A stretch of DNA of 64,000 bases from a plasmid. The translations under genes and the position numbers were made by a program. The DNA lies in the sequence record NZ_CP023785.1, one strand, 5' to 3'. Under the pieces are notes generated by a model that ran no database searches, had not been told where the DNA came from, and saw only the letters and a list, made by a program, of their open reading frames with translations. How positions within the stretch are numbered: the stretch's first letter is position 1; each line of letters starts with the position of its first letter. This document shows, piece after piece, positions 1 to 64,000 of this stretch.

Positions 1-152
1 CCAATCAAACATCAGCCAATCGCTTAATTGGAGCCGTTCTTATGGACCTACATGATGAATGGATTTATTCTTCAAGAAAATACATCAATTTTGATAAGTA
101 GAAATGGTAAAAACATTGTATAGCATTTTACACAGGAGTCTGGACTTGACTC
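1..152 (+). mobile_element. IS256-family element, right end only (3' end of transposase ORF ...SANRLIGAVLMDLHDEWIYSSRKYINFDK* plus terminal IR); window starts inside it
   Basis: Bases 1-100 translate to a tnp C-terminus closely matching the C-terminus of the intact IS256 transposase at 20413-21585. The following sequence gtaaaaacattgtatagcattttacacagga..ggacttgac matches the IS256 right end at 21590-21645. Confidence 0.7.
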
Positions 153-196
153 ACTTCCTTTATTATTTTTCATTTTTTTAAACTATTTAATACTAA

Positions 197-1874
197 CCTG
201 AATAATTCATACTTTTAATTAAAACCATGTGAAACTGCCTCACGGCAGCTTACAATTACTTTTTCATCTTCACCCGTTAAGTGATGAAAAAAGAACCCCT
301 TTCTGCTATGGTTAAAGTGACTAAACCAACCAAAAGAAAGGAGTTCTTTTCATGACTAGCTTACACAAAAACCAAGTAAAATTCAATTCAAATATCACTA
401 TTTCTCATACAGGTGGTCAATTATCGAGTGATTCGGGTCTCGTCCTAGTGAAAGAGCTGATGAACATCTTTGGTTTTTCTGAACTGGCTAAGCAACACAT
501 TCACATTGAAGACAAACGAGCGTATTTTACTCATGACAACTTATCCATACTTGAGCAGTTCATTATGCAATTAATTGCTGGTTACTCAGCTGATTCTGCA
601 GCTAATCTCCTGAGACAAGATCCTGTGTTTAAAGCTGTTTTAGATAGGAAAGAACTCGCTTCTCAATCTTCACTTTCCCGATTTTTAGATCGACTATCTG
701 AGGAGAATATCCATGAACTTCAAGCTTTGAACCAAGAACTTATCGATAAAGCACGCCTCATCCGTAATGATACGGAATTAATCATTGATTTAGATTCGAC
801 CCATTCAGATACATTTGGTCACCAAGAACAAACGAATTATAATACACACTACCAAACCTATGGTTACCATCCATTGGTAGCTTTTGACGGATTGACTGGT
901 GACTTCTTAAAAGCTGAACTACGTTCAGGAAATCAATATACATCAAAAGGCGTAAAGGAGTTTCTCACACCTTTATTAGAGCACTATAATCACTCTCTAC
1001 CAAACACTGACATCTTGGTTCGTGGAGACAGCGGGTTCGCTACACCTGGTGTGTATGATTCGTGTGAATCAAAAAAGAGTCATTATGTTATTCGACTGAA
1101 GAATAATCGTAGACTAGGTCAAATAGCTGAGAAATCAGTACTTTATGGCGATAATCAAAAGTGGGAAGAACGAGAAGTTCAGTACTTCTCGACCACTTAT
1201 CAAGCACAATCCTGGTCACAAAGTCGTCGCGTGTGTATACGCTCAACACGTGAAGCGGGCGAACTACTCTTTCGACATGAATTTATCGTGACGAATCTAT
1301 CAGAAAATGTTTCTCCTGATACCATCTTTTCTATCTATGCCAAACGTGGCACAATGGAGAACTTCATTAAAGAAGCGAAAGCTGGCTTTTACTTTGACAA
1401 AACAGACAGTCCTCGCTTTTTGGAGAATCATGTCCGAATGATGCTCAGCTTGATAGCTTACAACTTAGTCAACTTCTTAAGAACGATTGGCTTTGAAGAA
1501 GTCCAAAAGGGAATGACCATTCATTCTATTCGATTGAAGTTTCTGAAAGTTGCTGGGAAATTAGTCCAAACGGGTAGACGAGTCTATCTCAAATTATCTA
1601 GTTATCATGTGTATCAGAATGAATTCTACAGGGTCTTTGCTCGCCTGAGGCGAGCCAGTCAATGGATCTAATCCAACAATCTAACGATTTTTTTACTGGG
1701 AAGTTATCCAGGGAGAAGTATGCTCAAAATGCCTTACACCCAAAATTTATTCCTCAATATTTTTGAACAGTGAATGTTTGAAGTAACTTTTTAGTCAAAA
1801 TCAGTTGATAGGGATATTAGTGATACATATTTCAATAAAATGTGCCAAAGAATTAAAGCTATGAATTATTCAGG
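197..1874 (+). mobile_element. IS1380-family insertion sequence (about 1.68 kb) with 15-bp terminal IRs cctgaataattcata and 6-bp flanking direct repeat tactaa
   Basis: IRs at 197-211 and 1860-1874 (inverted); identical tactaa at 191-196 and 1875-1880; single 439-aa DDE ORF inside. Confidence 0.7.
352..1671 (+). CDS. IS1380-family DDE transposase (439 aa)
   Basis: Length and motifs (HYQTYGYHPLVAFD..., DSGFATPGVYD...) are typical of the IS1380/DDE_Tnp_1_3 group. Family assignment is from memory. Confidence 0.7.
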   Translation: MTSLHKNQVKFNSNITISHTGGQLSSDSGLVLVKELMNIFGFSELAKQHIHIEDKRAYFTHDNLSILEQFIMQLIAGYSADSAANLLRQDPVFKAVLDRKELASQSSLSRFLDRLSEENIHELQALNQELIDKARLIRNDTELIIDLDSTHSDTFGHQEQTNYNTHYQTYGYHPLVAFDGLTGDFLKAELRSGNQYTSKGVKEFLTPLLEHYNHSLPNTDILVRGDSGFATPGVYDSCESKKSHYVIRLKNNRRLGQIAEKSVLYGDNQKWEEREVQYFSTTYQAQSWSQSRRVCIRSTREAGELLFRHEFIVTNLSENVSPDTIFSIYAKRGTMENFIKEAKAGFYFDKTDSPRFLENHVRMMLSLIAYNLVNFLRTIGFEEVQKGMTIHSIRLKFLKVAGKLVQTGRRVYLKLSSYHVYQNEFYRVFARLRRASQWI

Positions 1875-1914
1875 TACTAATGTCTTTTATAATAGCTTTT
1901 CATATATTATATAA

Positions 1915-2655
1915 TCAATCTTTATAAGTCCTTTTATAAATTTCTTTTCTACCATTTTCGATAAATTCCTGTTTAATATTTTTAATTCCATAAACAATAG
2001 TTTCAATAGGATAATATTCTTCAACTATATCTTGATATTCTTTTGCTTTCTCAATATCTATATTTCCATACATTCTTAATATATCTTCTCCAAAATTTGT
2101 TCCTATTTCTTCTTCACTATCTTCAAGTAAGTATATAAAATCACAATATTCATCTATAATTCCAGAATCTCCAAAATCAATTATTCCAGTTAATCTATTA
2201 TTGCCATCTAACAATAGATGATTACAACTAAAATCATTATGGCATAAACACTTTTTACCCTCAAAAACTGTTGTTGCATTTAGTCTTTCCATAAAACTTT
2301 CTATATAATCTTTTTCTATATCAGTTAAATCATTATAAATAGTTTCACGCAACAATATATACTCTTCTAATACATTTTGTTTATTATCAATAGTACATTC
2401 ACTAATATCTGTATAATCTAAACCGTGCATTTGTCTTAAAAAACTGGCAATATCTCGTTTTAACAAATTTTGTTCTTCTTCTGACATAGTAGAATAAATT
2501 TCTGGTGTTAAAAAAGTTCCTTTAATTTCTTTATAACCTAGTATAGATAATTCATCACTAATATACGAATATTCAATATTAGGAATTTTTACATTAGTTT
2601 CTAAATTTGTATTTAAAAAATTATATATTGCTTTTTCTTTTGCATAACCTTTTTT
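1915..2655 (-). pseudogene. aacA-aphD: 3' portion (APH(2'') domain) of bifunctional aac(6')-Ie-aph(2'')-Ia, separated from its 5' part by an IS256-family insertion
   Basis: Translation [25 protein letters not shown]...[12 protein letters not shown] matches the C-terminal two thirds of AAC(6')-APH(2'') as I recall it; the gene resumes immediately left of the 8-bp duplication cctttttt. Confidence 0.9.
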
Positions 2656-4807
<2,152 letters not shown>

Positions 4808-4808
4808 T

Positions 4809-6572
4809 TGTCAATATAGTTGTCGTATTTTTATTTTCCACCTATCAAAAAGCAGAACCTCCCTATGGTCGGTTGGCCTCGTTATCCAATAGGGGAAGAA
4901 TAACTTTTTCCCCTATTGGGTGACGAGGGTTATTTGATAATCTTGAAAGATTATGCTCCTGTTAACTTTCTGTTTCTTTTAAAGGATTCAACGCCACCGA
5001 TTGATGTGGAGTCCAATTTCGAACACCTTTTGACCAGCGTTCAGGATGGCGCTTTTTAGCGTCCTCGTAAACCTGCTTTCGTTTCTCTAAAATAGCGAGA
5101 TGTCGTCCTTCATGACACGCTGCAGGAGACACAAATTGAATCCCACTATGCAAATGAGAATCGTTATACCAATCGACAAACTCTTTCGTCCATTTTCGAG
5201 CATCATCTATTGTTTTAAAGCCGTTATTGGGATATTCTGGTCGATATTTTAACGTTCGGAAAGCCGCTTCCGAATAAGGATTGTCATTACTCACTCGTGG
5301 TCTTGAATAAGAACTTTGAATTCCTAATTTTTCGAGTAAGACTTGAAAAGTCGCGGCTTTCATAGGGCTGCCATTATCGGAGTGTAAAACCAACGGCTGT
5401 CCTTGGATACGTTCCTTAAGCACCGTCTGTTTAATAAGTTTTTCGGCATGACGAGCTTCTTCTGATTCCCAAATCTCCCAGCCTACCATTTTACGGCTAA
5501 ATAAATCAATGATGAGATATAACCGGTAAAAGAGTCCTTTTATTGGACCTTTTAGCCAAGTAATATCCCAAGTCCAAACTTCATTTGGCTTCGTCGCAAG
5601 GTGACTTGGCGGTATGCGTTTTTGTGAAACTTGACTTCGGCCACGGTGATGTTGCATATTTTTTTCTCGCAATACACGATAGAAGCTAGACTCTGATGCA
5701 ATATAAATCGAGCAATCCGCAAGTTTTGGTACAATTTGGCTAGGTGGCAAATTCATAAATTCTTTTTTTGAAACGGTTTCTATTATTTTTTCGCGTTCTT
5801 GATCCGTCAGTTTATTTTTGGGTACAGGACGTTTCGCCAAAGGGCGTTGATCATGCGCTATCGTACCTTCACGCGTCCATCGTTCGTAGGTTCGAACGCT
5901 AATATTCAGCTCATTACAGGCATAGGTGAGACGGGCCCCATTGCGATTGGCTTCTTGAATAAGTTCAACAGCTTGTTTGCGATCTGAAGATGAAATCATT
6001 CTTCCTCTTGGTCCCCCCCAAATCGCGTGTGCTTTTTTTCTTAGTAATAAGAGAGCAGCGGCTTCCGCTAATGCTTTTTCCTTATGACGTAATTCTTTCT
6101 CTAATTGACGCGCTTGTTTTTTCTCTTCTTTTAGTTCAGTTGCAAGTTCTCTCGTTCGATTTTCTTCCTGTTCATTCGCAGATAAGCACGTTTTCTTCCA
6201 AGCCTCAATTTGTTCTTTAAATAAGCCCTTCTTTCGGCAATATTCCGCAAGTTCTACTTGGTTCATTGAGAATGATTCCATCACAATTAAAAATTTATCT
6301 TCACTTGACCATTTTTCGACATTTTTTTTCGTTCCGGGTGTAGTATTCCCTTGAATTCTAGCTTTTTTACGCCAAGAACAAAGAGTCGCTTCTGGAATGC
6401 CCAAAGTTTGACTTAATTGGCGAATCCCCCTATTTTCGGGTGGCATCATTTTCTTGATGGCTGTCGCTTTCAGTTCGGTAGAGTAACGTTCATTGTTTTT
6501 ATTTGTCATGGTAATCATCCTCCGTATAGTCTTTATTATAACTTATTATCCTATACGACAACTAGCCTAACA
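4809..6572 (-). mobile_element. IS3-family element (~1.76 kb) with terminal IRs tgt(c/t)a..tagttgtcgtat and a 19-bp internal hairpin 4856-4912
   Basis: Ends were defined by comparing 4809-4840 with the reverse complement of 6548-6572. There is no TSD; on both sides the element abuts truncated genes. Confidence 0.55.
4962..6518 (-). CDS. IS3-family transposase, OrfA-OrfB fused in one 518-aa frame (HTH + leucine zipper + rve DDE core)
   Basis: N-terminal HTH and zipper ELATELKEEKKQARQLEKEL; C-terminal integrase core WTWDITW..HSDNGSPMKA.. Confidence 0.75.
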   Translation of the reverse strand: MITMTNKNNERYSTELKATAIKKMMPPENRGIRQLSQTLGIPEATLCSWRKKARIQGNTTPGTKKNVEKWSSEDKFLIVMESFSMNQVELAEYCRKKGLFKEQIEAWKKTCLSANEQEENRTRELATELKEEKKQARQLEKELRHKEKALAEAAALLLLRKKAHAIWGGPRGRMISSSDRKQAVELIQEANRNGARLTYACNELNISVRTYERWTREGTIAHDQRPLAKRPVPKNKLTDQEREKIIETVSKKEFMNLPPSQIVPKLADCSIYIASESSFYRVLREKNMQHHRGRSQVSQKRIPPSHLATKPNEVWTWDITWLKGPIKGLFYRLYLIIDLFSRKMVGWEIWESEEARHAEKLIKQTVLKERIQGQPLVLHSDNGSPMKAATFQVLLEKLGIQSSYSRPRVSNDNPYSEAAFRTLKYRPEYPNNGFKTIDDARKWTKEFVDWYNDSHLHSGIQFVSPAACHEGRHLAILEKRKQVYEDAKKRHPERWSKGVRNWTPHQSVALNPLKETES

Positions 6573-6833
6573 TAGGGGGTCTTGTAGTGCTTTAGCTTTA
6601 AATTTTGTTTGAAGTATATCCCAAAGTCTAATTTGTGGATCTAAACTCATAAAATCGGATAGCTTTTTAGCGCTGTTTTTATTAAGGTTTCCGACTATCG
6701 TCATAGCGTCAAAGCTCAATTTCGGATTAGAAGTGCACACGAAATGTGCGTCTAACCGGCTATTAGAGTACGCCGGTTTTTTTGTGTAATTTTCCACCAA
6801 ATTTTCTTGCTCATTTTTCGTTATTTTTGCCAT
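6573..6833 (-). pseudogene. N-terminal 87 codons of a pT181-family (Rep_trans) rolling-circle replication initiator, truncated by the IS3 element; contains dso-like IR aaccggcgtactctaatagccggtt (6754-6778)
   Basis: [84 protein letters not shown] is near-colinear with pT181 RepC residues ~20-95 (from memory), and the nick-site motif TACTCT/AATAGCCGGTT sits in the same position as in pT181. Confidence 0.8.
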
Positions 6834-7003
6834 AAAAAGCGACTCCTTAATTTTGTTTAAGAAGTCGCTTTTCCAATTACATTTGCGAATATATATCTTG
6901 AAGAATAATCTTAAATCGTTTAATATCAAGATATACAATTAAGAAACAAACATCGACTGTTTATTTTGCTCACAAACTTTGGTCGGGGAGTGAGCGACTT
7001 CTT
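6834..7003 (-). promoter_or_regulatory. rep leader with pT181-type transcription attenuator: terminator hairpin (6835-6844/6863-6872) that sequesters the SD aaggagtc just 5' of the ATG, plus upstream preemptor aagaagtcgct (6992-7002) complementary to the 5' arm
   Basis: Complementarities read directly from sequence; arrangement corresponds to the countertranscript-driven attenuation described for pT181. Confidence 0.45.
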
Positions 7004-7070
7004 ATTTTTATTTTGTTATTAATATAACACTAACAAAAGACTTGGTCTAATTAGATCAAGTCTTTTTTAG
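6933..7070 (+). ncRNA. candidate antisense copy-control countertranscript (promoter ttgaag-N17-taatat at 6897-6925, ends at terminator 7038-7069)
   Basis: Promoter and terminator read from sequence; orientation opposite to rep leader. Confidence 0.3.
7038..7069. terminator. bidirectional rho-independent terminator aagacttggtct-aatt-agatcaagtctt + TTTT
   Basis: 12-bp stem with one G-U pair, T-run on plus and A-run upstream. Confidence 0.5.
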
Positions 7071-7508
7071 TACCAAAACTTATTACATAATCAAAACTTA
7101 ATTCTCTTTAGATAATTTATATTGCTGGTAAGTATAATAAACTATCAATGATTGCACTACTACTTGTGAAAAAGCTAATGATACTCGAATGATTTTCTTC
7201 GTTTTCTCACTCATTTTACTCAACTCCTTTCGTTGCTTTATTCCAATTTCCTTATTGGTCGGAACCTACAGGGCTTTATGTGTTGTTGAGTTGGTACTTT
7301 CTTGGGATTAATCCCAATTCAAGTCCAACCAACTCGCTAACAAGTTAGCTAACACATAGCCCATTCCAACCAATAAGTTTTCTCGGCATAAAAACGTGTT
7401 ATAATACTATTAGTTGTTTTTTCATAAGGAGTTACCCCCTTATTTGCATTTATTTTGCATTTTAAGGGGGTATTTTGCGTATTTAGCCCTTTTTATATAT
7501 AAATCTAC

Positions 7509-8060
7509 CTAAAGGTCATTAAATACTCTAAAAAACAATGCTATGAGCCACAGAATGATAGCGAAGAATACATAGGGTACTGCATAAAGTATCAACATCA
7601 AATATCGCCATGCACTTTCGTGGTCATCAATAAAACCATTAATAAAGCTATATAAATGTTCAATACCAAAGAAATGACCTATCGGACCTGTCACAAGCAT
7701 TACAAGTACAAAAATAATTAGCACAAAAAATATATTTGTAACGCCTTTTGTCATCACTTTTAGCGCTGTATTCGATTTATCAACCACTTTGTTATGGTCT
7801 TTTATTTTACTTTCTAAGATTTCTTTATACTCTTTTGTTTCTTCTCTCGCTTGTTTCGTCACTTCACGTATTTCGTCTTTAGTATCGCTTAATTCATCTT
7901 GAATAGCTTGTTGAAAATCTAATTTCAAATTATCTTCATCAAGTCGTTTAATATAGTGCTTTGCAGTTGTTTCAAAGTTTAATCTTGCATGCTTAGTCTT
8001 TTCTTCAAAAACATCTAACTTATTATTAAAGTTCGAGGTCGAAGCCTCTAGTCTTTTCAT
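7509..8060 (-). CDS. hypothetical protein, coiled-coil N-terminus and two C-terminal TM helices (183 aa)
   Basis: ORF with hydrophobic C-terminal segments; followed by hairpin 7440-7480. Confidence 0.45.
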   Translation of the reverse strand: MKRLEASTSNFNNKLDVFEEKTKHARLNFETTAKHYIKRLDEDNLKLDFQQAIQDELSDTKDEIREVTKQAREETKEYKEILESKIKDHNKVVDKSNTALKVMTKGVTNIFFVLIIFVLVMLVTGPIGHFFGIEHLYSFINGFIDDHESAWRYLMLILYAVPYVFFAIILWLIALFFRVFNDL

Positions 8061-8100
8061 GAGTATGTTTGTTCTCTCGTTCCTGTCTTGCTCGCTCTTC

Positions 8101-8531
8101 GGTTCTGTTGCAAAGTTTTAAATAAAGAATAAAATCCCTTACGGTATCTATGATTTAAGCTGGGATTCCCAATAATACCTTGATTTCAGTACAGACCGAA
8201 AACCCGAAGAGAGTGCCTTCTTTCCGGGTTTTCTTATATAATCCTCGAATGGCTTCCATGCCTTTAATCGTGGTAGAGGCAGTGCGTAAACTTCGATAGA
8301 ATTTATTGCGTCTCTTTACTGGACGATGGTCTTGTTCAATCAAATTATTCAGGTATTTAATGGTACGATGTTCTGTCCCTTGATAAAAGCCGTATTCTTT
8401 TAGTTTCTTAAAGGCACTTGTAATAGAGGGGGCTTTATCTGTGACTACAACCTTCGGTTCATCAAACTGCTTCACTAACCGCTTAAGAAAAGCATAGGCT
8501 GCTTGTGTGTCCCGTTTTTTACGTAACCAAA
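8101..8531 (-). mobile_element. IS1216 3' fragment (IR + C-terminal ~120 codons), truncated by insertion of a second IS6 element
   Basis: IR at 8101-8119; translation WLRKKRDTQAAYAFLKRLVKQFDEPKVVV... identical to intact copies. Confidence 0.85.
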
Positions 8532-9339
8532 GGTTCTGTTGCAAAGTTTTCCAAAAAATCTATTTTAGTGTAAAATTGAGAAAAAAGACAGAGAGGACAG
8601 AGTAATGAATCATTTTAAAGGCAAACAATTCAAAAAAGACGTCATTATTGTCGCTGTTGGTTACTACCTGCGTTACAATCTAAGCTATCGTGAAGTTCAG
8701 GAATTGTTATATGATCGTGGAATAAATGTTTGTCATACTACGATTTATCGTTGGGTGCAAGAGTACAGCAAAGTCCTCTATTATCTTTGGAAGAAGAAAA
8801 ATAGACAATCCTTCTATTCATGGAAAATGGACGAAACCTATATCAAAATTAAGGGACGTTGGCATTATCTTTATCGTGCAATTGATGCGGACGGCTTAAC
8901 CTTAGATATCTGGTTACGAAAGAAACGGGATACGCAAGCAGCCTATGCTTTCTTAAAACGACTCCATAAACAGTTTGGTGAGCCGAAAGCAATTGTGACC
9001 GATAAAGCACCTTCTCTTGGCTCCGCCTTTAGAAAGTTACAGAGTGTGGGTTTATATACTAAGACAGAGCACCGAACTGTGAAGTATCTTAACAATTTAA
9101 TAGAACAAGACCATCGACCTATTAAACGACGAAATAAATTTTATCAAAGTCTCCGTACAGCCTCTTCCACGATTAAGGGCATGGAGACCATTCGAGGAAT
9201 ATATAAAAAGAACCGAAGAAATGGAACGCTCTTCGGCTTTTCGGTGTCTACTGAAATCAAGGTATTAATGGGAATAACAGCCTAAGATATTTGGAGTTCA
9301 GAGAGGGCGCGTTTGATTTTCAAACTTCGCAACAGAACC
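8532..9339 (+). mobile_element. IS6-family element, variant related to but distinct from IS1216 (IRs ggttctgttgcaaagttt / aaacttcgcaacagaacc)
   Basis: IRs read directly; tnp ~80% identical at protein level to IS1216 copies. Confidence 0.85.
8605..9285 (+). CDS. IS6-family transposase (226 aa, variant)
   Basis: MNHFKGKQFKKDVIIVAVGYYLRYNLSYREVQELLYDRGINVCHTTIYRW... Confidence 0.9.
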   Translation: MNHFKGKQFKKDVIIVAVGYYLRYNLSYREVQELLYDRGINVCHTTIYRWVQEYSKVLYYLWKKKNRQSFYSWKMDETYIKIKGRWHYLYRAIDADGLTLDIWLRKKRDTQAAYAFLKRLHKQFGEPKAIVTDKAPSLGSAFRKLQSVGLYTKTEHRTVKYLNNLIEQDHRPIKRRNKFYQSLRTASSTIKGMETIRGIYKKNRRNGTLFGFSVSTEIKVLMGITA

Positions 9340-9876
9340 GAAGGACTTAACATTGATAAATTATTCCAAGAAAAAGCCAGTGGTAAAGATACTGAGCGTC
9401 CTGAGTTTCAAAAATTACTAAATTATATCCGTGAAGGTGATTGCGTCATCGTTACATCACTAGATCGTTTAGGAAGAGATTATGAAGATATAAAAAATAC
9501 AGTTGCTTTTATGAAACAGAAAAAAGTAGCGTTAAAAATATTAGATGCACAGTTTTTAGATTTTAATACTGGAAATGAACTCCTGGATACCGCTATGTTC
9601 GATATGTTTTTATCACTGCTAAGTTATATTGCACAAAACGAGCGTGAGAAAATTCGTGAACGTCAGCGGCAAGGAGTATTATTGGCTCAAAAAGCCGGCC
9701 GATATAAGGGACGACCAATCGAGTATTCTATTAACTCAACAGATCCGCAAAAACGCTTAGTTTTTAAAACCGTGGTGGACATGTTAAAGCAAGGCATTCC
9801 AGTTGCAGAGATTGCAAAAGAAAACGGGATCTCTCGACCAACTATTTATAAAATAAAGAAAGCGAATGATTTGTAG
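9340..9876 (+). pseudogene. serine resolvase (tnpR-like) lacking its N-terminal catalytic segment, truncated by the IS6 element
   Basis: From EGLNIDKLFQEKASGKD onward it is ~95% identical to the full-length resolvase at 45128-45733; the Ser-containing GYIRVSS segment is absent. Confidence 0.8.
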
Positions 9877-9901
9877 AAATATACTACATTCATTCGCTTT
9901 T

Positions 9902-9938
9902 CTACCGCACTATTTCGTTTCTATGTTCCATGTACCCC
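9902..9938. repeat. Tn3-family-like 38-bp terminal inverted repeat (reverse complement ggggtacatggaacatagaaacgaaatagtgcggtag)
   Basis: Same sequence at 44447-44483 and inverted at 45760-45796; GGGG start and GGAAC..GAAAA core resemble Tn3-type IRs. Confidence 0.5.
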
Positions 9939-10121
9939 GTATCGGCGATGGCATTTAGGACAGTAAAAGTAATTTTTTTGATAAACACTTTTTGCTAATT
10001 CCCCACAGTCACACTCCACGTGAAAAGCAATATTTCGATTAAAACTAGTTATTTCAATGCCCCAACGATCATAAGATTTTCGCTTCATAAAAATTTTCCT
10101 CCTTGTAAATTTTACTAACGA

Positions 10122-10427
10122 TTATAAATACCGTTGCCATTCTTTCAACTGTTGACTAATTAACGCATAAAATTCGACTTCTGATAAAATGGTAATCTCA
10201 TGACCTAACGCAATCAAGTCCCGCGCGGTTTGTTCCTTTTTTGTATAGAGAGAATCATCAAACAACGACTTAGAATACTGACCACAAACCAGGAAATTTG
10301 TTTTTGAAGTAACACTTGATTGACAATGGCCGTTTAAAGAGTGAACCAAACCGATGGCTTGGGTTCGTGTCATTTGCTGCAGCGTTCCAGTAAAAACGAC
10401 CCTTTGATTCGTTAAGTCCATTTTCAA
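10122..10427 (-). CDS. BRCT-domain protein (101 aa)
   Basis: VVFTGTL...FLVCG pattern typical of BRCT modules as found at ligase C-termini. Confidence 0.45.
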   Translation of the reverse strand: MKMDLTNQRVVFTGTLQQMTRTQAIGLVHSLNGHCQSSVTSKTNFLVCGQYSKSLFDDSLYTKKEQTARDLIALGHEITILSEVEFYALISQQLKEWQRYL

Positions 10428-10461
10428 ACTCTCCCTTCCCGTCTAATAGCTGTTATATCTA

Positions 10462-11079
10462 TCAAGAAAAGTGGTGCAAGGTATGTTCATATTCTTTCAC
10501 CCGTCGATAAAAGGTATTTCGTTTCATGCCCAATTGATCCATAGCATAGACTGCAGTTATCTTTCCTGCTTTCCAGTCAGAATAGATCGCAGGAAATTCA
10601 GGAGGTAAAGCAATTTTCTTTCTGCCGAATTTTACACCCTTTTGTTTCGCAGCTTCTACGCCTTCTCTTTGCCGGCTATTAATTCGTTTCCGCTCGTCTT
10701 CGGCCATATAGCTGAGTAATTGCAGAATTAAGTCAGAGATAAGCGTCTCTAACCCATCTAGTTGCTTGTAACTAGCAGTATCTAACAGAGGCATGTCTAA
10801 CACAGAAATATCAATCTGCTTTTCCTTAGTTAATTCTCGCCATTCTTCTAAAATCATTTGTTTATTTCTGCCTAGTCTATCTAATGATTGTAGATAGAGT
10901 AAATCTCCTTTTCGAAACATCCGTTTCATTAATTGATATTCAGGGCGTTTAAAATCTTTGCCGCTGGCTTTTTCTACAAATATATATTCTTCAGGGATTC
11001 CTAATTCCTTCGCGGAAATCAGTTGTCGTTCGATCGATTGATCATAACTACTGACCCGGATATAAAAAAATTTTCTCAT
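10462..11079 (-). CDS. serine recombinase (resolvase/invertase family, 205 aa)
   Basis: FYIRVSSYDQSIERQ catalytic Ser motif, C-terminal HTH. Confidence 0.85.
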   Translation of the reverse strand: MRKFFYIRVSSYDQSIERQLISAKELGIPEEYIFVEKASGKDFKRPEYQLMKRMFRKGDLLYLQSLDRLGRNKQMILEEWRELTKEKQIDISVLDMPLLDTASYKQLDGLETLISDLILQLLSYMAEDERKRINSRQREGVEAAKQKGVKFGRKKIALPPEFPAIYSDWKAGKITAVYAMDQLGMKRNTFYRRVKEYEHTLHHFS

Positions 11080-11403
11080 CGTTTTTATCTACCCTTTTTT
11101 CACTAAAATTGTTTCAAAACAATCAGATTAAATCAGAAACGTTTCAAATTGTATTATGTGGTTATTATGCCATACATAAACAAAGAAAATCAAGGCATGT
11201 CAAAAAGTATACTTTTTGAAACAGTAAGTTTACACTCCCGCATGATTATATTTATTCCGCTAAAATACATAAAAATGGCAGGCCTTAACGGTCTGCCATT
11301 AAATAAACTAGTTATCCAGTTTTTCTTTTATGTCTTCCATGGTATATTTTATTTTTCACATCAGAATTTGACTTCTTTAACTTTTACAATTTTTTTAACA
11401 CTA

Positions 11404-11799
11404 TTATTCTATTACAACACTATATATTTCTAATTTAGGGTTAAAAATAAATCTTTTTGATACTTTTGCCTTTACAATATAATTGTATTCTTTCTTTTTT
11501 TCTTTGAAGTCGCTTGATTCAACTGTAACTTCAAACCACATTTCATTTGGAGACTCTTTTAATTTTTTTACTTGAAATGAATTATCTCTTGGATCATAAG
11601 GTGGTACTCTTTCAAACTCAGGAAGTTTTCTCTGTATTTGTTCTTCAGGAGTATTCGCAAAGTAATCTACTATCTTGACAGTTATTAAAAGTACTACTAT
11701 TCCCAAAACTATAACAAACATAAAGATAATTCCACATCCAGAATTATTTTTATTATTTTGAGTCAGATTATTCCATTCTATTTCTTCCATAATCATCAT
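11404..11799 (-). CDS. small single-TM membrane protein (131 aa), last gene of the bacteriolysin-like operon; candidate immunity protein
   Basis: TM segment GCGIIFMFVIVLGIVVLLITVKIV; terminator hairpin 11272-11300 downstream. Confidence 0.45.
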   Translation of the reverse strand: MMIMEEIEWNNLTQNNKNNSGCGIIFMFVIVLGIVVLLITVKIVDYFANTPEEQIQRKLPEFERVPPYDPRDNSFQVKKLKESPNEMWFEVTVESSDFKEKKKEYNYIVKAKVSKRFIFNPKLEIYSVVIE

Positions 11800-11878
11800 G
11801 TCCTTTTACAATTCATATACTTATTTTATCGTATATATTTAAAAAGGAAAAGGACACTGTTTAAATAGTAAACGATTC

Positions 11879-14230
11879 TTAATTAAGTTTACTTCTATTT
11901 TCTTGAAATTGAATAATTTTTTCAGAAAATCCATTTGCAACTTTCCCCTCATCTCCAATAAAATCAAGATAAGTAAAATCTGTCCCAAGTGAATTATTAA
12001 CTATTTTATCAATGAAAAATGAAATTATCCCTACACCTAAGATATCAACTGTTTCGTCATTTTCTAATAAACTATTTGTTACTGAAGCGATTTTATCTGA
12101 AGAACCAAATCTGTTCTTAACAAATTGATTAAATCTATCAATAGCACCCTTATCACAATAGTACGTTTTTAAAGCCGATAAAGCTGTTGAATCAGAATTT
12201 CTTTTTGCTAAGGTATAAACATTTACCGCGTCAACATCTTGGTATAAATCTTCTAGACTAAATGTTCCACCTGCAGCCGTACCTACTAATGCAAATACAC
12301 CTTGCTCCATTTGTATTCCTAATTTCTTAACTTCACCCCAGCAAGTCATTAAATCTCCTAACCAACCTGCAAAGTCAGAAACACTATCATTGATTGTGTC
12401 GGCTAGAAACATCTGTGATTGTAACGTCACAATTAAGTGAGGCAAACCTATTATTGAACCAGTATTAGGATCTATAAAATAATTATACAGGCCCTCGCTA
12501 TTAGTTAATTTATTCCTATATTCATCATAAATTTTTCTATCATGCTCTGTTACAGGAGAAGAAATGATGTCCCATGACAAACCAGAATAATTTACATATC
12601 TATAAAATGTCAAATGAGGGTTCCAAGGATTATCAAGACCAGCTTGTGATAGATATTGATACGCACGTACCATCTGATTTATAACCTTCTGATTGTATTT
12701 GGCAATGTAATTATCATTATTAGTATCATTTGATAACTCATTAAATCCGCTATCTCTACCCGATGTAGCGATTAAATCGATACCAACAGCTCCGTTGCCA
12801 CTTCCTATGGTAAATTCAACAAATTGATCAAAAGACCATTGTCTAGGCATAGGAAAACCTAAATTCCCACTATAACCAGTCGACATATCTGAAACAAATG
12901 CAAACGAAGCATACCCGTTATTGATTATTTGAGAACAAACATTTCTTGTTCCGTAAACACCCGTTTGATACCCGCTATATGACATTACAGCAGATACCCC
13001 CTTAAAATATTCTCCAGCATATGCAAGAATTTCTTCCCCTAACATGTCTAGATCAACAGCAAAATAAATAACTGTTGTTAATGGTATATTTAGATTTTTT
13101 GCTGCATCTATAGCCTTCTTACCATCTGATAAGCCACGATCATAAGTAAAATAAGCTAATGCTGCACCTCCATCTTGATAGATAGGAAACACAGATAAAT
13201 TTTTAGAAAAAATATTATTCAATTCCTCTGTAGTTAGATACTTATTTCGTTCATCTTTTCCAATTCCAACAGTACCAGTAAGATATCTACCAACTATTTT
13301 TATATCATTATCAACCAATGTTTGGATTTGAGATCTAGTTAATTGCGTAGAAGTATCTGCGCCATCTGCAGATCTTCTAATATCTCCAGCGCTAGACAAT
13401 AGTCCTTTTATTACAACAACATCTGCTATTTCAGTATATTCAGGCAATACCATAAATTTTCGGAATGCCAGTACTTCTAAACCCATATATTTAGTGAAAA
13501 TACCATCGAATGTACCGTCTTCAAAATAACCATTAACATATAATCCATATTGAATTATTCTTACATAGTTTCCCGAGTTACCTTCAGACACAGGATAAGT
13601 TTTACTAGTTGTCCCATTACCATAAGACCCTGTTGCTTCACTGGGAGAATATCCTAGTTCAGCTTGTAATGCAAAAATTAATGCTTGATTTGAATTTCTT
13701 TGATAAATACCATCACAAGGCATTATTCCCGTGTATTCTAAATAATTTACATTTAACCATTGCTGCATTTTTCTAATTTTACTATCTCCGCCGGGAACAA
13801 GAACAAAAGCACTCATATCAAATAACGCTTTGGCCCATTTCGCATCCAAAACTCCAGTTACAGCGCTTCCATTAAACCCTGCATCAGTCTGCAACTCTTT
13901 TACAGCAGTATCTAAATATGGAGTATATACCCCATCGAAGCCACCTGGATTAATCCCCTTACACCAAAAGGCACCTTGAATAAGAAATACAATATTTTTA
14001 GGTAGATTTTTGCCCCATTTAGGAGTAACCTGATTATCGTACATTTTTTCAGTGGTAGGTCCAAAATTAGCTACTAGATTAGTAATACCAAGTTCTACTT
14101 GTAGTCCTTCAATAAGTCCATAGATTGTAGGCCACCCTGTTCGCCCATTTTCTGGAACCTTATCAAACCCTGTAACATTACTGTATTTCTTGTTTAGCCA
14201 TTTCTGAGTACTTAAAACCATCTCATCCAT
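11879..14230 (-). CDS. 783-aa protein with 3-4 N-terminal peptidoglycan-binding (PG_binding_1-like) repeats, a central DUF1906/Rv2525c-like GH-like domain (...IYFAVDLDM...) and a ~300-aa C-terminal domain of unknown function; no signal peptide
   Basis: Repeat pattern V..LQ..L.G....DG..T...; DUF1906-like block RSQIQTLVDNDIKIVGRYL...VIYFAVDLD; own sigma70 promoter and upstream terminator. Confidence 0.6.
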   Translation of the reverse strand: MDEMVLSTQKWLNKKYSNVTGFDKVPENGRTGWPTIYGLIEGLQVELGITNLVANFGPTTEKMYDNQVTPKWGKNLPKNIVFLIQGAFWCKGINPGGFDGVYTPYLDTAVKELQTDAGFNGSAVTGVLDAKWAKALFDMSAFVLVPGGDSKIRKMQQWLNVNYLEYTGIMPCDGIYQRNSNQALIFALQAELGYSPSEATGSYGNGTTSKTYPVSEGNSGNYVRIIQYGLYVNGYFEDGTFDGIFTKYMGLEVLAFRKFMVLPEYTEIADVVVIKGLLSSAGDIRRSADGADTSTQLTRSQIQTLVDNDIKIVGRYLTGTVGIGKDERNKYLTTEELNNIFSKNLSVFPIYQDGGAALAYFTYDRGLSDGKKAIDAAKNLNIPLTTVIYFAVDLDMLGEEILAYAGEYFKGVSAVMSYSGYQTGVYGTRNVCSQIINNGYASFAFVSDMSTGYSGNLGFPMPRQWSFDQFVEFTIGSGNGAVGIDLIATSGRDSGFNELSNDTNNDNYIAKYNQKVINQMVRAYQYLSQAGLDNPWNPHLTFYRYVNYSGLSWDIISSPVTEHDRKIYDEYRNKLTNSEGLYNYFIDPNTGSIIGLPHLIVTLQSQMFLADTINDSVSDFAGWLGDLMTCWGEVKKLGIQMEQGVFALVGTAAGGTFSLEDLYQDVDAVNVYTLAKRNSDSTALSALKTYYCDKGAIDRFNQFVKNRFGSSDKIASVTNSLLENDETVDILGVGIISFFIDKIVNNSLGTDFTYLDFIGDEGKVANGFSEKIIQFQENRSKLN

Positions 14231-14276
14231 AAAAATCCCCTGCTTTCTTGCCGAACATACGTTCGTTTATGTGTTG

Positions 14277-14305
14277 ATTATATTTTATATTTTAGTGTTT
14301 GTCAA
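14277..14305 (-). promoter_or_regulatory. sigma-A promoter (TTGACA-N17-TATAAT on the minus strand) for the 783-aa gene
   Basis: tgtcaa at 14300-14305 and attata at 14277-14282 (plus-strand reading). Confidence 0.5.
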
Positions 14306-14319
14306 CAACTAAAAATAAT

Positions 14320-14352
14320 AAAACAGCACAAAGAAATCTCTTTGTGCTGTTT
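14320..14352. terminator. hairpin aaaacagcacaaagaaatctctttgtgctgtttt separating the two transcription units
   Basis: 13-bp perfect stem, T/A runs both sides. Confidence 0.5.
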
Positions 14353-14354
14353 TA

Positions 14355-15044
14355 TTAAATATTTTGAACAACATAATACGTACCTGCAACAGGATTATAA
14401 GTGTAATAAATACCTATATTCATTGTCCAACCAGGCCCGTTTGGTGCAAAGTATTTGAATCCTTCACGAGCATACAATGCCATTCCTTGAATAGAACCAG
14501 ATTTAGTTGCGTTGGCTTGATTTACATTTCCTACTCTTCCATCGTCAATGTAGGATTTCCAACGTAAAAAGTTGCCTGTACCATCAGCTGGTTTTACACC
14601 CATACCTCCAAAACGCCATCCCGCACCACTAAATGGCTGTGATTTATAGCTTCCTCCTCCTGCTAGTACAAGAAGGTGTCCGCTAGTACCAACATCGGGT
14701 GGAAATGCTCCTCGAGGCATAATTGGAGTAGTTTCAATATCATTTTTGAATTTTTCAGCAACAATTTTTTTTGCTTCTGTCACTGAAACTGAAGCAGGAT
14801 CAGTTTCTGAATTATATGAACCTTGAATTATATCTGGATTATCCATAGATACAATTTTAGCTTCCCCTTTTAAAAAACCACCTTCTGGCAATGCAAGTAC
14901 TTTATCTTCTTCTTCAAAATCAGCAAAGTATCGTGAGGCGTACTGCTCTGGATCTGAAATAACTTCTTTCTCAGCAGCATATACTGCATTTCCAAATGTT
15001 AACATCATAAGTAGCCCAACAGAAACACCAAAAATCTTTTTCAT
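14355..15044 (-). CDS. secreted protein of unknown function (229 aa, Sec signal peptide ...GNAVYA|AEKE), Gly/aromatic-rich C-terminal domain
   Basis: Signal peptide and ORF read from sequence; no recognisable catalytic motif. Confidence 0.5.
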   Translation of the reverse strand: MKKIFGVSVGLLMMLTFGNAVYAAEKEVISDPEQYASRYFADFEEEDKVLALPEGGFLKGEAKIVSMDNPDIIQGSYNSETDPASVSVTEAKKIVAEKFKNDIETTPIMPRGAFPPDVGTSGHLLVLAGGGSYKSQPFSGAGWRFGGMGVKPADGTGNFLRWKSYIDDGRVGNVNQANATKSGSIQGMALYAREGFKYFAPNGPGWTMNIGIYYTYNPVAGTYYVVQNI

Positions 15045-15057
15045 AATGAATCTTCCT

Positions 15058-15510
15058 TTACTCTAATTCCACTGAATTAGTTTCTTTTATCTGCTTTAAT
15101 TCATTTCTTTTACTATTTAAAAGCTCTTTTAGATCCTTAATCGAAATAGCGTTGGAATCAGTATTAACATCAATAAACTGTCTGTGATTTTGTTTATAAC
15201 TAACTAATTCGGATTTGCCATCTCCCATTAATTGCCCACCAGCAGACAAGACAACAATTTTATCTGAGTCACTAATTCCTGGAATACTTTCTTCTAACTG
15301 TTCCCCGGATAAATCACCAAATTCTTTATACAATTCTTCATCTGACATAGAATAGATATTTTTGGTCAAACTCATTTTTTTATTATTATGTTCAGCTACT
15401 CTTTGATCTTTTATTTGAGCGTTTGAATTAACAGAATCTAAATTCAAAAGAAAATAGCCCCCAATTAATATTGTAAATACTGAAAAAATACTTAGTATCG
15501 TTTTTTTCAC
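15058..15510 (-). CDS. N-terminally membrane-anchored protein (about 150 aa)
   Basis: Start most likely GTG at 15510 (RBS gaggtg); TM ILSIFSVFTILIGGYFLL. Confidence 0.45.
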   Translation of the reverse strand: MKKTILSIFSVFTILIGGYFLLNLDSVNSNAQIKDQRVAEHNNKKMSLTKNIYSMSDEELYKEFGDLSGEQLEESIPGISDSDKIVVLSAGGQLMGDGKSELVSYKQNHRQFIDVNTDSNAISIKDLKELLNSKRNELKQIKETNSVELE

Positions 15511-15556
15511 GATTCTCACCTCGCTTTCTTATTAAATTTATAATATATATCTACGA

Positions 15557-16375
15557 TAAGATAATTGGTTCTGTTGCAAAGTTTTAAATCTACTATCAAA
15601 TAAGATAGAATAATAGAAAAAGATAGCAGGAGGAATAACGATGAATCATTTTAAAGGAAAGCAATTTCAGCAGGATGTGATTATTGTAGCCGTGGGCTAC
15701 TATCTTCGTTATAACCTTAGCTATCGTGAAGTTCAAGAAATCTTATATGATCGTGACATTAACGTTTCTCATACGACGATTTATCGTTGGGTGCAAGAAT
15801 ATGGCAAACTACTCTATCAAATTTGGAAAAAGAAAAATAAAAAATCCTTTTATTCATGGAAAATGGATGAAACGTACATCAAAATTAAAGGAAAATGGCA
15901 TTATTTGTATCGAGCCATCGATGCAGATGGTTTAACCTTGGATATTTGGTTACGTAAAAAACGGGACACACAAGCAGCCTATGCTTTTCTTAAGCGGTTA
16001 GTGAAGCAGTTTGATGAACCGAAGGTTGTAGTCACAGATAAAGCCCCCTCTATTACAAGTGCCTTTAAGAAACTAAAAGAATACGGCTTTTATCAAGGGA
16101 CAGAACATCGTACCATTAAATACCTGAATAATTTGATTGAACAAGACCATCGTCCAGTAAAGAGACGCAATAAATTCTATCGAAGTTTACGCACTGCCTC
16201 TACCACGATTAAAGGCATGGAAGCCATTCGAGGATTATATAAGAAAACCCGAAAAGAAGGCACTCTCTTCGGGTTTTCGGTCTGTACTGAAATCAAGGTA
16301 TTATTGGGAATCCCAGCTTAAATCATAGATACCGTAAGGGATTTTATTCTTTATTTAAAACTTTGCAACAGAACC
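15557..16375 (+). mobile_element. IS1216 (IS6 family), intact
   Basis: 18-bp IRs ggttctgttgcaaagttt at both ends, 226-aa tnp. Confidence 0.95.
15641..16321 (+). CDS. IS1216 transposase
   Basis: MNHFKGKQFQQDVIIVAVGYYLRYNLSYREVQEILYDRDINVSHTTIYRW... Confidence 0.95.
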   Translation: MNHFKGKQFQQDVIIVAVGYYLRYNLSYREVQEILYDRDINVSHTTIYRWVQEYGKLLYQIWKKKNKKSFYSWKMDETYIKIKGKWHYLYRAIDADGLTLDIWLRKKRDTQAAYAFLKRLVKQFDEPKVVVTDKAPSITSAFKKLKEYGFYQGTEHRTIKYLNNLIEQDHRPVKRRNKFYRSLRTASTTIKGMEAIRGLYKKTRKEGTLFGFSVCTEIKVLLGIPA

Positions 16376-18572
16376 CAAATTTTGTTCCTCCTCAAAGAAA
16401 AAGAGACTTTTGGAAAGAATTTCCAGAGTTCACGTAACCCTAAAAATTCATATCCAAAAATCTCTAGCTTGAAGAAACCTAAAAATATTCGTATAATGAA
16501 CCTGAGTTACGGAGCTAGGTGAAGTAGTTTCCGTAAATAGTCGAGAGTGTTAGCGCACTGCTCGGCTTTTATTTTGCTCTTTTTTCTCGTTTTCTTTGAT
16601 TATAGCACTCCTCCTAAAAAAATAAAAAGACCTCAGGGAATTTCATTCCCCGAACCCCTTGAGCCTCCTCCTGCCGAAATGGAAAGGGCGCACCCGCTGT
16701 TTATTTCATTCAGCTATCGGCTTTCACAATCTAACACGATCGTTCCGCTACCAGTCGCCTTACAGGCTCCATTTTCGCTCCTCTAACGTGTTTTAACGAT
16801 TGTGCCGATAACTAAACGAAATAAACGCTAAAACCGCTCAGAACGCAAAATATGCCATTTTAGAGCTATTGTAGAAAATGTAGTTTGAAATGCAATTTTC
16901 TTCTTTCAGCTTTTTATTTCCCACTTGTAAATCTGCTAATTATTTTCTACCAGACAAACCATTGATTTTTTGGCTATCAGTTAACTCACGATTATTATGA
17001 GAAATGCTTGTATTCTTTGTTCCCTTTTTGAACGAAATACTAAACCCTAAGGTGAACCCCTCCTTCGCGCTGTCGCTAATAAAAAGAGTGTAAACCTTTC
17101 TGTTACTCTTTGACAAAGAGTAACATTTTCCTAATTGTGACATGGCTGTCACAATTCCAAACGCTCTCCGAGGGTTTTCGCTGTCACAAGTGACAACGAA
17201 AAAAGGAGCCGAAAGCGTGTCACGCTCTCAACTCCTTTTACGCTTTATTTTGCTTCACGCAAAATAATCGCTTATCTTAAACATTGACGTAAATTTACTC
17301 TCACTTATCTGACTTTTTTACTCGGTATCACTCCGAGTAAGCCGTCATATTCATTGGGATAATCTCGTCTGCTTCGCTCTAATTTTCCAGAGTGAGGGGT
17401 AACTCCTTCCCCCGAATTACCCCAAAGAGTGACACTGGGATATCCCTAAATTTATTATAAAAAGCCAAGTCTCTTTGCGCAACTGTTTTATCCAAGTCGG
17501 CATTTGCGGATTCGTTAGCGTTTTTTCGCTCTTGCTGCAAACGCACGACCCACCATGCCGACTTGTGCTGAAAATAAAAAAGTGGACAAAAATTCATCCA
17601 CTCATTCTTCCGTCACGTCCAACCCCAAAAGCCACGTATCCAATTCTTTTTTCAAAACATCTGCCGATTCCGAAAATGTCTCTCGTAAATGATTAACTAA
17701 CTCATCACTTTGGCTTTCTTTTTTCAACAAATTTCGATATTTATATTTTGTATGACGAGCCAAGCCAGCCCATAAATTTTGATCTGAAATCAATCCTGCA
17801 ATCATAATTCTATCAGTATGCTTTGTATCAGTCGGCAAAAAATGAGGACTTGCGAAACTGTCTAAACTTTCATGAACCATCGCATACCAATCAGTAGCTT
17901 TTCCACGCCGTAACTGCAATTCCAGTCGCCACCAAGTTTTTATTTCCGGTGGTACAATTTTCCGTTTGGTTTCTTGTTCCAATTTTTTGTTGTACATCCT
18001 TATTTGTCGCTCACTGGCACGACTACCCCAATATGCCGTTTCCAGCTTCCCAGACCGCCCATAGATTGGTTTGAATGAAACAGGGTCAACCACACGATAT
18101 TGCGTAATAAAATCATCAGGCACATCGATAATGTCGCAAGCAATATCAGCACGTGAGAAATGTGGTTCTAAAAATAAATCATGGATAAAGTTCTTCATCG
18201 AACCCGCCAAAAATTGGCTAATTTTATTTGGGTTAAAGTCAATTCGCCCTTGCCCTTCTTGATATTTCAAAATTTCAATGTAAGCAATATTCTCATCATG
18301 CTTATCCACAATTTGCCAACCATTTAGACCAACAGATTTAACATAACCATTATTTTCATTCAGTCGCATTAACTGTTCAAAGTCTAAAATCAATACATCA
18401 TTTTGCGTGTGATAATAAATATTCTCTTTGAGTTTTCCAACAATGGTAATTCGGTCAATTGACCACTGTATTTTAAGGGGGGTGGTCAAAGTTTGCACAC
18501 TTAACCGCCTGTTAGATAGGGCTGTTAAATTTTCCCACTCATTTATGATCGTGCCACGTTTACTCAAATTTT
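16376..18572 (-). other. remnant of a small pT181-family rolling-circle plasmid trapped between two directly repeated IS1216 copies (rep gene plus ~1.2 kb of downstream non-coding sequence rich in palindromes)
   Basis: Rep_trans ORF 17602-18572; palindromes tgtgacatggctgtcaca (17126-17143), ctgtcacaagtgacaac (17172-17188), ttactcggtatcactccgagtaa (17319-17341). Confidence 0.5.
17602..18572 (-). pseudogene. pT181-family Rep_trans replication initiator, 5' end (first ~20-30 codons, promoter and leader) replaced by IS1216
   Basis: RIDFNPNK, ETAYWGSRASERQIRMYNKK, TWWRLELQLRRG, RHTKYKYRNLLKKE blocks parallel pT181 RepC; dso-like 24-mer at 18492-18516; ORF runs into the IS1216 IR. Confidence 0.7.
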
Positions 18573-19381
18573 GGTTCTGTTGCAAAGTTTTAAATCTACT
18601 ATCAAATAAGATAGAATAATAGAAAAAGATAGCAGGAGGAATAACGATGAATCATTTTAAAGGAAAGCAATTTCAGCAGGATGTGATTATTGTAGCCGTG
18701 GGCTACTATCTTCGTTATAACCTTAGCTATCGTGAAGTTCAAGAAATCTTATATGATCGTGACATTAACGTTTCTCATACGACGATTTATCGTTGGGTGC
18801 AAGAATATGGCAAACTACTCTATCAAATTTGGAAAAAGAAAAATAAAAAATCCTTTTATTCATGGAAAATGGATGAAACGTACATCAAAATTAAAGGAAA
18901 ATGGCATTATTTGTATCGAGCCATCGATGCAGATGGTTTAACCTTGGATATTTGGTTACGTAAAAAACGGGACACACAAGCAGCCTATGCTTTTCTTAAG
19001 CGGTTAGTGAAGCAGTTTGATGAACCGAAGGTTGTAGTCACAGATAAAGCCCCCTCTATTACAAGTGCCTTTAAGAAACTAAAAGAATACGGCTTTTATC
19101 AAGGGACAGAACATCGTACCATTAAATACCTGAATAATTTGATTGAACAAGACCATCGTCCAGTAAAGAGACGCAATAAATTCTATCGAAGTTTACGCAC
19201 TGCCTCTACCACGATTAAAGGCATGGAAGCCATTCGAGGATTATATAAGAAAACCCGAAAAGAAGGCACTCTCTTCGGGTTTTCGGTCTGTACTGAAATC
19301 AAGGTATTATTGGGAATCCCAGCTTAAATCATAGATACCGTAAGGGATTTTATTCTTTATTTAAAACTTTGCAACAGAACC
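18573..19381 (+). mobile_element. IS1216, intact
   Basis: IRs at both ends. Confidence 0.95.
18647..19327 (+). CDS. IS1216 transposase
   Basis: identical to 15641-16321. Confidence 0.95.
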   Translation: MNHFKGKQFQQDVIIVAVGYYLRYNLSYREVQEILYDRDINVSHTTIYRWVQEYGKLLYQIWKKKNKKSFYSWKMDETYIKIKGKWHYLYRAIDADGLTLDIWLRKKRDTQAAYAFLKRLVKQFDEPKVVVTDKAPSITSAFKKLKEYGFYQGTEHRTIKYLNNLIEQDHRPVKRRNKFYRSLRTASTTIKGMEAIRGLYKKTRKEGTLFGFSVCTEIKVLLGIPA

Positions 19382-19428
19382 ATAATAAGTCTCTATTTTT
19401 CAATAACTATTGCAAAATTATATCTTAA

Positions 19429-20311
19429 TTAAGAAAATATTTTTATTTTAAAGATAAAAAATTCTTCATCCTGCAATACTTTATATTCTATATTGTAATT
19501 ATTCAGAATATTACTTACAATATATAAACCTAATCCATTACTATTTTCCTTATTTAAATCAAATTTAACATCAAATATTTTATCCATATTCGAAATTTTA
19601 TTGTTACCGTATGAATTCTCTATATATAACCAATCATTAACTATCCCAATATTAATTACCCCATTTACATCAGTATATTTTACCGCATTACTAATCAAAT
19701 TAGATAGAATAATCTTTAAAGCTGTTTTTCCTATATAAACATTCTCGTCTAATATATAATTATTGACAGTTATTTTCTTTTGATTTGCTAATATTTCATA
19801 CTTTTTTAATATGTCTTCTAATGTATCATTTATTTTCAAATATTCTTCATCATTATTCAAATTTTCTATAGAATGAACTGATAATATTTGAGAAATATTT
19901 TTTGTTAAACTATCAACGATTTCAATACATTCATTAATATAAATATCTCTTTCTTTATATTTTCCAATATTGTATTTCATGTTTTCCAGTATTATTTTAA
20001 GACTAGCAAGAGGGGTTTTAAGTTCATGGGATGCACCTTTAAAAAAGTCATATTTTAACTTTTCTAATTTTAAAATTTCTTTATTTTTAAATTCCAAATC
20101 GTCAATTGTTCTTAATAAAGTAGAATACAAATCATTAATTTGTTGTTTTAATTCTCCAACTTCATCATTAGAGCTAACTTTTAAACTCATTTTTTTATCA
20201 AGTTTCATCATTTTATCAGTAACAATTTTTATTTCTTGTATATTATTTTTTATTGATTTTGCATAAATTAAAGAAATAATAGCAGAAAATAAAATTGATA
20301 TTAATAAAGAA
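19429..20311 (-). pseudogene. sensor histidine kinase (HisKA + HATPase), N-terminal sensor/TM region removed by IS256; no cognate response regulator nearby
   Basis: H-box GASHELKTPLASL, N-box SNLISNAVKYT, G-box NSNGLGLYIV; apparent N-terminal 45 aa are read-through of the IS256 left end. Confidence 0.8.
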
Positions 20312-21645
20312 GATAAAGTCCTTATAATTGTGTAAAAGTAAAAAGGCCATGTAACAGTCCTTTTACGGTACAATGTTTTTAACGACAAAAACATACCCAG
20401 GAGGACTTTTACATGACCCAAGTACATTTTACACTGAAAAGCGAAGAGATTCAAAGCATTATTGAATATTCTGTAAAGGATGACGTTTCTAAAAATATTT
20501 TAACAACGGTATTTAATCAACTAATGGAAAATCAACGAACAGAATATATTCAAGCAAAAGAATATGAACGAACAGAAAACCGACAAAGTCAACGAAATGG
20601 CTATTATGAGCGCAGCTTTACGACACGTATAGGCACGCTAGAATTAAAAGTACCCAGAACACGTGATGGCCATTTTTCACCCACAGTGTTTGAACGTTAT
20701 CAACGAAACGAAAAAGCCCTCATTGCTTCAATGTTGGAAATGTATGTATCAGGCGTTTCAACTCGTAAAGTATCAAAAATTGTGGAAGAACTTTGTGGTA
20801 AATCCGTCTCTAAGTCCTTCGTTTCTAGCTTAACAGAACAGCTAGAACCAATGGTTAACGAGTGGCAGAATCGTTTATTATCAGAAAAAAATTATCCTTA
20901 CTTAATGACCGATGTACTCTATATAAAAGTACGAGAAGAAAATCGAGTACTCTCAAAAAGCTGTCATATAGCGATTGGAATAACCAAAGATGGCGACCGT
21001 GAAATTATCGGCTTCATGATTCAAAGTGGCGAAAGCGAAGAGACCTGGATAACATTTTTTGAATACCTAAAAGAACGCGGTTTACAAGGTACAGAACTCG
21101 TTATTTCTGATGCGCACAAAGGATTAGTCTCTGCCATTAGAAAATCCTTCACCAACGCAAGTTGGCAAAGATGCCAAGTTCACTTCCTAAGAAATATCTT
21201 TACCACCATTCCTAAAAAAAATTCAAAATCTTTCAGAGAAGCTGTTAAAGGAATTTTTAAGTTCACAGATATTAACTTAGCTCGTGAGGCTAAAAATCGA
21301 TTGATTCATGATTATATCGATCAACCAAAATATTCAAAAGCTTGCGCATCATTGGATGATGGATTCGAAGACGCCTTTCAATATACCGTACAAGGAAATT
21401 CCCACAATCGACTAAAGAGTACCAATCTAATTGAACGACTGAATCAAGAAGTGCGCAGAAGAGAAAAAATTATTCGTATCTTTCCAAACTGCGTTTCAGC
21501 CAATCGTTTAATTGGAGCAGTCCTTATTGATCAACACGATGAGTGGCTTTCTTCATCAAGAAAATATATTAAATTTGCCAAGTAAAAAATAGTGAGAGCA
21601 TTGTATAGTATTTTACACAGGATTGTGGACTTGACTTTTTTTTCA
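20312..21645 (+). mobile_element. IS256, intact (about 1.33 kb)
   Basis: left end gataaagtccttataattgtgtaaaag, right end ...cacaggattgtggacttgac. Confidence 0.9.
20413..21585 (+). CDS. IS256 transposase (390 aa)
   Basis: MTQVHFTLKSEEIQSIIEYSV... matches IS256 Tnp from memory. Confidence 0.95.
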   Translation: MTQVHFTLKSEEIQSIIEYSVKDDVSKNILTTVFNQLMENQRTEYIQAKEYERTENRQSQRNGYYERSFTTRIGTLELKVPRTRDGHFSPTVFERYQRNEKALIASMLEMYVSGVSTRKVSKIVEELCGKSVSKSFVSSLTEQLEPMVNEWQNRLLSEKNYPYLMTDVLYIKVREENRVLSKSCHIAIGITKDGDREIIGFMIQSGESEETWITFFEYLKERGLQGTELVISDAHKGLVSAIRKSFTNASWQRCQVHFLRNIFTTIPKKNSKSFREAVKGIFKFTDINLAREAKNRLIHDYIDQPKYSKACASLDDGFEDAFQYTVQGNSHNRLKSTNLIERLNQEVRRREKIIRIFPNCVSANRLIGAVLIDQHDEWLSSSRKYIKFAK

Positions 21646-22104
21646 TTTATTATCTATTATTCTCTTTTAAAAATAGCCCCAATGATCTTATGTAAGTAAA
21701 CGGACGGACAATTTATAATATAGCACTTTGCTTCTTGTTGCTTGTATGGTTATTTTTGTGTTTAAAATCTAAAAGTCTAACTAAAATTCTACCTTTAAAT
21801 TTCAGATTCTTGAATGCCCAATTTATATAGAGCACTATCATGCTTCTTTTGTTCTTGGACGCAATTTCTTCTGGTCTATTCATTCAATCCTAGTGTATTT
21901 ACACAATATTCCTTTGGCCTAAAACTTTGATAAATACGTATATATAAATTTACGTATTTATCAAAAATATAAATGCAATTTTTACTTTCAGATAACTCTT
22001 AAAACAACCTACTATCAGGTAGTTTTAAGAGTTCACTCACTTTGCGAATCCAAGCGGGTCTTGAAGTAATAATAGTAAAATCCCCTAAAAAAATTGTCAT
22101 TCTA

Positions 22105-22800
22105 TAGACCCTTAAATGGACTTATCTCCAAAAGTTAAACTATTTTTCGGTATTTTACTGGAGGTAGTCCATTTTTACCCTTTTGTTATTGCAACATCTA
22201 CTCTCTTTTACTTATACTATCTCAAATGCGATCATCAGCTTCTTGTTCACGGATGTATTTTTCAATTGTCTTTTGATTCAATTCGACTGTACTCACATAA
22301 TATTCCTCCGACCAAAATGATTTATTTCCGTATCTATATTTGTGATTTACGTGCTGCTCGTGGATTAGCACAGCACTACGATCTTTCAGATAACTATAAA
22401 ACTGGATATACTTATTTTTGATGGTACTTGAACAAGCATGTGAATATGATCTGGCGTTGCATGTGCTTCTATAATTTCCACGTTTTTTATTTTGCACAAC
22501 TTCCTAAGTATTTTTCCAATATCTTTTCGTAATTGCCTATAGATTACTTTTCGTCGATATTTTGGTGTAAATACAATATGATACTTAAAATTCCAACGAG
22601 TATGGGCTAAACTTTTATCGTCATTTGACATGAAAAAACTCCTTTCGATATGCTAGTTCTTCCACGTGTAGAAACGCATGGTTTTCTTGTTTCGCACGCT
22701 TTGCGCACGAAACTGACTGAAGTCATTAACAAAAAAATTGTAGACAAAGAAATTTTTCTTTGTCTACAATCTGAAAGGATAGGCACTACCATTTTTTATA
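22105..22800 (-). mobile_element. IS200-like element with end hairpins (22112-22165 and 22738-22769)
   Basis: hairpins ggacttatctcc...ggaggtagtcc and ttgtagacaaagaaatttttctttgtctacaa. Confidence 0.5.
22222..22631 (-). pseudogene. IS200/IS605-family Y1 transposase tnpA split by a frameshift near 22390-22400
   Basis: N-part SLAHTRWNFKYHIVFTPKYRRKV...HIHMLVQVP (HuH), C-part ...GNKSFWSEEYYVSTVELNQKTIEKYIREQ in another frame. Confidence 0.7.
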
Positions 22801-22864
22801 AAATATTTGTATTGAACCATTTTTTAGTTATTAGCTTACTAATACAAAATAATGTATTATAGTA

Positions 22865-23728
22865 TCAACATAACCATCCTTTGTCCATGATTTTATCTAA
22901 AAAGATTGTAAGGATCAATAAGTCTGCACTTCCACCAATACTCCAATTTTTCTTTTTAAATTGCTGATTTAGGTAATCCAAATATTTTTTACCTTGTATG
23001 GTTTTTACACCCCCTAATTCAAAATAAGGATGAATAAGTAATTGATACTCTTCAAAAACATGTCTATTATTACTTCGTTTGATCAAATTGGTATCTTCTA
23101 CTTCCATTGATAGAAAAAGTAAAGTGTCTATCATCTTATCTTGTTGCGACCCTTGATATGCTTGATAATAAGGCAATCCTCGGTCAAAAACACAAGGATA
23201 ACCTCTTTTGGCTTCCCCTCGTATCCCTGTCAATCCATGGTTAACAAATAGATATTCTCCCCAAGTCCATGCTTTTGGTTTTGTTTGATCAATCTTCCCA
23301 AAATCGTTAAGTAGATTTTTCGTCATTTTTTGAATTTCTTTTTGAAAGAAACTTTTTTTACAAGGAACTTTCCAAATAGTTAACCGGCCACAAATAGCAA
23401 GAAAAATCCCCAATGAAAAGATAGCACCTTTATGTGTATTTATACCATTTGTCACTGAGAACATCGCAGTTTCAGCCTCTAAACCAATCTGTCGAATCGC
23501 CATAAAGGTTTCTTCAATTGGTTGATGTTGTCGGTCCAATCCTGTTTGGATAAATTCTTCAAAATAGGGAGTCAAAACTACACTACTTTGTAGAAAAGTA
23601 AAAATGTCCATATCTTGATGAGACCCGGGGTCTACTGGATCAACCAATCCTGGTTTATTGATACATGTAACTTCATAAAGCATCGCTAATTGTGCTTCTT
23701 GTGCTATTTTTTGAATATTATCATGCAT
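22865..23728 (-). CDS. citG: triphosphoribosyl-dephospho-CoA synthase
   Basis: length and position at the end of cit operon; conserved CitG-like sequence. Confidence 0.8.
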   Translation of the reverse strand: MHDNIQKIAQEAQLAMLYEVTCINKPGLVDPVDPGSHQDMDIFTFLQSSVVLTPYFEEFIQTGLDRQHQPIEETFMAIRQIGLEAETAMFSVTNGINTHKGAIFSLGIFLAICGRLTIWKVPCKKSFFQKEIQKMTKNLLNDFGKIDQTKPKAWTWGEYLFVNHGLTGIRGEAKRGYPCVFDRGLPYYQAYQGSQQDKMIDTLLFLSMEVEDTNLIKRSNNRHVFEEYQLLIHPYFELGGVKTIQGKKYLDYLNQQFKKKNWSIGGSADLLILTIFLDKIMDKGWLC

Positions 23729-24278
23729 GTTTCAATGCTCCTTTTAAGGAATCGGCTACTATTTGTTCGATTTTCTTTTGCATTTCTTTCACAGTATGTG
23801 TACGATTACGTGCACATACCTTTGCTGATTTCCCACAAATAAAACAAGGACGTTCCCCATGATTAAGAGCTTGGCGACTGACAATTGTTATCTGCTCTCC
23901 TTTTTTGAACAAGACATCTAAATCAAAAAGTCTACCTAATGCGTCTTGCTCTTCTAACGTGACCAACCATTTTTTGAGATTCAAAGGTGCTTCTGTTACT
24001 ATTACGTACCAGTCCAATCCACTTGGCAAATTGATTTCTTTTGTGTACGTCATTTCCACCTTTTTTTTTAAAAACATTTGCTGAATTGACTGCTGTCCCT
24101 GACGAAATACCTGCTCAATCATTGGATTATTTTTGATCGGCCCAGGAATATTCAATGTAAAGACCATCAATGAACTATTTGAATACTTGGAAAGCAGGTT
24201 GCTTTGCAAGTTAGCACGTTGTTCTTTATGGATCAAAATATCCTCGATTTCTTGAATTTCTCCAGTATCAAACATCAT
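23721..24278 (-). CDS. citX: apo-citrate lyase phosphoribosyl-dephospho-CoA transferase
   Basis: 185 aa between citF and citG. Confidence 0.75.
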
Positions 24279-25855
24279 GATCTCTCTTCTTCAAATTCTT
24301 TCACCTGACGAACGACATCTAAAATTGAACCATCTCGGTATTCTACATAGGCAACTATCCGATCTGTGAATTGCAAAGGTTCCGGGATGCCTACTATTTT
24401 TTCTGCTTTTTGCTGTAATTCTTCTATTGTAAAAACAGGAATTTGTGGAATTCTTTCAAAAATAGCTATTAGATCTTTACGTTGGGGATTGATAGCAACC
24501 CCTACTTCTGTGACTAATACATCGATACTTTTCCCTGGTGTGATCAATGTAGTAACATCATTTACTACTGTAGGTATTCGGCCACGTACTAACGGCGCTG
24601 AGATGATAGTAAGTTTAGCCGTTGCTGCATCTTGATGTCCACCAATCGCACCTCTTAGCACACCATCTGAACCAGTCATAACATTTACATTGAAGTTTGT
24701 GTCAATTTCTAATGCAGATAAAATAGCGACATCTAATTGGTTAACAACCGCTCCTTTATTACTTGGATCAGCATAAAAGGAAGCATCGATCTCCTGTTGG
24801 TTCTCAAGCCGCGCCATTCCTTCAGCTGCTCCTTTGTCAAAGTCTTGGACATCTAACACTTTTTCAACAAGACCTTTTTCCAATAAATCAACCGTTGGTT
24901 TAGTGATGCCACCTAATGCAAAAGAAGCTTTGATCTGTTTTTCTTCCATTTCACTAGCTAAGTAACGCGTTACTGCTAAAGCTGCACCACCCGTTCCTGT
25001 TTGAAAAGAAAAGCCATCTTTGAAATAAGGTGAGTGAACAATGACATCTTTGACCATTTCAGCAATTTTTAATTCTTTTGGGTTTTTAGTAAACCGTGTA
25101 GCACCAGCACCGATTTTATTCGGATCACCAATTGCTTCTACTTCCACGACATAGTCGACTTGTGTTTGCGGAATACTAATGGGCGTATTAGGGTAAGGAA
25201 CTAAATGATCAGTTAGAAGAATGACTTTATCTGCATATTGTGCATCTACTTTTGCATACCCTAATGAACCAAAAACGGATTTTCCAACAGTCGCATTAGC
25301 ATTTCCATAATCATCAGATGTTGGTACTCCTAGAAATGCAACATCGATTTTCAATTCACCACTTTCAATTGCACGTGGACGATTACCATGAGAACGTAAA
25401 ATCACAGGATTGTCCATTCCTCCATGAGAAATAAATTCACCTAAGCTGCCGCGCATCCCACTGCTTGTGATATGAGTTACTGTACCGTCCTTGATGCATT
25501 CAATAACCATCTCATTCATAGTGTTCGTTAAAGAACTTGGTGCTAAGGTCAATTCTTTGATGCCCATTTCACGGATCACGGCCATCACTTGGTTAAAAAC
25601 AAAATCACCTTCTCTCAAATGATGATGAAATGAAATCGTCATTCCATCTTTTAAGCCCGATTTTTCTATAGCTTCTTTGATCGAGTGCATCAATTTATTT
25701 GTCTGATTAGTTACAGTCGTTACTTTTGGTGCACAACGTTGAATCGTTTGTGGCGATAATGAAACACTTTGGAATTCTTTTTTATACTTTGTTAAAACAC
25801 TTGATGGAATGCTACGTCTTTGTTTATTATGCATGGATATTTCCCTCCTCATCAA
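24275..25855 (-). CDS. citF: citrate lyase alpha subunit (citrate CoA-transferase); true start probably Met at 25834
   Basis: ~515 aa, typical CitF sequence. Confidence 0.85.
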
Positions 25856-26732
25856 TCAATCGTGATGCTTTTGCTAACATCAATGTCCGTTGTGCACGTT
25901 CTACAATTGGTTTATCGATCATTTTTCCATTTAAAGAAATTACGCCAGAACCTTTTTCTTTTGCTTCTTCGATTGCCGAGATGATGTCTAGTGATCGTTT
26001 GATTTCTTTGATTGACGGCTGATAAACAGTATTGACTACTGGAATTTGCCGTGGATTGATACAAGATTTTCCATCAAAACCTAATTGATGGATTAAACGT
26101 ACTTCGTTTAAAAATCCTTCCATATCATCCACATCAGAGTAAACAGTGTCAAATGCGGAAATGCCTGCTGCACGTGCAGCATGAACGATCATACTGCGAG
26201 CAAAAAACAATTCGTTTCCATCTGGATATCGTTTGGTTTTCATATTTGTCACATAGTCTTCTGCCCCAATGGCGATTCCAATCAATCGATCAGATGCTTT
26301 GGCGATCGCAGGTGCGTTCAATACACCAGAAGCACCTTCAATGGCTGCCATCATCAATGTTCGCCCTATCGGAACATTATGATAGTTTTCTGCTTCTATA
26401 ATCACTTTTTCTACTTCTGTTATATCTTCAGAGGTTTCTGTTTTAGGTAAACGTAATACATGCGCGCCGGCTTTAACCATTGCAAAAATGTCTGCACGTC
26501 CAAATTCTGAGTGCAGGTCATTTATTCGAACAATTAATTCTGTGTCACCATAATCCACTGTTTTCAATGCCTCAGCCACAAGCATTCTTGCGCTGTCTTT
26601 TTCTGCCATAGACACTGCATCTTCCAGGTCGAACATAATCGAGTCAGCACCATAAATACCTGCATCTTTGATCATCGCTGGATTATTTCCTGGAACAAAC
26701 ATCATTGTTCTTCTCAAACGTTCTTTCATCAT
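25827..26732 (-). CDS. citE: citrate lyase beta subunit (citryl-CoA lyase)
   Basis: 301 aa HpcH/HpaI aldolase fold sequence. Confidence 0.85.
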
Positions 26733-26736
26733 CTAA

Positions 26737-27030
26737 TTAAACCTCCCACGGTGTTTCTTGGTGTTGGATACCTAAGGAACGATGGATCGCTGTTTTTAAT
26801 CGTGCAACAATAACGCAATCTAATGCCCCTTTATCTACTACCTTGAGTTTTACGTTTTTAATCTGATAAACTGCTAGTGTGTCATAGATAACTTTTTTGA
26901 TTTGTTTTCCAAATTGCTCAATCACTTGACTGTCTAAATCGATTTCTATTCCTTCTGTATTCGGTGAAATCATGATTTGGACATCACTTGACTCTAATGT
27001 TCCAGCAATCGCTGATTTATTTATTTCCAT
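26737..27030 (-). CDS. citD: citrate lyase acyl carrier protein (gamma subunit)
   Basis: 97 aa, position. Confidence 0.85.
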   Translation of the reverse strand: MEINKSAIAGTLESSDVQIMISPNTEGIEIDLDSQVIEQFGKQIKKVIYDTLAVYQIKNVKLKVVDKGALDCVIVARLKTAIHRSLGIQHQETPWEV

Positions 27031-27033
27031 TAC

Positions 27034-28047
27034 TTAACGCTCCCTTTTATTTTTTAAGTATTGATAGGTTGTTTCTGGAACCATATATTTTATTTTTTCC
27101 AATTGCCCAGCAAGATACGCTTTACGAACTTGAGAAGCAGAAATAACTTGGTGTTGTTCCGTTTTCTTCCTTGCAAGGACATGAACTTTTATTTCAGGGG
27201 GTAAAATCGTTTCCAGTATGTCGTTATATGAACGAGTCATTGGGGAAAGTGGTTCTTCTCCCACATATCTAGCAGAGATATCTAAATAAGTGGCAATTCT
27301 TTCTTTGAATAAAGTAGCATCTACGACCATTTGCTCCTTTGCTATTTCATCATCTTCTCGTAAAAAATAGGTGGGAAACGTTGCAGGGCTAATAATATAC
27401 TCGCCACCTGATAGAACAATGACATTTTTCAGTTTTTGTAATCCTTGTTGAACTAATTTGAGTCGGTCCTTCGTCGAAAAAAGATTTTGTTCTTTTTCGA
27501 GTACAAATACATATACCCAATCGTTGTTATTGGCAGCTTGTTTTACTAAATAATAATGCCCTTCTGTAAATGGGTTCGCATTCATGACAATTGCTGCTTT
27601 TTTTTCACCATTCACTTTAGGAATCCTCTCTAGGTACTGTTTTATAGAACTATCTCCCATTTCTAATACAGCTATTTTTGGGGTAGATACGATTGTTTCA
27701 AAACCTAAAAAGTTAAAACTTTTTTGATAGCGCGGTTTCGTGAAAACAATATAATGAAAAATCTCTTGTTGACTCATTGCCTGAATTATTGCAGAGACTA
27801 GTACATTAAATGTATGTCCACCATCTTTATATTTTTCAGACACGGCGATATATTTAATCACGTTGTTTTGATAAGATACTGTTCCTACTAACTTTTCTTT
27901 ATGGTATATACCCAATGTTTGATCTAAATGTTGAAAATCTTCGATTTGCTTCTTTTGTATTCCTGAATCAAGCAAAAGATTTTCCCATTGGTCTTTGATA
28001 TAGTTATTTTTTAAAAATAATCGTTGGATATCTGTTTGATCAAACAC
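27034..28047 (-). CDS. citC: [citrate (pro-3S)-lyase] ligase
   Basis: 337 aa with N-terminal acetyltransferase-like and C-terminal nucleotidyltransferase motif (NPFTEGH). Confidence 0.85.
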   Translation of the reverse strand: MFDQTDIQRLFLKNNYIKDQWENLLLDSGIQKKQIEDFQHLDQTLGIYHKEKLVGTVSYQNNVIKYIAVSEKYKDGGHTFNVLVSAIIQAMSQQEIFHYIVFTKPRYQKSFNFLGFETIVSTPKIAVLEMGDSSIKQYLERIPKVNGEKKAAIVMNANPFTEGHYYLVKQAANNNDWVYVFVLEKEQNLFSTKDRLKLVQQGLQKLKNVIVLSGGEYIISPATFPTYFLREDDEIAKEQMVVDATLFKERIATYLDISARYVGEEPLSPMTRSYNDILETILPPEIKVHVLARKKTEQHQVISASQVRKAYLAGQLEKIKYMVPETTYQYLKNKRER

Positions 28048-28072
28048 ATGGTCACGTCCTTTCTTTATGTTC

Positions 28073-29377
28073 TTATGATAGCAGACCCATTAAAAAGATA
28101 GCGAACGTTACGGTCATAGCACCCCCTAGTCGAACAGCAACTTGTGCAAATGGCATTAATTCCATGCGATCACCCGCAGCTAAGATAGCTAAAGCACCTG
28201 TACCGCCTTGTCCGCTACAACATGAAACTGCGATGGCAGTATCAACTGGGTACATTTTTAAAAATTTTGCGGCGATAAAAGCTGTAGCGACAATAGCTAC
28301 TACCGTCACAATGATTGTTACTATCGTTGCAGGATTTTTAAATACTTCGATCAGCTCTAACCAATCTGTTTTTGCAACCCCTACGCCAAAAAGTAAGGGA
28401 GGTGTGATCCCACGAACAGTGAATCCATACAACGAATTTCCACCTTCTTCGATATTTTTAGGGATAAAACCAAGCATTTTAGCCCCCATAAGAGAGACTA
28501 ATAAGATCACAGGTGAAGGAATAGAAAAGCCAAGGAGTGATTTTAATAAGTGCTCAACATAGACAGCAACAAAATAAATCGTTATTGCTACCACGCCTGC
28601 TAACAATGTTTTTTCAATATTGACTGGTTTAGCTGAACCCTTCAAGTTCTCTAAATGTTCATCATCCCCATCGATCAAATTACCCTGACCATTTAATTGT
28701 GGGTATTTCTCTCCAATTTTTTTGAGCATACCAGACAGTAGAACTGCGACTAAACTTCCCAACATCACACACGGTAGAATCTTCCCAAAGATATCATTTT
28801 GTCCCATACCAGATAATATTGCTGCATAACCAATCGATAATGGCATCGCTCCTTCCCCAACACCACCAGCCATAATCGGCGCAACGATAAAGAAATACGC
28901 ATTCCAAGCAGATAGCCCAAGGAGTATTCCCACACCTGTTCCTATCAAAGAACCAATCACATCGCATAAAATTAAAATAATGATAATACGTGAAGTTGCT
29001 TTAACCAATGTTTGCCGATTCATTGAAGCAATACTGCCGACAACTAGTAGTGTGATAAAGAACATCAAGAAATTGTTATTATTCATAAAATCAGAAACCA
29101 CAGTTACAGTACTTTGAGGTAGCCAATGTTTATAGACTAGAAATGCAGGCAAAAATGTAACAACTAATACTTTACCACCTAAATCTTTTAAAATAGGAAT
29201 AGTTTTACCAATTTCTTCTAATAAATAAGCAAAAACAGTCATAATACCCAAAGAAACTAACATATCATTTTCTGGAACGATATTGCTTATCGTCATTGCA
29301 AGATACGCGAGTACCAAAATGATATAAAGAGATAAAGGAATAAAACCAATTTTAATTCTATTTAATGTTTTCAGCAT
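28073..29377 (-). CDS. citP: 2-hydroxycarboxylate transporter family citrate permease (434 aa, ~12 TM)
   Basis: size/topology of 2HCT (CitP/MleP/CitS) transporters inside cit operon. Confidence 0.7.
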   Translation of the reverse strand: MLKTLNRIKIGFIPLSLYIILVLAYLAMTISNIVPENDMLVSLGIMTVFAYLLEEIGKTIPILKDLGGKVLVVTFLPAFLVYKHWLPQSTVTVVSDFMNNNNFLMFFITLLVVGSIASMNRQTLVKATSRIIIILILCDVIGSLIGTGVGILLGLSAWNAYFFIVAPIMAGGVGEGAMPLSIGYAAILSGMGQNDIFGKILPCVMLGSLVAVLLSGMLKKIGEKYPQLNGQGNLIDGDDEHLENLKGSAKPVNIEKTLLAGVVAITIYFVAVYVEHLLKSLLGFSIPSPVILLVSLMGAKMLGFIPKNIEEGGNSLYGFTVRGITPPLLFGVGVAKTDWLELIEVFKNPATIVTIIVTVVAIVATAFIAAKFLKMYPVDTAIAVSCCSGQGGTGALAILAAGDRMELMPFAQVAVRLGGAMTVTFAIFLMGLLS

Positions 29378-30545
29378 GTATATTATCCTCGTTTTCTTTT
29401 AGTTTTTGTAAATAATCCAAAACTGCCTGTGAAACGACGTTTGCGACTCCTTCATCAAAAACATTAGGGATGAATTTTTCTACCGTAGGCTCTGCGACCT
29501 TAGCAGCTAATTGTTTGGCTACTTCAAGTTGTAATGAAAGATCGACTTTATTCGCTTTCGATAGTAATAGTCCCTTGAACAATCCGGGAAATACTAAAAT
29601 ATTGTTTACTTGGTTAGGATATTTCGAAGAACCTGTAGCGATTAGCTTTGCACCAGATTCTTTTGCTAAATCGGGTGTGATCTCTGGTACTGGATTGGCT
29701 AAAGCAAAAATAATCGGATTATCATTCATTTTTCCAATCATTTCAGGCGTTAAAACATTTCCTATTGAAAGACCGATAAAAACATCTTGTCCAACGATTG
29801 CATCTTCCAAAACGCTTGCATTATTATTTGTATCATGTATATGATCCAACAACTCTCTTTGATATTTATTTAATGTACTATCTTGCTTCTTTAATCTCCC
29901 TTGTTTATCCACCAATGTTAGATTTTTGATACCAGCAGCGATTAATAGTCTAGCTGTTGCAACCCCAGATGCTCCCATGCCGTTGATCAAAACTCGAAGT
30001 TCAGTTAATGTTTTCCTTTGGATCTTAGCAGCATTGATCAATCCAGCTAAAACAACTATCGCTGTTCCTTCTTGATCGTCATGATACACAGGAATAGAAA
30101 GTTTTTCTTGTAATTTTTCTTCAATCTCAAAACACTTCGGTGCTGCAATATCTTCTAAATGGATCCCTGCAAAACTATTTTGCAAATTGACAATTGTTTG
30201 TACAATCTCGTCTACTGATTTTTGTTCGATGGCTAATGGAATCGCATTGACACCTGCTAAATTTTTATAAAGCAGCGCTTTCCCTTCGACGATTGGTAAT
30301 CCAGCTTGGTTTCCTACATTTCCAAGACCTAATACCGCCGACCCGTCTGTAATAACGGCCACTAATTTACCACTAATTGTTAATTCTCTTGCCAAAGCAT
30401 GATTTTTCTCAATCATTAAACTTAGTTCTGCTACACCTGGGGTGTACATTTTTGCTAAATCTTGATCATCTTGCACGGCTTCTGTTGTTTCCATCCGTAA
30501 AACACCTACATTTTTTTTATGGATTTCTAAAACTTCATCAAGCAT
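29358..30545 (-). CDS. citM: malic-enzyme-family soluble oxaloacetate decarboxylase
   Basis: PVYHDDQEGTAIVVLAGL and Rossmann GMGASG motifs; first gene of operon as in lactococcal/Weissella cit clusters. Confidence 0.7.
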   Translation of the reverse strand: MLDEVLEIHKKNVGVLRMETTEAVQDDQDLAKMYTPGVAELSLMIEKNHALARELTISGKLVAVITDGSAVLGLGNVGNQAGLPIVEGKALLYKNLAGVNAIPLAIEQKSVDEIVQTIVNLQNSFAGIHLEDIAAPKCFEIEEKLQEKLSIPVYHDDQEGTAIVVLAGLINAAKIQRKTLTELRVLINGMGASGVATARLLIAAGIKNLTLVDKQGRLKKQDSTLNKYQRELLDHIHDTNNNASVLEDAIVGQDVFIGLSIGNVLTPEMIGKMNDNPIIFALANPVPEITPDLAKESGAKLIATGSSKYPNQVNNILVFPGLFKGLLLSKANKVDLSLQLEVAKQLAAKVAEPTVEKFIPNVFDEGVANVVSQAVLDYLQKLKENEDNIHAENIK

Positions 30546-30733
30546 ACCTTCACTCCTTTTTACATTTTTTAATTACAAAACCACTTTAACACTTTTTTTT
30601 AAAATAAAAAAACCCTTTCATTTTAAATTTTAAAAAAATGATGCTTATTTTTAAAAATTTAAAAAAAGACTAAATTCAATTTTTTTGGTATAATGAGAAA
30701 AAATATCTATTTGAAAAAGTTAGGAGCTATACT
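30546..30733. promoter_or_regulatory. divergent citI/citM promoter region, extremely AT-rich with repeated ttttaaa(a)at blocks (candidate CitI operators)
   Basis: sequence composition and arrangement between divergent citI and citM. Confidence 0.4.
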
Positions 30734-31681
30734 ATGCATCTGGAATTCTCTGACTATGAATCACTCCTTGTAAAAATTTGTGAAGACTATTATCTCGAGG
30801 ATATCAATATTAGTGAAATTTCTAAAAAATATGGGATCACCAGATATAAAGCTTTAAAATATATTGAAGATGCACGTGAAAAACAATTAGTTAGTATTTC
30901 AATTAATTCTCCGTATGCTAGGAATTATGAGCTAGAAGAAATCTTCAAAAATTACTTTAAAACGAATATCTATATATTAAAAAGTAGTGAAGACTTATCA
31001 CAACACGATTTATTATTTTCAAAATTTGCTGCCGATTACATTCAAGAATTAATTAAGAAAGCCAATGTGGTTGCACTATCTTGGGGAGATACCGTTTACA
31101 AAGTGATTGATCAGTTTAAAATGGGTGCTCGTGAAGAATTAATTTTTACTCAATTCATTGGCGAAATCGGAAAATATAATTCCTTAGCTGGCTCCACACG
31201 ATTAGTTCAAAAAGCTGCTGAACGTTATGAGTCTTCTTATTTGACTCTCAGTATTCCTTTATATGTCATCAATGAAACTGCACGTGAACTAATGGCTCTA
31301 GAACCTTCTTTAGCTAATACCTTAGCAACCGCTTCGCATGCAGATATGTTAATTTCTGGAATTGGCACCTTATCCTCTATTGATTCTGTCGAACCCTGGA
31401 ACAAGCATCGTAAAATCCTATTTCCAAGCATGACGGATACTGTTGGATTTCTTTACGGAAGACCCTTCAATATCAATGGTGAATTCATCAAAGCATCTGA
31501 GGATAAGACTTTTGGTCTTTCTTTAAAAGAAATTTTCGATATTCCAAAACGAATTGGTATTTGTAAAAGTAAGTTCAAAGCGGAGAGTTGTTTAGGCGCC
31601 TTGAATGGTAATTTTTTTACAGATTTATTTTTGGATGAAAAAACTGCTTGGAAAATACTTTCTTTGATAAAAAAAGAGTGA
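30734..31681 (+). CDS. citI: SorC/DeoR-family transcriptional activator of the cit operon
   Basis: N-terminal HTH (ISEISKKYGITRYKALKYIEDA) + sugar-binding-like domain, divergent from citM. Confidence 0.75.
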   Translation: MHLEFSDYESLLVKICEDYYLEDINISEISKKYGITRYKALKYIEDAREKQLVSISINSPYARNYELEEIFKNYFKTNIYILKSSEDLSQHDLLFSKFAADYIQELIKKANVVALSWGDTVYKVIDQFKMGAREELIFTQFIGEIGKYNSLAGSTRLVQKAAERYESSYLTLSIPLYVINETARELMALEPSLANTLATASHADMLISGIGTLSSIDSVEPWNKHRKILFPSMTDTVGFLYGRPFNINGEFIKASEDKTFGLSLKEIFDIPKRIGICKSKFKAESCLGALNGNFFTDLFLDEKTAWKILSLIKKE

Positions 31682-31694
31682 GTCATGTAAAATC

Positions 31695-31733
31695 CTCCAA
31701 AAAATTTAGATTTTTGGTACTACTTTTTTGGAG
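31695..31733. terminator. bidirectional terminator ctccaaaaaa-N-ttttttggag
   Basis: 10-bp stem between convergent citI and partition adaptor gene. Confidence 0.5.
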
Positions 31734-31977
31734 GGCAGTACAATGATTCACTCTTTTTATTGGATATCAAAATCCCTTTTTTTGAGAAGCTTGTCTTGAT
31801 ATTTTTTGAACTTTTCCAAGCCATACTCCATTACTTTTCAAGATTTAATTTCTTTGTATTCACTGAATAATTTCCACGTTTTTTCGTTAATGTTACTTCT
31901 TATTAATTTTATTGTACTTCTCATGCAATAGGATCATATATCCTTCTAAATCTTTTTTATGCTATAAAAAGGGGGTT

Positions 31978-32526
31978 CTATCTAACTTTATTATTCATTC
32001 CCCACCCTTTGCGCAGTGAGTCTTCGGTATCTTGTTTTATCTGACTGGTAGTTCTTATTATTTCTCCACGGTCATCTAATTCTGGAACAATTGGATATTT
32101 TTCTCTGAACAAGTCTAGTTCTTTCACCACGTCATTAAACAAATCTTGCTTATCTTCTTGCGTAAGATTCTGTTTAATATACTCATCTAAAGCTTTTCTA
32201 AGCAATTCATCTCTTGTCATATTAGTCTCATACTTTTCTACTAAAACTCTGGAAGTCGCATTTAACAAAGTCGACAGTTTTAAAGGATGCTTGGTGGAAT
32301 AAACCTTATCAAACTTTCTGATTGGTGCGCCAACTTTTTTTGTTCTTCCTCTACTCTGTCTTTCAACATTGGAGGAAGTTTTTATTTCTTGAACTTGGTG
32401 CACTTCTAATTGCTTATTTTCAGATGGTGTAATTGCTTGCTGCTTTTTCTTTGCTTCTGCTTCTTTTTTTATTTTGGCGAGTCCTTTGTTGTTCCCAAAA
32501 ATATCAAGTCCTTTGATGTCAGCCAA
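31978..32526 (-). CDS. plasmid partition adaptor/centromere-binding protein (small ParB/PrgO-like, 182 aa)
   Basis: immediately downstream of and overlapping parA; basic, low-complexity N-terminus. Confidence 0.5.
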   Translation of the reverse strand: MADIKGLDIFGNNKGLAKIKKEAEAKKKQQAITPSENKQLEVHQVQEIKTSSNVERQSRGRTKKVGAPIRKFDKVYSTKHPLKLSTLLNATSRVLVEKYETNMTRDELLRKALDEYIKQNLTQEDKQDLFNDVVKELDLFREKYPIVPELDDRGEIIRTTSQIKQDTEDSLRKGWGMNNKVR

Positions 32527-33384
32527 TTACTCCACCTCCGCATACCAATTCTCGTGTTCTTCCAATTCTTTCAAAATACTGATAAATAATTCGTGGCTTT
32601 TGCGATCCCATTGTTTTAAGAGACCTTTCTTTGTCTTCTCCATCGTAATACCTGATCCGTCGTATCGTTTTAAGCGCGCATTTTTGAGTACAACATTTTT
32701 AATCAAATGTTCCCCATAAATCTCTTGGGCTTGTTTATACATTTCCTGATCTACTGCGTCACCGCTTTCCAACATGAAAGGAATAACACCAGCAACATAT
32801 AAATTTGTATCAAATTCTTTCACAAAAAAGTCCATATACTCAAGATATTGCATCGCATTTCTCATCGATTTTACTTGGGTCTGTAAGACGACGATTGCCC
32901 AGTCCGCAATGTACATCGCGGATTTACTATATACAGAAATAGAAGGTGGGACATCTAAATAGATGACGTCAAACTCATCAAATAATGGTTCTAGCTTTTC
33001 TTTCATATATTTGAATTGGGATAATGAATCATTATATTGGTCTTTGATCCAATCATCATACATTTCAAAGGACATGTCTGCTGGAAGTATATAGAGGTTA
33101 TTGATTACTTTATAGACAGCCTCTTTAGGTGGAAGATTGTTTATCAACACGTCAGTCACAGTATTTTCGTAAACAATCGGTTCACCTTCTCCGCCCCCTT
33201 CTTCGTTAGTGAAGTTCATATGCGTTAAGTTCATCACGTCAGAAGTATTTCCTTGCATATCCAAGTCAATTATCAAGGTTCTTTTTCCTTCATTAACTGC
33301 TGATTCAAACCCTAACATTTGCGCGCACGTACTTTTACCTACGCCACCTTTAAAATTACCGATTACATATTTCTTCGCTACCAC
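32527..33384 (-). CDS. parA: ParA-family partition ATPase (285 aa)
   Basis: deviant Walker A KGGVGKST, Walker B ..IDLD.. Confidence 0.85.
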   Translation of the reverse strand: MVAKKYVIGNFKGGVGKSTCAQMLGFESAVNEGKRTLIIDLDMQGNTSDVMNLTHMNFTNEEGGGEGEPIVYENTVTDVLINNLPPKEAVYKVINNLYILPADMSFEMYDDWIKDQYNDSLSQFKYMKEKLEPLFDEFDVIYLDVPPSISVYSKSAMYIADWAIVVLQTQVKSMRNAMQYLEYMDFFVKEFDTNLYVAGVIPFMLESGDAVDQEMYKQAQEIYGEHLIKNVVLKNARLKRYDGSGITMEKTKKGLLKQWDRKSHELFISILKELEEHENWYAEVE

Positions 33385-33419
33385 GTTCCTACCTCTTTTC
33401 TTTTAGCAATATTCATTTG

Positions 33420-33530
33420 ATACTATTATAACATATTTATTTTTAGTTACTACCAAAAAAAAGATATATATGTACTACCTTATAATTAATAAGGAAAAGG
33501 TAGTACATAAATAAGGAAAAGCTGAAATAT
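33420..33530. repeat. iterons upstream of parA (tagttactacc; inverted pair tgtactacctta ... aaggtagtacat)
   Basis: same GGTAGTA motif as the large array at 62.3-63.9 kb. Confidence 0.5.
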
Positions 33531-33669
33531 ATTGATTTATAGCTTTCCTCAAAGTAATGACGTTATTTAATTTATCGAGAAGCAGAGAATACTCGCGACT
33601 TTAGTCATGTAGACGAATCAGATTTTCGATAAAAAAGAAGCCGTCCTTCTTAAGAACGACAACAAATCA

Positions 33670-33957
33670 CTAGATTAATTTTTTCAACTGATCATAAAAG
33701 TTTTCATGCGTTCCACATAACAATACTGGAATAACCTTGTTTTCTATAATCTCGTAAGCTACTCTATATGTTGTGCCCGCATATTTGAACCCACTAGACC
33801 AAATACCTGATAAATCCCCAGTTTTTTGTTCACCCTTATATGGATCAATCGCAATTTCATCATAAATTAAATTCAAAAATTTTTCTTTCAATGGCTTCTC
33901 TTTTAGCTTTTTTAAATACTTAATGACATGTTTTGAAGGAACGATTTCATAAGCCAA
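33670..33957 (-). CDS. RelE/ParE-superfamily toxin (95 aa)
   Basis: C-terminal ...GTTYRVAYEIIENKVIPVLLCGTHENFY fold pattern; 11-bp overlap with upstream antitoxin gene. Confidence 0.65.
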   Translation of the reverse strand: MAYEIVPSKHVIKYLKKLKEKPLKEKFLNLIYDEIAIDPYKGEQKTGDLSGIWSSGFKYAGTTYRVAYEIIENKVIPVLLCGTHENFYDQLKKLI

Positions 33958-34276
33958 TTTCTGTTGCCAACTCCTCTTTAGTCATTACTTTAGAATTAGT
34001 AAGTGTATCTTCAGCAATATCTCTAAAGGAAGAATGCATTTTGTTTTTTCTATTCTTAAATTCTACAAGAATCTCATCTTTATCGTAGCCTTCTGCAATT
34101 ATATCAGACAAAATATCTTCGCTAAAATCATAAAATTCTTTTTGTGGTTCAACAAATTCATAAAGAATACCATTCTCTACCAACTTTGCTTCAACTTCGA
34201 CTCCATTAGGAACATTAAAATCTTTAGGTACTGTCAACATGATTGAATTGCCTTGTTTTCTTGTTTTTGTAATCAT
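33947..34276 (-). CDS. AbrB/MazE-fold antitoxin (109 aa)
   Basis: N-terminal swapped-hairpin motif ITKTRKQGNSIMLTVPKDF; palindromic operator around extended -10 tggtataat at 34290-34350. Confidence 0.6.
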   Translation of the reverse strand: MITKTRKQGNSIMLTVPKDFNVPNGVEVEAKLVENGILYEFVEPQKEFYDFSEDILSDIIAEGYDKDEILVEFKNRKNKMHSSFRDIAEDTLTNSKVMTKEELATEIGL

Positions 34277-34370
34277 TTAAATCCCTCATTTCTAACAGTA
34301 TGTAATTACTTAGTAAATACATTATACCACGAGATAATGTATTTACAAGTAATTACTGTGACTCGTAATG

Positions 34371-35178
34371 GGTTCTGTTGCAAAGTTTTAAATAAAGAAT
34401 AAAATCCCTTACGGTATCTATGATTTAAGCTGGGATTCCCAATAATACCTTGATTTCAGTACAGACCGAAAACCCGAAGAGAGTGCCTTCTTTTCGGGTT
34501 TTCTTATATAATCCTCGAATGGCTTCCATGCCTTTAATCGTGGTAGAGGCAGTGCGTAAACTTCGATAGAATTTATTGCGTCTCTTTACTGGACGATGGT
34601 CTTGTTCAATCAAATTATTCAGGTATTTAATGGTACGATGTTCTGTCCCTTGATAAAAGCCGTATTCTTTTAGTTTCTTAAAGGCACTTGTAATAGAGGG
34701 GGCTTTATCTGTGACTACAACCTTCGGTTCATCAAACTGCTTCACTAACCGCTTAAGAAAAGCATAGGCTGCTTGTGTGTCCCGTTTTTTACGTAACCAG
34801 ATATCTAAGGTTAAGCCGTCCGCATCAATTGCACGATAAAGATAATGCCAACGTCCCTTAATTTTGATATAGGTTTCGTCCATTTTCCATGAATAGAAGG
34901 ATTGTCTATTTTTCTTCTTCCAAAGATAATAGAGGACTTTGCTGTACTCTTATACCCAACGATAAATCGTAGTATGACAAACATTTATTCCACGATCATA
35001 TAACAATTCCTGAACTTCACGATAGCTTAGATTGTAACGCAGGTAGTAACCAACAGCGACAATAATGACGTCTTTTTTGAATTGTTTGCCTTTAAAATGA
35101 TTCATTACTCTGTCCTCTCTGTCTTTTTTCTCAATTTTACACTAAAATAGATTTTTTGGAAAACTTTGCAACAGAACC
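34371..35178 (-). mobile_element. IS6-family element, hybrid (5' third like the 8605 variant, remainder IS1216) with an in-frame TAA nonsense codon (Gln->stop at 34950-34952)
   Basis: IRs at both ends; CAA->TAA relative to copy at 8605. Confidence 0.85.
34425..35100 (-). pseudogene. IS6 transposase inactivated by nonsense mutation
   Basis: W V * E Y S at position where other copy reads W V Q E Y S. Confidence 0.8.
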
Positions 35179-35460
35179 GAAATGAGTATAGTATGAATTA
35201 GTAATTTGGTTTTCATCTAAGTTTAGCTTTGATTTACTAAAATTGATATCTCGATACATGTTCAATACATCTAATACAAATCGAGAATCTTCTTTCGGAA
35301 ATGGCTCAGAAAGATCACTCCAAATTTCATCATCATAATGATACTCGTAACCTTCTCTCAATATTTCGATTTTTCTTTCATAATAAGATCTGTTTTGGTC
35401 CTCAAATTTAGCCAATAACTCAAATTGATTTACTAGTGACAATCTCTGAAAACTGTCCAT
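35179..35460 (-). pseudogene. YfbU-family (UPF0304) protein, C-terminally truncated by the IS6 element
   Basis: QRLSLVNQFELL...RFVLDVLNMYRDI parallels YfbU N-terminal half; ORF reads into the IS IR. Confidence 0.45.
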
Positions 35461-35921
35461 TAAATGTTTCTTCCTATCTTGTTCATTAACAAAAAATTAT
35501 AAGCCCTTACAACGAATATTATATATTAAATTTAATTGTAGGTGAACACGAATTTTATAAATATTTATGGTGTTAATGACAAATGATATCCGACTCCTCT
35601 TCATACGTTCTGGACTATTTGCTAATAGATTAAAATTTCAGCATCTATTTCTGACCATAAATAAATGAGCTGCCGAAAAGCTGCCAAATCAGACTTGAAA
35701 ATAAAGGATCAAAAACTTTTAAGTTTCTGACCCCGTAACTCACACTTCAAAATCTTACTTAAAAAGGAGTCTGAAAGAAAAAAAGAGTATTCAAAATTTT
35801 TTTCTAACTAGCTACATCACATCTATGCATTGACACTCAAAGAACCAGAATAAGTCATCAGAAAGCAAGGGGGTGCGGACATAATCCTGGACGAAAAAAT
35901 AAACTTAGGAGGAATGTCCGT

Positions 35922-36740
35922 GTGTTTTCCCACAAAGAGCGTGTAAGGGCAATTCAGTTATTTTTAAAATACGATTGCTCTTATGCTGCAACCATTCGAG
36001 AATTAGGGTATCCGTCGATTGGTGCACTACGGAAATGGTATAAAGAGTATTTGGAATCCGGAGAGCTCCATCAGGAGCACCGAAAAAAATCAAAGTATTC
36101 TGAAGAACAAAAACGAATAGCGGTGAATCATTATTTTGAATATGGTCAATGTTATGCACGAACCATTCGCATGCTTGGTTATCCTAATAGAGAGTCCTTG
36201 CGGCAGCGGTGTGAAGAACTTGCACCAGGAGCTAGAAAACTCCGAAAAAGTGCGGTAAAGTTAACACAAGATCAAAAAGAAGCTGTGTTGAAAAAATTCT
36301 ATAAACCGCAAACTAATAGGAAAAATTTAGCCGAATCTGGAGGAATTAGTAGAGTTACTCTATATCAATGGAAAAACACGGTTCTTGGAAAGGATTTTCC
36401 ATTGTGTATGACTTTAAAAAATCAGGAAAAACAAAAAGAGCTACTTTTAAAGGAAGTAGAAGACTTACAAAAACAAGTACACCAATTACAGCTCGAAAAA
36501 GCATTACTCGAAGGAGCGGCTGAACTGCTAAAAAAAGAAAAAGGCGTCAATCTTCTTTGTCTATCAAATCAAGAAAAAACGATATTGATTGATGCCTTAC
36601 GAAATCAGTTCACCTTGAAAGAGCTTCTTCAACAGCTCCAGTTTCCTAAAAGCAGCTATTTTTATCAAAAACAAGCACTTGAGAAACCAGATAAGTATTA
36701 CAAAGAACGTCAAATTAATTATCACGATTTTCAATCATAA
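35922..36740 (+). CDS. IS3-family OrfA (GTG start, HTH + leucine zipper)
   Basis: RBS aggagg 35907-35912; QLQLEKALLEGAAELLKKEK zipper. Confidence 0.7.
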   Translation: MFSHKERVRAIQLFLKYDCSYAATIRELGYPSIGALRKWYKEYLESGELHQEHRKKSKYSEEQKRIAVNHYFEYGQCYARTIRMLGYPNRESLRQRCEELAPGARKLRKSAVKLTQDQKEAVLKKFYKPQTNRKNLAESGGISRVTLYQWKNTVLGKDFPLCMTLKNQEKQKELLLKEVEDLQKQVHQLQLEKALLEGAAELLKKEKGVNLLCLSNQEKTILIDALRNQFTLKELLQQLQFPKSSYFYQKQALEKPDKYYKERQINYHDFQS

Positions 36741-37304
36741 CTTCTGTGCGTATGGTTACCGTAGAATTCACCAAGCTTTAAAAAATATGGGTAAAAAGCT
36801 TTCTGAAAAAGTTGTACGTAGATTGATGACTGAGGAAAATCTATTTGTTAAATTTTCTAGACGAAAAAAGTATTCTTCGTATGCTGGGGAAATTTCTCCT
36901 GCACACCCTAATTTATTAAATCGGAATTTTAAAGCAAAGAAGCCAAATGAAAAATGGTTAACAGATATTACTGAATTTAGAATTCTCGCAGGGAAAATCT
37001 ACTTATCACCACTTGTCGATTGTTACGATGGTGCTATTGTTAGTTGGACTATTGGAACAAAGCCAACTTGCTTCACTCTATGTCTAAAAAGGGTTATTCA
37101 CCAGATAATTCAGCGTGCGAAGGTTTCTTTGGACGATTAAAAAACGAGATGTTTTATCAACGTGACTGGAAGAATACAACAATCAATCAGTTTATAAACA
37201 AATTGGATGATTATATTCATTGGTATAATAATCAACGAATTAAGTTATCTTTAGGAGGGCTAAGCCCTCTTCAATATCGGAAGAAGCAAAGATATATTTG
37301 TTAA
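36679..37304 (+). pseudogene. IS3-family OrfB remnant lacking the central DDE segment (deletion between ...WTIGTKP and LHSMSKKGYSPDNSACEGFF...)
   Basis: two short frames 36679-37140 and 37044-37304; catalytic HSD/E region absent. Confidence 0.65.
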
Positions 37305-37539
37305 AAAGGTCCAAAAAAAATATCCGCACCCCCTTTTTTTTGTAAAAAACTATTGCACAATACAAGTAGCCTACGGCTATCGAAATTTCCATAACTTTCG
37401 AGCAAGAACTTATCTCATTCAAGGCTTGATCTTCCAAGTAAAACAAAAACCAGTTAAGCACTCTGCCTAACTGGTTATGACTAAATTTTCAGTTGTATCT
37501 TTCTCTACCAACACTAAATGTCGAAGAGCCTTTTTTCGT

Positions 37540-38415
37540 TTATGAATGTAAGACCGCTTCTCGAGCCAATGCCAAACAACCGAGCGTTCCAGCGTTGTCT
37601 TCTAATGCTGGGGTCACGATATATTTGCTTAACTCAGGTGTTTCGACATACCCATTGACCAATTTTGCAAATGCGTCGTGGACGTTTTGCAGCATATGGC
37701 GTTGTTTCATCACACCACCGCCAAAAATGATCACATCTGGAGAAAACATCAAGGTTGTATTGTAGGCACATTGAGCAATATAGGAGGCTTCGATTTCCCA
37801 ATAAGGATCATCTTCTGCAACCTCTTGTCCTTTTTTCCCTAAGCGTTTTTCGATGGCGGGTCCAGCGGCCATCCCTTCTAAACAGTTGCCATGAAATGGA
37901 CAGCTGCCAGCAAAGTCATCTTTTGGATAAGGGACGACGAGCATATGCCCCATTTCTGGATGACTAAACCCTTCGATAAAGCGCCCTTCTTGTAAGGCAC
38001 CGCCGCCAACACCCGTACCGATCGTATAGTAAACGACACTGCTCAATCCTTTGCCACTGCCGAAGACATACTCACCATAGGCAGCCGCATTGACATCTGT
38101 TGTCCAAGAAATCGGGATCGGAAATTCTTTTTTCATGGTACCGATGAAATCAAAATTTTGCCATGCCAATTTCGGGGTCGAGGTAATGTACCCATAAGTG
38201 GCGGAATCGCGATGGATATCGATAGGCCCAAATGAGCCAATCCCAATCCCTGCTAAATCTGCTTGGTATTGTTTGAAGAAGTCAATGACTAAAGGTATTG
38301 TTTCCTCAGGTGTCGTTGTCGGAAAGCTCACTCTTTCCTTGATCGTCATTTCTTCATCGCCAATGGCACACACAAATTTTGTGCCGCCTGCTTCGATTGA
38401 ACCATAAATCATCAC
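37540..38415 (-). CDS. scrK: ROK-family fructokinase
   Basis: GIEAGGTKF N-terminus and CxCGxxGC(L)E zinc motif (CPFHGNCLEG). Confidence 0.8.
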   Translation of the reverse strand: MMIYGSIEAGGTKFVCAIGDEEMTIKERVSFPTTTPEETIPLVIDFFKQYQADLAGIGIGSFGPIDIHRDSATYGYITSTPKLAWQNFDFIGTMKKEFPIPISWTTDVNAAAYGEYVFGSGKGLSSVVYYTIGTGVGGGALQEGRFIEGFSHPEMGHMLVVPYPKDDFAGSCPFHGNCLEGMAAGPAIEKRLGKKGQEVAEDDPYWEIEASYIAQCAYNTTLMFSPDVIIFGGGVMKQRHMLQNVHDAFAKLVNGYVETPELSKYIVTPALEDNAGTLGCLALAREAVLHS

Positions 38416-38428
38416 TGAGCTCTCCCTT

Positions 38429-39901
38429 CTATAGATTAATTAAGCCGCTTTCCAATGAAAAGGTTACTTCACTGTCTGCCAGCAAAAGAAAATCCTGTCC
38501 TTTTTCTGTCTCATAAAAAGTTGTACTCATAGTCAGACGATCATTTAAAAAAAGCTCAATAGCTGAAGTATCACGGAAAATTTCGATGGTTAGACAATTA
38601 TTTTCCAAAGGAATCGTCACACTGCGCTTTTTCAACACTTCCTTTTCAGCTCCTGATAAATCATACGGCATGTGTTCCCTGGAAGCAGTAAAGCACTCCC
38701 GTTCAACATCATAGTTAAGCAGTAATGTATGGTCGGGTCCCTTCGCATAGTGAAGTTCTAGTTTCGTTGCCTGTTTTAAATTGATTTCCAAGCGTAAATA
38801 GTGCTGGTCATATACTAAGTCCTTCAGTAAGAAGCGATTCTCTTCAGTCTTCGCCCATTCAATCCTTTCCTGCGGATCAATTACTTGATAAATTGATGAA
38901 ACTGGCCGTTGCAACAATTGATTATCAGCCACCCTCAGCTCTCTAGGCAAGGTCATGGAACCTGACCAACCATGGCCCAGATCATTCGTAGGTATTTTAC
39001 GCTGCCACATTTGCATCCAAGCAATCATTATTCTTTGGCCTGCTTCGTTTTCACAGGTCTGGGGTGCATAAAAATCTAAACCGCCATCGATTTCATGAAA
39101 ATTCTCTACTAGAAATTTGCCTGTTTGCCAATCGACAGTACCGATGAAAGCAACAGTTGAGTTCGTATTTTGGTAAGCATTGCCTTGTGGAGTCATTTGA
39201 ATAGGAGAAAGAATCAAGACTTCTTTTCCATCTAGTTCAAACAAGTCTGGGCATTCCCATACAATGCCTTGTTCTGGAGTTCCCTCCAGCAATACGGAAT
39301 AAAACTCCCAAGTTAGTAAATCTTTGGAATGGAACATCACAATTTGTCCACGAGCATCTGCAGTTTTAGTAGCGACTACAGTAAAATAGTCTTCTTTTCG
39401 CTGAAACACTTTGGGATCGCGGAAATCTTCGGTCGTTGCAACAGAAGCTAAGTGATCTTCTGCGATGATTGGATTTCCGGCATATTTTTCAAAGTGAATG
39501 CCATCTTCTGAAACTGCCAAACACTGAACTTGTCGAACTTGCCCTTCCACAACATTGTGTCCTGTATAAATCAAATACAGCTTGCCATCCTTTTCTATGG
39601 CACTGCCGGAAAAACAGCCTTCCTTGTCATAGCTTTCACCTGGTGCCAGTGCTACTGGCAAATGCTCCCAGTGAATTAGATCCTTGCTTTTAGCATGGCC
39701 CCAATGCATTGGTCCCCAGATGCTGTCGTAAGGATAATATTGATAAAACAAGTGATACTCCTCTTGATAATAAACAAAACCATTTGGATCATTCATCCAG
39801 CCAATCGGAGCCATCAAATGAAATTTATTCCGGTATTCTTGATTGACTGTTTGAGCATTTTTCTCAATAAACTCATTGGCCTTTAAAAGTTTTTGCAACA
39901 T
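38429..39901 (-). CDS. GH32 beta-fructofuranosidase / sucrose-6-phosphate hydrolase
   Basis: WMNDPNG, FRDPKVF and WECPDLF catalytic motifs. Confidence 0.85.
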   Translation of the reverse strand: MLQKLLKANEFIEKNAQTVNQEYRNKFHLMAPIGWMNDPNGFVYYQEEYHLFYQYYPYDSIWGPMHWGHAKSKDLIHWEHLPVALAPGESYDKEGCFSGSAIEKDGKLYLIYTGHNVVEGQVRQVQCLAVSEDGIHFEKYAGNPIIAEDHLASVATTEDFRDPKVFQRKEDYFTVVATKTADARGQIVMFHSKDLLTWEFYSVLLEGTPEQGIVWECPDLFELDGKEVLILSPIQMTPQGNAYQNTNSTVAFIGTVDWQTGKFLVENFHEIDGGLDFYAPQTCENEAGQRIMIAWMQMWQRKIPTNDLGHGWSGSMTLPRELRVADNQLLQRPVSSIYQVIDPQERIEWAKTEENRFLLKDLVYDQHYLRLEINLKQATKLELHYAKGPDHTLLLNYDVERECFTASREHMPYDLSGAEKEVLKKRSVTIPLENNCLTIEIFRDTSAIELFLNDRLTMSTTFYETEKGQDFLLLADSEVTFSLESGLINL

Positions 39902-39914
39902 TCACTATTCACTC

Positions 39915-40763
39915 CTATTTTATACCCGTTCCAGAACCGCCAAGTCCCTGCAGAATATATTTTTGTGCAACGATATAAACAATAATCAGTGGAATCGTTG
40001 CAATGGTTAAAACAGCCATCACTTGATTGATATAAACTGGCTGTGTAGTATTGATCGTAGTAATTGCCACTTGCATTGAAAATTTGCTGCTGTCAGTTAA
40101 GACCATTAACGGCCAAATATAATCATTCCAGCTGGAGATAAAGGATAAGACACCTACTGTGGCTATGGCTGGTTTAGACATTGGCAGCATGATGTGAAAG
40201 AAAATTTTAACAATATTTGCACCATCTAATTTCGCTGATTCAATGATTTCTTCTGGAATCGCGATAAAGAAATTTCTAAACAGATAGATATTAAACGCGC
40301 TGGCCATCGCTGGTAAAATCACTGCCAAGCGAGTATTCACTAAGCCTAGTGAATTAACGATGGTAAATTGCGGAATTAAAACCGTCTCCATCGGGACAAT
40401 CAGCAGAGCTAACAAAGCTCCAAAGATAATTTTCTTGCCTGAAAAATTAACCTTCGCAAAGGCAAAACCCGCCAAAGAGTTTACAATGATTGACCCACAG
40501 GCAAAGGTTAAACCATAAAAAATACTGTTTAATAAATAAGTTCCCACACTGAACCGGGAAATAACCTCTTGATAAGTTTTAAACCAATTAGCTGGATTCA
40601 AACTAGGTAAAAAAGCTTTGAAGGAAGCTAAATTTTGATAGACATCTGCTTCAGGCTTCATAGAGGAAACTACCATCCACAGCATCGGGAAAATGAATAA
40701 TGCCGCTAAAAGGAACAGCAAACAATATTCTACGATCATTAGCGGTCCAAATTTCTTGGTCAT
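39915..40763 (-). CDS. carbohydrate ABC transporter permease (MalG-like)
   Basis: EAA-loop region ...AKLDGANIVKIFFHIMLP. Confidence 0.8.
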   Translation of the reverse strand: MTKKFGPLMIVEYCLLFLLAALFIFPMLWMVVSSMKPEADVYQNLASFKAFLPSLNPANWFKTYQEVISRFSVGTYLLNSIFYGLTFACGSIIVNSLAGFAFAKVNFSGKKIIFGALLALLIVPMETVLIPQFTIVNSLGLVNTRLAVILPAMASAFNIYLFRNFFIAIPEEIIESAKLDGANIVKIFFHIMLPMSKPAIATVGVLSFISSWNDYIWPLMVLTDSSKFSMQVAITTINTTQPVYINQVMAVLTIATIPLIIVYIVAQKYILQGLGGSGTGIK

Positions 40764-41644
40764 GCTGGATCATCCTCCTTTACCAATTTTCTTTGAGCAA
40801 TTGTAATTAAACCAATCATAGTGGTAAAGATTAACGCAATGGAGCTGGAGTAGCCTACCATACGGTCTGTAAATCCAGTTTGGTAAATGTAATAAACCAT
40901 TGTCATAGTAGAATTCATTGGTCCACCTTGAGTCATTACCATTGGCTGAATGATTAGTTTAAAGGCCGAAATCAATGTGGTAAGTAAAATAAAAATCGCC
41001 GTGGGCTTTAATAATGGCATGGTGATATAGCGAAATTGCTGAAACTTAGAAAAACCATCAATTTCGGCTGCCTCATAAACGTCTTGCGGAATATTTTGCA
41101 TTCCCCCTAAAAACAGCAGCATCTGATATCCTGCACCTTGCCATGCCGATACGAACACAAGCGTATACATTGCTTGTTTGGGACTAGTCAAAAAAGGCTG
41201 CGAAGCAATTCCAATCTTTGCAAATAGCGTATTAACCAGACCTTCATTAGGATTTAACAAGTACAACCATAAAATCGAAATAACGACTAAGGACATCACG
41301 ACTGGCGCAAAAAAGGCTACTTTAAAAAAGATATTTCCTTTACGATTTTTGTTGATAATAAGTGCCATTCCTAAAGCTGCCCCTATTTGGACCGGAATAA
41401 TCCAAACAACAAATTTAGCCGTGTTCCAAATACTTTTTACAAAAATTGGATCAGCGAACAGTCGCTTAAAATTTTCTAAGCCGATAAATTGTCTAGCATC
41501 TGGCATTAACAAATAATAATCAGTAAAGGCATAATAAATTACCATGATTACGGGTATGATCAGAAAAATCGTCAGCAGCAGCAAAGCTGGCGCTAGAAAG
41601 CCGTAACCTATCAAATTGTCTTTCATTGTCGGTTTTTTTAACAC
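40760..41644 (-). CDS. carbohydrate ABC transporter permease (MalF-like)
   Basis: 6 TM, EAA loop AAEIDGFSKFQQFRYITMP. Confidence 0.8.
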   Translation of the reverse strand: MLKKPTMKDNLIGYGFLAPALLLLTIFLIIPVIMVIYYAFTDYYLLMPDARQFIGLENFKRLFADPIFVKSIWNTAKFVVWIIPVQIGAALGMALIINKNRKGNIFFKVAFFAPVVMSLVVISILWLYLLNPNEGLVNTLFAKIGIASQPFLTSPKQAMYTLVFVSAWQGAGYQMLLFLGGMQNIPQDVYEAAEIDGFSKFQQFRYITMPLLKPTAIFILLTTLISAFKLIIQPMVMTQGGPMNSTMTMVYYIYQTGFTDRMVGYSSSIALIFTTMIGLITIAQRKLVKEDDPA

Positions 41645-41668
41645 TTGATTGGCCCCCTTTAGAAACTT

Positions 41669-43027
41669 CTATTTTAGTGAAGTATCAATTGCCTGTTGCA
41701 TTTCAGCAGCGCGACTATCTGCTACTTTTTGTACATCTGGGTTTTCCTCGAAGTAGCTAATATCTTGAACTGCTTGTTGGAATGCTCTAGATACTTGCGG
41801 ATAAGCTACAACCACTGGGCGGGCATGTCCAGAAATTTGGTTTTGCTTAATTAATACCTGCATTCCTTCCGACACTTCATCTTTAATTAAATCAACTGTT
41901 GAATTTCTGATAGGTAGAACACTGTTCCCTAAACTCATAATACGACTAGATTCTGTACTGGTTGCAAACTTAATAAAGGCCGCAGAAGCATCCTTTTTCT
42001 CTGTTTTCTCAGTCATTGCTAACTGCCAGCTTCCGGTTGGTGAAACTAACTCCCCAGTTGCATCTGAAACGGGGTAAGGCAAAATACCATAATCAATCTC
42101 TTGATAGTTTTCCTCTAAATCTGCCATTGTCCAAGAACCGCTCAGCATCATGGCATATTTGCCAGTTTCAAATCCTTTTTCAATAGGACTGATTGTGGTG
42201 TAACCTTTTTCAACCAATTCTTGAATAAATTCCAACGCTTCAACGGATTTTTTACCGTTAAAATAGTCTTCGGCTTTGGTTCCATCAGCATTAACGACAT
42301 CGCCGCCATTCGACCATATAAATGGTGTATATGCGTAGGTCAGCATTTCGTCTCCCGACGCCATTTGCATATCAATTGCAGGCGTTTTGTATTTATCAGT
42401 CAGCTTTTGGCAAATTGCTTGAAATTCCGTCCAAGTCCAAGGATCTTCTAACGTCGGCAATTGATCTTCTGTAATTCCAGCATCTTTGAACAGCGACTTA
42501 TTGTAATAGACACCCACACTGGACTCTGAGAAACCAAACGCATACATTTTGCCATCGTAGGTTCCTTGCTGAATAATGCTGTCTAATACATCATCCATGT
42601 CCGCATCTTTCAAATAATCATCTAATGGAGCAATGACTCCTGAATGAGCATAAGCTGCAGTATTCGGTCCATCTAACGTAATAACATCAGGAAGGGTATT
42701 GGTTGTAATTGCAGCATTTACTTTATCCTCATATCCACCGCCGCTTCCGCTACGAGGAATATACTCAGTAACAGCTTTATATTCACCCTCGTATTCATCA
42801 TTAAAATTGTTCACAATCTCTGCCCAAGCTTTTCCTTCAGGCGTTTCATCAGAAAACTGAACCCAAATCTTAATTTCTCCTGGATCACTGCTACCTGAAC
42901 TTTTCTCCTTACTGCCACATCCTGCAAGTCCTCCAGCTGTTAATGCTAAAATTGCTGCAATTGCTAACATTCTCTTTTTCATCGATGTTCCTCCTATTTT
43001 TTGAAACGTTTCCGTTTTATTTTTCAA
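41669..43027 (-). CDS. extracellular sugar-binding lipoprotein of ABC transporter
   Basis: lipobox LAGC, SBP family 1 size. Confidence 0.8.
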   Translation of the reverse strand: MKNKTETFQKIGGTSMKKRMLAIAAILALTAGGLAGCGSKEKSSGSSDPGEIKIWVQFSDETPEGKAWAEIVNNFNDEYEGEYKAVTEYIPRSGSGGGYEDKVNAAITTNTLPDVITLDGPNTAAYAHSGVIAPLDDYLKDADMDDVLDSIIQQGTYDGKMYAFGFSESSVGVYYNKSLFKDAGITEDQLPTLEDPWTWTEFQAICQKLTDKYKTPAIDMQMASGDEMLTYAYTPFIWSNGGDVVNADGTKAEDYFNGKKSVEALEFIQELVEKGYTTISPIEKGFETGKYAMMLSGSWTMADLEENYQEIDYGILPYPVSDATGELVSPTGSWQLAMTEKTEKKDASAAFIKFATSTESSRIMSLGNSVLPIRNSTVDLIKDEVSEGMQVLIKQNQISGHARPVVVAYPQVSRAFQQAVQDISYFEENPDVQKVADSRAAEMQQAIDTSLK

Positions 43028-43121
43028 TTAATTGGTAACGTTTCCAATTAATTGGTTTTAAGATATCATTGAAATCACTTTCTGTCAACCTATCTCAAAA
43101 AAATCGTTATAAACCGGTTTT

Positions 43122-44081
43122 TTACTCTTTAGTCGTCTCTCCAGCGTGAAAGAAAACCGGTACTACCACACGCTTAGGCGGTTCTTCATTTAAAATCATC
43201 GCCATGAGTGTTTCTACTGAAACCTTGGCCATTTCCTCTATCGGCTGTACAATCGTTGATAGTAAATAGTCTTTTTGCAACGATAGCTTGACTCCATCAA
43301 AACCAATAATTTGAAAATCCTTAGGTGCTTCCTTCCCTAGTTTTTTTTGGGCTTTTATCACATCCAAAGCCATGAAATCATTGATGGTAAAAATGCTATC
43401 AATTTCAGGATTATCCGAAAAAAAAGCGAGCAATTGTTCCTCTAAATTGCTAATTGGTTCAGGCATATCCAATACCTTCACAGCTATTTTATTTTCCTTA
43501 CAAATATTGTAAAAACCAGCTTTACGATTGTTTGTTTCGTTAGGGTAAGGTGAAACACCCCCAACATAGCACAAGTTTTTACAGTTACGAGTAAGTAGTT
43601 CTTGAGCGGCAATTTGCCCACCTAAATAATTATCTGCCGTTACATAAGAAACCTGTTCCGAAAAATGGCGGTCTATACTGACAAATGGTAAATTTGATGA
43701 TACATATTTATCAATGTCTGAATAGGTAATACCTATAATTCCGTCTACTTTACTCTGCTTGACCATTTGGATATATTCTTTTTCTTTTTCCGCACTGCCG
43801 TTCGCATTACACAAAAAAAGCTTATAATTTTTTTGGCTGAGAGCTTCCTCTACATAGTAGGCAAACTCGGAAAAGAAGGGATGCCAAATCGTAGGTAAAA
43901 TAAGAGCTATTGTATTGCTACTATTCGTTTTCATACCTCTGGCATATTCATCAGGCTCATAATTAAGCTCACTAATTGCAGCCATTACTTTTTCTTTGGT
44001 AACCTCTTTCACCTTTACTCCATTTATTACTCTAGATACCGTACCCACACCAACTCCTGCTAACGCAGCAACATCCTTCAT
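43122..44081 (-). CDS. LacI-family transcriptional regulator (start most likely MKDVAALAG at 44081)
   Basis: HTH MKDVAALAGVGVGTVSRVING. Confidence 0.8.
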   Translation of the reverse strand: MKDVAALAGVGVGTVSRVINGVKVKEVTKEKVMAAISELNYEPDEYARGMKTNSSNTIALILPTIWHPFFSEFAYYVEEALSQKNYKLFLCNANGSAEKEKEYIQMVKQSKVDGIIGITYSDIDKYVSSNLPFVSIDRHFSEQVSYVTADNYLGGQIAAQELLTRNCKNLCYVGGVSPYPNETNNRKAGFYNICKENKIAVKVLDMPEPISNLEEQLLAFFSDNPEIDSIFTINDFMALDVIKAQKKLGKEAPKDFQIIGFDGVKLSLQKDYLLSTIVQPIEEMAKVSVETLMAMILNEEPPKRVVVPVFFHAGETTKE

Positions 44082-44264
44082 AGTAGTTTTCACTTCACGA
44101 ACAACTCCTCTCAAAAGAATTTCAGGTATTATTATACCAAAAGAAGGAAACGATTCCAAATTAGCAGGAATATTTTTATTTTAAAATAGATATTAGACGT
44201 GAAGCTTTTCGTAAAAAAATTTTCGTATTCAGATTTACCGGATTGACTCTGTCGCCAATATAGG

Positions 44265-44446
44265 CCGGCATACTTTGTCAATTTTATTTCATCAGAAAAA
44301 CGTTCAATTGGACCAATTTCAGCGAGTATTCCAGCAGCCTAAACAGGACCAATACCTGGGATACTGGTTAAACATTGATACTCCGGTAGCACCACGACTA
44401 AGTCGTCAATGGCTTTATCTAAGTCTTTAATTAATTTTTCAAGATT
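44265..44446 (-). pseudogene. IS110-family transposase C-terminal-domain fragment with internal stop
   Basis: LTSIPGIGPV*AAGILAEIGPIERFSDEIKLTKYAGLYWRQSQSG (Transposase_20-like). Confidence 0.45.
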
Positions 44447-44610
44447 GGGGTACATGGAACATAGAAACGAAAATGCACGGTAGTGAAAAATTAAAAACAC
44501 AAGAATCGTTGATTTATTAGTATTCTTGTGTTTTCAATTTTATACATTCAAAAATAGTATCTGGAACATCCGTGCGAAAATGCACGGTAGGAACCAAAAG
44601 ACGAACATTC

Positions 44611-45006
44611 TCAATAATTCTCTATATTTAACGGACGTAGTATTCCATTCGATAATTCTTTTTCATAGCGGAAACTATATTTGCCAACAAAATTAATGTG
44701 ATCACTAATTAATGGAAATTGCTTGCGTAACACTTCTTCGGAACAGTCGAACCCTTCCGTTTTAATTTGTTCAAAGACTTTTTCTAAATATAGTGAATTC
44801 CAATATATGATAGCATTAGTTACTAATCCTAATGCGTTGAGCTGTTCCTCCATACCGTCGTAATAAGTTTGATAAAGTTTGCCTTTTCTACCATAAAATA
44901 TATTTCGACATAGAGCATGACGAGCTTCACCTTTATTTAACTGTTCCGAGCTAGGCTCTCCTAAATAAACACCAAAAGAATTTTTATTGCGCTTAATTTC
45001 ATTCAT
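44611..45006 (-). pseudogene. tnpA: Tn3-family transposase, C-terminal 131 codons only
   Basis: ...ARHALCRNIFYGRKGKLYQTYYDGMEEQLNALGLVTNAIIYWNSLYL... typical TnpA C-terminus. Confidence 0.65.
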
Positions 45007-45127
45007 TCAAAACCTCCAAAGTAAATTATAAGTAGACTTAAAATTTATTTTTAAAAATGCTATGATAACAGTAAAACTACAAGTAAATTTTACATGTAAA
45101 TTATATCATTTTTTAAAAGGAGTTTTT

Positions 45128-45733
45128 ATGGCAAAAATTGGATATATTAGAGTGTCTTCACAAGATCAAAATTTAGATCGACAATTGGCAATGATGGAAG
45201 ACCTTAACATTGATAAATTATTCCAAGAAAAAGCCAGTGGTAAAGATATCCAGCGACCTGAGTTTCAAAAATTACTAAATTATATCCGAGAAGGTGATTG
45301 TGTCATTGTTGCATCACTGGATCGCCTAGGCAGAGATTATGAAGACATAAAAAATACAGTTACCTTTATGAAACAGAAAAAAGTAGCATTAAAAATACTA
45401 GATGCACAGTTTTTAGATTTTAATACTGGAAATGAACTCCTAGATACTGCTATGTTCGATATGTTTTTATCATTGCTAAGTTATATTGCACAAAACGAAC
45501 GTGAGAAAATCCGTGAACGTCAGCGGCAAGGAGTATTATTGGCCAAAAAAGCTGGTCGATATAAGGGGCGACCAATTGAATATTCTGAGAACTCAACAGA
45601 TCCGCAAAAACGATTAGTCTTTAAAACTGTGGTGGACATGTTAAATCAAGGAGTTCCAGTTGCAGAAATTGCCAAAGAAAATGGTCTCTCTCGACCAACC
45701 ATATATAAAATAAAGAAAGCGAATGATTTGTAG
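45128..45733 (+). CDS. tnpR: serine resolvase (201 aa; ORF-track start 45062 is an upstream in-frame extension)
   Basis: MAKIGYIRVSSQDQNLDRQ catalytic Ser, C-terminal HTH; RBS aaaggag. Confidence 0.85.
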   Translation: MAKIGYIRVSSQDQNLDRQLAMMEDLNIDKLFQEKASGKDIQRPEFQKLLNYIREGDCVIVASLDRLGRDYEDIKNTVTFMKQKKVALKILDAQFLDFNTGNELLDTAMFDMFLSLLSYIAQNEREKIRERQRQGVLLAKKAGRYKGRPIEYSENSTDPQKRLVFKTVVDMLNQGVPVAEIAKENGLSRPTIYKIKKANDL

Positions 45734-45778
45734 AATTTATACTATATTCATTCGCTTTTCTACCGTGCATTTTCGTTT

Positions 45779-46084
45779 CTATGTTCCATGTACCCCATAT
45801 TCTCTATGAAGGAGTTTCAATGTCATATTCTTTTTCATTAGTTCTTTATGAACATATTCCCAGTCTACAGGAAGGTAACCTCGTGCTGTTGTTTGTTTTT
45901 CCGGAAAAAGATATTCCTGCAGCCAAGTATCGCTCATATCAGCGGTTAGTTCAGTCACCCCCTTCCTGTCTGCTCGAGAAGTAACTTCTCGAATCGTATG
46001 TCTGGAGCTTCCCACAGTTAAACTAATCGTTCGTTGAGAAATACCGGAAAAATAAAGCTCCAAAATTTTTCGATAGTGAACCAA
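45779..46084 (-). pseudogene. IS21-family IstA N-terminal fragment, truncated by the Tn3-like IR
   Basis: HTH SQRTISLTVGSSRHTIREV and PVDWEYVHKELMKKNMTLKLLHREY block; last codons are read from the IR. Confidence 0.55.
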
Positions 46085-46851
46085 TAAAATAACATTCTGT
46101 ATAAGTTGTCATACCGAAAGGTATGCCTTTCTATTATACAGAAGGTTATTCATCTATTAAATATGAAAGTGGAGCAGTTTGTTGCCCTGGATGGAGCTAT
46201 CTATTGCCTTGAGTGGAGCAGTTATTCACCTCACTGGAGCTATTTATCTGCAATACTCAACTTGTTTAAATTTTTTTTCAGTAACTAATAGGAGTCAATG
46301 GCAATACGTACATCCATGTATTCTAAAGTGGTACAAACAAGGGGATTATCCATCGGTTTTCTTTCAAACGAGCTTAGAGTTGCCCTGAGCCAACTAATAA
46401 ATAGCAAAACAAGCGAACCGAGAGAAGGCTTCGCTTGTTTCTGATCAATTCTGTTTAATTTTATCTAGGATCACTTCAAATGTTTCAAAGGTATCTATAT
46501 CTAACTGGCACAGCCAAAGTAAGTATTTCTTTTCCTTATATGTCTAGTCAACAGTGGGGTAGGAGGTGATCAAATTATTGTATCTTGCTCTTTGTTCACT
46601 TGATGCTAGCTGCCAGCGTTTCTCAAATATTTTTTCTTCTTCCATTATCGATCCCCCAAAAAGAGCGCTGCCTGAAACTTCAATAACGGGCAGCGCAAGT
46701 CTAATTATGCAGATCTATGTATAGCATAACAAACAAATATGAAAAAACTTAGAAGGTAGTAGAAGTTCTGGCGTCTTTTGCTTTGCTTTCGTTCTTAATG
46801 TGTTTCATTCTAGAATATCTCAAAATAAAAACTATGCGTGGTGTTCTCATA

Positions 46852-47097
46852 TTAATTACTTGTTTTTTTCTCTTTTAAGTACATTAATACTTCATATTCC
46901 TCAACATGCTTACTTACAAAAGCATTATAAAATGAAGTACCTAAAACCATAGCAATCAATGTTAATATAGAATAGCTGACAATACCCCAGTCTCCAGAAA
47001 ACATTTCAGGAAACACTGCTTGTGGAAGACCTAGTATTAGAAATGAAATATAACAGATCATAACTACATTTAATAAGTTTTTATTCCTATCTGTCAC
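46852..47097 (-). CDS. small two-TM membrane protein (81 aa), weak translation signals
   Basis: hydrophobic ORF with terminator 46650-46692 downstream; no convincing SD. Confidence 0.3.
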   Translation of the reverse strand: MTDRNKNLLNVVMICYISFLILGLPQAVFPEMFSGDWGIVSYSILTLIAMVLGTSFYNAFVSKHVEEYEVLMYLKEKKTSN

Positions 47098-47185
47098 TTT
47101 TCTTTTTAAATGGCAAAAATTTCAATCTTTAAATGGCGAAAAACAAAGAGCGTGAGACCCTATCCTTATCTCACGCTCTTTGTCT

Positions 47186-47454
47186 ATTTTTCTAACAAAT
47201 CAAGTATTTCTTGAGGAGAATCAATAATTATATCTACACTTTGAAAATTTTCTATATTTTTGGCTCCCCATTTAGCTAAACCAAATGCTATCCCACAAGC
47301 TTTCGCACTTTGCATGTCATATAATGAATCACCAATATAAATCGTTTCTTATTTTTTATGCCCAATTCATCAATTGCCTTTTGTATGGGGTCCGGAAAAG
47401 GTTTATGCAACTTAGTATCTGAAGCTGTAATTTGTATATCAAAATATAGATTTA
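47186..47454 (-). pseudogene. HAD-superfamily hydrolase C-terminal fragment with internal stop, truncated by IS982-family element
   Basis: ...ETIYIGDSLYDMQSAKACGIAFGLAKWG... motif III/IV of HAD phosphatases. Confidence 0.45.
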
Positions 47455-48494
47455 ACCCGTGGTGCTAGTTAATTTTTTCCTAGAGGAAAATGTCTAAACA
47501 TGTTGGTAAATCAACAAAAAAACGCATATAGTAGTCTCAAAACTCCCAAGAAATGAGGACTACATATGCGTTCATCAAAATATACTGAACATTATACAGA
47601 TACTTTTATAACATTCAAGGAAATTATGAGAACTGTTTCTAACATATACCACAATTGTGTACCAGATAAGATTAAAAACCGAAGAAATACTGATCAACTG
47701 AAGCAACGCGATACAGTGATTATTGCTTGTGTTATATGGGGCATAATTAATGGCTATACTAGCCAAAGAGCCACGTATAGAGCGGTTTGTTCCATCTTAT
47801 TTCCTAATGGTGACTTTCCTAGTAGGAGTCGATTCACTCGCTTAAGTTCAAACTTAGCTTACACTATCAAGATTATTCGATACTTTTTCATCAAGAAGCT
47901 CACCAAAGGTGAACTAGTCGGAATTATAGATAGTTTTCCTAGTCCATTATGTAAACCAGTTAGAAATAGACAAGCAAAACTATTGAATCAAATAGCCAAA
48001 GTTGGCTATAACTCAACAAAAAAATCTTATTTTTATGGTCTTAAAATTCATATGATCGTTACTAAGACTGGCTTTCCGATTACTTACTCAATCACGAATC
48101 CAGGTGTCCATGACGTGAAAGTGTTAGAGACTTTATCGGAAGAAGCGAATCTTCCCAATATCCTAGGGGACAAAGGATATATTAGCCATAAAATCCATGA
48201 AAAGCTTGCCCTTATGGGCATTACTATATCCATTCCGCCACGTAAAAACATGGATAAATCAGAAAAACTAGACCACAGCTTACTTGGAAAACAAAGAAAA
48301 ACAGTTGGGACTGTTTTTTCTTTGTTAGAAAAATTAGGTTGTCAAAATTTCAACTCACGTTCTGTTAAAGGGCTAGAGAGTAGATTTGAAAGCATATTAC
48401 TGGCTTACAGTGTTCTATTAAGTCGAGCACAACGACGTTTTGAAGGAACTTTGAGATATTCTTTAGGATATTAAAATTAACTAGCACCACGGGT
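47455..48494 (+). mobile_element. IS982-family element (ISEfm1-like), 22-bp IRs acccgtggtgctagttaatttt
   Basis: IRs 47455-47476 / 48473-48494. Confidence 0.8.
47566..48474 (+). CDS. IS982-family DDE transposase (302 aa)
   Basis: YFYGLKIHMIVT..., DKGYIS motifs. Confidence 0.8.
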   Translation: MRSSKYTEHYTDTFITFKEIMRTVSNIYHNCVPDKIKNRRNTDQLKQRDTVIIACVIWGIINGYTSQRATYRAVCSILFPNGDFPSRSRFTRLSSNLAYTIKIIRYFFIKKLTKGELVGIIDSFPSPLCKPVRNRQAKLLNQIAKVGYNSTKKSYFYGLKIHMIVTKTGFPITYSITNPGVHDVKVLETLSEEANLPNILGDKGYISHKIHEKLALMGITISIPPRKNMDKSEKLDHSLLGKQRKTVGTVFSLLEKLGCQNFNSRSVKGLESRFESILLAYSVLLSRAQRRFEGTLRYSLGY

Positions 48495-48532
48495 ATCTAT
48501 TAAGAAGATCCTAGGTTATCTTAGATTATCTG

Positions 48533-50353
48533 CTAATCTTTGTATTTCCAGCAGTATCCTCCAGCATGTTTTTGAACTCCATTTGCAGCATCCCTAATAC
48601 TTTTTGAGTTAACGCCAACTTCTTTTACAGCAGAAGCTATAGTATCGAATTCTTTTATTATTGTTCCATCATCAGTCATTTGAATAATCTGTCTTCCACG
48701 CTTCTTGCTAGGCTCACTAATCGCATCCTCTTTTTTGTTCGCTTTTAGAAAATCAGATTTTTCCTTAGCTATCCGCTCTGCCTCTTGTTTAGCAAATAAT
48801 AGCTTAATTGCCTTATCCCTACGAGCCTCTAAAGTACCAACATCGTGCCGTGTTTTACGCATAATTCCTTCATCAAGAATGAGAATTTCATTATCGTAAT
48901 CCTTAATTTTTCGATAAGCTTTAGCATAAGAATCATATAGCGCAGGAGCATCATAGCCGTTATATCGAGCTTTATCAAAAAGTGCAATAGCTTCATCTAC
49001 TTTGCCATTTTTCCTAGCAGTTTCTCCACGTTCCCAATATGGATAACCTGCATCAAATCCTTTCTCCCAATTCCCTATATTTCGTATCTTGTTTAATGAA
49101 ACTCGATTATGCAACCCGTTAATAATTACATCTTCTCTAGATATCACTTTTTCAATATTTAGGTTAACTTCAGTCTCATCATATCCACGATTTTTTGCAT
49201 CGAATAATAACTCTTTCATCGCTGATTTTGAAATAGATTTCAGCATACTAAGGCTTTGCTCTGCTTCTTTTTTAGTGTAATTACTAACACTCATATATTC
49301 ATTCATAGAATTATAACAATCGCTATAAGCACTGAAAATATAATTTGAAAGAGGCGTTAAGTCAAAGGGGCTACGAAAATAGACTCGCACATTTGTTGTA
49401 CCGCCTTCACTTACAGTACAAGGTTCTATAGGTAAATCAATTCCATTTGTAGCATCTTTTCTAATAATGATGTAATTTCCCTTCTTAGCAAACTTAAACT
49501 TTAAGAATGTATATAGACAAGTTACATCGACATAATTATTACTGTTTTTTCGATACCTGATCCAACTGGTGTCGCATCCTTTTTTCTCAATAATATCTTG
49601 AATAAAAGCACAAGCTTCAAGTTCTTTTATGTCTGGAGTCATCTTTTCTATTTGCTTTTTTTGTTCTTCCAACGACTCCTCAATAATATCTAAAACACCC
49701 CAAAAAATCTTTCCGCATATATCTGCATCTGATTCCGCTCTATGGGCAGTGTCATTTATTAATCCGAAATATTCCGCTACAGTCTCTTGCTTATGATTTA
49801 CAATGCCTTTTATATGTTTTCTAGAGAGACTCAGAGTATCAACATACTTAATTTTAGCATCATACCCAAGTCTAGAAAATGTGTTACTTAAAAATCCAAA
49901 ATCGAAACTTGCATTGTGTGCACACATAGTGATTTTTCCATCTAGTGCATCTCCTAAAAATTCTACCAACTGGGGGTAAACTTCCTGCTCATTTGGAGCA
50001 GAGTTTAGCATTTCATTAGTTATATTATTTATTGCCGAAGCTGAGGCTGCAATTCTAACTTTTGGATTGACAAGAGTTCCGAATGATTGAATTGGAACTC
50101 CTTCTTTAAATAGCACCGCACCAATCTCTACAATTCTATCTGAAGAAGAATTTAGGCCAGTTGTTTCCACATCAAAAGCGATAAAAGTTTTACGAAACTC
50201 ATCTACATTTGATATGTCCACTTCCAATTTTTCAGCAAAAACTTTACCAGTACGAAATAGACTAGAAGCCAGTTGATAATCAACGTGTTTACTAACCTTT
50301 CCTTGTTTTTTCTTTAGAAAATCAAATAATCCCACTATTATTTCCTCCCCCAT
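48533..50353 (-). CDS. 606-aa multidomain protein: DnaQ-like DEDDh 3'-5' exonuclease (res ~55-215) + central unknown + TPR-like segment + C-terminal NUMOD-like DNA-binding tail (...GYCWKYKD)
   Basis: Exo I FDVETTGL, Exo II HNASFDFGFL, Exo III HRAESDAD; C-terminal SI.DAANG...GGYCWKY. Confidence 0.6.
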   Translation of the reverse strand: MGEEIIVGLFDFLKKKQGKVSKHVDYQLASSLFRTGKVFAEKLEVDISNVDEFRKTFIAFDVETTGLNSSSDRIVEIGAVLFKEGVPIQSFGTLVNPKVRIAASASAINNITNEMLNSAPNEQEVYPQLVEFLGDALDGKITMCAHNASFDFGFLSNTFSRLGYDAKIKYVDTLSLSRKHIKGIVNHKQETVAEYFGLINDTAHRAESDADICGKIFWGVLDIIEESLEEQKKQIEKMTPDIKELEACAFIQDIIEKKGCDTSWIRYRKNSNNYVDVTCLYTFLKFKFAKKGNYIIIRKDATNGIDLPIEPCTVSEGGTTNVRVYFRSPFDLTPLSNYIFSAYSDCYNSMNEYMSVSNYTKKEAEQSLSMLKSISKSAMKELLFDAKNRGYDETEVNLNIEKVISREDVIINGLHNRVSLNKIRNIGNWEKGFDAGYPYWERGETARKNGKVDEAIALFDKARYNGYDAPALYDSYAKAYRKIKDYDNEILILDEGIMRKTRHDVGTLEARRDKAIKLLFAKQEAERIAKEKSDFLKANKKEDAISEPSKKRGRQIIQMTDDGTIIKEFDTIASAVKEVGVNSKSIRDAANGVQKHAGGYCWKYKD

Positions 50354-50397
50354 TAATTTTATCCAGAATCACTTTTACGATGCCTTTTTCTTATATT

Positions 50398-51240
50398 CTA
50401 CCTATTCGCATACCACAAGAAGTGATCTAACTTTCTTCTTCTAAAAGGAATATGTATATTATTTTCATCAAGTAGTTTTCCAACACATTCGTTAAATGCC
50501 TCGTAATCAAAACTTCTTCGCCACGTATCAATCTTATTCGTAGTTAGTCCTTGGATATAGTGTGGAAGAGTATTTTTAACGATACCATCAAAGATGGAGT
50601 AATCATCTCTCCCACACACTTCCACATTATGATATGTACAGTACTTGGATGCAAATGAGAACATATTAACTGCACCAATGTTCCTTGCGATAATATTTAT
50701 CAACTGAGGATCTCCTTTTGCCAACCGATCATCAAAATTTGGAATCTCCAGAATTACTTTAGCCAAATCATATAGAGACAACCTGCTCTTATATTGAGAA
50801 AGATGTGTTGAATTTGTTACATCAATTACCGCAATCTTCATCGCAATAGTATTTAAATCATTATGAAGAGGAAATGCATTCAAAACATCATGTATTATTA
50901 GACCTTCTTTCCCATAATTAGAGCTTGCACCTACAAACTTATGCTGTTTCTCAATATTTTCTTCAGTTAAAGATAAGTATTTTTGTTTATGGATTGTTTC
51001 ACTTATAGTTTTTTCTTTACTTGAATCAAGCTTAAGAACCTTGTCAATGCACCAATATGTTGTTGCTCCTTTTATTGGGGAAATATCATTCTGCTTAAGA
51101 TATTCTTTTAATAAACTCAGTTGTTTTCCTTCTGGAATAGTACCAGATTTCGTTTCTATGATATGAGGTTGTGGTTTGGAAGTACCTTCATTAGCAGCAA
51201 ATACAGCATACTCAACATCATTTATTGTTATGATTTTCAA
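50398..51240 (-). CDS. hypothetical protein (280 aa), operonic partner of the exonuclease
   Basis: 44-bp gap to exonuclease gene, 15 bp to upstream HTH gene. Confidence 0.5.
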   Translation of the reverse strand: MKIITINDVEYAVFAANEGTSKPQPHIIETKSGTIPEGKQLSLLKEYLKQNDISPIKGATTYWCIDKVLKLDSSKEKTISETIHKQKYLSLTEENIEKQHKFVGASSNYGKEGLIIHDVLNAFPLHNDLNTIAMKIAVIDVTNSTHLSQYKSRLSLYDLAKVILEIPNFDDRLAKGDPQLINIIARNIGAVNMFSFASKYCTYHNVEVCGRDDYSIFDGIVKNTLPHYIQGLTTNKIDTWRRSFDYEAFNECVGKLLDENNIHIPFRRRKLDHFLWYANR

Positions 51241-51255
51241 TACAAATTACACCTC

Positions 51256-51477
51256 CTAATTACCTATCTTTATTTCATTGCCATCAGGCAATATAAAAGC
51301 CTGCACAAACTTGACACCTAGCACATCAGCAATCGCTTTCAACTCATCTAAGGTTACCGTTTCTCGTTGTAATTTCTTATTGAAATTCTGTGGAGTCTGT
51401 CCAATACGTCTAGCAAGTTCGGAAACACTTATATTCATTTGCTCACACAGTTCTTTAATCATTTCTGCCGTAGTCAT
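51256..51477 (-). CDS. XRE-family helix-turn-helix regulator (73 aa)
   Basis: ISVSELARRIGQTPQNFNKKL. Confidence 0.7.
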   Translation of the reverse strand: MTTAEMIKELCEQMNISVSELARRIGQTPQNFNKKLQRETVTLDELKAIADVLGVKFVQAFILPDGNEIKIGN

Positions 51478-51619
51478 ACAGCACCTCCAAGTTTACGCTA
51501 AGAATATTATAAATCATTTGGTTTATAATAACAATAGTTATTAAAATATTATTATAATCAGCAAGCAAAAGAAAACCCACGACTCTACTGTAGAATCATG
51601 GGCTATTTACTTCTGGTTT

Positions 51620-51898
51620 TCATATTTCCATTTCGATGCCAGATTTGAAGGATATGACGAAGTGTTCTTCATAGACTGTAACGCTCTGGATTATCTTCCT
51701 TACAAGCTTATCATCGTACTCTAAGGTACGGAATTTGTTCTTGCGGATAAATTCAATCAGCTCATTGATTCGCTCGTTCTCGCCACTGAGGGAGGCATCT
51801 TCTACTAAAAGGAGCTGTCGCTTGTCTCTCAGCTCATCAATCTCATCTGCTAGATGTTCATAATCTTGACCCTTATTAGCCAGCTTGATGAGTTCTTT
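51620..51898 (-). pseudogene. C-terminal coiled-coil fragment of a recombinase-like gene, 5' removed by IS1216
   Basis: ORF runs into IS1216 IR; sequence resembles C-terminal coiled-coil of large serine recombinases (weak). Confidence 0.3.
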
Positions 51899-52707
51899 GG
51901 TTCTGTTGCAAAGTTTTAAATCTACTATCAAATAAGGTAGAATAATAGAAAAAGATAGCAGGAGGAATGACGATGAATCATTTTAAAGGAAAGCAATTTC
52001 AGCAGGATGTGATTATTGTAGCCGTGGGCTACTATCTTCGTTATAACCTTAGCTATCGTGAAGTTCAAGAAATCTTATATGATCGTGGCATTAACGTTTC
52101 TCATGCGACGATTTATCGTTGGGTGCAAGAATATGGCAAACTACTCTATCAAATTTGGAAAAAGAAAAATAAAAAATCCTTTTATTCATGGAAAATGGAT
52201 GAAACGTACATCAAAATTAAAGGAAAATGGCATTATTTGTATCGAGCCATCGATGCAGATGGTTTAACCTTGGATATTTGGTTACGTAAAAAACGGGACA
52301 CACAAGCAGCCTATGCTTTTCTTAAGCGGTTAGTGAAGCAGTTTGATGAACCGAAGGTTGTAGTCACAGATAAAGCCCCCTCTATTACAAGTGCCTTTAA
52401 GAAACTAAAAGAATACGGCTTTTATCAAGGGACAGAACATCGTACCATTAAATACCTGAATAATTTGATTGAACAAGACCATCGTCCAGTAAAGAGACGC
52501 AATAAATTCTATCGAAGTTTACGCACTGCCTCTACCACGATTAAAGGCATGGAAGCCATTCGAGGATTATATAAGAAAACCCGAAAAGAAGGCACTCTCT
52601 TCGGGTTTTCGGTCTGTACTGAAATCAAGGTATTATTGGGAATCCCAGCTTAAATCATAGATACCGTAAGGGATTTTATTCTTTATTTAAAACTTTGCAA
52701 CAGAACC
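51899..52707 (+). mobile_element. IS1216, intact
   Basis: IRs both ends. Confidence 0.95.
51973..52653 (+). CDS. IS1216 transposase
   Basis: as above. Confidence 0.95.
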   Translation: MNHFKGKQFQQDVIIVAVGYYLRYNLSYREVQEILYDRGINVSHATIYRWVQEYGKLLYQIWKKKNKKSFYSWKMDETYIKIKGKWHYLYRAIDADGLTLDIWLRKKRDTQAAYAFLKRLVKQFDEPKVVVTDKAPSITSAFKKLKEYGFYQGTEHRTIKYLNNLIEQDHRPVKRRNKFYRSLRTASTTIKGMEAIRGLYKKTRKEGTLFGFSVCTEIKVLLGIPA

Positions 52708-52710
52708 TTT

Positions 52711-53931
52711 TTATTTTACAGAAGCACTCGAAACTGCATCTACTGCAGTTTCATCGTGTGTGCTGGCGCTGGTTACTGCATCTGTTTTTCCACCATGAAC
52801 AGATGCACTTGAAACCGCATCTTCATTTCCAACAAGTTGTTGACCCGTTTGTTGTAAATACCACTCAATGATTGGTTTGAAATCAAGAATGTATTCATTG
52901 ATTCCAGCATACTCTCCATTTTCATCATGCATTGCTTGGTAATTATGCACAATATATTTTTCTGGCACTTGTTTTGGTACATGAACACGTACCGCATCTG
53001 TTGCTCCGCTTCGCAGTTGTTGAATTACCCACTCTACATTTTTATACGATTTTTCTGGGTGACAGTTGGCTAATGGATTCCCTACCTGACCGGGCACACG
53101 AGCAGCTAACATCTCTTTCGCTTCTTGGCGCAAATTATAATATAAAAATTGGTTATTATTATCTGCAAAAGTTAATTCCATCGGCATCGAATCTAAAAAG
53201 TAATTGATTTGATCCACTGTCAATAACCCACGATTTAATTTGACGTAAGTATTTCCAGAAACGGCACCGACTGCTTCAGAAGCTTTTTCCAACCAATGAT
53301 CATCTGACATATCAACATCGGGTATTGTCGTAGCAATTGTTCCTGTCGCATGCAAATCTTCTGGTGGAAGCTTTTTAGGCCCTGCTAAGGTAGACACGAC
53401 TTTAATGAATTTTACAAAACTTGCTAATGTACTGCCTAAAAAGTCAACAGTTCGTGGATCAATCAAGCGATCTTCTTGGTCAAATGCTTCTTTTGCTTTT
53501 CCCAATAAAAATTCATTTCCGGGCATCACTAATGCATTCACGCCTGGTGCGTCCAAAATTTGGCGCAAGTGTAATTGCGCGCGTGAAGTTCCTTGATCGT
53601 AGTAAGAAGCACCCACAACCATTACAGGTTTATTTTCAAGTGGATGGATTTTAAATGATAGCCATTCAAGTGCACTTTTCAATCCTGCTGGAACCGTATG
53701 ATTGTGTTCTGGCGTAGCAATAATTACCCCATCAGCCATTAAGATTTTGCGATTTAGCTGTTGAATAGCAGGACTATTTGTTTGATCATCATCTTGATTG
53801 AACAGAGGTAAATCTTTGATTTCAATGATTTCTAAATTAAATAGTTCATGATATTGTTTTTGGATAAATGTTAATAATTTACGGTTATATGAAAGTTCAG
53901 CTGCTGATCCGACGATACCTATTAATTTCAT
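52711..53931 (-). CDS. NADPH-dependent FMN reductase-family domain fused to a ~200-aa C-terminal domain of unknown function and a repetitive DAV(S/T)SAS(V/T)H tail (start MKLIGIVGS at 53931)
   Basis: flavodoxin-like fold signature LIGIVGS...GVIIATPEHNHTVPAGLKSALEWLS; tail repeats read directly. Confidence 0.6.
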   Translation of the reverse strand: MKLIGIVGSAAELSYNRKLLTFIQKQYHELFNLEIIEIKDLPLFNQDDDQTNSPAIQQLNRKILMADGVIIATPEHNHTVPAGLKSALEWLSFKIHPLENKPVMVVGASYYDQGTSRAQLHLRQILDAPGVNALVMPGNEFLLGKAKEAFDQEDRLIDPRTVDFLGSTLASFVKFIKVVSTLAGPKKLPPEDLHATGTIATTIPDVDMSDDHWLEKASEAVGAVSGNTYVKLNRGLLTVDQINYFLDSMPMELTFADNNNQFLYYNLRQEAKEMLAARVPGQVGNPLANCHPEKSYKNVEWVIQQLRSGATDAVRVHVPKQVPEKYIVHNYQAMHDENGEYAGINEYILDFKPIIEWYLQQTGQQLVGNEDAVSSASVHGGKTDAVTSASTHDETAVDAVSSASVK

Positions 53932-53950
53932 CTTTGTTTGCTCCCCTCGA

Positions 53951-54562
53951 TTAAATCGTTTCCCATGAAAAGCTTTCGGCTTCACGTTTATTTGCTTGGT
54001 GCGCATGTTGCAATTGACTAGTGATTGTGACAAAGAGTAAGAAATCTTTGAATAGTTCACGTAATTTTGCGACTTGTTCTTCATCAATGAGTCGTCCTTG
54101 CTCATCAAAGGCTTGGAGTGAATGACCCAATAAAAATTCTGAGCTTGGCATAATTCGTGCCTTTAACTCTGGTGAATCCAATATTTGGCGCAAATGTGCT
54201 TGTGCGCGTGAAGAACCTAACGTGCCATAAGACGCTCCGGTAATCATCACTGGTTTATCCACAAACGGAAAAATACCATATGAAAGCCAATTTAATGCGT
54301 TAATCAATGAAGCAGGAACCGCATGGTCATACTCTGGTGTGCTGATGATTACGCCATCTGCTTGTTCAATTTTTCCAGCAATTTCTTTAACAACATTTGG
54401 TAGTTCTGTGTTTTCAGGTTTGTTAAATAGTGGCAGCTCCTTGATTTCGACAATTTCGATTTCTGCCTCATTTACAAAATAATTTTTCATAAACTGTAAT
54501 AATTCACGGTTTGTTGACCGCGTTGAATTTGTTCCTACTAATCCAATAAATTTCATCTTCAT
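53951..54562 (-). CDS. NADPH-dependent FMN reductase-family protein (203 aa)
   Basis: paralog of N-terminal domain of preceding gene. Confidence 0.7.
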   Translation of the reverse strand: MKMKFIGLVGTNSTRSTNRELLQFMKNYFVNEAEIEIVEIKELPLFNKPENTELPNVVKEIAGKIEQADGVIISTPEYDHAVPASLINALNWLSYGIFPFVDKPVMITGASYGTLGSSRAQAHLRQILDSPELKARIMPSSEFLLGHSLQAFDEQGRLIDEEQVAKLRELFKDFLLFVTITSQLQHAHQANKREAESFSWETI

Positions 54563-54604
54563 TCTCTTTCCTTTCTAACATCGATTTCTGACTGTTCGCA
54601 CGTA

Positions 54605-55537
54605 CTAAATTTTTTCAAATCCTTTTGTATACAAGAATTGATTCTCTTTTGTTACAACTGCTCCCTCGATACCCGGCTGTTCTTCAAGCGCTTTCAACAC
54701 TTCTAAAGAAGATGCTCCAAATAAACGTGTAGTCCAGATTTCTCCATCTACAGAAGAATCAGACAAAATCGTCAGGCTTGCTACGTCATTTTTAACTGGA
54801 AAGCCAGTTTTCGGATCAATGATGTGATGATACACTGACGAACCATTTTGTAGATAACGTTCGTAGATTCCAGAGGTAACTAAAGATTGGTTGCTTAGTT
54901 TAACCACCGCAAGCGACTCTTCACGTGAACCTTTAGGATTTCGCAAACCAATACGCCAAGCACCATCCGAACGTCTTGGTGATTCACCAAAAACAACGAT
55001 ATTTCCTCCTAAGTTAACTAAAGCAAACGCTGCATTTCGCTCTCGGCAATGTGTAATTAATTTATCTGCAATGTAACCTTTTGCTAACGCCCCCAAGTCA
55101 ATCATCATTCCTGGTTTGGTTAAAAAAACGGTTTTCATTTTTTCATCTAATTGAATTTGGTGTGGATCCGTTAGCAGAAGTAACTCAGTTATCTCTGCTT
55201 TTGTTGGAACCAATGCATCTTCAAATCCAATGTGCCATTTTTGTACAACCGGACCAATAGCAATATTCAGATAACTATTTCTTGCACAACTATGTGCTTT
55301 TCCTAATTTGATGAGCTCAAAAAGTTCAGGATGTACAATCACAGCTTGTCGTCCAGCAGCTTGATTGATGGCCATTAATTCAGAAGTTGCATCATGTGCG
55401 CTGAAGCGATGTTCATAAACGTGCAACCATTCGCCTAACTCTGCTAGTAATCGACTAGGCTCTTCATGCCCAACTTGTAATGTAATTGTTGTCCCCATCA
55501 TTTGCCAGATTTTCGTTTCTTCGATCACCTGATTCAT
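54605..55537 (-). CDS. apbE: FAD:protein FMN transferase
   Basis: 310 aa ApbE family sequence. Confidence 0.75.
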   Translation of the reverse strand: MNQVIEETKIWQMMGTTITLQVGHEEPSRLLAELGEWLHVYEHRFSAHDATSELMAINQAAGRQAVIVHPELFELIKLGKAHSCARNSYLNIAIGPVVQKWHIGFEDALVPTKAEITELLLLTDPHQIQLDEKMKTVFLTKPGMMIDLGALAKGYIADKLITHCRERNAAFALVNLGGNIVVFGESPRRSDGAWRIGLRNPKGSREESLAVVKLSNQSLVTSGIYERYLQNGSSVYHHIIDPKTGFPVKNDVASLTILSDSSVDGEIWTTRLFGASSLEVLKALEEQPGIEGAVVTKENQFLYTKGFEKI

Positions 55538-55961
55538 TTTGTACCTTCTTTACTTGAACTACGGATTACATGAGTAATTAGTTTTTATTTTTGTTACTGT
55601 TTTCACAACCAGATGATACGCCTGCTAGATTTATTTGTCAACCGATTTTATATATTTTTTTATATAATAAGGTAATTTTAATATAAAATTTTATATTGTA
55701 AAAAAACAAATAAGGGAAACAAACAACACATTTTTGTGTGTTGCTTATTTCCCTCTAACTATCGTTTTCTATTTGATGGTTAACCTACTTAAAATAAATA
55801 CTGCAACGACAAACGGAGATCAAGCATGCTTTGTAACGTATTTTACGAGAATTACGACTTTATTTTATTACTCTATCTTGCTGCCATACCCGTCTATCCC
55901 TAATCATCTTTGGTGAATTTTTTCAAAGTTAGCATAACAAAAATAAGTATTTTTTCCTTCG

Positions 55962-56819
55962 TTAATCAATAGTATCATTTTTTTTCATATGATTTAATTC
56001 ATCAATTAATTTTTTGTTTTTATTAATTTTAGCAAAAGCTAGTGCATCTTGAATCAATTCGAGCACTTCTGCCTTCGACTTATTTTTAGCCTGTGCGTTC
56101 TTCGCTAATTGGGCAGCAGCTCGTGCTAAGTAATAAGTCAAATGGTTATCCGAACAAATATCGATTGCGTAATTTAGTAGTGCATCACTTGTTTCCAAAT
56201 CACCGTCTTGCGCAAAAAAAACACCACAATGAAAGACGATATTTAACACCCGCCAGATATCTTCTGTTGTACGAATCGGATACGTATAAATTTTTTCAAA
56301 CACTCGATTGAAATAAACTTCTGCTTTTTCCAACTCTTTTTCTCTAGCATAGACCATTCCAATACCTGTATATGCCAATAAACGAAACAACGTGTTGGCT
56401 GTTTCTGCCATCAACAACTGATCAAAATGGAACAACACATCCGTAATTGGTGCATTCGTAAAAATCATTTCAAATCCTTTTAGATAGTAGTAACGTGCAA
56501 TCAGCTCAGACTCGTCAATTACCTTGGGATCAATGGCTGCTAAAATCTGTGTCAATTGTTCATATTCACTCGTAATCAGTGAAAACTCTGCTTTTTCTAG
56601 CTGTTCATCAAGTTGTGTATTGATCACGTTCATCGAAGAAAAAAGTTCAACTAACGGAAGATTGATTCGATTACATAATTTGATTAAAATTTTTAACGAA
56701 GGGACTTGACCATTGTTCTCAAATTTACTTAATGTTGCTTGTGTACAAATTCCTTCAGACACTTCTTTTTGAGATAAGTTGGCAGCCTTTCTTGCCGTAA
56801 TAAATTTTTCAATGTTCAT
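55962..56819 (-). CDS. Rgg/MutR-like (RRNPP-type) transcriptional regulator: XRE HTH + TPR-like C-terminal domain (285 aa)
   Basis: N-terminal HTH LSQKEVSEGICTQATLSKFENNGQVPS, size typical of Rgg. Confidence 0.55.
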   Translation of the reverse strand: MNIEKFITARKAANLSQKEVSEGICTQATLSKFENNGQVPSLKILIKLCNRINLPLVELFSSMNVINTQLDEQLEKAEFSLITSEYEQLTQILAAIDPKVIDESELIARYYYLKGFEMIFTNAPITDVLFHFDQLLMAETANTLFRLLAYTGIGMVYAREKELEKAEVYFNRVFEKIYTYPIRTTEDIWRVLNIVFHCGVFFAQDGDLETSDALLNYAIDICSDNHLTYYLARAAAQLAKNAQAKNKSKAEVLELIQDALAFAKINKNKKLIDELNHMKKNDTID

Positions 56820-56911
56820 TATTTTCTCTCCAATCAGACCTCACACGAAAATCATTTCTGTCTCGATTTTAGCATGTTTTCTTTGGGAATGCTTTAATTG
56901 GTTAAGATATC

Positions 56912-57720
56912 GGTTCTGTTGCAAAGTTTTAAATAAAGAATAAAATCCCTTACGGTATCTATGATTTAAGCTGGGATTCCCAATAATACCTTGATTTCAG
57001 TACAGACCGAAAACCCGAAGAGAGTGCCTTCTTTTCGGGTTTTCTTATATAATCCTCGAATGGCTTCCATGCCTTTAATCGTGGTAGAGGCAGTGCGTAA
57101 ACTTCGATAGAATTTATTGCGTCTCTTTACTGGACGATGGTCTTGTTCAATCAAATTATTCAGGTATTTAATGGTACGATGTTCTGTCCCTTGATAAAAG
57201 CCGTATTCTTTTAGTTTCTTAAAGGCACTTGTAATAGAGGGGGCTTTATCTGTGACTACAACCTTCGGTTCATCAAACTGCTTCACTAACCGCTTAAGAA
57301 AAGCATAGGCTGCTTGTGTGTCCCGTTTTTTACGTAACCAAATATCCAAGGTTAAACCATCTGCATCGATGGCTCGATACAAATAATGCCATTTTCCTTT
57401 AATTTTGATGTACGTTTCATCCATTTTCCATGAATAAAAGGATTTTTTATTTTTCTTTTTCCAAATTTGATAGAGTAGTTTGCCATATTCTTGCACCCAA
57501 CGATAAATCGTCGCATGAGAAACGTTAATGCCACGATCATATAAGATTTCTTGAACTTCACGATAGCTAAGGTTATAACGAAGATAGTAGCCCACGGCTA
57601 CAATAATCACATCCTGCTGAAATTGCTTTCCTTTAAAATGATTCATCGTCATTCCTCCTGCTATCTTTTTCTATTATTCTACCTTATTTGATAGTAGATT
57701 TAAAACTTTGCAACAGAACC
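56912..57720 (-). mobile_element. IS1216, intact
   Basis: IRs both ends. Confidence 0.95.
56966..57646 (-). CDS. IS1216 transposase
   Basis: as above. Confidence 0.95.
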   Translation of the reverse strand: MNHFKGKQFQQDVIIVAVGYYLRYNLSYREVQEILYDRGINVSHATIYRWVQEYGKLLYQIWKKKNKKSFYSWKMDETYIKIKGKWHYLYRAIDADGLTLDIWLRKKRDTQAAYAFLKRLVKQFDEPKVVVTDKAPSITSAFKKLKEYGFYQGTEHRTIKYLNNLIEQDHRPVKRRNKFYRSLRTASTTIKGMEAIRGLYKKTRKEGTLFGFSVCTEIKVLLGIPA

Positions 57721-57758
57721 ATTGTACTGGTAGAAGTTAGAGCAAAACGACGGCAGGA

Positions 57759-57947
57759 TTATTTGTCCTGACCGTCGTTTTGTTTTTCTGAAATAAACAT
57801 AGGTTCATTAGGACTATTGTAGTAATTTGGATTTAATTTAAGTTCCCCTTTGGAATTATTTTTTCCAATTACGGATAATAGCATGGGGCTAAAACCTAAT
57901 ACTCCTAGAGAAATAGAACCTAGTACCAACATAGTTTTTTTTAACAT
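57759..57947 (-). CDS. 62-aa precursor of a small secreted or membrane peptide (MLKKTMLVLGSISLGVLGFSPMLLSVIG|KNNSKGELKLNPNYYNSPNEPMFISEKQNDGQDK)
   Basis: Promoter ttgaca-N17-taaaat (about 57985-58013 on the minus strand) and RBS aagagg. The rho-independent terminator at 57748-57785 encodes the last residues. The gene sits between two IS1216 copies. Confidence 0.5.
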   Translation of the reverse strand: MLKKTMLVLGSISLGVLGFSPMLLSVIGKNNSKGELKLNPNYYNSPNEPMFISEKQNDGQDK

Positions 57948-58037
57948 AGGCTGCACCTCTTTTTTTAAAGCGCTGTCACTTGTATACACATTTTAAGTGC
58001 TGTTCTATAGTTTGTCAAATGTTTAAATTGTAAAAAT

Positions 58038-58846
58038 GGTTCTGTTGCAAAGTTTTAAATAAAGAATAAAATCCCTTACGGTATCTATGATTTAAGCTGG
58101 GATTCCCAATAATACCTTGATTTCAGTACAGACCGAAAACCCGAAGAGAGTGCCTTCTTTTCGGGTTTTCTTATATAATCCTCGAATGGCTTCCATGCCT
58201 TTAATCGTGGTAGAGGCAGTGCGTAAACTTCGATAGAATTTATTGCGTCTCTTTACTGGACGATGGTCTTGTTCAATCAAATTATTCAGGTATTTAATGG
58301 TACGATGTTCTGTCCCTTGATAAAAGCCGTATTCTTTTAGTTTCTTAAAGGCACTTGTAATAGAGGGGGCTTTATCTGTGACTACAACCTTCGGTTCATC
58401 AAACTGCTTCACTAACCGCTTAAGAAAAGCATAGGCTGCTTGTGTGTCCCGTTTTTTACGTAACCAAATATCCAAGGTTAAACCATCTGCATCGATGGCT
58501 CGATACAAATAATGCCATTTTCCTTTAATTTTGATGTACGTTTCATCCATTTTCCATGAATAAAAGGATTTTTTATTTTTCTTTTTCCAAATTTGATAGA
58601 GTAGTTTGCTATATTCTTGCACCCAACGATAAATCGTCGCATGAGAAACGTTAATGCCACGATCATATAAGATTTCTTGAACTTCACGATAGCTAAGGTT
58701 ATAACGAAGATAGTAGTCCACGGCTACAATAATCACATCCTGCTGAAATTGCTTTCCTTTAAAATGATTCATCGTCATTCCTCCTGCTATCTTTTTCTAT
58801 TATTCTACCTTATTTGATAGTAGATTTAAAACTTTGCAACAGAACC
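58038..58846 (-). mobile_element. IS1216, intact (tnp with G->D substitution at codon 20)
   Basis: IRs both ends. Confidence 0.95.
58092..58772 (-). CDS. IS1216 transposase
   Basis: as above. Confidence 0.95.
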   Translation of the reverse strand: MNHFKGKQFQQDVIIVAVDYYLRYNLSYREVQEILYDRGINVSHATIYRWVQEYSKLLYQIWKKKNKKSFYSWKMDETYIKIKGKWHYLYRAIDADGLTLDIWLRKKRDTQAAYAFLKRLVKQFDEPKVVVTDKAPSITSAFKKLKEYGFYQGTEHRTIKYLNNLIEQDHRPVKRRNKFYRSLRTASTTIKGMEAIRGLYKKTRKEGTLFGFSVCTEIKVLLGIPA

Positions 58847-58974
58847 CCCATAGATATATTGGACTTCCTCTTTTAAAACACAAAAATAAATACTACCTTA
58901 TTTAGGTAGTATTTATTAAAAGTTACGTCAATTTTGATTAAAAATATACTACTTGAACCTCTCATGAGTAAAGT

Positions 58975-59245
58975 CACGAAATTTTTGGGAATAGAGCGTA
59001 CTTGATATCTTATTTTTTCACTAATAGCAGTGTCTCTTATTCACCAAGCGATCCCCGTAGTTCCTACGGTTCTTAATTTTTCTCTAGACTAATGATTGTA
59101 TCTTTAGACCTTCGGCCATAACATGGAGCAAAATAAAAAGGTACTAAGTCTTATATATCAATCTTCGAGTAACCGACGGTTAACAACCATATCGAGCGGC
59201 ATTAATCACCCACCTGTAGAGGATGAGCGACTTTTTCCTAATTAT
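58975..59245 (-). mobile_element. miniature IS200/IS605-type derivative (PATE-like): inverted copies of the left-end (59130-59245) and right-end (58975-59085) sequences of the IS605-family element at 59970-61912, without tnpA/tnpB
   Basis: Strong alignment between the reverse complement of 58975-59085 and 61775-61870, and between the reverse complement of 59130-59245 and 59995-60120. Confidence 0.6.
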
Positions 59246-59247
59246 TG

Positions 59248-59565
59248 TTAAAAGCCTAGTTTCATTTGTTTAGATTGGAAAATACGTCCTACAAGTATCT
59301 CTTTTTTTTCATGGTCGATCCGATAAAATAAGGCATAGCTTTTGCCGATCACGATCCGATATGTTGGGATATCCATTCCATAGATTTCGGAAACTTCCTC
59401 ATGCATAGTTGGAAAATTTTTGGTTAGTTCTAAAGCCTTCTGGATCGCACCTACAAATCTTTTTATGCTGGCTGGAGAAAGAGCAAGCTCATTTTCCCAT
59501 TCTTCTATTATCGTTTCAAGGCTGGTCTGAAAACTTTTAGAATAAACTAGCGTGTACTCTTTCAT
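59248..59565 (-). CDS. RelE/ParE-superfamily toxin (105 aa)
   Basis: ParE-like N-terminus YTLVYSKSFQTSLETI, C-terminal ...YRIDHEKKEILVGRIF. Confidence 0.65.
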   Translation of the reverse strand: MKEYTLVYSKSFQTSLETIIEEWENELALSPASIKRFVGAIQKALELTKNFPTMHEEVSEIYGMDIPTYRIVIGKSYALFYRIDHEKKEILVGRIFQSKQMKLGF

Positions 59566-59820
59566 CTATTCACTCCAGCCGTATTTTCCGAAAGCTTTTA
59601 CCATTTCAATTTCTGAAACTGTTAAACCTTTCTCAAAGTCTTGGAAACTTTCTTCAATCAATTTGCGATCGTGTTCTTTTGCTATTTGAGTAGTATCTAA
59701 TATGAATAAGTTGTCTTCTTGTTTGGCTTGGATAATGTCTCCGCTTTTTAATCCAAGAGAGCTTGGAAGGATCACTCCCACGCTATTGCCGATCTTTCTA
59801 ACCTTTAGTTCTTTTCCCAT
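59566..59820 (-). CDS. AbrB/MazE-fold antitoxin (84 aa)
   Basis: KVRKIGNSVGVILPSSL swapped-hairpin motif; perfect 16-bp palindrome ttataacatgttataa at 59857-59872 upstream (operator). Confidence 0.65.
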   Translation of the reverse strand: MGKELKVRKIGNSVGVILPSSLGLKSGDIIQAKQEDNLFILDTTQIAKEHDRKLIEESFQDFEKGLTVSEIEMVKAFGKYGWSE

Positions 59821-60178
59821 GTTATCACACTCCTTTTAGTTTTTGATGAATAAATTATAACATGTTATAACAACAATTGCCAACGGTGTTTCTTAAGGGA
59901 TTCCACTCCATATTATTATTGGACAAAATAAGCCACTTAGAACGCTGAAAACATATACAAACGATATCAAAATACGAGTGAACTACTCACCATACACTTC
60001 CGTTAACATCCATTTAACAGAATTAGGCAGAAGTCGCCCATCCTCTATAGGTGGGTGATGAATGCCGTTCGGTATGAGGGTTACCGTTGGTAACTCGAAG
60101 ACCGACAACTAAGGCGTATTGCCTTTTTATTTTGTCCCATGTTACAATCAGTCTATACAAGAAATGAGTTGATATAAC

Positions 60179-60583
60179 ATGGAATTAGATACAAATAATC
60201 ATTCAGTATTTCTTCTTTATTACCACCTTGTTTTAGTAACGAAATATCGTAGACAAGTGATTGATGATGAAATATCTGATTATGCCAAAACTACTTTTGA
60301 AAGAATTTCAGAATCGTATCACATTACTTTAGTGGAGTGGAATCATGATAAAGACCACGTTCATATTATGTTCAAAGCTCAACCTAAAACAGAATTGACA
60401 AAATTCATCAATGCCTATAAAAGTGCCAGCTCAAGATTGATAAAACGTGACTTTCCAAGAGTCAAACAATTTCTTTGGAAAGAAATGTTCTGGTCTAAAA
60501 GCTTTTGTCTTCTGACAACTGGTGGCGCACCAATTGATGTGATTAAGAAGTATATCCAAAATCAAGGAAACAATCATAAATAG
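60179..60583 (+). CDS. tnpA: IS200/IS605-family Y1 transposase TnpA (134 aa)
   Basis: HuH motif HVHIMF, catalytic Tyr region. Confidence 0.85.
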   Translation: MELDTNNHSVFLLYYHLVLVTKYRRQVIDDEISDYAKTTFERISESYHITLVEWNHDKDHVHIMFKAQPKTELTKFINAYKSASSRLIKRDFPRVKQFLWKEMFWSKSFCLLTTGGAPIDVIKKYIQNQGNNHK

Positions 60584-60590
60584 AAAGTAG

Positions 60591-61748
60591 GTGAACTTTA
60601 TGGAACAACTAAAAGCATACAAATTCAGAATCTATCCAACAGAGGAACAAGAAATCTTCTTTGCCAAATCTTTTGGTTGTGTCCGTAAGGTCTACAATCT
60701 AATGCTTGATGACCGAAAAAAGGCGTATGAAGAAGTTAAAAATGATTCTTCTAAAAAAATGACTTTTCCGACACCAGCTAAATACAAGAAAGAATTTCCG
60801 TTTTTGAAAGAAATTGATAGCCTTGCTTTAGCCAATGCCCAACTTAATTTAGATAAAGCATACAAGAATTTTTTTCGGGATAAATCCGTTGGATTTCCAC
60901 GTTTCAAAAGTAAGAAAAATCCTGTTCAGAGTTATACAACGAATAATCAAAATGGTACAATTGCTTTGATTGATAGTAAATTCATCAAAGTTCCTAAATT
61001 GAAGTCATTAGTAAGAATTAAGCTTCATAGACAACCAAAAGGGATTATCAAATCTGCTACAATATCACGTCATTCTAGCGGTAAATACTATATTTCTTTG
61101 TTGTGTAAAGAAGAAATTATCGAATTACCTAAAACTAATTCCACAATTGGTATTGACTTAGGTATTATGGACTTTGCGATTCTTTCTGATGGACAAAAAA
61201 TTGATAATAATAAATTCACGTCCAAAATGGAAAAGAAACTAAAGCGTGAACAACGCAAATTGTCTAGGCGTGCTTTATTGGCTAAAAATAAAGGTACCAA
61301 TCTATTTGAAGCTAAAAATTATCAAAAACAAAAACGCAAAGTAGCTAGATTGCATGAAAAAGTAATGAATCAACGTACTGATTTTCTGAATAAGTTGAGT
61401 ACAGAAATGATCAAAAATCACGATATTATCTGTATTGAAGACTTAAACACAAAAGGTATGTTGCGAAATCATAAATTAGCTAAAAGTATTTCTGATGTTT
61501 CTTGGTCAAAGTTTGTGACTAAATTACAATACAAGGCTGACTGGTATGGACGAAAAATCATCAAAGTAGATAAATGGTTTCCGTCTAGTCAGATTTGTTC
61601 AGAGTGCGGACATAAAGATGGCAAGAAATCTCTTGAAATTCGAGAATGGACTTGTCCTGTTTGTCATACTCATCATGATCGTGATATCAATGCTAGTATC
61701 AATATTCTGACCGAAGGTCTAAGACTACATTCTATGGGATTGGCTTAG
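60591..61748 (+). CDS. tnpB: IS605-family TnpB (RuvC-like + zinc finger, RNA-guided nuclease family; 385 aa)
   Basis: C-terminal [11 protein letters not shown]...[18 protein letters not shown]. Confidence 0.85.
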
Positions 61749-61984
61749 ATCCAATCATCAAGAACCGTAGGAACTACGGGGATAGCTTGGTAAATAAGAG
61801 ACACCGCTGTTAGTAAAGAAATACGCTATCAAGTATGCTCTATTCCCAAGAAGCTCCCACTTCAAGCGTTAAGAACCGTCAGGTTTAGCTAAGTGGTGAG
61901 TAGTTCACGTAGGTATTTTTATTATATATAGATTTAACATATGTCGGTCGGTTGATTGATATAGCTAAAGTTATAACTCAACCG

Positions 61985-62206
61985 AAGCCGATTCATCTAC
62001 ACGAATAAAGTTGCGAGTGTTCTCGGCTAATTCATAAAAATTGTTATGTGTTCCATATAGCAATACTGGAATAACTTTATTTTCTTGAATCTCATAAGCA
62101 ACTCTATACACGGTGACCGCATACTTAAATCCATTAGACCAATTACCTGATAAACCTCCAGTTTTTTGCTCTTACTTAAATGGATCAATGGCAATTTCAT
62201 CACAAA
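61985..62206 (-). pseudogene. diverged RelE-like toxin paralog (of 33670-33957) with internal stop and 5' truncation by an inverted IS605 LE-like sequence (62207-62245)
   Basis: ~75% nt identity to 33690-33870; TAA at position equivalent to Pro-Tyr; abutting cctatagaggatgagtgacttctgcctaatt. Confidence 0.55.
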
Positions 62207-62493
62207 CCTATAGAGGATGAGTGACTTCTGCCTAATTACGTTAAAAAATATTGAAAGTAACTCTATGTAGCAAAAAATATCTAGAATTTCATTTCCTCAA
62301 AACTGATCGATATTGTATCTAAAAATATATACTACCTAAAATAGGTAGTATATATTAAAATATGTGCTTTTGTTAGAAAAATCAATACATAAATTATCAT
62401 ATCTGTATATGTCATTTAGGTATTTCAGTTATGTTATAATAGTTTTGCTGTCTGCTACCCCGGCCTAATCTGGCAAGGGGAGGAGGAGATATA

Positions 62494-62613
62494 ATGAAAT
62501 ACCTTTTTGATTTTGTTTTTGCAATCAAGCCACTTGCAGATGTAGTGTGCAGTTACCTCTGCAAATGGCTTGATTGCAAAATTGCCAAAAAAGACAGTAA
62601 GCCTACCCGTTAA
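62494..62613 (+). CDS. Fst/Ldr-like type I toxin peptide (39 aa: MKYLFDFVFAIKPLADVVCSYLCKWLDCKIAKKDSKPTR)
   Basis: RBS ggaggagg 7 nt upstream, extended -10 tgttataat at 62432-62440, hydrophobic helix with Pro and ..Y..WL.. followed by charged tail; bidirectional terminator downstream. Confidence 0.55.
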   Translation: MKYLFDFVFAIKPLADVVCSYLCKWLDCKIAKKDSKPTR

Positions 62614-62632
62614 TTCTATAATATAGAAACGT

Positions 62633-62697
62633 AAAAAAAACCCCATCAGCCTGCACGCTGATGGGGTTTGGTGATATAATGAAATACCTCTTTGTTA
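62633..62697 (-). ncRNA. candidate antitoxin RNA (RNA II-like, ~65 nt) from promoter ttgcat-N16-tacaat (62704-62731, minus strand) to the shared terminator; contains the reverse complement of the direct repeat gatataatgaaatacct and is therefore complementary to the toxin translation-initiation region
   Basis: direct repeat at 62488-62504 and 62673-62689 either side of terminator; promoter read from sequence. Confidence 0.45.
62641..62664. terminator. bidirectional terminator ccccatcagc-ctgcac-gctgatgggg flanked by A8 and T-rich tracts
   Basis: 10-bp GC-rich perfect stem. Confidence 0.65.
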
Positions 62698-62859
62698 CTC
62701 ATAATTGTACCATAATTAGTCACGAATGCAACCAATAGAAAAAACTACTTAGAACGGTAGATCATCGCTAATAACAATGCATTGTCCACCAAATGGATTT
62801 TGTGAAGCATTAAATACATTGTTATTAATTGTCGCTGCTTTTAACTAGGCCTCTCCCCT

Positions 62860-63900
62860 TCTATTATAAAAGAAGATATATATCATTTCTTAATTACCTA
62901 CTACCTTAAACCAAAATTTAAGTACTACCTAATTTAAGTATTACTTAAACAATCTAAAAAATAGTTATCCCAATTGTTATGCTTTTATAATACGATTATT
63001 TGTAACAAAATGAATATTATATAATTAAACACTACCATATTTAGGTAGTGTTTAATTATTAGCAAAACAAAAAATATTTATTCTATTCTCTTAACTTCAA
63101 CTAAGTTATGCTGCACACCTTTATATAAATCATATGCAACTCATTAGCTAGACAAACTACAAGCATGTAGTTTTATCTGTTAATTATGTACTACCTAAAT
63201 AAAGTAGTTTATAATTAGCAAGTATATATATTTAAAAATTTAAGATTAATTTTTTTATGACTTGTACAAATTTATCTGATATTCTCTTATTAAGAACTAC
63301 CTAATTTGGGTAGTTCTTATTTTTTACATTTTAAGTAGTATTTAATTGCAATTTGGTAGTATTTTTTTATTATCTTATTCTTAGAACGGTAGTACTTAAT
63401 ATAAATATAGGTAGTATCTAATTTAAGTATTAATGGTAGTATCTAAATTAACAGGTAGTATGTAACTACTTTAAAGTAATTTTTTTCAGATTAACACAGT
63501 AGTATCTTATTAAATAAGTTAATTTTAATGGTAGTACATAATTATTATATATATCTGACATTGGTAGTACTTATTGTATTTTTTAGTAGTATATAATCTA
63601 TTGTTTTCTAGCCTAAAGCCTTGTCTTATAAGAATAATATAATATATACTACTGAAATAAGGTAGTATATATTACTAGTAATGGTAGTATGTTTTATATG
63701 CATAAGGTAGTTCTTAATTTATTTTTTGTTTTGACACTGGTAGTACTTAATTATCTTTAATTTTAAAACTAAATTTTATTCATACGTTTTTCTGGTAGTA
63801 TTTAATTATAAATAATATTTATTTAAAGTAGTTCTTAATGACTTTAAAGGTAGTACATAATTCATTTTATTTCTGATTTTAGGTAGTATTTAATTAAAAA
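62860..63900. repeat. array of >25 iteron-like repeats (G)GTAGTA(C/T) / TACTACC, many as inverted pairs separated by a few bp, in very AT-rich DNA
   Basis: e.g. tactacctaaaataggtagta (62330-62352), cactaccatatttaggtagtg (63031-63053), ggtagtatctaatttaagtattaatggtagtatctaaattaacaggtagtatgtaactac (63410-63470). Confidence 0.7.
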
Positions 63901-64000
63901 ACAGTTTTAATGCGTTTGCATTTTTTATTTATCTTTGCTATTTTCGAAAAGAGTAGGTAATTTTACATAAATAAAACAACGTGAAAGTAGAGGATCTACA

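Follow-up and report, generated by a model that had tools for sequence, protein, structure and literature searches.

A segment lodged between insertion sequences in a large Enterococcus faecium plasmid (sequence record NZ_CP023785.1) is almost certainly the replication-dead remnant of a staphylococcal pT181-family rolling-circle plasmid, of the chloramphenicol-resistance type represented by pC223 and SAP084A. Within the window, by which we mean the whole 64,000-nucleotide stretch that was analyzed, the minus strand from 8100 to 6580 (1,521 bp) aligns with SAP084A (NC_013306.1) at 100.000% identity, with 0 mismatches and 0 gaps, its counterpart being positions 3823-4595 plus 1-748 of that record. 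Objects of this kind are already known: the relic is a piece of a described plasmid, and its control circuit is a textbook one. The first-pass annotation had described here a truncated pT181-family rep gene that retains an attenuator leader, a countertranscript (ctRNA) gene, and a double-strand origin (dso), and this description stands, as the region is base for base the control region of SAP084A.

Identity and gene content of the fragment

SAP084A is a 4,595-bp plasmid of Staphylococcus aureus that belongs to the pC223 type of the pT181 (Rep_trans) rolling-circle family and shows 98% identity to pC223. It encodes rep (Rep_trans), cat (type A-8), mobC, mobA, and a DUF334 mobB-like gene. Two further intact staphylococcal plasmids of 4.6 kb are 91.7 to 91.8% identical to the relic, and the gene order mobA-mobB-ssoA-leader-rep is common to the intact relatives. 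Of this arrangement the relic carries the tail of mobA, mobB, the single-strand origin ssoA/palA, a 38-amino-acid (aa) ORF, the rep control region, and nucleotides 1 to 254 of rep (Table 1). The portions of SAP084A that lie outside the relic were not found in the window.

The mobB-like protein is WP_002303113.1 in SAP084A and in the E. faecium records alike, and its gene likewise follows mobA in pS194-like plasmids. The peptide encoded between ssoA and the rep promoter is identical in records L002 and L003 and in SAP084A, falling to 79% identity in pTZ4 and pSh-fosB and to 57% (partial) in pS194-like plasmids; all homologs retrieved with a 41-aa query are annotated as "hypothetical protein." A search of NCBIfam gave no match for the truncated Rep (Rep'), for this small ORF, or for a second Rep that is encoded elsewhere in the window.

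Table 1. Features of the relic and of its flanks, with positions in the window
Feature	Position	Strand	Basis
Whole relic, pC223/SAP084A-type plasmid fragment	6580..8100	-	100.000% identity to NC_013306.1
Truncated rep ORF: 84 Rep codons + 2 nt (6833-6580), then DPLC-stop	6567..6833	-	ORF, Pfam, homology
dso core: IR-II + IR-III	6735-6778	-	Motif location, family alignment
IR-III Rep-binding repeat GCACATTTCGTGTGC (GCACA-TTTCG-TGTGC)	6735-6749	-	Motif location
IR-II AACCGGCGTACTCTAATAGCCGGTT	6754-6778	-	Nick motif TACTCT/AATAGCC at 6758-6770
Attenuator: terminator hairpin + U-run over SD AAGGAG	6834-6872	-	17 bp, -22.1 kcal/mol (folding)
Antisense promoter: TTGAAG (6898-6903), N17, TAATAT (6921-6926)	6898..6926	+	Consensus match
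ctRNA (RNAI-like, ~85 nt)	6933..7017	+	Rfam RF00242 ctRNA_pT181
Preemptor AAGAAGTCGCT, 11 nt	6993-7003	-	Exact complement of attenuator 5' arm, 6859-6869
Predicted rep promoter: TAGACC, N17, TG-extended -10 TGTTATATT	7021..7049	-	Promoter scan
Hairpin between A- and T-runs, antisense terminator 2	7035..7066	both	Folding; kept in 12/12 family leaders
Hydrophobic 38-aa ORF, conserved	7101..7214	-	Between ssoA and rep promoter
ssoA/palA lagging-strand origin, ~165 nt	7233..7397	-	RSB + CS-6, ssDNA fold
mobB-like gene (DUF334, 183 aa), intact	7509..8060	-	Pfam DUF334 match, weak
mobA, last 75 nt	8026-8100	-	Identity to SAP084A
Partial IS1216 copy, upstream boundary of relic	8101..8544	-	IR + transposase ORF
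IS3-family element (orfA/orfB)	4809..6572	-	Pfam rve + HTH_Tnp_1

Truncated rep gene, origins, and copy-control leader

The ATG at 6833 opens an ORF of 88 codons, in which homology to intact rep stops at 6580 in all relatives compared, the final four codons before the stop being junction or insertion sequence (IS) DNA. Similarity to the pT181 family is significant: identity between Rep' and pT181 RepC is 77% (residues 19 to 87), and Rep' matches the Pfam domain RepD-like_N (PF22477; 1.1e-15), covering profile positions 1 to 43 of 87 only. The Rep_trans catalytic domain (PF02486) is absent from Rep' in the same Pfam search, which finds both domains in the intact Rep of SAP084A. Membership of the family as a working replicon requires an intact Rep_trans initiator with its catalytic domain and active-site Tyr, and the relic has none; judged from its sequence, it is a remnant of a pT181-family member and not a functional member. 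The predicted product of read-through is an 88-aa stub, and because the Rep_trans catalytic domain is gone, the relic is predicted to be incapable of initiating replication, whether of itself or of anything else. A reading of the relic as a functional second replicon was rejected, there being neither a catalytic domain nor a cognate rep in the window.

The dso had been placed by the first-pass annotation inside the rep coding sequence, and we observe its nick motif there, within IR-II at rep codons 19 to 27 and at the same site in six aligned family members. This agrees with the location rule of the pT181 family, in which the dso lies in the rep coding region (PMC5703833). IR-II is kept across the family, while IR-III is variable, as expected of a specificity element. 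Both repeats of the relic match those of SAP084A exactly, and its IR-III is also that of pC223, whose dso region differs from the relic solely by one G absent from IR-II. The arms of IR-III are the same in the relic as in pT181, unlike those of the other aligned members. Given a cognate Rep, the dso would likely serve as a nick site.

The leader upstream of rep contains all the parts of an attenuation circuit. The SD-sequestering hairpin 5' of the ATG, the 11-nt preemptor with its full complementarity to the 5' arm of that hairpin, and the plus-strand antisense promoter, each of which had been recognized at first pass, are all present as listed in Table 1; the SD (6843-6848) lies in the 3' arm of the attenuator, which ends 1 nt before the ATG. 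The working of the module is taken from identity with an intact plasmid and from analogy with pT181. The promoter at ~7021-7049 would initiate the rep leader, and the convergent antisense promoter would yield a ctRNA of ~85 nt. Pairing of this ctRNA with the leader would sequester the preemptor, upon which the SD-containing terminator would form and transcription would stop; without ctRNA, the terminator would instead lose its 5' arm to pairing with the preemptor, allowing read-through.

Folding agrees with this scheme. In the minimum free energy (MFE) structure of the nascent relic leader, the 5' arm pairs with the preemptor at 11 of 11 nt (14 of 14 in pT181 and in another member), and in the full leader the terminator is favored by ~5 kcal/mol in all three replicons folded. 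The relic leader thus switches in silico as pT181 does, with the preemptor paired in the nascent form and the terminator formed at full length, in keeping with the published pT181 mechanism of ctRNA-driven attenuation (PMC5703833). The two pairings are mutually exclusive, and the ctRNA lies over the preemptor. A generic scan for promoters and terminators returned no terminators; its loop limit of 3 to 8 nt leaves out the attenuator loop (core arms), and the attenuator was assessed by explicit folding.

Conservation across the family points in the same direction. We aligned 12 leaders (alignment A1), comprising those of the relic, pT181, pTZ4, pS194-like, and other str, cat, lnu, and fosB plasmids, and observe invariant promoters together with a conserved preemptor and attenuator. 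The helix between preemptor and 5' arm is paired in 97.0% of cells across the 12 replicons and the terminator helix in 92.4%, compared with 37 to 66% of cells in slid-register controls, and the complementarities noted at first pass are thereby retained throughout the set. Covariation is sparse because the leader sequences are so conserved, amounting to a single compensatory pair (AU to GC, in pT181); the circuit is accordingly supported by the conservation of its pairings and by its identity to that of a plasmid that replicates. The TG-extended -10 (TAGTGTTATATT) is invariant in the 12 leaders and was taken as that of the rep promoter; from this invariance and the consensus match we infer the start of rep transcription. 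On the opposite strand, the antisense promoter has an invariant -10 and a conserved -35.

The ctRNA is recognized by Rfam as RF00242 in the orientation antisense to rep, over the full model (1-94), scoring 59.5 bits where the gathering score is 56. The relic thus belongs to this RNA family marginally, owing to a 13-nt deletion, and six intact plasmids have matches at the corresponding site (105.6 for pT181 and 83 for pC223). Two nested terminators follow the antisense promoter. The first is the ctRNA kissing hairpin (6968-6995) with a U-run to 7017, which would end an RNA at ~85 nt. The second, which on the minus strand overlaps the rep -35, would act on the plus strand as a distal terminator for an RNA of ~140 nt. 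A countertranscript of ~140 nt had been proposed at first pass; its terminator is present, but analogy with the family and the Rfam match point to the ~85-nt RNA as the probable major species, with the longer form arising by read-through.

The upstream hairpin at 7263-7352 had been left between two readings, a single-strand origin or a leader structure. The former is correct, as the hairpin is the core of the larger ssoA/palA structure, a long imperfect hairpin (ssDNA fold of -40.2 kcal/mol, z -9.2) that contains both RSB (TTTATGCCGAGAAAA, 7378-7392) and CS-6 (TAGCGA, 7334-7339). These sequences and their spacing of 53 nt are the same as those reported for pT181/pSSTET1 (PMC6395029). The orientation of ssoA relative to the dso is that of the parent plasmid. 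On its own, the ssoA block is 84 to 92% identical to many unrelated staphylococcal plasmids of 2.4 kb. Single-strand origins are shuffled as cassettes, and matches to unrelated plasmids are expected. In Enterococcus, the origin is probably idle, because staphylococcal ssoA is reportedly host restricted (PMC5703833).

Boundaries, spread, and residual activity

At its upstream edge the relic abuts exactly, at 8101, the terminal inverted repeat of IS1216 (GGTTCTGTTGCAAAGTTTTA, 8101-8120), and the ORF at 8155-8544 is the C terminus of an IS6-family transposase. The other edge adjoins the IS3-family element, which is annotated as "IS3 family transposase" in CP017793 and whose terminal repeats (6553-6572 and 4809-4828, TG...CA) match at 16 of 20 positions. 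Seven nucleotides of filler (CCCCCTA, 6573-6579) separate the rep break from the nearer repeat, and six (AACACC, 4803-4808) lie between the far repeat and the start, at 4802, of an internal IS1216 fragment. No target duplication was found around the element, whose far flank is IS1216 and not rep. A simple IS3 insertion is recognized by terminal repeats abutting the gene and a duplication of 3 to 4 bp, neither of which is seen at the rep truncation; with a 7-nt filler and no target-site duplication, the junction lacks the marks of a clean IS3 insertion, and rep may have been truncated by secondary deletion or recombination rather than by the insertion itself. The first-pass claim that the element had cut the gene after codon 87 is thus only partly retained: the truncation does lie next to the element, but homology runs no further than 2 nt past codon 84, and the junction does not look like that of a clean insertion.

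An exact-match scan of the genome contigs found no second copy of the IS3-family element, and in PLSDB it occurs in this context only. At a G6/G7 run (6013-6019), its orfA and orfB may be truly fused, or the fusion may be a homopolymer error. IS1216, IS3, and IS256 elements make up the surroundings of the relic, together with a disrupted aac(6')-aph(2'') gene.

The transposase of the IS3-family element starts ~57 nt past the rep' stop, which raises the question of whether its expression is now driven or regulated by a co-opted rep promoter and attenuator. Rep' and orfA/orfB are indeed co-oriented, and no terminator is predicted from 6567 to 6509. However, this is an argument from geometry alone, and matching orientation has a 50% chance of arising anyway; the attenuator would end most transcripts, and an element confined to one PLSDB context gives no sign of recent transposition. 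Of the readings considered here we regard this co-option as the least probable.

The preferred account, a dead plasmid remnant, extends to many other enterococcal plasmids. More than 70 E. faecium plasmids, 150 to 290 kb in size, contain region 6400-7600 at 100% identity, and approximately 100 Enterococcus plasmids in PLSDB carry nucleotides 1 to 254 of rep at 100% identity with the same end point. Identity at this level and a common truncation point argue for one recent, ancestral event that would have spread by descent or transfer. Most likely, the staphylococcal plasmid would have entered an enterococcal plasmid via IS1216-mediated cointegration and then been trimmed, since the relic is bordered on one side by an exact IS1216 terminal repeat; with an IS3-family element at the second edge, the order of the IS events is something that we infer. 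An intact rep of at least 99% identity is found in PLSDB in SAP084A only. No enterococcal PLSDB record holds an intact cognate rep, the nearest intact enterococcal Rep_trans genes being 81 to 83% identical.

Some activity may nevertheless persist in the remnant. By its identity to a live plasmid, the relic probably still transcribes the ctRNA and the attenuated leader; synthesis of the ctRNA is likely constitutive, a residual activity assigned by analogy. Incompatibility in trans against a cognate plasmid, through inhibition by the ctRNA and titration of Rep at the dso, would likely follow. A pT181-type replicon has two classical incompatibility elements: the ctRNA gene, promoter included, and the origin. 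Both are intact in the relic and identical to those of the live plasmid, and the relic is unchanged in ~100 enterococcal plasmids, as would suit a module retained for exclusion that protects its host from pC223-type plasmids, its ctRNA shutting off an incoming rep while its dso titrates the incoming Rep. We nonetheless consider such retention very unlikely. The uniform identity and shared truncation are the mark of one recent event and not evidence of selection, the neighborhood is an IS junkyard beside the disrupted aac(6')-aph(2''), and some records hold shorter versions that lack ssoA or part of the leader. Moreover, a single low-copy ctRNA gene would supply a low dose, and the cognate plasmids it might exclude appear to be rare, with one intact PLSDB record.

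The first-pass annotation had further suggested that the residual dso, lying near an active related Rep, could be a hot spot for recombination driven by nicking; with a coresident Rep, rolling-circle run-off would be expected there too. IR-II and IR-III are indeed complete and identical to those of a functional origin, and the window contains a second Rep_trans gene at 17602-18572. However, recognition of the origin by Rep is specific in the pT181 family, depending on IR-III and a 6-aa determinant in Rep (PMC5703833), and this second Rep is only ~31% identical. Near its gene there is no match to the nick 15-mer within 3 mismatches, and the 5' end and promoter of the gene have been replaced by an IS1216 end. 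We accordingly rejected it as a partner of the dso, on account of the low identity, the different nick region, and the lost 5' end. Beyond the window, the enterococcal PLSDB plasmids offer no intact rep at or above 99% identity, and junctions that are invariant in ~100 records fit a hot spot poorly. The suggestion is therefore not upheld, a cognate Rep being found neither in the window nor in the enterococcal PLSDB records, and we regard such recombination as extremely improbable.

Evidence contradicting the reading of the segment as a remnant was not met in the analysis. To the broader idea that the relic is a maintained trans-acting module, whether as an exclusion device or as a regulator feeding the IS3 transposase, we give very little credence; if it were true, a staphylococcal copy-control RNA would have been domesticated by enterococcal megaplasmids. 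As a dead fragment, the relic is of practical value chiefly for annotation and for tracing plasmid history and not as a new mechanism. In ~100 sequenced E. faecium and E. faecalis plasmids, the segment is left without annotation over rep', the ctRNA, the dso, and ssoA, and replicon-typing tools could misread it as a pT181-type replicon.

Relation to known plasmids

Compared with SAP084A, the relic lacks nucleotides 255 to 933 of rep (the catalytic domain), cat, oriT, mobC, and most of mobA, and it resides in an enterococcal plasmid of more than 150 kb. Among cat plasmids of this type, the named prototype is pC223 (NC_005243.1), which has the same backbone and is 94.5% identical to the relic, with 15 gaps and a different Rep N terminus. 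Relative to pC223, the variant shared by the relic and SAP084A has lost 13 nt from the base of the main ctRNA hairpin and carries an insertion of 11 to 12 nt before the attenuator; in pC223, which lacks this insertion, the ctRNA hairpin is of the longer, canonical form (83 bits). The deletion, the insertion, and the different Rep N terminus account for the marginal Rfam score of the relic.

With pT181, the relic shares a common architecture: a convergent antisense promoter, nested antisense terminators (~85 and ~140 nt), a preemptor, an SD-containing terminator abutting the ATG, and a dso in the rep coding sequence. It differs in its DNA (~74% identity), in a shorter ctRNA hairpin, in a preemptor pairing of 11 bp against 14 bp in pT181, and in having no functional Rep downstream. 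Since the control region of the relic and SAP084A is atypical in these ways, the strength of regulation in this variant may differ from that in pT181. Unlike other ssoA/palA-type origins, that of the relic is fed by no leading-strand replication.

The closest precedent in E. faecium is pRUM, for which the IS1216-mediated capture and trimming of a pC223-like plasmid has been described (PMC12711152). The pRUM segment is an IS1216-flanked piece of the same staphylococcal plasmid type that was later trimmed by IS-mediated deletion, and it corresponds to SAP084A 878-3271 (rep 3' end, cat, mobC, and mobA') at 98.6 to 99.2% identity, without overlap with the relic. We considered whether it is the exact complement of the relic and rejected this, as gaps of 129 and 551 bp and unlike levels of identity separate the two, which are therefore not halves of one event. 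The pRUM segment has no dso, ctRNA, or ssoA, whereas the relic carries all three. Carrying a different part of the same plasmid type, the relic complements the pRUM case, and the dead SAP084A/pC223 fragment adds one more instance of IS1216-mediated traffic from Staphylococcus to Enterococcus.

IS elements around the relic

The relic of the SAP084A/pC223-type rolling-circle plasmid lies within an IS-dense patch (1875-4469, 4569-4802, and 8101-9285) in which aac(6')-Ie-aph(2'')-Ia is disrupted and IS256-type elements occur alongside several IS1216/ISS1N copies, some partial and others complete. Together with the adjoining IS3-family element (4809-6572), it forms a block bracketed by two partial IS1216 3' ends (8098-8331 and 4569-4802), which are in direct orientation and share 98.7% identity. 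A short filler lies just outside each inverted repeat of the IS3-family element, and no target-site duplication was observed at these flanks. The ~102 PLSDB records that contain the element all show it in a single context, and an exact-match scan of the GTDB representative genomes gave no hit to its end.

Within this element, a run of seven G residues (6013-6019) joins orfA and orfB into a single 518-aa open reading frame (ORF), whereas the copy in NZ_CP017793.1 has six G residues and two overlapping coding sequences, being identical elsewhere. Either the homopolymer was sequenced differently in the two records, or orfA and orfB are genuinely and constitutively fused at the frameshift site.

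Features in and near the relic and elsewhere in the window
Feature	Position	Strand	Detail
Filler AACACC	4803-4808		Between IS3 inverted repeat and IS1216 homology
Filler CCCCCTA	6573-6579		Between IS3 inverted repeat and rep homology
Conserved hydrophobic 38-aa ORF (MSEKTKKIIRVSLAFSQVVVQSLIVYYTYQQYKLSKEN)	7101-7214	-	With SD; between ssoA and rep promoter
Second Rep_trans gene, divergent	17602-18592	-	Pfam PF02486, 2.6e-8

A second Rep_trans gene

The product of the second Rep_trans gene shares about 31% identity with pT181-family Reps, and a dso-like CTATCTAACAGGCGGTT is retained at codons ~21 to 28. An IS1216 terminal repeat (18573-18592) stands in place of the gene's 5' end, and the apparent TTG start falls within this repeat; expression could require an outward IS promoter. 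Elsewhere in the window, SpF66_sRNA (RF02442) has an Rfam match on the + strand (62454-62680; 53.3 bits, gathering score 42).

Comparison with related plasmids

The 38-aa ORF, annotated as hypothetical where it is annotated at all, shows 79% identity to its counterparts in pTZ4 and pSh-fosB, with 8 nonsynonymous codons against 5 synonymous-only ones, and is partially conserved in pS194-like plasmids. The deposited pC223 record (NC_005243.1), in which rep carries no annotation, departs from the parent plasmid SAP084A chiefly through numerous small indels in ssoA, the leader, and the rep 5' region, where 507 nt align at 89.9% identity with 10 gaps. Errors in the old sequencing would account for this, or else pC223 has a genuine variant of the control region.

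Follow-up and report, generated by a model that had tools for sequence, protein, structure and literature searches.

The window analyzed here, a 64,000-nucleotide stretch of the plasmid record NZ_CP023785.1, contained two copies of IS1216 in direct orientation on the plus strand, one at positions 15567 to 16375 and the other at positions 18573 to 19381. Both copies were 809 bp and were 100% identical to each other (0 mismatches), with transposase genes at 15641 to 16321 and 18647 to 19327. The transposase matched the Pfam family DDE_Tnp_IS240 (1.5e-41), which is of the IS6 type, as were the terminal inverted repeats (GGTTCTGTTGCAAAGTTT), and PGAP annotated copy 1 as an IS6-like IS1216 in NZ_CP017793. 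An earlier interpretation of this DNA, here called the sequence-only reading, had correctly described two direct copies enclosing about 2.2 kb. The enclosed segment measured 2,197 bp (16376 to 18572), and the left element started at 15567, 10 bp after the position of 15557 given in that reading.

The segment between the IS1216 copies was a complete, previously sequenced Enterococcus faecium rolling-circle plasmid. Specifically, positions 16376 to 18564 were the same circle as Aus0085 p6 (CP006626.1), with 0 mismatches, and the 2,197-bp segment corresponded to this free 2,189-bp plasmid plus an 8-bp duplication. The 100% match extended to eleven records of 2,189-bp plasmids. The copy studied here differed from free p6 in being integrated and circularly permuted at the start of rep. 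The sequence-only reading had described a replicon remnant and had named a match to a contiguous known plasmid as evidence against that description; Aus0085 p6 is such a plasmid, and it was present in its entirety with nothing missing. The broader assignment in that reading, a Rep_trans/pT181-type rolling-circle replicon between IS1216 copies, was upheld. There are many reports from clinical E. faecium of 2- to 4-kb plasmids that encode Rep_trans proteins, the wider rep14a/pEFNP1-type class (PMC13141415). p6 itself was cryptic; it carried no resistance gene and only a stub of a mob gene.

The rep gene was complete. It occupied positions 17602 to 18567 on the minus strand (966 nt, 321 aa), started with a TTG codon at 18567, came within 5 bp of the junction with the IS at this start, and was followed by a terminator-like hairpin at 17603 to 17580. 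It was annotated as a full-length gene in records of both the free plasmid and the cointegrate, which disagreed with the proposal that rep was nearly full length with its 5' end replaced by the IS1216 inverted repeat. The Rep protein scored above the Pfam cut-off for PF02486 (34.2 versus 29.6 bits), matched the RepDE/RepDN structures 4CWE/4CWC in the PDB (E=1.8e-25), and was 30% identical to pT181 RepC over nearly its full length (E=1e-28). All three sequence blocks noted previously were located in the protein, namely RIDFNPNK (aa 108), ETAYWGSRASERQIRMYNKK (aa 176), and WWRLELQLRR (aa 212). The catalytic R-x-Y-N-K motif was present as IRMYNKK, with Tyr192, and the metal-binding motifs R-x-D-x-A-x-D and R-x-E were present as FSRADIACD and WRLE; the roles of these residues in Rep_trans proteins have been described (PMC4797284, PMC6395029). 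These similarities identified Rep as a true pT181-type (Rep_trans) initiator, in agreement with the family assignment made earlier. An NCBIfam search yielded no match for the p6 Rep or for the Rep remnant near position 6573 of the window.

A putative double-strand origin (dso) was located within the 5' coding part of rep, which is the pattern of the pT181 family. The ICRII-like nick hairpin lay at 18503 to 18526 on the minus strand, with arms AACAGCC and GGCGGTT around the sequence CTATCT/AACA, where the slash marks the predicted nick between 18514 and 18513. A dso-like 24-mer inside rep had been recognized previously, and the placement at 18492 to 18516 was corrected here. The hairpin coincided with codons for T-x-x-S-N-x-R-L, which are homologous to those at the pT181 nick site, and its predicted fold placed TCTAA in the loop. 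In five relatives, the core TCTAACAGGCGGTTAA was invariant and the next 25 nt or so were variable. The variable stretch downstream of the nick hairpin, at about 18502 to 18470, is a candidate for the specificity repeat (ICRIII).

The remainder of the segment had been described as 1.2 kb of noncoding DNA, but we found that it held an ssoW-like single-strand origin (sso), a MOBV mob stub, and oriT-like palindromes. The putative sso cassette (16632 to 16845, minus strand) had a GC content of 48.6%, compared to 35% for the window, and contained an imperfect hairpin of about 130 nt (16697 to 16828), a second small hairpin (16654 to 16632), and a CS-6-like TAGCGT on the minus strand (16830 to 16825). 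Positions 16636 to 16843 were 76 to 79% identical to 2.0- to 2.7-kb Lactococcus plasmids of the pSH71/pWV01 type, among them plasmids of 2.06 kb. The cassette was oriented toward rep as it is in those plasmids, and the conservation was concentrated in the hairpin arms. The matching plasmids encode a Rep_OBD replicase that is unrelated to the p6 Rep. Folding was more stable for the minus strand (−33.4 kcal/mol) than for the plus strand (−26.5 kcal/mol). Homology to pWV01/pSH71-type plasmids thus suggests that the cassette functions as an ssoW-like sso, and the earlier suggestion that a GC-rich structured stretch (16560 to 16800) could be the single-strand origin fits well with this result. We also considered an ssoA (palA) identity, defined by the RSB sequence TTTATGCCGAGAAAA on the displaced strand, with CS-6 (TAGCGT/A) following some 40 nt further 3'. 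No RSB with three or fewer mismatches occurred in 16376 to 18572, which ruled out ssoA. Of the ssoA and ssoW signals that had been proposed for a search, the ssoW-like similarity and TAGCGT were found and the RSB was not.

The mob stub, which was delineated by alignment with pVB6521_p7, lay at 16957 to 17052 on the minus strand. It retained only the first 31 or so codons of a MOBV (Mob_Pre) relaxase gene, and the start codon was changed from TTG to TTA. The intact 468-aa Mob of pVB6521_p7 matched Pfam Mob_Pre (8e-18); the stub had no Pfam match, and an intact Mob_Pre relaxase gene was absent from the segment. Small open reading frames at 17379 to 17597 and 16940 to 17152 also lacked Pfam matches, and the latter corresponded to the mob stub with translation begun at a GTG upstream of it. 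The region upstream of the stub (17053 to 17270, minus strand) was about 97% conserved in mobilizable 3.6- to 4.4-kb E. faecium plasmids, where the corresponding sequence immediately precedes mob. The TGTCACA-type palindromes mentioned in the sequence-only reading were located here, with TGTCACA/TGTGACA sites at 17136 to 17153 and 17182 to 17193, together with two more hairpins at 17101 to 17125 and 17201 to 17239. The position of this region points to a putative oriT function.

The expression signals of rep had been thought to be replaced by the IS1216 inverted repeat. However, the Shine-Dalgarno sequence (SD), leader, and promoter were still present and had been displaced to positions 16384 to 16607 on the minus strand, at the opposite end of the segment from rep. 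They consisted of an extended −10 element (TGcTATAAT, 16607 to 16599), two leader stem-loops (about 16566 to 16540 and 16534 to 16509), a long attenuator-like hairpin (16465 to 16402) followed by a T-run (16402 to 16394), and the SD GAGGAGG (16393 to 16387). The leader RNA had a predicted folding energy of −58.5 kcal/mol (z=−4.0). In four relatives, the stems were invariant and the loops were variable; no covariation was seen, with 1 of 64 pairs compensatory among these very similar relatives. On the opposite strand, a TTGAAG-17-TATAAT promoter (16469 to 16497) was the best promoter match of the region (10/12) and was conserved in relatives. A predicted countertranscript (feature 16469 to 16575, plus strand) would extend between about 16504 and about 16575, complementary to the two leader stem-loops. 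Rfam searches at an E value of 1 or less returned only sub-threshold miRNA-like or sRNA matches that reflected the leader hairpin. By analogy with pT181 (PMC5703833), three features may act together in antisense control of rep, as copy control by countertranscript-driven attenuation: the opposite-strand promoter, the two stem-loops, whose loops vary, and the terminator-like hairpin, which a U-run separates from the SD.

The organization of p6 thus resembled that of pT181 and pC221 in several respects: a Rep_trans fold with the same catalytic and metal-binding motifs, a putative dso at homologous codons in the 5' part of rep with TCT/AA in a hairpin loop, and a leader in which a predicted countertranscript promoter is combined with a terminator-like hairpin immediately ahead of the SD. 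The differences were an amino acid identity of 30%, an ssoW-like sso in place of ssoA/palA, the lack of a resistance gene, a mob gene reduced to a stub, and an Enterococcus host.

The junctions between p6 and the IS1216 copies were informative about how the segment was acquired. The same 8-mer, CAAATTTT, was found at both inner junctions (16376 to 16383 and 18565 to 18572), whereas the free 2,189-bp circle had it a single time. On the strand that encodes rep, the right copy was AAAAT followed by TTG, which corresponds to five spacer bases and the rep start codon. There was no duplication on the outer sides of the IS copies, where the flanks were AGATAATT and ATAATAAG. The same outer flanks surrounded a single IS1216 in more than 100 related megaplasmids; a composite of the left flank, one IS, and the right flank aligned at 100% as a single 2,009-bp piece with most of 136 records. 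Copy 1 is the one that related megaplasmids also have at this site when p6 is absent (the empty site). This resident IS had no target duplication of its own.

These results bear on the proposal in the sequence-only reading that a composite IS1216 transposon moved here as a unit and carried a degraded Rep_trans remnant from which the IS had deleted the 5' end and the promoter. A direct IS1216 pair does flank the segment, and a mechanically listed open reading frame does run into the IS inverted repeat. However, the plasmid was complete with 0 mismatches and a full-length rep gene, the 8-bp repeats were on the inner rather than the outer sides of the IS copies, and the outer flanks already held one IS in the relatives. 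The complete-plasmid match, the junctions, and the empty-site relatives refuted this proposal, and we assign it next to no probability.

Instead, a direct IS pair, an inner 8-bp duplication, and relatives with one IS at the same place are the signature of cointegrate formation by elements of the IS6/IS26 family. In experiments, IS1216 cointegrates contained a duplicated IS in direct orientation and an 8-bp target-site duplication (TSD) (PMC6952201). Both parents were identified here, namely the free target circle and a donor in which one IS occupies the site, and these were found along with the direct pair, the inner duplication, and an IS6-type transposase and ends. We therefore consider it likely that a resident IS1216 of a pLG1-type E. 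faecium megaplasmid inserted into free p6 by intermolecular copy-in and fused the two circles. In this replicative reaction, the resident IS would attack the 2,189-bp circle at the target AAAATTTG (rep-strand reading), which comprises the five-base spacer and the TTG start codon of rep. The fusion would duplicate both the target and the IS, with copy 2 as the replica, and would leave the whole of p6, linearized at the target, between two identical direct copies. The integrated p6 retains an intact rep gene with the putative dso inside it, along with the mob/oriT stub and the ssoW-like sso.

A two-step route, in which IS1216 entered p6 to form a 3,006-bp p6::IS1216 circle (a translocatable unit) that then joined the megaplasmid beside the resident IS1216, would yield an identical product, including the inner 8-bp repeats, so the structure alone does not separate it from copy-in. 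The joining step could be the targeted conservative reaction of the IS26 family or homologous recombination between IS copies. This route is close to the translocatable unit of the sequence-only reading, whose proposed excision would also release a 3,006-bp circle, and the targeted conservative reaction is about 150-fold more frequent than copy-in for IS1216 (PMC6952201). On the other hand, no circle of about 3 kb with this junction was found in PLSDB, where the junction occurred in four megaplasmid records only. Furthermore, the flanking IS copies were identical to each other and to the empty-site allele, whereas other IS1216 copies within the window differed from them at 4 to 6 positions, and a p6::IS1216 circle would not translate Rep and would depend on the presence of free p6 to persist. 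We view the two-step route as a lesser possibility, though one that merits consideration, and copy-in as the favored route.

The same public records bear on whether the cointegrate could be an assembly artefact, in which reads of free, high-copy p6 were wrongly joined to the megaplasmid sequence through an IS1216 repeat. Assemblies are well known to go wrong at IS repeats and with small plasmids of high copy number, and three of the four matching records were near-identical New York plasmids of 169.8 to 171.5 kb with adjacent accession numbers. Yet the junction was also present in an independent record (OP378674), and the window itself was a further variant of the cointegrate with an extra IS256 insertion. 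In addition, the junctions carried a precise 8-bp duplication, and because free p6 lacks IS1216, an assembler has no repeat for joining the two molecules. An artefact is therefore very improbable.

With cointegration by copy-in as the preferred explanation, the position of the insertion has a predicted consequence for rep. The SD, leader, antisense control region, and promoter now lie 2.2 kb from rep and point into IS1216 copy 1, and because of this displacement the integrated rep is probably silent and untranslated, and the integrated replicon would be inactive unless Rep is supplied in trans. A hybrid outward promoter at the IS1216 end was also considered; a scan found no promoter of at least 9/12 facing rep from this end, and such a transcript would still lack an SD. 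A weak hybrid promoter at the IS end or read-through may nonetheless transcribe rep.

An IS1216 cointegrate of this sort is ordinary and of a kind that is already known. A published event of the same kind is pCOLA in the pRUM-like plasmid pHHEf2 (PMC12711152). There too, copy-in left a small E. faecium plasmid in its entirety between direct IS1216 copies; the captured plasmid differs from the free form only by an 8-bp TSD beside the IS copies and was inserted at a point that disables rep. The two events differ in that pCOLA (3,199 bp) resides in a 25-kb host and has its TSD inside the rep coding sequence, whereas p6 resides in a 150- to 300-kb megaplasmid and has a TSD that consists of the spacer between the SD and start codon plus the start codon, with the coding sequence intact. 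Similarly, pUB110, pT181, and other plasmids flanked by IS257/IS431 in staphylococcal multiresistance plasmids and SCCmec have the same direct IS copies at their junctions; these cointegrates are attributed to nonresolved replicative transposition by an IS6/IS26-family element, and the replication functions of the captured plasmids tend to be inactivated (PMC5703833). The staphylococcal cases involve IS257 and another genus and usually bring a resistance gene, in contrast to IS1216 and cryptic p6. Independent IS6-family captures of small rolling-circle plasmids were also found in pUCH1-1 and in a VMRSA plasmid, which supports the earlier proposal of repeated IS6-mediated cointegration.

The integrated p6 might be more than inert cargo, in that its dso, sso, and MOBV oriT-like region might be used in trans when the cell also contains a MOBV relaxase or a p6-type plasmid in free form, although we regard this as doubtful. 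If it were true, the 150- to 300-kb plasmid could be mobilized by a relaxase in trans or could undergo Rep-driven single-strand replication or rearrangement, and survival would be limited to insertions that separate rep from the signals for its expression, as in the cases of p6, pUCH1-1, and pCOLA. The value of the locus lies mainly in correction and annotation, and it opens no new question. Replicon-typing tools will call the megaplasmid multi-replicon (rep_cluster_893 plus 943), and the second typed replicon is a whole cryptic plasmid in which rep has been separated from the promoter and the ribosome-binding site. The parents, the product, and the 8-bp duplication are all available, and the locus is a clean example of IS1216 cointegration and a possible reference case.

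The window also contained a Rep remnant, at position 6573, to which the p6 Rep had been said to be 35 to 40% identical. This similarity was not recovered: BLASTP comparisons of the two proteins gave nothing significant (E values of 0.99 and 0.62), and tblastn of the p6 Rep gave no match at the remnant (6567 to 6938), which retained only about 88 aa of the N terminus. The sole exact RSB in the window lay beside this remnant, at positions 7378 to 7392.

The sequence-only reading described a 2.2-kb Rep_trans replicon remnant between two direct IS1216 copies. We confirmed the flanking elements: copy 1 (15567-16375) and copy 2 (18573-19381) were 809 bp each, in direct orientation relative to each other and identical in sequence, and they enclosed 2,197 bp (16376-18572). 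The remaining IS1216 copies in the window differed from these two at 4 to 6 positions. The 8 bases immediately inside each IS (16376-16383 and 18565-18572) were CAAATTTT, a sequence that occurred only once in p6, the free 2,189-bp rolling-circle plasmid of Enterococcus faecium Aus0085. When one 8-bp copy was subtracted, the segment formed a 2,189-bp circle with 0 mismatches to p6 (CP006626.1), and the proposed comparison with small rolling-circle plasmids yielded eleven 2,189-bp E. faecium records with a 100% match. Thus, an IS1216-bounded Rep_trans replicon had been sighted correctly, but it was not degraded: the segment was the entire p6 plus an 8-bp duplication, which refuted the idea of a remnant carried in a composite transposon. 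It was a complete, known cryptic plasmid, already public and integrated by a known mechanism.

Four features taken together are the signature of an IS6/IS26-family cointegrate: identical IS copies in direct orientation, an 8-bp duplication on their inner sides, a target that exists as a free circle, and a donor with one IS. Harmer and Hall provided experimental proof that IS1216 forms cointegrates (PMC6952201), and an equivalent capture was published for the small plasmid pCOLA (PMC12711152). As a query for the empty site, one IS1216 was joined to the outer flanks on its left and right. This query matched at 100%, unbroken over 2,009 bp, in the majority of 136 E. faecium plasmids (~150-295 kb), which indicated that the ancestral site held one IS1216. 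Both copy 1 and copy 2 carried the empty-site allele, and the other copies in the window did not. It is probable that a resident IS1216 attacked free p6 via the copy-in route. A two-step route, in which a 3,006-bp p6::IS1216 circle arose first and was then joined by targeted conservative or homologous recombination, would give the same product, and the targeted conservative reaction is ~150-fold more efficient (PMC6952201); however, a PLSDB junction search found no such circle on record, and we consider this route rather unlikely. The exact cointegrate junction was present in four PLSDB records (CP017793, CP017798, CP017788 and OP378674), which the window matched as far as 20311, where an additional IS256 insertion followed. 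Misassembly was highly improbable, given that free p6 contained no IS1216 and that the duplication at the junctions was precise.

On the rep strand, the duplicated target read AAAAT+TTG, a 5-base spacer and then the start codon of rep. The CDS (17602-18567, minus strand) was complete at 321 aa and was annotated full length in free p6 and in the cointegrate records alike. Hence, the 5' end of rep was not replaced by the IS1216 inverted repeat, as had been claimed; its expression signals were instead cut off and displaced to the opposite segment end, where they pointed to copy 1. On the minus strand, these were the ribosome-binding site (SD) GAGGAGG (16393-16387), a long terminator-like hairpin with a U-run (16465-16402), two leader stem-loops (16509-16566) and an extended -10, TGcTATAAT (16607-16599). 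We infer that the integrated rep is silent because the IS inverted repeat was all that preceded it, and a scan 5' of it found neither an SD nor a promoter of at least 9/12. Integration left the promoter and leader of rep, together with the SD and duplicated TTG (16376-16607, minus strand), reading into copy 1, antisense to its transposase gene, the expression of which they might dampen. The displaced SD/TTG now started a 7-codon ORF (M-G-S-V-A-K-F) at the copy 1 side.

The 220-nt leader had a predicted fold of -58.5 kcal/mol (z=-4.0). The top promoter match of the region, TTGAAG-17-TATAAT (16469-16497), lay on the opposite strand and was positioned for a predicted ~70-nt RNA complementary to both leader stem-loops. 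A similar arrangement underlies the control of pT181 by countertranscript and attenuation (PMC5703833). Among four relatives the loops varied on unchanged stems, without covariation to prove the fold; this pattern would be expected of antisense-RNA specificity determinants. Compared with three other p6-type plasmids (L010, L012 and L013), the loops read CGCTAA versus TTGACG, and ACTTCACC versus AATCGCAC or AATCACAC.

The rep product was a true Rep_trans protein. It contained all three sequence blocks named in the sequence-only reading and scored 34.2 bits against Pfam PF02486 (cut-off, 29.6). It also matched the staphylococcal RepDE/RepDN crystal-structure sequences 4CWE/4CWC (E=1.8e-25) and, over nearly its entire length, pT181 RepC (30% identity, E=1e-28). 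The dso-like 24-mer (the putative nick origin) was present at 18503-18526 on the minus strand, ~10 bp from the originally assigned 18492-18516. It coded T-A-L-S-N-R-R-L, which aligned with T-G-Y-S-N-S-R-L of RepC, the codons of which contain the pT181 nick site CTACTCT|AATAG, and it folded as a hairpin that placed TCTAA in its loop. The core TCTAACAGGCGGTTAA was unchanged in five relatives and the next ~25 nt were variable, as in the pT181 family, where ICRII is conserved and ICRIII is plasmid-specific (PMC4797284). The variable bases immediately 3' to the nick hairpin and the variable leader loops are candidate incompatibility or specificity determinants.

The G+C-rich stretch had been read as a possible single-strand origin (sso). 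Positions 16632-16845 showed 76-79% identity to pSH71/pWV01-type Lactococcus plasmids (2.0-2.7 kb), the replicase of which is an unrelated Rep_OBD protein. The two arms of a ~130-nt hairpin accounted for most of the identity, and the orientation to rep was the same. Because plasmids of this type matched and pSH71 has an ssoW (PMC6607859), we call this stretch a putative ssoW-like cassette; the ssoA RSB consensus, which had been proposed as a search, was absent from the segment with up to 3 mismatches allowed. Positions 16957-17389 were 90-92% identical to the first ~31 codons and upstream region of the Mob_Pre relaxase gene in mobilizable 3.6-4.4 kb E. faecium plasmids. The p6 version had TTA in place of the start codon TTG and broke off after ~31 codons. 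The TGTCACA palindromes noticed earlier were located in the conserved, oriT-like mob-upstream region (17053-17270).

In clinical E. faecium, reports of small Rep_trans plasmids and of mosaics with a Rep_trans component are routine (PMC13141415, PMC10651664), and the proposed repeated IS6-mediated co-integration of small rolling-circle plasmids held at the population level. In pUCH1-1 (L006, NZ_CP096212.1; 1692-5306), p6 was likewise flanked by two IS1216 copies in direct orientation, here at another site, next to aac(6')-aph(2''). This independent capture was permuted differently (window 16605-18572 plus 16384-16412), lacked 192 bp (16413-16604), a stretch to which the rep -10 box and most of the leader belong, and had no target duplication. 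In the Staphylococcus aureus VMRSA-WC052 plasmid (L007, NZ_CP092559.1; 3068-6907), the same left outer flank and resident IS1216 as in the window preceded an entire Rep_trans plasmid of 1,979 bp with 99.6% identity to p18-276_9, and the 8-bp duplication TCCCTGAT was inside the captured rep. On its right, the captured plasmid met the IRR end of a partial IS1216 in inverted orientation, beyond which lay a full inverted copy. A target duplication between two IRR ends is at odds with simple copy-in. In all three captures rep was uncoupled or broken, which is suggestive, at n=3, of selection against active integrated replicons, in keeping with the long-held view that active rolling-circle replicons are counter-selected inside larger plasmids (PMC5703833).

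The other Rep remnant (6567-6938) was a true pT181-group N-terminal fragment, with 77% identity to RepC residues 23-91 (E=2e-37), truncated beside an IS3-family element whose transposase gene (4962-6518) adjoined its end. The 35-40% amino acid identity proposed between the two Reps was unsupported: BLASTP and tblastn found no significant similarity to p6 Rep, and in a local alignment ~48 positions around the nick-site codons were ~30% identical. The ssoA RSB consensus occurred in exact form, TTTATGCCGAGAAAA, ~440 bp upstream of the fragment (7378-7392, minus strand); therefore, this remnant still has a palA/ssoA-type origin. The window was a region heavily remodelled by IS1216. Three further full copies (51899-52707, 56912-57720 and 58038-58846) were 99.3-99.5% identical to copies 1 and 2, and three copies were partial (34371-35105, 8101-8531 and 4572-4802). 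An IS256-family element (~20312-21640; 390-aa transposase ORF, 20413-21585) split a sensor histidine kinase gene that was whole in otherwise identical E240-type plasmids, to which identity ended at 20311.

Follow-up and report, generated by a model that had tools for sequence, protein, structure and literature searches.

Two predicted type II toxin–antitoxin modules with AbrB-type antitoxins in the maintenance regions of an Enterococcus faecium megaplasmid

Two antitoxin–toxin operons and their plasmid setting

The 64,000-nucleotide stretch of DNA analysed here (the window; record NZ_CP023785.1) belongs to an Enterococcus faecium RepA_N (pLG1-type) megaplasmid and is 100% identical to RefSeq plasmids. 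We consider it very probable that it carries two independent type II toxin–antitoxin (TA) modules in the megaplasmid maintenance regions, and that their mechanism and the history of the neighbouring insertion sequences are as set out below. It can be seen from Table 1 that each pair has the layout of a type II TA system, with small, adjacent, co-oriented genes and the antitoxin gene upstream, and this arrangement is repeated, with the pairing conserved, in homologs on four other plasmids (L005–L008). The parA and parB genes lie directly downstream of pair 1, and pair 2 is found just upstream of repA, which lies downstream of the pair 2 block. The original prediction, that both loci are antitoxin-then-toxin operons in which the antitoxin has an AbrB/MazE-type N-terminal domain, is upheld by HMM matches, a fold model and N-terminal homology; all of the features it described exist, with small corrections to their coordinates.

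Both pairs are already known: RefSeq annotation covers them in several hundred megaplasmids of E. faecium and E. lactis (the plasmid records carrying them number from 342 to 537) and gives each antitoxin the name 'AbrB family transcriptional regulator'. 'RelE/AbrB' systems have been listed among the stabilisation genes of large RepA_N plasmids (PMC7018651), and AbrB-RelE pairs were catalogued in 2009, with 27 occurrences (PMC2701414). Since the AbrB-RelE/ParE combination has been on record from that time, the importance of the present analysis is mostly one of bookkeeping: two TA pairs are an ordinary finding, and the IS-family remnants beside one of them are dead. The host plasmids are clinically important, with vancomycin-resistance and carbohydrate-utilisation genes aboard. 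In the literature that we searched, we found no published experiments on toxicity, neutralisation or plasmid stabilisation by either pair.

Table 1. Features of the two pairs and their surroundings, numbered from the first letter of the window.
Feature	Position	Strand	Description
Terminator-like hairpin and T-run	33640-33660	minus	Just downstream of toxin 1
Toxin 1	33670-33957	minus	95 aa, TTG start; RelE-like; Pfam PF15781 ('ParE-like_toxin')
Antitoxin 1	33947-34276	minus	109 aa; AbrB/MazE-type N-terminal domain (residues ~3-41) and helical C-terminal half
Pair 1 promoter and putative operator	34302-34356	minus	Four GTAAWTAC boxes (34302, 34313, 34339, 34349); composite palindrome
Interrupted IS1216 (IS6 family) copy	34371-35108	minus	94% identity to IS1216 transposase (tblastn)
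Miniature IS200/IS605-type relic ('PATE-like')	58953-59247	minus	295 bp; left end, scrap of tnpB 3' end, right end minus about 30 nt
Toxin 2	59248-59565	minus	105 aa; ParE-like; PF05016 member
Antitoxin 2	59566-59820	minus	84 aa; AbrB-type N-terminus
Pair 2 promoter and putative operator	59854-59883	minus	TTGGCA-18-TGTTATAAT; two GTTATAAY boxes 10 bp apart
ISEfa4	60018-61908	plus	1891 bp; tnpA 60179-60583, tnpB 60591-61748; between pair 2 and pseudo-toxin
Pseudo-toxin	61971-62206	minus	Toxin 1-like, residues 32-88 and onward; in-frame TAA 62172-62174
IS605-type left-end fragment	62196-62245	minus	About 45 nt plus TTTAA target

Antitoxins, toxins and putative operators

In pair 1 the TTG start of the toxin gene overlaps the end of the antitoxin gene by 11 nt, and in pair 2 the TAG stop of the antitoxin is followed at once by the ATG of the toxin. 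Neither antitoxin scored above the threshold of a curated AbrB/MazE model: NF047400 (MazE/PemI) matched residues 4-38 of antitoxin 1 with E=2.1e-9 and 37.1 bits against a cut-off of 50, and TIGR02609 (doc_partner) matched antitoxin 2 with E=5.9e-9 and 36.2 bits against a cut-off of 55.9. Although below the cut-offs, these E-values (2e-9 and 6e-9) still indicate, at the level of sequence, homology of the N-terminal ~35-50 residues. The Pfam MazE_antitoxin family (PF04014) matched neither antitoxin and hit one of 23 antitoxin 1 family members (E=0.03); the sole recurrent Pfam match of that family, a sub-threshold hit to YwpF in the helical part, was dismissed as uninformative.

The AlphaFold2 (AF2) model of antitoxin 1, of moderate confidence (pLDDT 73), has the strand-strand-helix-strand-strand half-barrel of solved AbrB-fold antitoxins, with strands at residues 4-8, 11-15, 28-33 and 36-41, a short helix after the second strand and further helices after the fourth. 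The top 21 Foldseek matches to this model in the PDB were all AbrB-fold VapB or MazE antitoxins (best E=0.03), and it superposed on MazE with an rmsd of 2.9 A over 44 residues. Searching the PDB with the antitoxin 1 profile gave no significant match, single-sequence PDB searches gave nothing significant for any of the four proteins, and the toxin matches described below required family profiles. The AbrB-type link of antitoxin 2 comes from sequence homology to the N-terminus of antitoxin 1 (blastp E=2e-5; hhalign E=7.5e-5).

Toxin 1 had been predicted to be RelE-like, and this is borne out by both its family profile and its structural neighbours. It matches PF15781, which has some 2,000 members, over the whole model (positions 1-87 of 87) with E=4.7e-29 and 100.6 bits, where the cut-off is 28, and its score with TIGR02385 (RelE_StbE; 27.9 bits) is at the cut-off. 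The Pfam name 'ParE-like toxin', together with a weak match to PF05016 (E=0.011), would suggest a ParE-type gyrase poison rather than an mRNase. However, the family profile matched YoeB (6.8e-5) and E. coli RelE (1.2e-3) in the PDB, with no ParE among its matches at E<=1, and the AF2 model (pLDDT 86.7), which has the two N-terminal helices, antiparallel sheet and C-terminal helix of the RelE/BECR fold, lies nearest to RelE toxins (TM 0.72-0.75, compared with roughly 0.54 for ParE). Its top PDB neighbours were M. tuberculosis RelE2 and RelE1, T. thermophilus RelE and ribosome-bound E. coli RelE. The N-terminal helical hairpin is short and a C-terminal (H/R)ENFY motif is conserved, features that also argue against a gyrase poison, and PF15781, listed as being of unknown function, yet clusters with mRNases (PMC11980606). 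We therefore regard gyrase poisoning by toxin 1 as improbable; it is most likely, by analogy, a RelE-type enzyme that would cut mRNA on the ribosome, and the fold and motif evidence added here points the same way despite the 'ParE-like' name.

As for individual residues, the conserved G-T-(H/R)-E-N-F-Y motif of the toxin 1 family aligns with the R81...Y87 segment of E. coli RelE: H84 aligns with R81, where a sister clade has R, and F87/Y88 align with Y87. R65 aligns with R61 of E. coli RelE; the assignment of catalytic residues is tentative because the sister clade has E at this position.

For toxin 2, described earlier as ParE-like, the same conclusion was reached from the PF05016 score (E=3.6e-8; 34.3 bits against a cut-off of 23) and from profile matches to ParE1 (8c24, 3kxe) and ParE2 (5cw7) at E=3e-4 to 1.2e-3, with YoeB behind at 0.013. 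PF05016 contains both mRNases and gyrase poisons (PMC11980606); with ParE proteins as its nearest characterised relatives, toxin 2 would most likely act, like ParE, as a poison of DNA gyrase. Its subfamily is small: in a set of 1.84 billion proteins it makes up 47 clusters at the 50% identity level. The two toxins are as clearly different as had been claimed (blastp E=8; hhalign probability 24%), and their sequences suggest a relationship at superfamily level only. The description of the pairs as paralogous holds in so far as they have an architecture in common, but they are not recent paralogs, as is also seen from the antitoxins, which align over their first ~35 residues only.

Long palindromic operators overlapping both promoters had also been proposed, and we found palindromic boxes over the -35 and -10 elements in each case, as predicted for autoregulatory operators, which are kept in homologs with 56-81% toxin protein identity. 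The pair 1 promoter reads TTGTAA-16-TGgTATAAT, and its boxes cover the -35 hexamer (34343-34348) and the TG-extended -10 hexamer (34321-34326). They form two sets of perfect arms, of 13 nt (34313-34325 and 34334-34346) and of 10 nt (34302-34311 and 34347-34356); of 20000 shuffles, 2 contained a perfect inverted repeat of at least 13 nt. The inner and outer arms are out of register by one base, so that counting palindromes about a symmetric centre understated this operator, and a perfect-arm test and a box count were used instead. Two GTAATTAC boxes 11 bp apart are retained upstream of a pair 1 homolog of 78% DNA identity (L005). In pair 2 the two boxes, described together with a TTGGCA-18-TATAAT promoter, make a perfect 16-nt palindrome, TTATAACATGTTATAA, over the -10 element at 59855-59870, 2 nt to the left of the position given originally. 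A palindrome as long was seen in 7 of 2000 shuffles, and homologs in L. salivarius and an Enterococcus sp. (L006, L007) have both boxes in their upstream regions.

Insertion sequences around the pairs

ISEfa4 has all the features of the IS200/IS605 family: TnpA and TnpB (Y1_Tnp, E=1.4e-42; OrfB_IS605 and TNB; RefSeq name ISEfa4), a subterminal hairpin at each end (z -2.5 and -2.3) and insertion on the 3' side of a fixed target. In four comparison records (L002, L003, L009 and L010) the site is empty, with 60017 joined directly to 61909, which fixes the ends of the element and its target; the junction is TTTAA|GTAGG, without duplication. ISEfa4 is thus a recent insertion 3' of TTTAA. A tetranucleotide target had been expected at the left-end junctions of the IS605-type sequences; a consistent motif is indeed present, in the form of the pentamer TTTAA, which precedes the relic beside pair 2, ISEfa4, a second ISEfa4 copy (L004) and the left-end fragment.

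The miniature IS605 derivative reported to border pair 2 does so, with a left end and a partial right end, its extent being that in Table 1 rather than 58975-59245. The stop codon of toxin 2 lies within a TTTAA, and the relic begins immediately behind it. Compared with ISEfa4, positions 59119-59247 (the left-end part) show 81% identity to its left end, and positions 58982-59077 (the right-end part) show 89% identity to 61757-61852; because identity to ISEfa4 is only 81-89%, the relic derives from a relative of that element. It retains the hairpin of the left end but has lost about 30 nt of the right end, the hairpin there included. A PATE has both ends, each with a hairpin, lacks a transposase gene and occurs in multiple copies at various sites; the relic falls short of this in its lost right-end hairpin and in that every full-length copy examined is at the toxin 2 locus. 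It is present in 344 plasmids, at the same single locus in every record examined. When a junction-specific 20-mer was searched against 185,579 species genomes, the same locus was found in E. durans and E. lactis; a third match, in a Bacteroidales MAG that shares no other similarity with the window, was treated as chance.

The third toxin copy was likewise found to be a decayed toxin joined to an inverted IS605-type left end. Positions 62032-62206 have 82% DNA identity to toxin 1 (33692-33866), the reading frame, apart from its in-frame TAA, reaches a stop at 61971, and PF15781 gives a partial match (E=1.3e-5). The first 31 codons are replaced by the 45-nt left-end fragment, which is 88% identical to the left end of ISEfa4 (60013-60062), has a degraded hairpin stem and joins the pseudo-toxin through a shared heptamer, TGATGAA. 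Two other origins were rejected, namely a copy of the 81%-identical toxin of small vanA plasmids, to which identity is 77% against 82% to toxin 1, and an IS insertion into the toxin followed by internal deletion, since no similarity to codons 1-30 was found upstream of the left-end fragment. A toxin 1 copy elsewhere, 'truncated at residue 31', was considered as an ISEfa4 insertion at an internal TTTAA and this was also rejected, as it is an A6-to-A5 frameshift.

It had been proposed that TA cassettes are shuffled by single-strand transposition of the IS200/IS605 type, whether as PATE-like cargo or by association. Pair 2 and the pseudo-toxin do have three IS605-type sequences within 3.4 kb of them, the relic directly adjoins the stop codon of toxin 2 at a correct TTTAA target, and on the minus strand the left-end fragment (62245) and the relic right end (58953) bracket the pseudo-toxin and pair 2 in left-to-right-end order. 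However, pair 2 is not cargo of the relic, because it sits outside it, 5' of its left end and TTTAA target; the relic has lost the right-end hairpin that TnpA needs, and the hairpin of the left-end fragment is degraded. The same PATE-plus-TA arrangement, which had been expected at other loci, was not seen, the relic being confined to one locus of constant context in the 344 plasmids and two genomes. Nor were IS605 ends found within 3 kb of the homologs of pair 1 (L005) or pair 2 (L006, L007), and both TA-bearing segments are bounded by IS1216 ends. We conclude that movement of the pairs by IS605-type transposition is very unlikely.

To a different explanation, in which TA segments are shuffled among enterococcal plasmids by IS1216 cointegrates or translocatable units and by homologous recombination between IS1216 copies, with no part for IS605-type elements, we give about an even chance. 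One IS1216 end, at 34371, is 23 bp from the -35 hexamer of pair 1 on its upstream side, and another, at 58847, marks the left boundary of the pair 2 block; the window has seven IS1216 transposase copies and two fragments, with the terminal sequence repeated at many positions; a vanA-plasmid homolog of pair 1 is also IS1216-flanked; and the title of a preprint has IS1216 driving the evolution of pRUM-like plasmids. Against this, the right-hand neighbours of pair 2 (the pseudo-toxin and the repA side) are constant in every record inspected.

As for the IS200/IS605-type sequences themselves, we favour a history in which they would have been left behind by insertions at TTTAA in intergenic DNA that is rich in A and T. 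The 295-bp relic would be the decayed remainder of an old relative of ISEfa4 that entered just behind the stop codon of toxin 2, ISEfa4 itself inserted recently, and another IS605-type copy may have recombined with a third TA locus through 7-nt microhomology, removing the antitoxin of that locus and the first 31 toxin codons. The relic has the orientation of the pair 2 operon and is present beside almost every enterococcal copy of that pair, and transcription running on from the TA promoter would include its left-end hairpin and guide-RNA-like right-end scaffold. Retention for a function, with the transcript acting as a 3' stabiliser or terminator of the TA mRNA or as a TA-driven guide RNA for ISEfa4 TnpB in trans, nevertheless seems extremely unlikely. 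A search of Rfam gave no match to a TnpB guide-RNA family here, only weak matches to Ref70 on right ends (58956-59075 in the relic).

Proposed working of the modules and comparison with known systems

For both pairs we infer toxicity, neutralisation, targets, autoregulation and post-segregational killing along the following lines. The product of the first gene would dimerise through its N-terminal AbrB/MazE-type domain, bind the repeated boxes over the promoter of its own operon and so repress it, and its C-terminal part would wrap around and neutralise the toxin encoded by the second gene. On loss of the plasmid from a daughter cell, the labile antitoxin would decay and free the toxin. Plasmid-free segregants would then be inhibited, because free toxin 1 would most likely cleave mRNA on the ribosome like RelE and YoeB, and free toxin 2 would most likely poison DNA gyrase like ParE. 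Toxin 1 is frameshifted in some megaplasmids, so the pair 1 module is dispensable there. A role mainly in anti-phage abortive infection rather than plasmid addiction could be imagined, since the title of PMC11980606 treats toxins of the RelE/ParE superfamily as defence toxins. However, none of the four proteins has a PADLOC match at E<=0.01, and both pairs lie in plasmid partition and replication regions rather than in a defence island, so that such a role is unlikely, and plasmid addiction is the reading that we retain.

Among known mobile elements, ISEfa4 and the PATEs are matched by the relic in its left end and hairpin, its TTTAA target and most of the right-end/guide-RNA scaffold region. 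Active PATE families differ from it, and there is no sign of such a family here because the relic is single-copy and without the right-end subterminal hairpin.

Among known TA systems, the toxin 2 family has its best solved relatives in ParDE (Caulobacter ParE1, M. tuberculosis ParE1 and E. coli O157 PaaA2-ParE2), in which the antitoxin ParD is a ribbon-helix-helix protein, whereas the partner of toxin 2 is AbrB-type. The closest solved relatives of toxin 1, RelE and YoeB, come from RelBE and YefM-YoeB, the latter including Axe-Txe of E. faecium pRUM, which some sister megaplasmids carry immediately upstream of pair 1. Sequence identity of RelE and YoeB to toxin 1 is only about 16-22%, and their antitoxins have ribbon-helix-helix or Phd/YefM folds in place of the AbrB type seen here. 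In PrlF-YhaV of E. coli, and in the AbrB-RelE class, the gene for a RelE-superfamily toxin follows that for an AbrB/SpoVT-fold antitoxin, as in pair 1. The YhaV family is listed as a ribosome-dependent mRNase, and PrlF-YhaV fusions have been recorded (PMC11980606). Pair 1 differs from this class in that YhaV belongs to PF11663 and toxin 1 to PF15781, and in that the C-terminal half of antitoxin 1 is long and helical and the protein scores below the cut-offs of the curated MazE/AbrB HMMs.

Toxins and antitoxins of the two pairs

We confirmed as a whole what had been read from the sequence, that two type II toxin-antitoxin (TA) pairs, each combining an AbrB-type antitoxin with a RelE/ParE-type toxin, lie in the window with a decayed third toxin copy. 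The accompanying interpretation was partly supported, and movement of the pairs by IS605-type elements was the part that the tests contradict.

Positions of the TA genes, insertion elements and other features in the window
Feature	Position	Strand	Length
Antitoxin 1	33947-34276	minus	109 aa
Toxin 1	33670-33957	minus	95 aa
Antitoxin 2	59566-59820	minus	84 aa
Toxin 2	59248-59565	minus	105 aa
Miniature element (relic)	58953-59247	minus	
ISEfa4	60018-61908		1891 bp
Pseudo-toxin (decayed toxin 1-like copy)	61971-62206	minus	
Probable type I TA locus	62454-62700	plus	
YfbU ORF	35137-35460	minus	107 aa
IS1216 transposase copies	8605-9282, 15635-16318, 18641-19324, 34428-35108, 51967-52650, 56969-57652, 58095-58778		
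IS1216 transposase fragments	4629-4814, 8158-8544		

The end of the antitoxin 1 gene overlaps the TTG start of toxin 1 by 11 nt, and the TAG stop of antitoxin 2 directly abuts the toxin 2 ATG. Toxin 1 covers the whole Pfam model PF15781 'ParE-like_toxin' (E=4.7e-29) and scores exactly at the cut-off of TIGR02385 RelE_StbE. An alignment of 31 toxin 1 family members, in which the motifs YLKKLK, GDL, Y-(R/E)-x-A-Y and G-T-(H/R)-E-N-F-Y are conserved, served as the profile for a search of solved structures; it picked out S. aureus-type YoeB (6.8e-5) and, less strongly, E. coli RelE (1.2e-3), and no ParE structure reached E<=1. In the profile alignment to RelE, H/R84 of toxin 1 falls on R81 and F87/Y88 on Y87. 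Likewise, RelE toxins were the nearest structures to the AlphaFold model of toxin 1 (pLDDT 86.7), the ribosome-bound form from E. coli among them (TM 0.75, against about 0.54 for ParE). Because profile and model evidence favour RelE over ParE, we conclude that toxin 1 had rightly been called RelE-like and that its Pfam name is misleading. Toxin 2 passes the PF05016 threshold and belongs to a small subfamily (47 clusters at 50% identity among 1.84 billion proteins), and its profile (31 members) ranked ParE1 (M. tuberculosis, Caulobacter) and ParE2 (E. coli O157) ahead of YoeB.

Pfam gave nothing useful on antitoxin 1, residues 4-38 of which match the MazE/PemI model NF047400 below the model cut-off (E=2.1e-9). 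A structure model built with 23 homologs has a strand-strand-short helix-strand-strand arrangement (residues 4-41) followed by three helices, and when it was compared with the PDB using Foldseek the best 21 matches, individually weak (best E 0.03), were all AbrB-fold antitoxins, including VapB (Haemophilus, Caulobacter, Rickettsia) and E. coli MazE. With moderate confidence we predict a swapped-hairpin (AbrB-type) fold, the swapped dimer itself not being visible in a monomer model. Antitoxin 2 matches TIGR02609, also below the model cut-off (E=5.9e-9).

The pairs had been described as paralogous, which is too strong. The antitoxins are homologous over their first ~40 residues (blastp E=2e-5; hhalign E=7.5e-5). 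The toxins are unrelated pairwise (E=8) and only weakly related as profiles (probability 24%). The pairs have one architecture and two superfamilies in common but are not recent paralogs.

Promoters and candidate operators

Palindromic operators had been predicted to overlap both promoters, and palindromes were indeed present at each. The pair 1 promoter (TTGTAA-16-TGgTATAAT) lies within a composite palindrome (34302-34356) that has perfect arm pairs of 13 nt and 10 nt and is made up of four GTAAWTAC boxes (34302, 34313, 34339 and 34349); the box occurs at only five other sites in the rest of the 64 kb, and shuffling gave a perfect inverted repeat of 13 nt in 2 of 20000 cases. In a pair 1 homolog on a vanA plasmid (78% DNA identity), two GTAATTAC boxes are conserved at the same place with a spacing of 11 bp. 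The pair 2 promoter (TTGGCA-18-TATAAT) has two GTTATAAY boxes 10 bp apart, together a 16-nt palindrome (59855-59870), and both are also found upstream of pair 2 homologs in Ligilactobacillus salivarius and Enterococcus sp., whose toxins are 67% and 56% identical to toxin 2 at the protein level. Conservation across this divergence is good evidence that the boxes are operators, to which the antitoxins would bind.

IS605-type elements and the proposed movement of the TA pairs

Empty sites, in which 60017 is joined directly to 61909, were found in E. lactis and E. faecium plasmids and in E. durans and E. lactis genomes, and therefore define the extent of ISEfa4. This element carries Y1 TnpA and TnpB genes, and each of its ends has a subterminal hairpin. 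It went in 3' of TTTAA, with no duplication, and reached its place between pair 2 and the pseudo-toxin recently. The 15 nt that close the ISEfa4 right end (61894-61908) have a perfect complement at 59978-59992, a stretch starting 40 nt to the left of the ISEfa4 left end (60018). The empty sites contain this stretch too, so it belongs to the pre-insertion DNA, where an older, inverted right end may have left it behind.

The PATE-like miniature IS605 derivative predicted beside pair 2 joins a left end (81% identity to that of ISEfa4) to an incomplete right end (89% identity over 96 nt), with ~30 nt from the 3' end of tnpB between them. The toxin 2 stop codon lies inside its TTTAA target (GGC TTT TAA, then CAATAATTAGG). 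Its right end lacks ~30 nt, among them the right-end hairpin. Both right-end regions, at 58956-59075 (-) and 61759-61890 (+), match Rfam RF02841 Ref70 (Enterococcus sRNA 70) weakly over the full length, with scores of 34.5 and 32.1 bits where the gathering score is 115. TnpB elements encode a guide-RNA scaffold at the right-end region; the matches would fit such a scaffold, and Ref70 may be that of a related element. The DNA just 3' of the right ends is also alike in ISEfa4 (61909-61925, GTAGGTATTTTTATTAT) and the relic (58952 down to 58936, minus strand, GTAGTATATTTTTAATC), a likeness due perhaps to an extended target preference, perhaps to chance, the DNA being AT-rich.

The pseudo-toxin corresponds to toxin 1 residues 32-88 (82% DNA identity) with an in-frame TAA (62172-62174), and upstream of it 62196-62245 is made up of TTTAA and the initial ~45 nt of a left end of IS605 type, so that a degraded toxin 1 copy is, as proposed, joined to an inverted left end. 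The junction falls in a heptamer, TGATGAA, common to left end and toxin gene, which points to an illegitimate deletion in which the remainder of the IS would have been lost along with the antitoxin and 31 codons of the toxin.

The original prediction took the miniature element beside pair 2 as a sign that IS200/IS605-type transposition shuffles the TA cassettes. Pair 2 lies outside the relic, however, and of the hairpins that of the left-end fragment is degraded and the relic's right-end one is lost. The full-length relic is found in 344 plasmids, and in the records listed it is always beside toxin 2 or in a toxin 2-carrying plasmid where toxin 2 is unannotated under the match. A 20-mer spanning its internal deletion junction, searched among 185,579 species genomes, matched this locus in two species of Enterococcus and otherwise gave just a third, unrelated match without any other similarity. 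No IS605-type ends lay within 3 kb of pair 1 or pair 2 homologs in four other plasmids. On these grounds the tests say that IS605-type transposition does not move the TA pairs. If anything reshuffles the segments, IS1216 is the better candidate: one of its ends is immediately next to the pair 1 promoter (34371), another borders the pair 2 block on the left (58847), and the 64 kb hold seven copies of the IS1216-type (IS6 family) transposase, that at 34428-35108 interrupted, plus two fragments. The ORF named 'YfbU family protein' in RefSeq matches only the first 94 of 166 YfbU domain positions (E=7e-17) and appears truncated beside an IS1216 copy.

Plasmid setting and known systems

Several Enterococcus faecium plasmids of 150-205 kb, with a rep_cluster_893 replicon (RepA_N / pLG1-like type), are 100% identical to the 1-kb stretch around pair 1, and 342 plasmid records have one match spanning at least 80% of it. 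Some sister megaplasmids, such as E. faecium E7040 plasmid 2 (L012 3412-3699), have an inactivated toxin 1, one A being lost from an A6 run at codons 15-17; their antitoxin is intact and immediately preceded by Axe-Txe (Phd/YefM-YoeB).

A ParA family gene and a 182-aa partner are directly downstream of pair 1, and a replication initiator gene lies ~1.7 kb past the pseudo-toxin. Between pseudo-toxin and repA there is a probable type I (par/Fst-like) TA locus, with a match to Rfam RF02442 SpF66_sRNA (53.3 bits; gathering score 42), a 39-aa hydrophobic ORF with a charged tail (62494-62613; no Pfam match), a 28-nt inverted repeat (62517-62581), a terminator hairpin (62638-62669) and a direct repeat, GGAGATATAATGAAATACCT, at 62485 and 62670. 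Palindromes of the form TACTACCT...AGGTAGTA occur upstream of parA (33473-33505) and on either side of the block of pair 2, ISEfa4 and pseudo-toxin (58891-58911 and 62330-62350), three where none is expected by chance; possibly they are terminators, centromere sites or sites for a partition protein.

None of the four TA proteins matches a PADLOC defence model, and our literature search found no experimental study of either pair. RefSeq names the pair 1 genes 'AbrB family transcriptional regulator' and 'type II toxin-antitoxin system RelE/ParE family toxin', and hundreds of the same RepA_N plasmids carry pair 2 and its neighbours, likewise annotated. AbrB-RelE pairs were catalogued in 2009 (PMC2701414), and the genes named as stabilising large RepA_N plasmids of E. 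faecium include 'RelE/AbrB' systems (PMC7018651).

What the first reader, a model, noticed from the sequence alone, without database searches (positions are those of the whole stretch)
48533..51477. XRE-regulated three-gene operon encoding a DnaQ-like DEDDh exonuclease fused to TPR-like and NUMOD-like modules: candidate novel anti-phage/anti-plasmid defence island between IS982 and IS1216
The 606-aa protein has an unusual architecture.
- All three exonuclease motifs are present: FDVETTGL, HNASFDFGFL and HRAESDAD (DEDDh).
- An unrecognised ~200-aa middle region follows.
- A TPR-like segment (AIALFDKARYNGYDAPALYDSYAKAY) and a C-terminal tail ending ...HAGGYCWKYKD complete it. The tail resembles NUMOD1-type DNA-binding modules of homing endonucleases.

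It is co-transcribed with a 280-aa protein of no recognisable family and a 73-aa XRE HTH regulator. The operon is compact and lies between two IS elements. It has the look of a defence system, in which exonuclease domains recur, but it matches none I can name.
Basis: partly seen in the sequence, partly recalled or inferred. Interest (0 to 1): 0.8.

Follow-up and report, generated by a model that had tools for sequence, protein, structure and literature searches.

The report
Mobile-element exonuclease with DNA-binding tail
An Enterococcus faecium megaplasmid carries an IS-trimmed piece of a serine-recombinase mobile element; it encodes an uncharacterised DNA exonuclease fused to TPR and DNA-binding modules, which may act in phage or plasmid conflict but is a stand-alone gene, not a three-gene system.

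Summary
The three minus-strand ORFs are real. The large protein has an intact PolC/DnaQ-type DEDDh exonuclease domain, a TPR domain and a NUMOD-like tail. Its start is probably the GTG at 50335, giving 600 aa.

The "XRE-regulated three-gene defence operon" reading is only partly supported.
- The window is a pLG1-type E. faecium megaplasmid. IS1216 and ISEfm1 have cut a 3.4-kb piece out of a serine-recombinase element found at about 96% nt identity in Vagococcus, Caproicibacterium and a Clostridiales MAG.
- The XRE gene is a reusable cassette leader. The same gene (97% aa) heads unrelated cargo elsewhere.
- Full-length exonuclease homologs (50-75% id) occur in at least 10 other contexts without the 280-aa gene.
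- Relatives of the 280-aa protein (PF27257, HI_0787_N, function unknown) occur without the exonuclease.

The exonuclease sits in integrative or conjugative-element cargo and in prophage lysogeny or moron positions. Its neighbours include AbiE, AbiL-like, Gabija-like and TIR-like genes. This fits a defence or superinfection-exclusion role but is only guilt by association. It matches no named defence system. I found no literature on the family.

Verdict: an uncharacterised variant of a known enzyme kind, of moderate interest.

The parts
48533..50335 (-). Exonuclease gene. It encodes 600 aa from GTG 50335. The ORF finder extends it to ATG 50353 (606 aa), and the residue numbers below use that 606-aa numbering.
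   Evidence: ORF. RBS and start. RefSeq aa. Homolog N-termini. The AF2 model has pLDDT 87.
49640..50191 (-). DEDDh 3'-5' exonuclease domain of PolC/DnaQ type, residues ~55-238.
49190..49630 (-). Middle alpha/beta-plus-helical domain, residues ~242-388. It is shared with PRK06807-type and phage exonucleases and is absent from the prophage variant.
   Evidence: NF005289 covers residues 55-364 and phrog_14632 covers 55-355. A 307-aa BFVD protein aligns over 288 columns. There is no PDB sequence hit. The domain is deleted in the 505-aa prophage variant.
48857..49069 (-). TPR domain, residues ~429-499.
48536..48697 (-). NUMOD-like (I-HmuI-type) putative DNA-binding tail, residues ~553-606. A long helix (residues 506-542) precedes it.
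   Evidence: PF22083 at 5.2e-5, PADLOC HEase at 4.7e-9 and phrog_20162 at 2e-5. The motif SKSIRDAANGVQKHAGGY.W is almost invariant.
50398..51240 (-). 280-aa protein of family PF27257 (HI_0787_N), function unknown. The conserved core is residues ~88-280.
   Evidence: There is no hit in local Pfam, NCBIfam, PADLOC, PHROGs or PDB.
51256..51477 (-). 73-aa XRE/HTH_26 regulator, a reusable cassette leader of the parent element.
   Evidence: PF13443 at 53 bits. It is 97% identical to Javan630_0007, which heads different cargo. It is duplicated in L003 and L089.
51506..51534 (-). Promoter-like site (TTGTTA-17-TATAAT) upstream of XRE.
   Evidence: This is a consensus match only.
51574..51604 (-). Terminator-like hairpin after the recombinase remnant.
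51620..51898 (-). 3' remnant of a large serine-recombinase gene, cut by IS1216.
   Evidence: 91% aa identity to the C-terminus of Javan630_0008. Homology to L002, L003 and L089 stops at 51898.
51899..52653 (+). IS1216 (IS6 family). Its left end is at 51899 and its transposase ORF is 51967-52653.
   Evidence: PF13610 at 8.8e-42. RefSeq annotation. The inverted-repeat end is read.
47566..48474 (+). ISEfm1 (IS982 family) transposase. The IS ends before 48494, where homology to the parent element begins.

Best explanation
**Shown**
- The locus is a 3.4-kb fragment (48494-51898) of a serine-recombinase integrative element. This element family inserts beside rlmD/rumA-type genes. IS1216 and ISEfm1 captured the fragment on an E. 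faecium megaplasmid.
- The fragment carries a generic XRE cassette leader followed by two cargo genes that are independent of each other in evolution.
- The large gene encodes a catalytically intact PolC/DnaQ-type 3'-5' exonuclease. Its parts are a conserved N-terminal MGLFDFLKKK peptide, a PRK06807-like middle domain, a TPR domain, a long helix and a NUMOD-like tail.
- This full-length protein family is widespread in Bacillota. It occurs as a solitary gene on integrative or conjugative elements and prophages, and sometimes in the chromosome.

**Inferred**
- The protein works on its own as a DNA-tethered exonuclease. The NUMOD-like module would hold it on DNA. The TPR domain would bind a protein partner or trigger. 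The DEDDh domain would resect free 3' ends.
- Its recurrent position suggests a role in conflict between mobile elements: defence or superinfection exclusion against incoming phage or plasmid DNA. It lies between the prophage repressor and integrase, after lysis genes next to attR, or in element cargo beside Abi- and Gabija-type genes.
- The upstream HTH protein probably sets expression.
- The 280-aa HI_0787_N protein is most likely a separate cargo gene of unknown activity, not an obligate partner.
For: **Origin and boundaries:**

**Catalytic integrity and DNA-type exonuclease:**

**Full-length conservation:** 35 homologs at 51-75% identity with the same domain order.

**Exonuclease found without the 280-aa gene:**
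- LexA-like repressor, exonuclease, integrase (L006).
- Resolvase, exonuclease (L007).
- Exonuclease near AbiEi/AbiEii (L080).
- AAA_13, exonuclease (L081-84).
- Solitary gene between MatE and a sulfatase gene (L085-88).
- RhuM, exonuclease, and DUF6061, exonuclease, NikA-like (L093, L094).
- Prophage end: two serine recombinases, HTH, exonuclease, a 228-aa gene, then OLD-TOPRIM ATPase plus UvrD-like helicase (L096).
- Exonuclease near AAA_21 plus RloB (L097).

**Neighbour scan:** PADLOC on 124 neighbours gives AbiLi at 2.7e-90, GajB and AriA-type ATPases.

**Phage evidence:**
- Prophage variant order is CI repressor, HTH, exonuclease, TIR-like protein, then integrase (L048-57).
- The C. tetani phage relative is the last gene before attR.

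**280-aa relatives without the exonuclease:**
Against: - No experiment or literature exists for this family.
- The match to the PADLOC candidate PDC-S48 covers the exonuclease domain only.
- The defence association rests on about a dozen contexts. There was no statistical control, and many PADLOC ATPase hits cross-match.
- Some copies sit among ordinary chromosomal genes.
- The NUMOD-like hit is below Pfam's gathering score.
- DNA binding, substrate and the role of the TPR domain are all untested.
- A functional link between the 280-aa protein and the exonuclease in this particular module cannot be excluded. They are adjacent and probably co-transcribed.
Confidence: 0.45

Rival explanations
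1. XRE, the 280-aa protein and the exonuclease form one integrated three-component defence system. XRE would be the dedicated regulator, the 280-aa protein a sensor or partner, and the exonuclease the effector.
For: Spacing is tight, there is a single promoter-like site and no internal terminator. The trio is kept intact in four genera. Relatives of the 280-aa protein head operons with varied downstream genes, including DUF2971/PDC-S31 and an EEP-like nuclease, which could be read as a sensor with swappable effectors. A small HTH also precedes a 280-aa relative in L103-105.
Against: The four occurrences are about 96% identical in DNA, so they count as one transfer event rather than independent conservation. 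Diverged exonuclease homologs in 10 or more contexts lack the 280-aa gene, and 280-aa relatives lack the exonuclease. The same XRE heads unrelated cargo.
Confidence: 0.12
2. A replication or repair accessory. The mobile element would encode a proofreading or end-processing exonuclease that serves its own or the host replisome, for example by trimming 3' ends during element replication, integration or repair, or by modulating mutation rate.
For: The closest relatives by sequence and fold are the PolC proofreading domain, DinG exonuclease and epsilon. The protein passes the TIGR00573 dnaq domain cutoff. Phage relatives are annotated as DNA polymerase III epsilon. Parent-type elements carry PolA, DUF2800 and Enc34-type replication genes.
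Against: The gene is not found inside replication modules. It lies in lysogeny, moron or cargo positions and is often solitary. Scores are far below the epsilon and PolC equivalog cutoffs. TPR and NUMOD-like domains are not features of proofreading subunits.
Confidence: 0.2
3. A counter-defence factor. The element would use the exonuclease to destroy host immune nucleic acids, such as retron or DRT cDNA, CRISPR adaptation intermediates or signalling oligonucleotides, or to protect its own DNA ends.
For: The gene is carried by plasmids, integrative or conjugative elements and prophages. Defence and anti-defence genes share the same islands. DEDDh enzymes act in CBASS (Cap18) and in CRISPR adaptation (Cas2-DEDDh).
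Against: A position in the prophage lysogeny module, next to the repressor and integrase, suggests expression in the lysogen rather than early in infection. Chromosomal solitary copies exist. The PolC-type domain and DNA-binding tail do not point to small-molecule signals.
Confidence: 0.12

Closest known systems
PRK06807 / NF005289-type '3'-5' exonuclease' of Bacillota and phage phrog_14632 proteins (about 310-380 aa)
   Same: They share the PolC-like DEDDh domain followed by the same middle domain. The profile covers residues 55-364. A C. tetani prophage relative aligns over residues 51-385.
   Different: Those proteins stop after the middle domain. The window protein adds a linker, a TPR domain, a long helix and a NUMOD-like tail, plus the MGLFDFLKKK N-terminus. 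Its score of 191.9 is below the family cutoff of 335. Neither group has a tested function.
PolC proofreading domain / DnaQ epsilon / DinG N-terminal exonuclease
   Different: There is no polymerase or helicase domain and no replication-gene context. Equivalog cutoffs are missed by large margins.
Stand-alone DEDDh defence candidates: PADLOC PDC-S48, Cas-associated DEDDh, CBASS Cap18, and ISG20-like TONDO exonucleases (PMC13344964)
   Same: Each is a single-gene DEDDh exonuclease with an auxiliary domain, sitting on mobile elements or near defence genes. The TONDO paper shows such genes can defend and that auxiliary domains or ORFs matter.
   Different: PDC-S48 and Cas-DEDDh match only the exonuclease domain. 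TONDOs are ISG20-like RNA exonucleases acting on RNA phages, whereas this protein is a PolC-like DNA-type enzyme with TPR and NUMOD-like modules. No cas or CBASS genes lie nearby.
NUMOD/I-HmuI-type DNA-binding modules of HNH and GIY-YIG homing endonucleases
   Same: The C-terminal ~50 residues match PF22083, PADLOC HEase and phrog_20162.
   Different: There is no HNH or GIY-YIG catalytic domain. The nuclease here is a DEDDh exonuclease. The Pfam score is below the gathering threshold.
phi-m46.1 / Javan630-type 'rum'-site serine-recombinase elements of streptococci
   Same: The recombinase 3' end, intergenic region and XRE gene are shared at 94-95% nt and 97% aa. The cargo follows the XRE gene.
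   Different: The cargo there is a 289-aa unknown protein plus aminoglycoside and spectinomycin resistance genes, not the 280-aa protein plus exonuclease. In the window the element is reduced to a fragment between IS elements.

Membership tests
DEDDh (DnaQ-like / RNase_T, PF00929) exonuclease superfamily | Exo I (DxE), Exo II (D) and Exo III (Hx4D) motifs are present and conserved. | tested here: met
   D61, E63, D151, H204 and D209 are invariant in 35 homologs. PF00929 scores 102 bits against a cutoff of 24.
DEDDh (DnaQ-like / RNase_T, PF00929) exonuclease superfamily | RNase H-like exonuclease fold. | tested here: met
DNA polymerase III epsilon / PolC proofreading subunit (functional orthologue) | Reaches the equivalog score and sits with polymerase domains or in a replication context. 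| tested here: not met
   TIGR01406 scores 78.5 against 222.7, TIGR01405 scores 124.6 against 1043, and PRK00448 scores 138.5 against 873. Contexts are mobile-element cargo, not replication.
NCBIfam NF005289 (PRK06807) 3'-5' exonuclease | Whole-protein score at or above 335, with a ~313-aa architecture of exonuclease plus middle domain. | tested here: not met
   The score is 191.9. The profile is covered at positions 8-307 of 313, but the protein carries about 240 extra C-terminal residues.
PADLOC candidate PDC-S48 | Full-length match to the 411- or 512-position profile. | tested here: not met
   Only profile positions 4-170 and 14-172, the exonuclease domain, are matched.
CRISPR-associated DEDDh (Cas2-DEDDh / stand-alone) | Adjacent to cas1/cas2 or a CRISPR array. 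| tested here: not met
   No cas genes appear in the 27-kb annotated neighbourhood. No homolog locus listed cas domains.
TPR repeat proteins | Tandem helix-turn-helix repeats with TPR geometry. | tested here: met
NUMOD-like / I-HmuI DNA-binding module (PF22083) | Profile match above the gathering score, and DNA binding. | tested here: inconclusive
   The score is 23.2 bits against a gathering score of 27. Supporting matches are PADLOC HEase at 4.7e-9 and phrog_20162 at 2e-5. Several homologs carry a precomputed PF22083 hit. DNA binding cannot be tested here.
Homing endonucleases (HNH / GIY-YIG + NUMOD) | Presence of an HNH, GIY-YIG or LAGLIDADG catalytic domain. | tested here: not met
   No such domain appears in Pfam, NCBIfam or PHROGs scans. 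Only the C-terminal module matches.
XRE / Cro-C1 HTH regulators | HTH_26 or HTH_3 domain above cutoff. | tested here: met
   PF13443 scores 53.1 bits against 22, and PF01381 scores 28.3 against 23.
Pfam PF27257 (HI_0787_N) | Match to the family profile. | tested here: met
   A precomputed PF27257 hit exists for identical and related proteins. The model is absent from the local Pfam copy. The family has no known function.
Type II toxin-antitoxin pair (XRE antitoxin + downstream toxin) | Toxicity of the downstream protein, neutralised by the HTH protein. | not testable with these tools
   Only the arrangement is seen: XRE with a 15-nt gap to the 280-aa gene, and a 57-aa HTH next to a relative in L103-105. 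The same XRE also precedes unrelated genes.
Conserved multigene defence system (operon-level family) | The component genes co-occur across diverged homologs. | tested here: not met
   Co-occurrence is seen only in copies at 89% aa identity or higher. Diverged homologs of each gene lack the other.

The most novel reading that the evidence does not exclude
The exonuclease-TPR-NUMOD protein would be a new single-gene immune or superinfection-exclusion factor of Bacillota mobile elements. It would be a DNA-tethered, PolC-type 3'-5' exonuclease, possibly also held at the membrane by its Vipp1-like MGLFD N-terminal peptide. The TPR domain would license it to resect the 3' ends of entering or replicating foreign DNA. 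The neighbouring HI_0787_N protein would be a second, unrelated conflict gene of a large uncharacterised family, with 615 clusters at 50% identity. The prophage variant paired with a TIR-like protein would then be a two-gene relative of the same system.
Probability: 0.3. Interest if true: 0.6.

Novelty: new variant of a known kind. Interest (0 to 1): 0.45.

Why it matters
This module is carried by at least 87 sequenced enterococcal plasmids, mostly clinical E. faecium megaplasmids, and has moved between Enterococcus, Vagococcus and clostridial genomes.

If the exonuclease restricts phage or plasmid DNA, it would affect phage therapy and plasmid traffic in a priority pathogen. It would also add a PolC-like DNA exonuclease with a homing-endonuclease-type DNA-binding module to the list of single-gene defences.

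The comparative result is useful in itself. It shows that a compact, IS-flanked 'operon' can be an accidental assembly of independent cargo genes behind a generic regulator. That should guide which constructs are tested.

The 280-aa protein belongs to a large family with no known function, which recurs in conflict-type neighbourhoods.

Tried and rejected
**The 280-aa protein**
- Profile searches of its family found nothing credible against PDB, NCBIfam or Pfam.
- Two longer relatives with N-terminal fusions also gave no PDB hits.
- My initial idea that its core is an OGG/HhH-GPD-like glycosylase fold found no support and is dropped.

**The exonuclease middle domain**
- A profile search against PDB gave no hit.

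- The afdb50 fold library was unavailable.

**Comparisons that found nothing**
- I tested whether a conserved third gene follows the exonuclease. The downstream genes in L003, L080, L089, L090 and L091 share no similarity.
- I tested whether the Javan630 289-aa protein is a diverged homolog of the 280-aa protein. It is not.

**Literature**
- Searches for the family, the protein accessions, PDC-S48 and HI0787 returned nothing relevant.
- The diDNase (NrnC-like) and TONDO (ISG20-like) papers concern other DEDD subfamilies.

**N-terminal peptide**
- The MGLFDFLKKK peptide is not shared by the C. difficile or C. tetani phage relatives or by the prophage variant.
Full report
**1. What is in the sequence**

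Three ORFs lie head to tail on the minus strand:
- 73 aa at 51256-51477.
- 280 aa at 50398-51240.
- 606 aa at 48533-50353.

Reading the strand gives this order. First comes the 3' end of another ORF, then a terminator-like hairpin (51604-51574). A TTGTTA-17-TATAAT promoter-like site follows (51534-51506), then an RBS and the 73-aa gene. After a 15-nt gap holding an RBS comes the 280-aa gene, which starts with TTG. A gap of about 62 nt follows, then GGGGGAGG, 8 nt and a GTG at 50335 (for the scans). The ATG at 50353 lies inside that RBS. Homologs start MGLFDFLKKK and RefSeq annotates 600 aa. I therefore take GTG 50335 as the start. No terminator is predicted between the three genes, so co-transcription is likely. 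It has not been shown.

**2. Where the window comes from and what bounds the module**

The 3.3-kb stretch is 100% identical to many E. faecium megaplasmids of 150-380 kb. Eighty-seven plasmid records hold at least 80% of it. RefSeq annotates the region as ISEfm1 (IS982 family), exonuclease domain-containing protein, hypothetical protein, HTH regulator, IS1216.

The 103-aa ORF upstream of the XRE gene is not a gene of its own. From 51898 downward it is the C-terminus of a large serine recombinase, 91% aa identical to Javan630_0008. The IS1216 terminal repeat begins at 51899.

BLASTN shows that window 48494-51898 is about 96% identical to DNA in three other genomes: Vagococcus fluvialis (L003), a Clostridiales MAG (L004) and Caproicibacterium (L089). 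In those genomes the stretch lies directly after intact serine-recombinase genes. The 'island between two IS elements' is thus a fragment of a serine-recombinase integrative element that IS1216 and ISEfm1 trimmed.

Related elements are the streptococcal 'rum'-site prophage-like elements. A 291-nt relic of the exonuclease gene lies next to an rlmD/rumA-type methyltransferase gene in Streptococcus, Carnobacterium and Granulicatella.

**3. The XRE gene is a generic cassette leader**

The 73-aa protein is a clear HTH_26/XRE regulator. In Javan630 a 97%-identical copy sits at the same place after the recombinases. It is followed there by an unrelated 289-aa protein and resistance genes.

The leader also occurs twice within single elements:
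- In Vagococcus, one copy heads a cassette of a Crp-family regulator, a P-type ATPase and an HMA-domain protein, and the other heads the 280-aa and exonuclease genes.
- In Caproicibacterium, a second copy heads a SUKH immunity plus Tox-GHH cassette.
- The repeated unit even includes part of the recombinase 3' end.

The regulator therefore belongs to the element's cargo-entry architecture, not specifically to the exonuclease.

**4. The exonuclease protein**

*Domain evidence*
- Pfam RNase_T matches at 5.7e-29 over residues 58-217.
- The five DEDDh residues are invariant in 35 homologs.
- A family profile hits the T. maritima PolC exonuclease domain at 6.9e-35, and also PolC, DnaQ, DinG exonuclease and Cas2-DEDDh.
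- An AF2 model built from 35 homologs is confident, with pLDDT 87.
- The tail matches I-HmuI NUMOD-like PF22083 (5.2e-5, below the gathering score), PADLOC HEase (4.7e-9) and an HNH-endonuclease PHROG (2e-5). Its sequence SKSIRDAANGVQKHAGGY.W is almost invariant.
- The middle region is not orphan. NCBIfam PRK06807 covers residues 55-364 and phrog_14632 covers 55-355. A 307-aa phage protein aligns over exonuclease plus middle domain. A C. tetani prophage protein matches residues 51-385.
- The fold of the middle domain could not be assigned.

*N-terminal peptide*
- The family begins with the conserved peptide MGLFDFLKKK followed by a disordered linker.
- The first five residues equal the start of the membrane-binding helix alpha-0 of Vipp1/PspA, which reads MGLFDRxxRV (PMC13051332).
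- This is a lead only. Phage relatives lack the peptide.

**5. Is it a three-gene system?**

No. Full-length homologs at 50-75% identity are numerous in Clostridia, Lachnospiraceae and Lactobacillales. In every diverged context examined, the 280-aa gene is absent.

| Locus | Gene order around the exonuclease |
|---|---|
| L006 | LexA-like repressor, exonuclease, tyrosine integrase |
| L007 | resolvase, exonuclease |
| L080 | exonuclease, two unknown genes, AbiEi/AbiEii |
| L081-84 | AAA_13 ATPase, exonuclease |
| L085-88 | solitary gene between MatE and a sulfatase gene |
| L093 | RhuM, exonuclease |
| L094 | DUF6061, exonuclease, NikA-like |
| L096 | prophage end: holin, endolysin, two serine recombinases, HTH, exonuclease, 228-aa gene, OLD-TOPRIM ATPase + UvrD-like helicase (Gabija-like) |
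| L097 | exonuclease near AAA_21 + RloB |

A shorter prophage variant of 505-537 aa has a zinc-ribbon N-terminus and no middle domain, but keeps the TPR domain and tail at 50% identity. It lies between a CI-type repressor plus HTH gene and the integrase. A 317-aa protein with a TIR-like match (3.6e-17) always follows it.

Conversely, relatives of the 280-aa protein occur without the exonuclease:
- At 75-77% identity they are followed by unrelated genes: DUF2971/PDC-S31, a 390-aa unknown and an EEP-like protein near SIR2 and NOV_C genes in a Tn916-like element, or 323- and 278-aa unknowns.
- More distant relatives sit between Macro and ADP-ribosylglycohydrolase genes, or pair with a 57-aa HTH gene.

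No conserved third gene follows the exonuclease.

**6. The 280-aa protein**

- It belongs to PF27257 (HI_0787_N) according to precomputed annotation.
- The conserved core is residues ~88-280. It occurs in 615 clusters at 50% identity, often as stand-alone proteins of about 200 aa or with other N-terminal domains.
- K135 and K199 are invariant. Several Asp, His and Trp positions are nearly invariant, which suggests an enzyme.
- No library or structure search assigned a function.
- Its AF2 model is unreliable.

**7. Most likely function**

*Shown:* the protein is a catalytically intact, PolC-type (DNA-type) 3'-5' exonuclease joined to a TPR domain and a homing-endonuclease-type DNA-binding module. 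It is carried as an autonomous gene by integrative or conjugative elements, prophages and plasmids.

*Inferred:* the tail tethers the enzyme to DNA, the TPR domain binds a partner or trigger, and the enzyme resects free 3' ends of foreign DNA.

The positions of the gene are those where prophages and integrative elements keep genes expressed in the lysogen, such as exclusion and defence genes:
- Between repressor and integrase.
- As the last gene before attR, after the lysis cassette.
- In cargo regions beside AbiE, AbiL-like, Gabija-like, AAA_13 and TIR-like genes. A PADLOC scan of 124 neighbours gave AbiLi at 2.7e-90 and GajB.

An HTH regulator lies immediately upstream in four of about eleven independent contexts. 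I put about 0.45 on this overall account. The descriptive part is secure. The defence role is guilt by association without a control.

The rivals are a replication or repair accessory (0.2), the integrated three-gene system (0.12) and a counter-defence factor (0.12).

**8. Comparison with what is known**

- *Closest by sequence:* PRK06807-type exonucleases, which share the exonuclease plus middle domain. This protein scores below their cutoff and adds about 240 residues.
- *Closest by fold:* the PolC, DnaQ and DinG exonuclease domains.
- *Closest by concept:* single-gene DEDDh defence candidates. These are PADLOC PDC-S48 and Cas-DEDDh, which match over the exonuclease domain only, and the ISG20-like TONDO RNA exonucleases, whose auxiliary domains or ORFs matter (PMC13344964). 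diDNases are another DEDD subfamily linked to islands (PMC11706625).

The window protein is a member of none of these families. I found no paper on the family.

**9. Verdict**

The architecture is unusual and uncharacterised, and a conflict role is plausible. The 'XRE-regulated three-gene defence operon/island' is an accidental assembly: a generic leader plus two independent cargo genes, cut out by IS elements.
- Novelty: a new variant of a known kind.
- Interest: 0.45.

Noticed in passing
L008-L016, L019, L023 (e.g. L010:9986-10312); corresponds to window ~48725-49030: A 291-nt relic of the exonuclease gene (aa 442-543, 99.7% nt identity) survives in Streptococcus, Carnobacterium and Granulicatella genomes. 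It lies just after an rlmD/rumA-type methyltransferase gene and before the same ~340-aa membrane protein that follows the C-truncated exonuclease in Caproicibacterium (L089). It looks like a decayed copy of the same 'rum'-site element.
   Followed up: partly
window 51260-51898; L003:4376-5008 and 8727-9095; L089:8343-8985 and 13443-14035: The XRE gene, its promoter region and part of the serine-recombinase 3' end form a repeated leader unit. Each copy heads a different cargo cassette (metal-resistance genes, SUKH plus Tox-GHH, resistance genes). This suggests cargo accretes by recombination at this unit.
   Followed up: partly
L048-L057 (e.g. L056:7740-10241): A prophage variant of the exonuclease has a zinc-ribbon N-terminus and lacks the middle domain. 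A 317-aa protein with a TIR-like match (PADLOC Effector TIR, 3.6e-17) always follows it, between the CI-type repressor and the integrase. This could be a two-gene system.
   Followed up: partly
L099-L102 (gene at 6001-6831); L103-L105; L090:9001-12847: Relatives of the 280-aa HI_0787_N protein occur in three kinds of setting. Some lie between a Macro-domain gene and an ADP-ribosylglycohydrolase gene. Some are paired with a 57-aa HTH gene. Some lie beside DUF2971/PDC-S31, SIR2_2 and NOV_C genes in a Tn916-like element. One representative (P0273) carries an N-terminal HExxH motif.
   Followed up: partly
window 50306-50335 (residues 7-16 of the 606-aa ORF): The conserved N-terminal peptide MGLFDFLKKK begins like the lipid-binding helix alpha-0 of Vipp1/PspA (MGLFDRxxRV; PMC13051332). 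It may be a membrane-targeting or docking peptide.
   Followed up: partly
window 52711-55537 and onward to ~56819: On the other side of IS1216 lies a flavin-related operon: an NAD(P)H-dependent oxidoreductase, an NADPH-dependent FMN reductase and an FAD:protein FMN transferase, plus an HTH regulator. Per the RefSeq annotation of the identical plasmid, a second IS1216 copy bounds it.
   Followed up: no
window 45062-45733 and 45779-46084: A resolvase-type recombinase gene lies next to a short ORF that looks like the N-terminal part of an IS21-type transposase. This points to further mobile-element debris upstream of ISEfm1.
   Followed up: no
The afdb50 fold library was not available.
   Followed up: no
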